IMG/VR virus record: IMGVR_UViG_2706794691_000014
Direction: 5' to 3' (one strand)
DNA from: a virus
Lineage: Duplodnaviria > Heunggongvirae > Uroviricota > Caudoviricetes
Length of the DNA stretch: 5,712 bases
This document shows positions 1 through 5,712 of this stretch, in pieces. The position numbers and the translations under genes were made by a program. Numbering within the stretch: the first letter of the stretch is position 1; the number at the start of each line of letters is the position of its first letter. The notes under the pieces are model-generated. The model was not told the DNA's origin, made no database searches, and saw nothing but the letters and a program-made list of their open reading frames with translations.

Positions 1-76
1 ATCAAGAACATAACGAAACATAATTCCCCATTATACGCGCGTATAATGGGGAATTATGTTTCGTTATGTTCTTGAT
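1..76. other. telRL: Protelomerase target site / hairpin-telomere palindrome (telRL-like, N15 family). Perfect 76-bp palindrome centred between positions 38 and 39.
   Basis: Checked by hand: positions 1-38 are the exact reverse complement of 39-76. The central 22 bp (28-49, CCATTATACGCGCGTATAATGG) matches the N15 telO core as I recall it, with an alternating CGCGCG centre. The palindrome starts at window position 1, so any further extension cannot be seen. Confidence 0.8.
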
Positions 77-77
77 T

Positions 78-210
78 AGTGTTCTTATTTAGTGTAATAT
101 TCTCATTTTGTGTACTGCTTTATTTAACATTTAGCTTTAATTCTTTATTTGTGTTCTTTATTATGTTTGCATCATTACTTAGTTTTTGTGTTCTTTATTT
201 GTGTTCTTGT
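78..210. repeat. AT-rich spacer carrying iterated short repeats: an 18-bp direct repeat TTCTTTATTTGTGTTCTT at 141-158 and 191-208, plus related GTGTTCTT(T)ATTT copies at about 80-95 and 188-200.
   Basis: Direct reading of the sequence. Repeated motifs lie between the telomere palindrome and the sopA promoter. Function unknown: possibly accessory protelomerase sites (tos-like) or other protein-binding sites. Confidence 0.5.
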
Positions 211-394
211 ATTGGTAAGGTTGGGAGAACTAATAGAGAAAACGTATCTCATTGATGATTCTTATCATGTTTCCCTAGTTTTACATGATTTCCTTTCTTC
301 AAAAAATATAATAAATATCAATTACTTATGATTATGTTGTTGTTCGTTTTATGCATTTCGGGAGGGGAACAAAAGATGATTTAGCTTAAAAATT

Positions 395-496
395 CTCCTT
401 TGCGTTTTTCTTTTTGCTTTGCCTTTTTCATGCAAATTTGCTAGAAATAAGCAAAGATTTAATTATTAAGCAAAGTTACAAGCTGGAGATGACAGT
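395..496 (+). promoter_or_regulatory. sopA promoter/operator region with CTTTGC hexamer repeats (SopA autoregulatory operator) and ribosome-binding site.
   Basis: CTTTGC at 398-403 and 417-422; its reverse complement GCAAAG at 451-456 and 470-475; variants TTTTGC at 412-417 and ATTTGC at 436-441. GGAG at 484-487 lies 9 nt upstream of the ATG at 497. In F plasmid, SopA binds CTTTGC repeats overlapping the sop promoter (established knowledge). Exact -35/-10 elements not assigned. Confidence 0.6.
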
Positions 497-1663
497 ATGT
501 CTTTGAAAAAGCTATTGCAAGATTGTGTTACGAGAGGTCAAGAAATGACCCAAGCAATTGCTATCGCTCAATTCGGTGATGATAGTCCTGAAGCTCGGCG
601 TATCACCCGCCGATGGGGTATTACTGAAGTAGCAGATTTAATTGGTGTAACTCCTCAAGCAATTAGAGATGCTGAGAAGAGCGGGCGTTTACCTGCACCT
701 GACTTTGAAATGAGAGGAAGAATTGAACGTCGTGCTGGTTATACCATAGATCAAATCAACAGTATGCGAGCAGTTTTTGGCAACCCAAACCAACGACCAC
801 AAGATAAAAACCCTGTTGTTCTTGCCGTTATGTCACACAAAGGCGGCGTTTATAAAACATCGTCTGCGGTACATCAAGCTCAATGGTTAGCATTACAAGG
901 TCATCGTGTTCTTTTGGTTGAAGGTAACGATCCTCAAGGTACAGCCTCTATGTATCACGGTTATGTTCCTGATTTACATATCCATGCCGAGGATACTTTA
1001 CTGCCATTTTACTTAGGAGAACGCGATAACGCTGAATATGCTATAAAGCCAACATGTTGGCCTGGGCTAGACATTATCCCTAGCTGCCTAGCTTTACATC
1101 GTATAGAAACAGATCTCATGCAATATCATGCTCAGGGTAAATTGCCTCATCCTCCACACCTTATGCTGCGCGCAGCTATTGAATCAGTTTGGGATAACTA
1201 CGATGTTATCGTTATAGATAGTGCTCCGAACCTCGGTACAGGAACCATTAACGTTGTTTGTGCCGCTGACGTTATTGTTGTTGCTACACCTGCAGAATTA
1301 TTTGATTACGCTTCTGTTCTACAGTTTTTCACAATGCTTCTCGATCTATTGGAAAGCGTTGACCTAGGTGGATTTGAGCCAACCGTTCGCTTACTTCTGA
1401 CTAAATATAGTCTCACTACAGGGAATCAATCACGATGGATGGAAGAACAAATAAGAAATACATGGGGATCAATGGTATTACGTCAGGTTGTACGCGTTAC
1501 CGATGAAGTAGGTAAAGGCCAGATAAAAATGAGAACAGTATTTGAACAAGCAGCAAACCAACGTTCAACATTGAATGCATGGAGAAATGCTGTTTCTATA
1601 TGGGACCCTGTTTGCAGAGAAATTTTTGATGATCTAATAAAACCTCGCTGGGAGAACGAATAA
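497..1663 (+). CDS. sopA: Partition ATPase SopA (type Ia ParA family) with an N-terminal HTH DNA-binding domain and a deviant Walker A box.
   Basis: 388-aa ORF. Deviant Walker A KGGVYKTS at residues 115-122 (nt 839-862). Long stretches match F plasmid SopA as I recall it (EMTxAIAIAQFxDDSPEARxITRRW; LLVEGNDPQGTASMYHGxVPDLHIHAEDTLLPFYLGE; KPTCWPGLDIIPSCLALHRIET; YDVIVIDSAPNLGxGTINVVCAADV; GKGQIxMRTVFEQA; KPRWE). Good RBS. Stop codon overlaps the sopB start. Confidence 0.95.
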   Translation: MSLKKLLQDCVTRGQEMTQAIAIAQFGDDSPEARRITRRWGITEVADLIGVTPQAIRDAEKSGRLPAPDFEMRGRIERRAGYTIDQINSMRAVFGNPNQRPQDKNPVVLAVMSHKGGVYKTSSAVHQAQWLALQGHRVLLVEGNDPQGTASMYHGYVPDLHIHAEDTLLPFYLGERDNAEYAIKPTCWPGLDIIPSCLALHRIETDLMQYHAQGKLPHPPHLMLRAAIESVWDNYDVIVIDSAPNLGTGTINVVCAADVIVVATPAELFDYASVLQFFTMLLDLLESVDLGGFEPTVRLLLTKYSLTTGNQSRWMEEQIRNTWGSMVLRQVVRVTDEVGKGQIKMRTVFEQAANQRSTLNAWRNAVSIWDPVCREIFDDLIKPRWENE

Positions 1664-2628
1664 TGAAACAGCGCTCTCTTCTAAAAAATGCTCCAGATAT
1701 TAATCGCATTATGAGTAATAATCATCATGCCCCTGAACATCAGCCCGTATCACCTATGGTTGGTGATTTAAAACGTCAACTGAGTTCATTAACCGGTAAC
1801 AGCATAACTTTGCCAGTATGCGGACGTAATGTTAACTTTAAGTTAGAGACAATTCCCGCAGATAAAGTTGAAATGGCAACAATGGTATGGCTAGGTAATG
1901 AACGCGATCAAGATTTATTAAATGAATCCTCTCTAGCCGATTTAATCCCATCTTTTCTAACGTCTGGACAACAAAATCCAGCTTTCGCCAGAAAAGTATC
2001 TGGAATCGTTGAAGTCGCTGACGGCTCACGTAGAAGAAAAGCAGCGATATTAACAGGATGTGACTATCGCGTCTTAATTGGTGATCTCGACGATGAACAG
2101 ATGCATTGGTTATCCCAAATTGGTAACGATTATAGGCCTATTAGTGCATACGAAAGAGGAAAGAGATACTTACGCAAGCTAAATGACTTTGATGGTAACG
2201 TTAAAGCATTGGCCGAGGCTGAAAATATAGATAGAAATATTATCACTCGCTGTATTAATACAGCTGGTCTACCAAAAGATATATTAGCTATCTTCAATCA
2301 TCCAGGAGAACTGTCAGCTCGTGCTGGAGATTCTTTGTTTAAGATTTACAAAAAAAACATGGCTGCCATGAGCAATGCTGCTCATCATCTTCTGACAATA
2401 AAAAAAAACGGCGAGGATTTAGAAGCTTCACGGATTATACAAATATTATCTGACTCTGTTCTGGTTGGCGACGAGGAAAAAACAAAAGACGAGAAAAAAT
2501 ATGGGGAAGGGATCACGGCTAGATATAAAGGGAATTTTGTAACTATAAAAATTGATAGCCGCAAAATATCTAAAGAAATACTAAGCAAAATTGAGTTGTT
2601 ACTAGAGGAACAATCTACTGATAATTAA
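1663..2628 (+). CDS. sopB: Partition centromere-binding protein SopB (ParB family).
   Basis: 321-aa ORF. ATG at 1663-1665 overlaps the sopA TAA (1661-1663) as TAATG, indicating translational coupling. Matches recalled F SopB motifs (NAITLPVCGRxVxFxLE; WxGNERDQxLL; LIPSFLxTGQQxPAFxRxVSGxxExADGSRRRKAA; DYRVLxGxLDDEQM; LGNDYRPxSAYERGxRY; NIxRxIITRCINTAxLPK; FxHPGELSARxGD). Same order and size as the F/N15 sopAB operon. Confidence 0.93.
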   Translation: MKQRSLLKNAPDINRIMSNNHHAPEHQPVSPMVGDLKRQLSSLTGNSITLPVCGRNVNFKLETIPADKVEMATMVWLGNERDQDLLNESSLADLIPSFLTSGQQNPAFARKVSGIVEVADGSRRRKAAILTGCDYRVLIGDLDDEQMHWLSQIGNDYRPISAYERGKRYLRKLNDFDGNVKALAEAENIDRNIITRCINTAGLPKDILAIFNHPGELSARAGDSLFKIYKKNMAAMSNAAHHLLTIKKNGEDLEASRIIQILSDSVLVGDEEKTKDEKKYGEGITARYKGNFVTIKIDSRKISKEILSKIELLLEEQSTDN

Positions 2629-2632
2629 GAAT

Positions 2633-2655
2633 TATCCCCTGCATTGCAGGGGATA
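2633..2655. terminator. Inverted repeat (10-11 bp arms, ATCCCCTGCA-T-TGCAGGGGAT) between convergent sopB and tfa. Candidate bidirectional intrinsic terminator; alternatively a SopB-binding centromere-like site.
   Basis: Arms 2634-2643 and 2645-2654 are exact reverse complements, with a GC-rich core (CCCCTG/CAGGGG). It sits in the 32-nt gap between the sopB stop (2626-2628) and the tfa stop (2661-2663, minus strand). Flanking U/A-rich tracts on both strands are only moderate. Confidence 0.45.
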
Positions 2656-2660
2656 TTGAT

Positions 2661-3236
2661 TTATGGTTGACTTGGCCACTCGATATCTGGAGATAGTGAT
2701 GTATCAACACGATTCAACAACACCCGATATGTCTTCCATGCGGCCAGTAACGATTTCTCTTCCTCCGTTGCGATCTCAAGATCTACCGCATCCTGAAGCG
2801 GCGCAATATGCTCACTGGCTACCTGCATCAGGCTGTTTTTTGTTTCTTCCGCCTCCCGGATCCGGAATAGTTTTTCTGCTTCTGCATCTTTCACCCAGGC
2901 TGTGCCGTTCCACTTCTGATATTCCCCTTCCGGCGATAACCAGGTAACATTTTCCGGTAACGGACCGAGTTCAGAAATAAATAACGCGTCCCCTGATGCC
3001 ACGTCATAAACTGTTTTACCCCGATGGTCTTCAACAAGATGCCACGATGCATCATCACTGTTGAAAACAGCCACGAAGCCAGCCGGAATATCTGGCGGTG
3101 CAATATCGGTACTGTTTGCTGGCAGACCTGTATGAGGCGGAATGTATGCGTCACCTTCACCAATAAATTCATTAGTTCCGGCCAGCAGATTATAAATTTT
3201 TATGGTCCGTGGTTGTTCACTCATTCTGAATGCCAT
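2661..3236 (-). CDS. tfa: Tail fibre assembly protein (lambda Tfa family chaperone).
   Basis: 191-aa ORF. The N-terminal ~170 residues ([61 protein letters not shown]...) closely match lambda Tfa and E. coli cryptic-prophage Tfa proteins as I recall them. Start ATG (3234-3236, minus strand) overlaps the stf stop as TAATG. Lies immediately downstream of stf, as in lambda. Confidence 0.92.
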
Positions 3237-5712
3237 TATGCAAGCCTCACAATATAGTTAAATGCGATGTTTTTGACGGTGTTTTCCGCGTTACCAGCAG
3301 CGTTAACGGTGATGGTGTGTCCATGTGAACCAATCGCAACGGAGTGCGTATGAGCACCAATACCGACAGTATGCGCGTGTGCACCTGCAGATGCTGCTGT
3401 GCCGGACAGTGAGTGGCTATGATTACCATCTGTACTGGTATTAGCTAACCACCCCGTAGACATACCTACTGAGCCTTGTACACCCCAGGTATTTTGACCT
3501 GAGCTTGTATAACCATATTGATAAGTATCTTTAAAAACACTGGGGTTAAATCGACGGCCATCTCTATGGCTGTGATTACCAGCTGCATTCGTGCTGCCAC
3601 TTAAACTATGGGTATGCGCACCAGTGTTATTCGTGGATTTAGTGCCGTAATCAAACGACGATGTGGTTTTCGTCCCCAAATCCGTACTGGATGCGCTGGC
3701 GCTGTGGGTATGCGATTTAATGCCGTCCTGTTCCTGAGACAATACGGCCCGACCACTGGCAGGTTTGCCCTTAATCGTCCAGCCACGCATATCAGGGATC
3801 ACGCCTGACGGATAAGCCGCTGCAAGTTTCGGGTATGCAGATTTGTCAAAAGCCTGCCCCTGCATCAGGGCATAGCCAGACGGAACGGTATCTGATGGCC
3901 ACGGGATTGGTGCGCCAGGCGGATAAAACTGCTCTGATGGCGTATAGAGTGAATAAACTGTACCGTCCGTTAACCCTTCCGGCTTATTAGCAGAATATGC
4001 TGGTGACGTATGAATCGTCACGCTGGCATTACTGGTATAATCCCATTGAATATTTACACCAGTCGCATAATTTCCGATTGCAACGTAAATATCGTAAGTA
4101 TCACCAGATGTATTAACCCAGGCAAAATTTGTAAACCCTGTCAATGTGCGCTGCCATAAAGCACCAGTAATCCCCTTCGGATTACCATTACCTGCACGTA
4201 AAACAAGTTCAGATATACCTGCCTGTTGAGGTGACCCCACGTTAAATCCAGCGCCACCAATCAACGTAATTGAAACAACAGAACTCGCCTGTGGCATGGT
4301 TACCGTTGCTAATTTGAACCAACCAGCACCACCGCTGAATGACATTGTTGTTGAGTTAAGCGTACCAATATCTTTCGGCGTCAGTGTTATATCCGCTGAA
4401 AGCGCCTTACCATTCACCTTACGGGCAGAAGGTACCCGACCATTCGCATTGTCATTAGCTGCTTTCACTGCTTTCGGTGTCGCAGCAAGCGTTTCAGATG
4501 TGCTGTTGGTTGCACTACTGAGCTGGACAATTCCTTTTTGTGCTGTCGTAGCGTCCTGTGCGGTGTATTTCCCGTTAGCCAGGTCATACGCGGCCTTAAC
4601 GGCTTTTGGCGTTGCCGCCTGTGACTCGGAAGTGCTGTTAGTCGCACTGCTGAGCTGAACTATCCCTTTCTGTGCTGTCGTTGCATCCTGTGCGGTGTAT
4701 TTCCCGTTAGCCAGGTCATACGCGGCCTTAACGGCTTTTGGCGTTGCCGCCTGTGACTCGGAAGTGCTGTTGGTCGCACTGCTGAGCTGTACTATCCCCT
4801 TTTTCGTCGTGCTCGCATCCTCAAGCGCCACGGCGGATGCAATATCCTCTGCCCGTTTTGCTGCTGTCTCGGCGCGCGTTGCCGCGGATTCCGCCGTACT
4901 TTTGCTCNNNNNNNNNNNNNNNNNNNNNNNNNNNNNNNNNNNNNNNNNNNNNNNNNNNNNNNNNNNNNNNNNNNNNNNNNNNNNNNNNNNNNNNNNNNNN
5001 NNNNNNNNNNNNNNNNNNNNNNNNNNNNNNNNNNNNNNNNNNNNNNNNNNNNNNNNNNNNNNNNNNNNNNNNNNNNNNNNNNNNNNNNNNNNNNNNNNNN
5101 NNNNNNNNNNNNNNNNNNNNNNNNNNNNNNNNNNNNNCTCAGAGTCTGCCGCAGCTGAGGCGCTCTGTTCCGCTGCCGTTTCAGAAGACTTAGCATTCGT
5201 CTCGGACGTTTTTGCCGCCTTCACGGAATTTCCTGCCGCCGTTGCCGAGGAGGCTGCACTGCTGGCGCTTGTGGAGGCGTTCGTTTCTGATGATTTTGCC
5301 GCCTCTTTGGAGGCCGCCGCATCTCTGGCTGAAGTGGCGGCTTCTGACGCTTTCGTTGTCGCAGTGGATGCAGAAGTGGCTGCTGATTTTTGTGACGCTG
5401 CAGCATTCGTTTCTGACGTTTTCGCCGCACCGGCACTGGTGGCCGCCGCGCTTTTTGAGGACTCTGCAGCGGCAGCACTTTTTGATGCTTCAGTGGCCTT
5501 TGTTGATGCCGTTCCTGCGCTGGAAGACGCCTCCTGAGCCGAAGTCGCGGCCTGTCCGGCTGACGTGCTGGCTGCACGCGCTGAGCCTGCAGCATCAGTC
5601 GCATGGGTTGCCGCCTCACGGGCAGATGTGCCGGCATCACTGGCTGACTTCTTCGCGGCTGCCGTGTTCTGTGCCACCGCGGACGCGTTACGCGCCACCT
5701 CTTCCACCATCA
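3236..5712 (-). CDS. stf: Side tail fibre protein (lambda Stf-like), 5'-partial: the true start lies beyond the window end. Interrupted by a 230-nt N run at 4908-5137.
   Basis: Open frame runs to the window edge. The ATG at 5708-5710 corresponds to the internal [13 protein letters not shown] segment of lambda Stf (about residue 118 as I recall), so the N-terminus is missing. Ala/Ser/Thr-rich N-terminal region; three copies of the conserved [15 protein letters not shown]...AATPKAVK fibre motif; C-terminal HxH-rich region ending [31 protein letters not shown], which matches the lambda Stf C-terminus. Central domain differs from lambda (mosaic). Confidence 0.9.
4555..4818. repeat. Near-perfect tandem duplication of a 132-bp unit (4555-4686 and 4687-4818) inside stf, encoding two 44-aa copies of the [14 protein letters not shown] fibre repeat. 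A third, more divergent copy lies at about 4430-4554.
   Basis: Direct comparison: the two units are identical apart from a handful of substitutions (for example GTTAGTCG vs GTTGGTCG, and the last ~25 nt of each unit). Period 132 nt is in frame (44 codons). Confidence 0.85.
4908..5137. other. Run of 230 N: assembly/scaffold gap or masked sequence inside the stf coding region.
   Basis: Contiguous N characters from 4908 to 5137, flanked on both sides by Ala/Ser/Thr-rich low-complexity coding sequence on the minus strand. Confidence 0.99.

Follow-up and report, generated by a model that had tools for sequence, protein, structure and literature searches.

A 76-bp terminal palindrome in an N15-like phage sequence as the probable read-through of a hairpin telomere

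The stretch of viral DNA analysed here (hereafter the window, 5,712 nt) begins at its very first base with a perfect palindrome of 76 bp. What does a palindrome at the extreme end of a phage sequence represent? A preliminary description of this DNA, made from its letters, offered two answers. The palindrome could be the result of sequencing through the loop of a hairpin telomere at the end of a linear plasmid prophage, or it could be an intact protelomerase target whose cognate enzyme recognizes a longer symmetric site than that of phage N15. In N15, the target, telRL, is 56 bp long and consists of the telO core and the L3 and R3 boxes, with degenerate repeats flanking it over ~310 bp (PMC12624138). 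The protelomerase TelN cuts telRL with a stagger and reseals it into two hairpin telomeres (PMC10612081), replication regenerates palindromic telRR and telLL junctions that TelN resolves (PMC12624138), and TelN stays on the ends and guards them against SbcCD (PMC10612081, PMC12624138).

Very probably, a covalently closed hairpin telomere has its tip between window positions 38 and 39 and forms the sop-proximal end (telR) of a linear plasmid prophage of Escherichia, N15-like and ~47 kb in size. The type of telomere is already known: it is N15-type and belongs to a catalogued group of Escherichia/Shigella N15-like phage-plasmids.

The palindrome and the genes beside it

We found that the two arms of the palindrome, 1-38 and 39-76, are 100% complementary and have no spacer, as the preliminary description had stated. 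As a single strand, window 1-76 folds into one uninterrupted hairpin with a 36-bp stem (-38.1 kcal/mol; z = -15.9 against shuffles), and the chance expectation for a perfect 38-nt arm is a negligible 4^-38 or so per position. The preliminary description had likened the central 22 bp to the N15 telO core, and they do match it at 22 of 22 positions. The central dyad lies on the cleavage axis, as the cut annotated in N15 (24802/3; repeat_region 24775-24830, NC_001901) falls on the axis of the palindrome, and about this known telomere-resolution site the symmetry is perfect all the way to the sequence edge. Because the left arm is cut off at window position 1, the length of 76 bp is not a biological one. 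A 14-nt match to the outer arm inside sopA (960-973) was discounted, as about five such pairs are estimated to occur by chance in 5.7 kb.

To the right of the palindrome, the window shows the N15 arrangement of tail genes, sopBA and tel site (Table 1). A stem-loop is annotated in N15 in the equivalent place, downstream of parB.

Table 1. Features of the window, with the evidence for each
Feature	Position	Strand	Evidence
Read-through copy (probable); reverse complement of 39-76 and not independent DNA	1..38	.	1-17 only in self-mirrored records; 38 nt = (77-1)/2
Dyad symmetry of native telRL in the lineage, 42 bp	18..59	.	CP088810.1 ends rejoined, and junctions of CP056845.1, L021 and L036
telO core, 22 bp (CCATTATACGCGCGTATAATGG), equal to N15	28..49	.	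Exact core at 61 further loci
Telomere half-site, sop-proximal (telR); probable real prophage terminus	39..76	+	Same sop-side flank in natural telN-sop junctions L002, L050, L021 and L036
Outer-box position of the half-site, reads TTTCGTTAT	60..68	+	Alignment; N15, telN side and some sisters have GTGCTGAT(A)
TGTTCTT, five direct copies (67, 80, 152, 189, 202), non-coding, telomere to sopA	67..208	+	Repeat count
sopA (ParA-type partition ATPase)	497..1663	+	93% identical to N15 gp28; Pfam AAA_31, CbiA
sopB/parB (centromere-binding protein)	1663..2628	+	Pfam SoPB_HTH 8.5e-25; ParB/RepB/Spo0J in relatives
GC-rich stem-loop between convergent parB and tfa, terminator-like on both strands	2633..2655	.	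10-bp stem, 6 GC pairs
Tail fibre assembly protein (lambda Tfa-like)	2661..3236	-	Pfam Caudo_TAP 4.8e-44
Side tail fibre gene, runs off the window	3236..5710	-	Pfam Phage_fiber_2 x3, Collar; ORF list

The window itself contains no protelomerase gene. The preliminary description had named the lack of such a gene anywhere on the replicon as grounds for giving up the telomere, and here the relatives are informative. Those that are 99.9-100% identical over window 1-3300 or more encode a protelomerase of 631-635 aa, either beside the other telomere or beside the joined site. This protein is 77% identical to N15 TelN over its full length and carries the Pfam domains TelK_N, TelK_muzzle, ResT-TelK_cat and TelK_stirrup. 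Together with a SopA that is 93% identical to that of N15, this identifies an N15-type replicon, and the earlier reading of the element as a linear phage-plasmid stands.

Mirrored records of the same lineage

One of the relatives, CP088810.1, is 100% identical to the window over positions 1-3300 and was deposited as a circular record of 81,175 bp. The genes of this record read J-lom-stf-tfa-parB-sopA up to the axis and sopA-parB-tfa-stf-lom-J after it, and the inverted duplication at the axis has 0 mismatches over 8,038 bp per arm; gapped alignment extends it to ~16.8 kb. The record is mirrored a second time about a point between two inverted telomere-resolvase genes, with the two axes 46,967 bp apart, which is one N15-sized unit. 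The record can thus be written as the reverse complement of the first 17.4 kb, followed by the unit, followed by the reverse complement of the last 16.8 kb. An end of the mirror at ~14.8 kb, suggested by ungapped extension, proved to be an indel, and by gapped alignment the mirrors reach the ends of the record. The duplicated arms have 2 and 0 mismatches, yet gaps open in them 36 and 44 times, a pattern that resembles long-read consensus noise rather than divergence. The preliminary description had also expected a telN-like gene just left of the window, which contradicts its own read-through reading, and this expectation failed: the mirrored records carry a second, inverted sopA in that place. 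In CP088810.1, telN is found at the opposite telomere, 46,967 bp away, and it adjoins the site only in the circularised or phage form.

To see how other plasmid records are built at this site, we searched PLSDB with two junction queries, a 600-nt mirrored sop-to-sop junction (RR, coverage at least 80%) and a telN-to-sop junction (RL). The RR junction was found in nine records (CP088810.1, NZ_CP126957.1, NZ_CP104505.1, NZ_CP014491.1, CP088562.1, NZ_LT906558.1, CP088558.1, CP088738.1 and NZ_CP019258.1), the sizes of which are 81,175, 68,426, 50,720, 62,572, 75,538, 61,544, 11,214, 77,165 and 75,007 bp; none of the nine falls at 45-49 kb. The RL junction was found in eight records, all of 45,247-48,807 bp, with zero overlap between the two sets, and these RL records match the mirrored query just to position 321, that is, 300+21. 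At least nine "complete" plasmid records of 11-81 kb in PLSDB are self-inverted assemblies of the ~47-kb linear element, with inflated sizes and duplicated gene sets. Two recent surveys of telomere phages and of N15-like phage-plasmids do not mention mirrored assemblies.

The same pattern appears beyond PLSDB. The exact 388-aa SopA is indexed in 6,510 blocks of a public assembly collection, and the contigs that carry it are mostly 2-10 kb long, so sequenced samples contain this N15-like lineage very often. Among the 10 longest contigs with this SopA, eight are mirrored and have perfect arms of 9.5 kb or more; several of these eight measure 93-96 kb, or twice the unit. The remaining two carry a TelK-type protelomerase on the left and match the window from position 18 only. 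Scans with the 22-bp core yielded 61 further loci. Where no contig edge limits the symmetry, the perfect arms of these loci are 11-29 nt long (11 in N15), with the exception of two long mirrors, both degraded, that measure 143 and 328 nt. In 31 cases the symmetry extends to the edge of the contig, with arms between 11 and 6,832 nt long; one contig of 13,664 nt is palindromic throughout. Both sop-to-sop (RR) and telN-to-telN (LL) mirrors occur among the core loci. Klebsiella-type sites in these scans share the core and have different inner and outer arms, and the GTDB species representatives gave only a single core match, which is unrelated.

We found that in mirrored loci each SNP is present on both arms, as in L048 (TTACCC on one arm, GGGTAA on the other), L053 (CACAACG and CGTTGTG) and L020. 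At natural junctions such as L050 (TTTCCC and GGGGAA) and L035, the arms vary independently. The sharing of SNPs by both arms of a mirror indicates that these arms are the same DNA read twice. Taken with the mirrored relatives, the division of records into RR and RL sets and the assembly simulation described below, it bears out the hairpin read-through that the preliminary description had given as one of its two options.

A plausible course of events can be drawn from the N15 system. In the phage form, or in a circularised genome, telRL would sit between sopA and telN. The protelomerase would make staggered cuts about the dyad axis and reseal each strand onto its complement, which would give two hairpin ends, and after replication the ends would briefly exist as the perfect palindromes telRR and telLL until the enzyme resolved them again. 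As the strands would be continuous at the tip, reads could pass from one strand into the other, and an assembler would then emit the terminus followed by its own reverse complement. By homology, bases 39-76 would be the hairpin stem, the point between 38 and 39 the turnaround, and bases 1-38 a second pass of the same DNA, in which case the true sequence of the replicon begins at window position 39. We infer the hairpin closure from this homology and from assembly behaviour, namely the self-mirrored assemblies at both axes, one unit apart.

Hairpin replicons of Borrelia offer a precedent. Assemblies of these chromosomes and plasmids carry inverse duplications at the termini, 68 bp to 18 kb long, for which trimming at the inversion point is the standard remedy (bioRxiv 10.1101/2025.07.18.665644). 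As here, the contig runs past the tip into its own reverse complement for a length that is technical (bioRxiv 10.1101/2025.07.18.665644). The two cases differ in the organism and in the telomere resolvase, which is ResT in Borrelia, and in the present lineage many records have been deposited untrimmed as circular complete plasmids.

An alternative source of mirrored sequence is a real duplex junction, either the telRR of a replicated, unresolved head-to-head intermediate or a stable inverted dimer, so that the reads crossing the axis would come from that molecule. Such a junction would have the same sequence as a read-through hairpin, telRR and telLL are genuine intermediates of N15 replication (PMC12624138), and contigs of 93-96 kb, twice the unit, exist. 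Moreover, one Borrelia study reported no Illumina coverage at hairpin wraparounds (bioRxiv 10.1101/2025.07.18.665644), which would favour duplex junctions as the source of short reads across the axis. However, these junctions are transient substrates of TelN, whereas each prophage molecule has two hairpins. The structure of CP088810.1 also speaks against a dimer: its 81,175 bp are not 2 x 46,967, and it has partial mirrors of 17.4 and 16.8 kb with arms that differ nearly only by indels, a combination more readily explained by read-through with consensus noise than by a defined dimer. We therefore regard a duplex junction as distinctly improbable. In both cases this site is the telomere, and the conclusion about telRL is unchanged.

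A few records of this lineage are unusual in other respects. In NZ_CP025707.1 (14008-16348), the phage-plasmid lies near the start of a 5.2-Mb chromosome record and matches from window position 1, so this copy is mirrored. In CAXHUB010000001.1 (3,768,034-3,789,200 of 3,812,203; locus L050), it occupies part of the last ~45 kb and has a natural telN-to-sop junction. The presence of the phage-plasmid within these two chromosome-sized records may reflect misjoins or integration. At the end of the PhiR46_1 record (L003 1-22; PV340565.1 46269-46290), a full 22-bp telO is labelled "telR site", which means that the deposited linear sequence extends 11 nt beyond the dyad axis.

The joined site and its outer boxes

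The window could also show an intact, uncut telRL in the phage or circular form, served by a protelomerase that needs at least 76 bp of perfect symmetry, with telN immediately to the left. In favour of this are the position of the site, which adjoins sopA as in N15, and a symmetry that is perfect over all of the visible sequence. If it were so, the sequence left of the axis should be the telN-side flank of the lineage, and relatives in which the site is joined reveal what that flank looks like. In the unit-length record CP056845.1 (46,419 bp), the protelomerase gene is left of the site, window 18-59 alone is symmetric, and the left flank reads ...TTGTTCTAAAAATCAGCAC where the window has 1-17; natural junctions show ...AAAATCAGCAC in this place. 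Joining the two ends of CP088810.1 gives a native telRL with symmetry confined to offsets 1-21. Across the lineage, natural telN-sop junctions are symmetric over just 12-27 nt per arm and have other sequence at the position of window 1-17. Unit-length relatives with an adjacent protelomerase gene (45-49 kb) likewise have a telN-side flank that differs from window 1-17. The order sopBA, tel site, telN is that of N15 in the joined forms, which are CP056845.1, L047, L050 and the eight PLSDB RL records.

The telN-side flank past offsets 21-27 is ...TTGTTCT[AG]AA[AG]ATCAGCAC and is never the complement of window 60-76, as judged from junctions L002, L050, L021, L036, L035, L029, L037, L056 and L067 and eight PLSDB records, and the telN-proximal end of CP088810.1 bears the same flank. 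Window 1-17, on the other hand, is the complement of 60-76 and not the telN-side flank, and it was found solely in contigs and records that are mirrored about the same axis. The symmetry of the palindrome halts exactly at the window edge, and TelN is 97-100% identical across elements of the lineage, which argues that there is no special enzyme for a longer site. An intact telRL with a longer symmetric recognition sequence, the second option of the preliminary description, is thus very improbable, and the palindrome should not be taken for a new, longer protelomerase site. That the palindrome is instead a chimera of assembly or library preparation, such as a foldback, with no link to a telomere is almost inconceivable: foldback chimeras do occur in sequencing libraries and the palindrome is at a sequence edge, but its axis coincides exactly with the dyad of N15 telO and the cut there, dozens of independent assemblies from different technologies have their axis at this point too, and CP088810.1 has its second mirror centre one unit length off, at the telN end.

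With the hairpin telomere as the preferred reading, the half-site of the window can be compared with known sites. Escherichia phage N15 has the same 22-bp telO core and dyad axis, the same synteny (sopB-sopA-tel site-telN) and the same enzyme family, and the two share the conserved telN-side outer box ATCAGCAC, lambda-like tail-gene modules and the form of a linear plasmid prophage of ~46-47 kb. They differ at the site itself, as the N15 telRL has mismatches at offsets 12 and 14, in agreement with the earlier remark that it is imperfect outside the core, whereas the native site of the present lineage is perfect over 42 bp (offsets 1-21). On the sop side the outer box is GTGCTGATA in N15 and TTTCGTTAT here, which makes the outer box of the lineage asymmetric, and the subtelomeric flanks and the tail-fibre module differ as well. 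PhiR46_1 (PV340565.1), CP056845.1 and NZ_CP117561.1 belong to the same lineage as the window, with a sop region that is 88-99.7% identical and the same sop-side telomere flank. The record of PhiR46_1 labels the sop-side end, beside ParA, as the telR site; unlike in the window, the sop-side box of this phage is the consensus GTGCTGAT. In unit-length records from E. coli and E. albertii, telN is adjacent when the ends are joined, and the site appears either as a joined telRL, matching the window from 18 only, or as a trimmed linear end. TelK of phiKO2 and Tel of PY54 are likened to the present system by enzyme family and by description, as their palindromic target lies between the genome arms (PMC10612081).

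The outer inverted boxes, L3 and R3 (ATCAGCAC...GTGCTGAT), behave differently on the two sides of the axis. The telN-side box is conserved in all relatives, while on the sop side the window reads TTTCGTTAT. The form GTGCTGAT(A) is found at the sop-side outer box in N15, PhiR46_1, L029 and L037, and also on the telN side. TelN does not co-vary with the sop-side allele: it is 97-100% identical across both alleles, and sister elements carry either. One tentative and rather unlikely interpretation is that the sop-side half-site has lost its outer GTGCTGAT box, so that the native telRL would be asymmetric, telLL would have two consensus boxes and telRR none, and a near-invariant TelN would resolve both. 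If this were true, either resolution in vivo would not require the outer box, or the box would have some other role, for example in protecting the end at one telomere only, and the subtelomeric TGTTCTT repeats might compensate for the lost box.

The motif TGTTCTT has 9 matches in the window where 0.82 are expected, and none of 200 shuffles reached 9. The form TGTTC[TC] occurs beside the site in N15, and on the telN side too, with its absolute orientation unchanged. The copies in the stretch from the telomere to sopA are candidate binding repeats for an accessory protein, comparable in position to the degenerate repeats that flank telRL in N15 (PMC12624138).

Arm length and the right end of the window

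If the palindrome is a read-through, what sets the length of its arms at 38 nt? In a de Bruijn graph, the k-mers past a dyad axis are the reverse complements of k-mers that have already been used. A contig should for this reason stop (k-1)/2 nt beyond the axis. We simulated assembly of the terminal sequence of the window with k = 21 to 141 and found that the contig does end (k-1)/2 nt beyond the axis; at k=77 the overhang is 38 nt and the terminal palindrome exactly 76 bp. The arm of the window would then be that of a de Bruijn contig that halted at k=77. We also examined an independent set of metagenomes, in which 8 of 12 contig-end arms equal (k-1)/2 for a default SPAdes k (16, 27, 27, 38 and four times 63 nt; P ~2e-6 under a uniform null). 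The probable value of k=77 combines a numerical coincidence with a general rule; a cut 38 nt left of the axis, made from a long mirrored record, could equally have produced the same arm.

Two of the contig ends deserve mention. OJJJ01000118.1 (51,798 nt; loci L059 and L069) has palindromes with 63-nt arms at both ends, and is a telomere-to-telomere linear replicon with the (k-1)/2 overhang for k=127. An unrelated metagenome end of the Klebsiella type (L075) has an arm of 38 nt, as in the window. A terminal perfect palindrome of k-1 bp that is centred on a tel core could serve as a simple marker by which to spot hairpin telomeres in assemblies of short reads.

At its right end, the window consists of tail-fibre DNA, and chromosomal prophages with matches to it are present in 4,691 of 5,426 E. 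coli genomes. As this DNA is repeated in prophages and contigs with the exact SopA are mostly 2-10 kb long, the window is most likely the start, and possibly the whole, of a short-read contig that is bounded by the hairpin on the left and by a tail-fibre repeat shared with lambdoid prophages on the right. The segment 2674-3300, which comprises tfa and the 3' region of the tail-fibre gene, is 90-96% identical to lambdoid prophages in that same number of complete E. coli genomes, and this identity makes the segment a likely break point in short-read assembly and also a route for the exchange of tail fibres. A megablast search of PLSDB and the complete E. coli genomes found no record identical to the window over its full length, the best matches diverging in the tail fibre after 3916. 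The divergence of the window from its closest relatives after ~3916 indicates that the tail-fibre module is mosaic.

At window 4908-5137, inside the side tail fibre gene, 230 consecutive N stand where CP088810.1 has ordinary coding sequence, possibly as a result of masking or of a scaffold gap. Window 4440-4835 of the same gene is made up of three tandem repeats of 132 nt (44 aa), which correspond to the three Pfam Phage_fiber_2 matches.

Follow-up and report, generated by a model that had tools for sequence, protein, structure and literature searches.

The DNA analysed here (the window, meaning the whole stretch of 5,712 nucleotides) contains, in this order, a telomere palindrome, a sopA-sopB operon on the + strand, a two-way terminator, and the genes tfa and 5'-truncated stf on the - strand. 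No tRNA genes were found in the window. The features are as follows.

1-76, no strand: telomere, read here as the telR hairpin end, which turns at 38/39, with 1-38 as fold-back read-through (38 nt); palindrome, telO core
77-397, +: AT-rich subtelomeric spacer, about 29% GC; composition, repeats
398-475, +: predicted sop promoter/operator and SopA autoregulation site; three overlapping inverted CTTTGC-type hexamer pairs
497-1663, +: sopA, type Ia ParA-family partition ATPase with an N-terminal DNA-binding region; NCBIfam, Pfam
1663-2628, +: sopB, ParB-family centromere-binding protein; NCBIfam, Pfam
2633-2655, no strand: two-way intrinsic terminator hairpin between the convergent sop and late operons; stem-loop
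2661-3236, -: tfa, tail fibre assembly chaperone, the last gene of the late operon; Pfam Caudo_TAP
3236-5712 (open past 5710), -: stf, lambda-type side tail fibre gene, its 5' end beyond the window; Pfam

This order is the mirror image of the N15 map (Ravinvirus N15, NC_001901), which runs gene 25 (tail fibre), gene 26, terminator, sopB (-), sopA (-), telRL (24775-24830) and telN (+); module order and relative orientation are the same in the two elements. An earlier note on this DNA had proposed just such an N15 layout of telomere, sopAB and stf-tfa, and all four elements were found in the order and orientation that it gave. It had also put sopAB beside the telomere, in convergent orientation to the late operon, which agrees with the ORF coordinates and strands and with the N15 annotation. 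Its description of the adjacent late genes as a lambda-type stf and chaperone is borne out by Pfam matches and by 72-93% identity to the lambda proteins, and its distance of about 2.6 kb between this host-range cassette and the telomere by the tfa stop codon, which lies 2.6 kb off the palindrome centre.

The sopA-sopB operon spans 497-2628 on the + strand and would be transcribed away from the telomere; the start of sopB overlaps the stop of sopA at 1663. SopA matches the NCBIfam SopA equivalog NF010259 (734.3 bits against a cutoff of 725) and Pfam AAA_31 and CbiA, and is 93% identical in amino acids to N15 gp28 and 100% identical to the SopA of the Escherichia plasmid pAH01-1 (NZ_CP055252.1). 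SopB matches NCBIfam PRK13698 (408 bits against a cutoff of 274) and Pfam SoPB_HTH (8.5e-25). Its amino acid identity to N15 gp27 is 73%, and the exact protein is present in 1474 blocks of public assemblies. The combination of a ParA with an N-terminal DNA-binding extension and a helix-turn-helix (HTH) ParB is that of a type Ia ParABS system.

Upstream of sopA the operator hexamers lie at 398, 417 and 436 in direct orientation and at 432, 451 and 470 in inverted orientation, with a 19-nt period, and each of the pairs 398/432, 417/451 and 436/470 has a 28-bp spacer. The same hexamer-pair arrangement has been described for F, N15 and phiKO2 (PMC8465637). Over the whole window CTTTGC is not enriched (5 copies against 4.5 expected), and the signal lies solely in how the hexamers cluster upstream of sopA, at exact spacings of 19 and 28 nt. 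From the match to the published F/N15 model we predict that the hexamers at 398-475 are the site of SopA autoregulation, where SopA dimers bound to the three overlapping 28-bp-spaced pairs would repress the sop promoter. The F plasmid SopABC system shares the protein families and this CTTTGC operator with its 28-bp-spaced inverted pairs. It differs from the window in that its sopB is followed by tandem sopC repeats.

The window has no copy of the N15 centromere palindrome TGCGACCNNGGTCGCA, and a search of it allowing up to 3 mismatches returned two chance-level matches only. In N15, used as a positive control, the four known centromere sites (PMC7205306) were recovered, and pAH01-1 has five perfect copies and one near copy, all of them outside the region equivalent to the window. 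In both pAH01-1 and N15 the centromere therefore takes the form of dispersed single palindromes and not of an array beside sopB. By analogy with N15 and F, the SopB encoded here may act on N15-type centromere palindromes located elsewhere on the replicon, outside the window.

The hairpin at 2633-2655 has a stem of 10 pairs (6 G-C) closed by a loop of 3 nt, with T-rich tails following it on both strands, and N15 has an annotated stem-loop at the equivalent position (22085-22113). The hairpin separates sopB from the end of the late operon. This palindrome was also considered as a centromere beside sopB, but it is unlike the N15 inverted repeat and a two-way terminator explains it better. On the telomere side of the operon, the spacer contains four same-strand copies of GTGTTCTT at 79-208, compared with 0.16 expected in the whole window, and N15 has similar TGTTCT-type motifs at the same place. 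These repeats are putative additional binding sites for the protelomerase or for an architectural protein. Two small ORFs in 77-496 (79-255 and 149-331) were considered as extra genes and judged spurious, as they lie in repeat-rich DNA of 29% GC.

The two late genes, stf and tfa, the last of their operon, would be read towards the telomere and set the accessory host range of the virion. Tfa (Caudo_TAP, 4.8e-44) shares 92.7% identity with lambda Tfa and 94% with TfaQ; it matches the Tfa of pB16EC0268-3 (CP088810.1) at 100% and has no significant match to N15 gp25. The sole Rfam match in the window, IS009, falls inside the tfa coding sequence; this family was probably built on the tfa remnant of a cryptic prophage. 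Stf has three Pfam Phage_fiber_2 matches together with Collar and Phage_fiber, and is 82% identical to lambda orf-401 and 72% identical to orf-314 over the C-terminal approximately 230 amino acids that align. The first approximately 108 codons of stf are missing, and the window enters at residue 109 of full-length homologues. The N-terminal attachment domain lies outside the window; relatives with a full-length Stf have PF08400 (phage_tail_N). Within stf there are three 132-nt tandem repeats at 4440-4835 and a run of 230 Ns at 4908-5137, across which the reading frame is maintained.

A chromosomal Qin-type Stf matches the C-terminal 556 amino acids of the window's Stf at 99.6% identity, and residues 109-299 of that same protein align with the N-terminal part. 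Relative to the plasmid relatives, mosaic breakpoints are found near 3900 and near 4700. The stf gene is a mosaic that chromosomal Qin-type prophages have as well. The Stf proteins of lambda and of Qin/Rac-type cassettes have the same N-terminal shaft and C-terminal tip types as that of the window, and what differs is the setting: the cassette lies beside sopB on a linear plasmid prophage here, beside the b region in lambda and beside pinQ in Qin.

The best match thus switches inside stf, and we considered whether the window from about 3900 on could be an assembly chimera, in which the tfa and stf tip of the phage-plasmid were joined to a chromosomal Qin-type stf of the same genome through an identical tract common to both stf genes. 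At 3860-4760 the sequence matches a chromosomal stf, that of E. coli L725, at approximately 100% identity, and CP088810.1, the closest backbone relative, at just 39-60%, while 3260-3710 is identical in L725 and CP088810.1 and 3711-3860 is 97-99% identical. Such a chimera would also be in keeping with the N run and with the frequency of stf-like sequence, which occurs in 4920 of 5426 complete E. coli genomes. On the other hand, the same stf type is found beside sopB in CP088738.1 (97.25% over 3235-4907) and in the metagenome contig L021 (97.4% over 3636-4669), the cassette beside sopB varies among near-identical backbones anyway, and the frame is intact across the Ns. Because the same stf type occurs in other phage-plasmid records and the cassette is variable, natural recombination explains the data equally well. 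We therefore regard a chimera as unlikely, although the N run and the switch of best match leave room for an assembler to have joined part of stf.

In our preferred reading, stf and tfa are exchanged with chromosomal lambdoid or defective prophages by recombination. Among backbones that are approximately 99-100% identical through the telomere and sopAB, the contents of the interval between sopB and lom vary, and include different stf shafts and tips, a macro-domain gene, a type III effector gene (espS), an invertase and an S74-peptidase fibre. We speculate that this interval, a few kb from the telR hairpin, is the main variable locus of the lineage, and that the window, as it appears, acquired its stf when a Qin-type defective prophage resident in the host recombined with it across a near-identical tract of approximately 600 nt, within which 3260-3710 is identical; taken as a whole, we would as readily doubt this reading as accept it. 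If it is true, a linear plasmid prophage changes its host range by drawing on whatever cryptic prophages its current host contains. A cassette at the telomere-proximal end of the late operon that is swapped with chromosomal prophages would bear on the prediction of phage-plasmid host range.

The palindrome at 1-76 is perfect, with arms of 38 and 38 nt, and as single-stranded DNA it folds with -38.1 kcal/mol (z = -15.9 against shuffled sequences). Positions 28-49 are identical to the 22-bp telO core of N15, CCATTATACGCGCGTATAATGG. The uncut telRL of pAH01-1 has arms that match perfectly over 21 nt only and then diverge, as the left and right flanks differ; the inner 42-bp palindrome is common to this telRL and the window. 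Bases 1-17 of the window are the exact reverse complement of 60-76, that is, of the sop-side flank, and do not match the telL flank of pAH01-1, which contains …TCAGCACATAATTCCCC…. Since the arms of the window show no mismatch over 38 nt, as far as its edge, and the outermost 17 bases are a mirror image of the sop flank, the palindrome is, on sequence evidence, a read-through of a resolved telR hairpin and not an uncut telRL. Such a read-through implies that the linear form of the plasmid was the source of the DNA. A replicated telomere junction (telRR) that had been sequenced would account for the fold-back equally well; it has the same sequence as a hairpin read-through and likewise implies the linear form. 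The telomere site of the earlier note thus stands as a palindrome with the N15 telO core, but its form is that of a hairpin read-through. Following what is established for N15, a TelN-type protelomerase would cut the telRL palindrome and rejoin it as a hairpin, in which the strand turns back at 38/39 as a covalently closed end, and bases 1-38 would represent sequencing or assembly read-through around it.

An uncut telRL, from the phage or a circular form, would have telN just to the left of the window as in the N15 virion map. Assemblies of some relatives (pAH01-1 and the contigs L017 and L023) do show telN beside the site, and the inner 42-bp palindrome is the same in both forms. The match of 1-17 to 60-76, which is unlike the telL flank of pAH01-1, makes this very improbable for the window, as does the finding that records with telN adjoining the site, that is, in the telRL form, align with the window from base 17 or 18 onward only. 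Long-read records of the same element (CP088810.1 and L014-L021) have giant inverted duplications centred on the telomere site, which are what reads running round a hairpin would give. Hairpin fold-back may thus explain public records that are labelled circular or that are inverted duplications of 60-90 kb, and a hairpin end can be recognised in a short contig where the palindrome arms are perfect past the point at which the true telL and telR flanks diverge.

Neither telN, repA nor a centromere lies within the window itself; their presence on the same molecule is suggested by near-identical relatives. The closest record, CP088810.1, is 99.87% identical to window positions 1-3916, and pAH01-1 is 96.7% identical to positions 18-5712. 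The 46.9-kb pAH01-1 has a complete set of lambda-type head and tail genes, along with telN, a RepA of the CyRepA1 family, an XRE-family regulator, and Cro/CI-family and Q genes; its TelN and RepA are 77% and 75% identical in amino acids to those of N15. The contigs L017 and L023, which contain the exact SopB, encode a 631-aa protelomerase (TelK_N, TelK_muzzle, ResT-TelK_cat and TelK_stirrup domains) and a 1331-aa RepA across the telomere; lom, J and more tail genes of lambda type lie on the other side. The E. albertii plasmid pEA26_5 (NZ_CP117614.1) has no telN annotated, but the gene is present at 3-1919, clipped by the start of the record. The earlier note would have been contradicted by a circular plasmid or chromosomal prophage lacking a protelomerase and a linear-replicon replication module; the closest relatives have both. 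That the window instead derives from a circular sopAB plasmid or an integrated lambdoid prophage with the palindrome and without protelomerase-based linear maintenance is scarcely credible, for although most relatives' database records are labelled 'circular' and L017 puts the element at the end of a 3.8-Mb chromosomal contig, the 'circular' labels accompany inverted-duplication artefacts or records cut at the telomere, protelomerase genes adjoin the site in relatives with an identical SopB, phage PhiR46_1 (PV340565.1) was deposited as linear with an annotated telR end, and the telO core matches exactly the N15 site that was defined by experiment.

We conclude that the window very probably belongs to an N15-like phage-plasmid prophage of Escherichia that is linear and hairpin-ended, and forms the outermost 5.7 kb of its sop-side (telR) arm. 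The module is carried by 25 Escherichia plasmid records in PLSDB and by 15 of the 5426 complete E. coli genomes, and a 2025 preprint (bioRxiv 10.1101/2025.09.12.675607) reports elements of this type. The earlier note was right to assign it to a known family of elements, as dozens of records hold the lineage. Its suggestion of a distinct N15-like lineage applies relative to N15 itself, from which the window differs at 73% nucleotide identity in sopAB, and does not extend to novelty: going by these comparisons, the lineage is distinct from N15 yet already known. The window is ordinary because publicly available plasmid and phage records already contain this element; as a discovery it matters little, and its value is practical. 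It indicates that the N15 architecture, with a telomere, an autoregulated sopAB that has no adjacent centromere and a convergent late operon, holds in a lambda-structured Escherichia lineage.

The Escherichia N15-like plasmids and phage (CP088810.1, NZ_CP055252.1, NZ_CP117614.1 and PV340565.1) have the same backbone and the same order of telomere, sopA, sopB, tfa, stf, lom and J. Only the middle of stf (approximately 3900-4700) differs, where the window matches chromosomal Qin-type stf, and several of these relatives carry, between stf and tfa, a macro-domain gene with no counterpart in the window. PhiR46_1 represents a more distant sub-lineage (88% nucleotide identity, SopB 83%). No paper was found behind the PhiR46_1 record, and the TAPE paper gives no detail on tos repeats. 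N15 shares the sop operator type and the dispersed centromere palindrome, but its outer telomere repeats differ and its late operon ends in gene 25, a different tail fibre, and the umuD-like gene 26 rather than in lambda stf-tfa. More distant still are the phages phiKO2 and NAR688 of Klebsiella and PY54 of Yersinia, which have the same lifestyle and homologous sopAB beside the telomere (74-77% nucleotide identity for phiKO2 and NAR688, 65% for PY54); their structural and tail genes differ, and similarity to the window at the megablast level is confined to sopAB.

The ORFs, repeats and family matches of the window confirm the content, order, orientation and distances reported in the earlier note, and its interpretation is correct once the form of the telomere is amended. 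The layout is as follows, with the basis of each assignment in brackets.

1-76, perfect palindrome of 38+38 nt (repeat search)
77-496, + strand, AT-rich stretch, GC about 29% (composition)
497-1663, + strand, sopA (ORF listing)
1663-2628, + strand, sopB (ORF listing)
2633-2655, hairpin with T-rich tails on both strands (hairpin analysis)
2661-3236, - strand, tfa (ORF listing)
3236-5710, - strand, stf, running off the window (ORF listing)

The suggested likeness to the N15 map holds, as the window is a mirror of the annotated N15 order: gene 25 (tail fibre), gene 26 (umuD-like), stem-loop, sopB(-), sopA(-), telRL at 24775-24830 and telN(+). The terminal genes of the N15 late operon, however, differ from those of the window. 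Neither telN nor repA is found in the window. In contigs with the exact SopB (L017 and L023), a 631-aa protelomerase with TelK-type Pfam domains and a 1331-aa RepA lie beyond the telomere, and lom, J and more lambda-type tail genes lie on its near side. The 46.9-kb Escherichia relative pAH01-1 (NZ_CP055252.1) has telN, a CyRepA1-family RepA, an XRE-family regulator, Cro/CI-family genes and Q; it also has lysis genes, terminase, lom, stf and tfa, and its set of lambda-type head and tail genes is complete. Its TelN and RepA are 77% and 75% identical to those of N15. The L017 contig (CAXHUB010000001.1, 3.8 Mb) ends, at about 3.75-3.81 Mb, in what looks like a complete copy of the element, in the telRL form with telN; either this copy is integrated or it was misjoined in scaffolding.

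The N15 telO core recurs unchanged at window positions 28-49. The pAH01-1 site between telN and sopA is an uncut telRL, in which complementarity of the arms is perfect over just 21 nt, after which the telL and telR flanks diverge. In the window all 38 nt of the arms are complementary, as far as base 1, and bases 1-17 mirror the sop-side flank and differ from the telL flank. Where telN adjoins the site, the alignment of a record to the window starts only at base 17 or 18. The complete complementarity and the mirrored flank indicate that the left 38 nt would be a read-through round a closed hairpin or its sequence equivalent, a replicated telRR junction; the source DNA was, on this sequence evidence, the linear plasmid form. 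The telomere proposed in the earlier note is present, but its perfect 38-nt arms point to a hairpin end rather than an uncut site. The same effect on a larger scale would explain several public records of 60-96 kb, including CP088810.1, NZ_CP104505.1 and metagenome contigs, that are inverted duplications centred on the telomere site. Within the AT-rich DNA bordering the telomere, GTGTTCTT has four same-strand copies at 79-208 (+), against 0.16 expected across the whole window. N15 has TGTTCT-type motifs at the matching position, and the copies may be additional protelomerase-binding repeats.

Both partition proteins exceed curated NCBIfam equivalog cutoffs (SopA 734 against 725, SopB 408 against 274). 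Four of the window's five CTTTGC hexamers fall within 398-475. When one-mismatch copies are included, direct hexamers at 398, 417 and 436 and inverted hexamers at 432, 451 and 470 form three pairs upstream of sopA, each with a 28-bp spacer. The partition promoters of F, N15 and phiKO2 have the same arrangement, which serves as the binding site of three ParA dimers (PMC8465637), and the N15 hexamers are placed as in the window. The search pattern TGCGACCNNGGTCGCA, derived from the N15 centromere palindromes (PMC7205306), recovered the four N15 sites and found five perfect copies and one near copy in pAH01-1, every one outside the window-equivalent region; none was found across the window. The window thus carries sopAB with a predicted operator but no centromere, an arrangement that it shares with N15. 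SopA (497-1663) is 93% identical to that of N15 (L006, 23152-24315) in amino acids, 77% in nucleotides and 44% at third codon positions, and the divergence of SopB (73% identity), TelN (77%) and RepA (75%) from N15 is far greater. SopA is thus under strong purifying selection and unusually constrained.

Window 1-3916 is 99.87% identical to plasmid pB16EC0268-3 (CP088810.1), and the telomere-sopAB module occurs in 25 Escherichia plasmid records in PLSDB and in 15 of 5426 complete E. coli genomes. An identical SopB is found in 1474 blocks of public assemblies, on contigs mostly of 2-10 kb, a size consistent with breaks at the hairpin and the repetitive stf. The phage PhiR46_1, a more distant member, is deposited as linear with its telR end annotated. 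According to a 2025 preprint, Escherichia, Shigella and Salmonella have N15-like phage-plasmids whose structural genes are lambda-like, whose plasmid genes are like those of phiKO2 and NAR688, and whose differences lie mostly in the tail genes (10.1101/2025.09.12.675607). The lineage is therefore separate from N15, as the earlier note had thought possible, with sopAB just 73% identical in nucleotides. It is not new: the family is known, the sub-lineage has been deposited and described before, and the element would not surprise a specialist.

Tfa matches Pfam Caudo_TAP and has 92.7% identity to its lambda counterpart. Three Phage_fiber_2 repeats and a Collar domain are recognised in Stf, which starts in the window at residue 109 of full-length homologues; its pieces are 82% identical to lambda orf-401 and, over the alignable C-terminal ~230 aa, 72% identical to orf-314. 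In the Stf shaft, the 44-aa Phage_fiber_2 units are encoded by three tandem 132-nt repeats at 4440-4835, which match the reference copy at 100%, 77% and 63% identity. A full-length match to Rfam RF02111 'IS009' (2695-2893, - strand, 199 bits) lies wholly within the tfa coding sequence; this family probably models a cryptic-prophage tfa remnant, not an independent RNA gene. The stf-tfa part is shared with chromosomal lambdoid prophages, at up to 98-99% identity, and 4920 of 5426 complete E. coli genomes have some match, the best chromosomal ones being Qin-type loci (ydfK, pinQ, tfaQ, stf, lom, J).

In a sliding comparison, the window from 1 to about 3860 is about 100% identical to CP088810.1, and the Qin-type match, from 2661, is 78% at the tfa 3' end and 95-100% beyond. 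Over 3260-3860 the identities are 97-100% to CP088810.1 and 99-100% to Qin-type stf, and over 3860-4760 they are 39-60% and about 100%. This switch of best match argues that the stf is recombinant. Its reading frame is preserved across a 230-nt N run (4908-5137), whose counterpart in Qin-type Stf spans 131 codons, compared with about 77 in the window, so the run either masks sequence in a shorter repeat region or marks a sized gap. The N run would also fit a join of the two parts by the assembler, but the same stf type occurs on the phage-plasmids CP088738.1 (97.25% over 3235-4907) and contig L021, and we therefore favour natural stf exchange over a chimera.

The contents of the sopB-lom interval vary widely among relatives: stf-tfa; stf, a macro-domain gene and tfa; a short stf with an espS effector gene; stf with small ORFs; an invertase gene; or an S74-peptidase fibre. 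The macro-domain gene (about 297-300 aa), for which fibre accessory and anti-defence are candidate roles, overlaps the stf stop in several relatives (L001, 44098-45000; L003, 6701-7591), unlike the window and CP088810.1, which are without it. The E. albertii plasmid pEA8_3 (L007) has the same telomere-sopAB (99.9%). Downstream of it, a tfa remnant and a shortened stf flank a gene (10494-11369) whose annotation is type III secretion effector EspS and which looks like virulence cargo in a telomere-proximal variable slot. In pZ1323HEC0355-3 (L009), a recombinase-family gene of Pin/Gin-type invertase size immediately after sopB (9639-10193) hints at an invertible tail-fibre switch.

What the first reader, a model, noticed from the sequence alone, without database searches (positions are those of the whole stretch)
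78..210. Iterated GTGTTCTT(T)ATTT repeats between the telomere palindrome and the sop promoter
An exact 18-bp direct repeat (141-158, 191-208) plus two or three related copies lie in a non-coding AT-rich stretch right beside the tel palindrome. In N15 the extended tos site includes flanking repeats that assist protelomerase binding. These could be the equivalent, or binding sites for another protein such as a nucleoid protein, or regulatory sites for sopAB or telN. No annotated feature explains them.
Basis: seen in the sequence. Interest (0 to 1): 0.5.

Follow-up and report, generated by a model that had tools for sequence, protein, structure and literature searches.

The report
Protelomerase-site repeats beside phage hairpin telomere
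The repeated GTGTTCTT motifs are the left-telomere copy of the "tos" accessory repeats already described around the telomere site of phage N15, most likely extra docking sites for the phage's telomere-making enzyme, so this is a real but essentially known kind of feature.

Summary
GTGTTCTT occurs exactly at 79, 151, 188 and 201, the 18-mer at 141-158 equals 191-208, and the array resolves into three 23-nt two-box units (64-86, 136-158, 186-208).

The window is the sop-side (telL) end of an N15-like E. coli linear plasmid-prophage. Bases 1-38 are the read-through mirror of the hairpin, not a native left flank.

In a 99.7%-identical complete relative, the degenerate box TTRTGTKCT occurs 7 times in 47 kb. 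Six of those lie within 200 bp of the telomere centre, on both arms, all pointing away from the hairpin. That box covers both the telRL outer L3/R3 box and the flank repeats.

Units B and C align with the two repeat units on the sop side of the N15 tos region. The motif changes with the phage's own telRL half-site: PY54 and a 57%-identity TelN lineage use GGTTAC, and phiKO2 uses TTGTGTTATGAT. That points to the phage protelomerase as the binder rather than a host protein.

SopB centromere sites and the SopA operator lie elsewhere and look different.

Verdict: a new member of a known kind, the N15 tos R1/R2-type repeats. Binding by protelomerase and the biological role (complex stabilisation, end capping, or promoter control) are inferred, not shown. 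Interest is low to moderate.

The parts
1..76 (.). Telomere palindrome. Bases 39-76 are the native sop-side (telL) half-site, with the telO half GCGTATAATGG at 39-49. Bases 1-38 are its exact mirror, from reading round the hairpin or from the replicated telLL junction. The physical end of the prophage DNA is the hairpin turn at 38/39.
   Evidence: Arms of 38+38 nt are 100% complementary. The core equals N15 telO. In the phage-form relative L001 the left arm differs from arm position 22 on. In CP088810 the palindrome runs 3038 nt with 0 mismatches, which is a read-through assembly. IMG/VR contigs with the identical arm (L013) or a closely related one (L048) stop 21-32 nt past the centre.
53..65 (+). 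R3-position outer box of the telL half-site, degenerate in this clade: ATTATGTTTCGTT. The telN arm of the same genome, and the sop arm of the PhiR46-type relatives, have ATTATGTGCTGAT at this position; N15 and most phiKO2-class arms have ATTGTGTGCTGAT.
   Evidence: Alignment of 28 unique sop-side arms. Comparison with the telN arm of the same genome, L022.
64..86 (+). Two-box unit A, TTATGTTCTTGATTAGTGTTCTT. The boxes start at 66 and 79, 13 bp apart. The unit overlaps the outer end of the palindrome arm.
   Evidence: Reference copy of the 23-nt repeat family D1. The 18-mer matches at 69-86 with 2 mismatches. Invariant in the 9 clade arms apart from 2 positions.
97..117 (+). Two degenerate single boxes: ATATTCTC (97-104; ATGTTCTC in close relatives, ATGTTCCG in the N15 class) and TTGTGTACTG (108-117; GTGTTCTC in the PhiR46 type).
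   Evidence: Alignment columns 59-90. TTGTGTT with at most 1 mismatch at arm position 70.
136..158 (+). Two-box unit B, TTTAATTCTTTATTTGTGTTCTT. It contains the first copy of the exact 18-mer (141-158). It is the positional homologue of the N15 unit TTGTGTTCTGTTATGGTGTTCTTAG.
186..208 (+). Two-box unit C, TTGTGTTCTTTATTTGTGTTCTT. It contains the second copy of the exact 18-mer (191-208). It is the outermost unit (arm positions 148-170), the positional homologue of the N15 unit TGATGTTCTTTGATTGTGTTTCAATA, and the mirror counterpart of the unit just upstream of telN on the other arm.
   Evidence: This is the most conserved stretch outside telRL in the 28-arm alignment.
398..475 (+). Context, not part of the repeats: the sopAB promoter/operator. 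CTTTGC hexamers at 398 and 417, inverted GCAAAG at 451 and 470, and the best sigma-70-like site TTGCCT-17-TAGAAA at 419-447.
   Evidence: Hexamer positions. F/N15/phiKO2 ParA-operator architecture from PMC8465637. Promoter scoring.
497..2628 (+). Context: sopA (497-1663) and sopB (1663-2628), the partition genes transcribed away from the telomere.
   Evidence: Pfam AAA_31/CbiA and SoPB_HTH. RefSeq annotation of relatives.

Best explanation
**What it is.** The repeats are the sop-side (telL) set of tos accessory repeats of an N15-like linear plasmid-prophage.
- Each box (core TTGTGTTCT) is a degenerate, outward-facing copy of the outer L3/R3 box of the telomere resolution site (TTRTGTGCT).
- Most boxes are paired 13 bp apart into three 23-nt units.

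**How it most likely works (inferred).**
- The phage protelomerase (TelN-type) recognises the outer box in telRL with its C-terminal DNA-binding region. Additional protelomerase molecules also occupy these boxes.
- The resulting multi-protein complex covers about 170 bp next to the hairpin.
- It would raise the local enzyme concentration and stabilise binding at the replicated telLL junction and at the finished hairpin.
- On the opposite arm, the same kind of unit sits on the telN promoter region and would give autoregulation.

**What is shown and what is inferred.** Identity, homology, orientation and telomere specificity of the repeats are shown here. Protein binding and its consequences are inferred.
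For: 1. **Context.** The palindrome core is identical to N15 telO, followed by sopA and sopB. Relatives carry a protelomerase gene on the other side of telRL.
2. **Telomere specificity.**
   - In the 47.4-kb relative L003, TGTGTTCT occurs 4 times, all within 170 bp of the centre.
   - An unbiased 7-mer enrichment gives TTGTGTT as the top word in the flanks of both arms: 6 observed against 0.012 expected, and only 3 elsewhere in the genome. The same top word is found in N15.
   - TTRTGTKCT covers both L3/R3 and the flank boxes. It occurs 7 times in L003 with 6 within ±200 bp, and 5 of 5 in N15.
3. **Orientation.** Nearly all copies on both arms read away from the hairpin. No sop arm of the 28 has an inverted copy; most N15- and phiKO2-class telN arms have a single conserved inverted copy at arm position 34, and two N15-class arms a second one at 122.
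4. **Positional homology.** In a MAFFT alignment of 28 unique sop arms at about 45% overall identity between classes, units B and C align with the two N15 units. They form the best-conserved columns outside telRL.
5. **Change with the half-site.**
   - PY54 half-site AGGTTAC, flanks iterate GGGTTAC.
   - L047 (TelN 57% identical) half-site TGGTGAC, flanks TGGTTAC.
   - phiKO2 flanks TTGTGTTATGAT.
   - VP882 and phiHAP-1 have their own TATGTA-type arrays.
6. **Conservation within the clade.** Box columns vary less than spacer columns (odds ratio about 3, P about 0.01-0.02).
7. **Literature.**
   - N15 tos is 310 bp, with degenerate L1/L2/R1/R2 copies of L3/R3. TelN CTD1 binding is proposed (PMC12624138).
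   - A flanking repeat has been suggested to matter for PY54 processing in vivo (PMC10612081).
   - TelK monomers preferentially bind target sequence before dimerising (PMC3575837).
Against: - No binding data exist for this phage. Even for N15 the role of the flank repeats is untested.
- TelN CTD1, the proposed reader of the boxes, is dispensable for end protection.
- The P840 telRL is processed in vivo without its flanking repeat. N15 telRL (56 bp) or even telO alone is processed in vitro (Deneke 2002, as cited).
- The boxes are not in a constant helical phase: spacings are 10, 13, 31, 41, 37 and 13 bp.
- In the T-rich local composition some repetition is expected.
- The two arms of the window lineage are not otherwise similar (z = 1.0), so symmetry is limited to the boxes.
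Confidence: 0.75

Rival explanations
1. The boxes are bound by a different protein, either a host nucleoid-associated protein (H-NS, IHF or Fis type) or another phage regulator. That protein would organise or silence the AT-rich subtelomeric DNA. The resemblance to L3/R3 would then be incidental.
For: The region has 27% GC and about 50% T on one strand, which is typical H-NS-prone DNA. There is no direct evidence for TelN occupancy. CTD1 is dispensable for protection.
Against: The motif changes with the phage's own telRL half-site across hosts that share these nucleoid proteins: TTGTGTT in N15 and E. coli phages, GGTTAC in PY54 and L047, TATGTA in the marine phages. The boxes are absent from other AT-rich DNA of the same genome. 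The strict outward orientation on both arms points to a telomere-specific reader.
Confidence: 0.12
2. The boxes are evolutionary residue with no function of their own. Telomere arms exchange and duplicate through the palindromic LL and RR replication intermediates, which leaves decaying copies of the half-site in low-complexity T-rich DNA.
For: The N15 arms form an extended imperfect palindrome out to the telN ATG (z = 10.8), which shows past arm duplication. The exact 18-bp duplicate looks recent and is not exact in sister lineages. Local shuffles often give 4 copies of some 8-mer.
Against: Box positions and orientation persist across classes whose spacers have diverged to about 45% identity, and across TelN divergence to 57% and 43% identity. 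Boxes are more conserved than spacers within the clade.
Confidence: 0.08
3. The boxes are SopB (ParB) centromere-like or SopA operator sites serving partition of the linear plasmid.
For: They lie upstream of sopAB.
Against: The N15-type SopB site TGCGACCNNGGTCGCA (PMC7205306) occurs 5 times in the relative's genome, far from the telomere, and not at all in the window. The SopA operator hexamers CTTTGC lie at 398-475, with the F/N15 spacing pattern. Neither resembles GTGTTCTT.
Confidence: 0.02
4. The stretch encodes a small hydrophobic protein (ORF 79-255, 58 aa, GTG start), and the repeats are a by-product of its codons.
For: The frame stays open in all 9 clade arms.
Against: - There is no ribosome-binding site, and the start lies 41 nt from the DNA end.
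- No sigma-70-like promoter lies upstream.
- L026 and L040 carry a frameshifting 1-nt deletion yet remain open, because stops are rare on a T-rich strand.
- There is no Pfam or PHROG match.
- N15 and phiKO2 have no such ORF annotated.
Confidence: 0.02

Closest known systems
N15 tos (telomerase occupancy site) accessory repeats L1/L2 and R1/R2 flanking telRL (Deneke et al. 2000, 2002, as summarised in PMC12624138)
   Same: - Same position: within about 170 bp of the telRL centre.
- Same core: TTGTGTT(C), a degenerate copy of the L3/R3 box.
- Same outward orientation on both arms.
- Units B and C align with the N15 sop-side units.
- Same gene context: telN | telRL | sopAB.
   Different: - More copies, and more uniform ones: three 23-nt two-box units including an exact 18-mer pair. 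TTGTGTT with at most 1 mismatch occurs 9 times against 5 in N15.
- The tail of each box is TTTAT rather than GTTA/CGATA.
- The neighbouring R3 box of the half-site is itself degenerate in this clade.
- Apart from the boxes, the two arms are not similar, unlike in N15.
Flanking inverted repeat of the PY54 / vB_YenS_P840 telRL region
   Same: Short repeats just outside the telomere palindrome that resemble the phage's own half-site. They have been suggested to aid in vivo processing by the protelomerase (sequences).
   Different: The motif is different (GGGTTAC). It is described as one inverted pair rather than an array. It was shown to be dispensable for P840.
Plasmid replication iterons (for example F RepE, P1 RepA)
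   Same: Iterated, same-orientation short repeats in AT-rich non-coding DNA of a low-copy plasmid-prophage. They are presumed binding sites of a plasmid-encoded protein.
   Different: These are not next to a rep gene or origin. The N15 origin lies inside repA, which is established knowledge not tested here. The array is mirrored about a hairpin telomere, and its core copies the telomere-resolution half-site.
F/N15 sop regulatory and centromere sites (SopA CTTTGC hexamers; SopB IR sites)
   Same: Repeats in the same intergenic region or the same replicon, serving plasmid maintenance.
   Different: Different sequences and positions: hexamers at 398-475, and the IRs elsewhere in the genome.
Arrays of telomere-protein sites at eukaryotic chromosome ends (for example the yeast Rap1 arrays invoked in PMC12624138)
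   Same: Analogy only: tandem sites for an end-binding protein next to the chromosome terminus.
   Different: No homology. There are a handful of degenerate sites, not a telomerase-made repeat tract, and the end is a covalently closed hairpin.

Membership tests
N15-type tos accessory repeats (L1/L2/R1/R2) | Lie outside the 56-bp telRL but inside the roughly 310-360 bp tos region around it | tested here: met
   The boxes span window 64-208, which is 26-170 bp from the centre. The N15 fragment amplified with the tos primers spans -190 to +172.
N15-type tos accessory repeats (L1/L2/R1/R2) | Degenerate copies of the L3/R3 outer box of telRL | tested here: met
   The flank core TTGTGTTCT differs from the N15 R3 core TTGTGTGCT at 1 of 9 positions. 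TTRTGTKCT hits 6 of 7 (L003) and 5 of 5 (N15) genome-wide occurrences within ±200 bp of the centre, L3/R3 included.
N15-type tos accessory repeats (L1/L2/R1/R2) | Present on both sides of telRL in mirror orientation | tested here: met
   The telN arm of the same genome (L022) and of 24 other unique arms carries boxes at 69/70, 94 and 151. These read outward, as on the sop arm; most N15- and phiKO2-class telN arms also have one inverted copy at arm 34, and two N15-class arms a second at 122. This cannot be seen inside the window itself.
N15-type tos accessory repeats (L1/L2/R1/R2) | Positional homology with the N15 repeats | tested here: met
   MAFFT alignment of 28 unique sop arms. Units B and C align with the N15 units at arm positions 100-124 and 148-172. 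The exact published coordinates of R1/R2 could not be read, because the Deneke papers are not held.
N15-type tos accessory repeats (L1/L2/R1/R2) | Occupied by the cognate protelomerase | not testable with these tools
   This needs footprinting, EMSA or ChIP. The literature calls it 'conceivable' for N15.
SopB (ParB) centromere sites of N15/F type | 16-bp inverted repeat TGCGACCNNGGTCGCA (N15 IR1-4) | tested here: not met
   No match in the window, even with 3 mismatches, inside 78-210. There are 5 exact sites elsewhere in the relative's genome.
SopA (ParA type Ia) operator | CTTTGC hexamers, direct and inverted with fixed spacing, overlapping the sop promoter | tested here: not met
   The hexamers are at 398, 417, 451 and 470. 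None lies in 78-210.
Protein-coding small ORF | Start codon with ribosome-binding site, frame conserved among relatives, family match | tested here: not met
   There is no RBS. A frameshifting indel is present in L026 and L040. There is no Pfam or PHROG hit.
Known structured RNA / sigma-70 promoter | Rfam match at gathering score; -35/-10 consensus | tested here: not met
   The only hits are trivial hairpin matches far below gathering score, on the palindrome. No promoter-like site lies in 78-210. The weak candidate TTGATT-17-TAATAT at 72-100 scores low.

The most novel reading that the evidence does not exclude
Outward-facing arrays of half-site-like boxes may be a general, co-evolving 'subtelomere' of all hairpin-telomere phages (N15, phiKO2, PY54, VP882 and phiHAP-1 types).
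- They would nucleate a multi-protelomerase cap with a fixed architecture. On the telN arm the sites fall at about 16, 34 (inverted), 70, 94 and 151 across TelN divergence down to about 57% identity and, approximately, to PY54 (GGTTAC at about 19, 68, 96 and 146; read by eye from the sequences).
- In this clade the telL half-site has lost its canonical R3 box. The expanded three-unit array would compensate for that loss.
- The array would also couple telomere occupancy to transcription of the adjacent telN and sop genes.
Probability: 0.25. Interest if true: 0.55.

Novelty: new member of a known kind. Interest (0 to 1): 0.3.

Why it matters
- **Annotation.** The result fills an unannotated 130-bp stretch in a widespread family of E. 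coli linear plasmid-prophages.
- **An open question becomes testable.** It gives a concrete, comparative definition of the tos accessory boxes: core, orientation, two-box units and conserved positions on both arms. The role of these boxes has been open since 2000 and was raised again in the 2025 work on TelN end protection.
- **A useful natural variant.** The window clade combines a degenerate R3 box with an enlarged array. That makes it a natural test of whether flank boxes stabilise protelomerase at a weak half-site.
- **Vector design.** The same information is useful for designing minimal or orthogonal telomere cassettes for linear vectors.
- **Data quality.** Many 'circular' or oversized public records of these plasmids are hairpin read-through chimeras.

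Tried and rejected
- **SopB centromere.** I searched the N15 IR consensus. It is absent from the window and present elsewhere in the relative.
- **SopA operator.** It is located at 398-475 and is distinct from the repeats.
- **Promoter or terminator.** The scan found no promoter in 78-210, and the 'terminators' reported are the palindrome itself. A lenient PWM scan gave only weak candidates in this lineage, although the N15 and phiKO2 classes have a -10-like hexamer inside a repeat unit.
- **Rfam.** Nothing meaningful.
- **Small ORFs 79-255 and 149-331.** No family hits, and frameshifts in relatives.
- **Extended arm-to-arm palindrome.** Significant in N15 but not in this lineage.
- **Helical phasing of the boxes.** None is evident.
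- **Literature I could not read.** The primary N15 tos papers (Deneke 2000, 2002), Ravin & Lane 1999 and Casjens 2004 are not held. The exact published R1/R2 coordinates therefore could not be compared.
- **A paper recalled from memory only.** I recall Dorokhov, Lane & Ravin 2003, Mol Microbiol, 'Partition operon expression in the linear plasmid prophage N15 is controlled by both Sop proteins and protelomerase'. It could not be found in the library and is used only as an unverified lead.
- **GTDB scan.** Scanning the GTDB genome collection for the telO core gave one true relative (Pseudocitrobacter). It also gave an unrelated palindrome in a metagenome-assembled genome labelled Clostridia.

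Full report
**1. What the window is**

The window opens with a 76-bp perfect palindrome whose core, CCCATTATACGCGCGTATAATGGG, is the telO core of phage N15. It is followed by:
- a 420-bp AT-rich spacer;
- sopA (497-1663; Pfam AAA_31/CbiA) and sopB (1663-2628; SoPB_HTH);
- lambda-like tail-fibre genes on the minus strand.

Megablast finds the same arrangement in hundreds of E. coli and E. albertii 'plasmids', and in phage PhiR46_1, whose record annotates a telR site. The window is therefore the sop-side (telL) end of an N15-like linear plasmid-prophage.

**2. The palindrome is partly an assembly product**

- In the circularly assembled relative pEA8_3 (L001/L003, 99.7% identical from window position 18), the left of the tel centre leads into the protelomerase gene. 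There the left arm reads ATCAGCACATAATTACCC rather than the mirror of the right arm.
- In CP088810 (81 kb, 'circular') the palindrome continues for 3038 nt without one mismatch, and sopBA is duplicated head to head.
- IMG/VR contigs with the identical arm (L013) or a closely related one (L048) stop 21-32 nt beyond the centre.

So window 1-38 is read-through of the hairpin, equivalent to the replicated telLL junction. The prophage DNA physically turns at 38/39.

**3.

- GTGTTCTT is exact at 79, 151, 188 and 201. ATGTTCTT lies at 66, inside the palindrome arm.
- The 18-mer at 141-158 is identical to 191-208, and a third copy with two mismatches lies at 69-86.
- The array resolves into three 23-nt units at 64-86, 136-158 and 186-208. 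Each unit holds two boxes 13 bp apart.
- Two degenerate single boxes lie at 97-104 and 108-117.
- Whole-window shuffles expect 0.16 GTGTTCTT matches against 5 observed.
- With the local T-rich composition, the 8-mer count alone is not remarkable (2-10% of shuffles). The 18-bp exact repeat is remarkable (at most 1 in 2000).

**4. The repeats are specific to the telomere, lie on both arms and point outward**

All counts below are from the 47.4-kb relative L003 unless stated.
- TGTGTTCT occurs four times on both strands together, all within 170 bp of the tel centre.
- A blind 7-mer enrichment over both flanks (arm positions 29-200) ranks TTGTGTT first: 6 observed, 0.012 expected, and 3 elsewhere in the genome. 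Every copy reads away from the hairpin. N15 gives the same top word.
- One degenerate 9-mer, TTRTGTKCT, covers both the L3/R3 box inside telRL and the flank boxes. It occurs 7 times, 6 of them within ±200 bp. In N15 it occurs 5 times, all within ±200 bp.
- None of 97 other AT-rich 170-nt windows of that genome holds a single TTRTGTT, against up to six per window at the telomere.

**5. Homology with N15 tos**

- Scanning IMG/VR and GTDB for the telO core gave 39 loci. Together with the loci already fetched from the annotated collections, they yielded 28 unique sop arms and 25 unique telN arms.
- The sop arms fall into three classes: window type, N15 type and phiKO2 type. The classes are about 45-50% identical to one another over 300 nt.
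- Even so, units B and C align with the N15 units TTGTGTTCTGTTATGGTGTTCTTAG and TGATGTTCTTTGATTGTGTTTCAATA. These columns are the best conserved outside telRL.
- The N15 fragment amplified with the 'tos' primers of the pJAZZ paper runs from -190 to +172 and contains all these units.
- I could not read the original figures. The assignment to R1/R2 therefore rests on position and sequence, not on published coordinates.

**6. Architecture of the other arm**

- On the telN arm, boxes sit at arm positions 16 (L3), 34 (inverted), 70, 94 and 151 in virtually every lineage.
- This includes L047, whose TelN is only 57% identical. There the box has become TGGTTAC.
- PY54 has GGTTAC at comparable positions, about 19, 68, 96 and 146 (my reading by eye of the sequences; not computed).
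- The outermost unit (N15 TGTTCTTTGATTGTGTTACGATA) has the same two-box form as window unit C. It lies about 25 nt upstream of the telN ribosome-binding site.
- On the sop arm, unit C occupies the mirror position (arm 148-170).

**7. Who binds**

The box sequence changes together with the phage's own half-site.

| Lineage | telRL half-site outer box | Flank repeats |
|---|---|---|
| N15 / E. coli types | TTGTGTGCT | TTGTGTTCT |
| phiKO2 | TTGTGTGCT / TTATGTGCT | TTGTGTTATGAT |
| L047 | TGGTGAC | TGGTTAC |
| PY54 | AGGTTAC | GGGTTAC |
| VP882, phiHAP-1 | (VP882 half-site contains TATGTA) | TATGTA / TGTATG arrays |

(Sources.)

- Host nucleoid proteins are shared among these enterobacteria, so this pattern points to the phage protelomerase.
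- That agrees with the suggestion that the TelN C-terminal domain reads these boxes.
- It also agrees with single-molecule evidence that TelK monomers dwell on target sequence before dimerising.
- Binding itself is inferred. No tool here can test it.

**8. What it does**

The best-supported mechanism is an accessory protelomerase-binding array. It would stabilise or concentrate the enzyme at telLL and at the hairpin, and on the telN arm it would overlap the telN promoter region. Evidence that tempers this:
- CTD1 is dispensable for end protection.
- P840 telRL is processed without its flank repeat.
- The 56-bp site suffices in vitro.

A regulatory role toward sop is possible.
- From memory only, a 2003 Mol Microbiol paper by Dorokhov, Lane and Ravin reported that N15 sop expression is controlled by both Sop proteins and protelomerase. 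I could not retrieve it.
- In the N15 and phiKO2 classes, a sigma-70-like candidate has its -10 inside a repeat unit.
- In the window lineage no convincing promoter overlaps the boxes.

**9. Alternatives rejected**

- The N15-type SopB sites (TGCGACCNNGGTCGCA) occur five times elsewhere in the relative and never in the window.
- The SopA operator hexamers and the best promoter lie at 398-475.
- ORF 79-255 stays open in relatives. However, it lacks an RBS, tolerates a frameshift in two lineages and matches no family.
- Rfam gives nothing.
- A purely relic origin is disfavoured by cross-class conservation of position and orientation, and by lower variability of box columns within the clade (odds ratio about 3, P about 0.01-0.02). 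The latter test is weak, because the sequences are related.

**10. Peculiarities of this clade**

- The R3 box of the telL half-site is degenerate: ATTATGTTTCGTT in six unique arms, against ATTATGTGCTGAT on the telN arm of the same genome and in sister lineages.
- The flank array is richer than in N15: nine against five TTGTGTT-like boxes.
- Whether the array compensates for the weak half-site is speculation, but it is directly testable.

**11. Verdict**

This is a real feature, correctly read by the first stage. It is a new member of the already described N15 tos accessory repeats, whose biochemical role remains unproven. Interest is low to moderate.

Noticed in passing
window 1-38; L009 (CP088810.1) 1-6076; L008 (CP025712.1): The left arm of the palindrome is hairpin read-through. 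Several public 'complete circular' plasmid or phage records of this family are head-to-head chimeras. CP088810 has a 3038-nt perfect palindrome with duplicated sopBA, and YDC107_1 has inverted telN copies.
   Followed up: yes
window 53-65: The R3 outer box of the telL half-site is degenerate in this clade (ATTATGTTTCGTT, six unique arms). The telN arm of the same genome and sister lineages keep ATTATGTGCTGAT. This may be compensated by the adjacent box at 64-76 and the enlarged array.
   Followed up: partly
window 240-300 and 316-328: A block (ACGTATCTCATTGATGATTCTTATCATGTTTC...) lies between the repeats and the sop promoter. Its first 22 bases (239-260) are almost invariant in the nine clade arms, and the rest to about 300 varies at only a few positions. 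TATCAATTACTTA at 316-328 fits the IHF core consensus WATCAANNNNTTR. Its function is unknown.
   Followed up: no
L004 (N15) 24612-24995: The two N15 tos arms are an extended imperfect palindrome out to the telN start codon (alignment z = 10.8). A mirrored purine-rich stretch plus ATG lies on the sop side. The window lineage shows no such arm-wide similarity (z = 1.0).
   Followed up: partly
telN arms of L001, L004, L005, L006, L022, L047 (arm positions 16, 34, 70, 94, 151): The box positions on the telN arm are conserved across all lineages, while the box sequence itself changes (TTGTGTT to TGGTTAC). The outermost two-box unit sits about 25 nt upstream of the telN ribosome-binding site, which suggests autoregulation.
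   Followed up: partly
L003 719, 3162, 8055, 11064, 11284: Five exact N15-type SopB centromere inverted repeats (TGCGACCNNGGTCGCA) are scattered in the relative's genome. None lies in the window.
   Followed up: yes
L004 arm 87-116; L005/L006 arm 96-125 (sop side): In the N15 and phiKO2 classes a sigma-70-like candidate promoter reading toward sopA has its -10 hexamer inside a repeat unit: TATGGT in N15, and the TATGAT of TTGTGTTATGAT in phiKO2. There is no equivalent in the window lineage.
   Followed up: no
L011 (VP882), L012 (phiHAP-1): Marine hairpin-telomere phages also carry mainly outward-facing iterated motifs (TATGTA / TGTATG, up to 10 copies) on both sides of their tel palindromes. 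Such arrays therefore seem general to protelomerase phages.
   Followed up: partly
L051 (JAZNLB010000021.1, MAG labelled Clostridia) 181-208: The 20-nt telO core also matches an unrelated 26-nt palindrome between genes in a Clostridia metagenome-assembled genome. It has no flank boxes, and no sopA or telN lies within the roughly 1.5 kb on the one arm that could be examined (the other arm is only 194 nt). It is probably coincidental.
   Followed up: partly
window 2661-5710 (minus strand): The tail-fibre assembly gene and the side tail-fibre gene are 93-95% identical to those of lambdoid phages (mEp460, PhiR26_1). This is a mosaic joint directly downstream of sopB.
   Followed up: no
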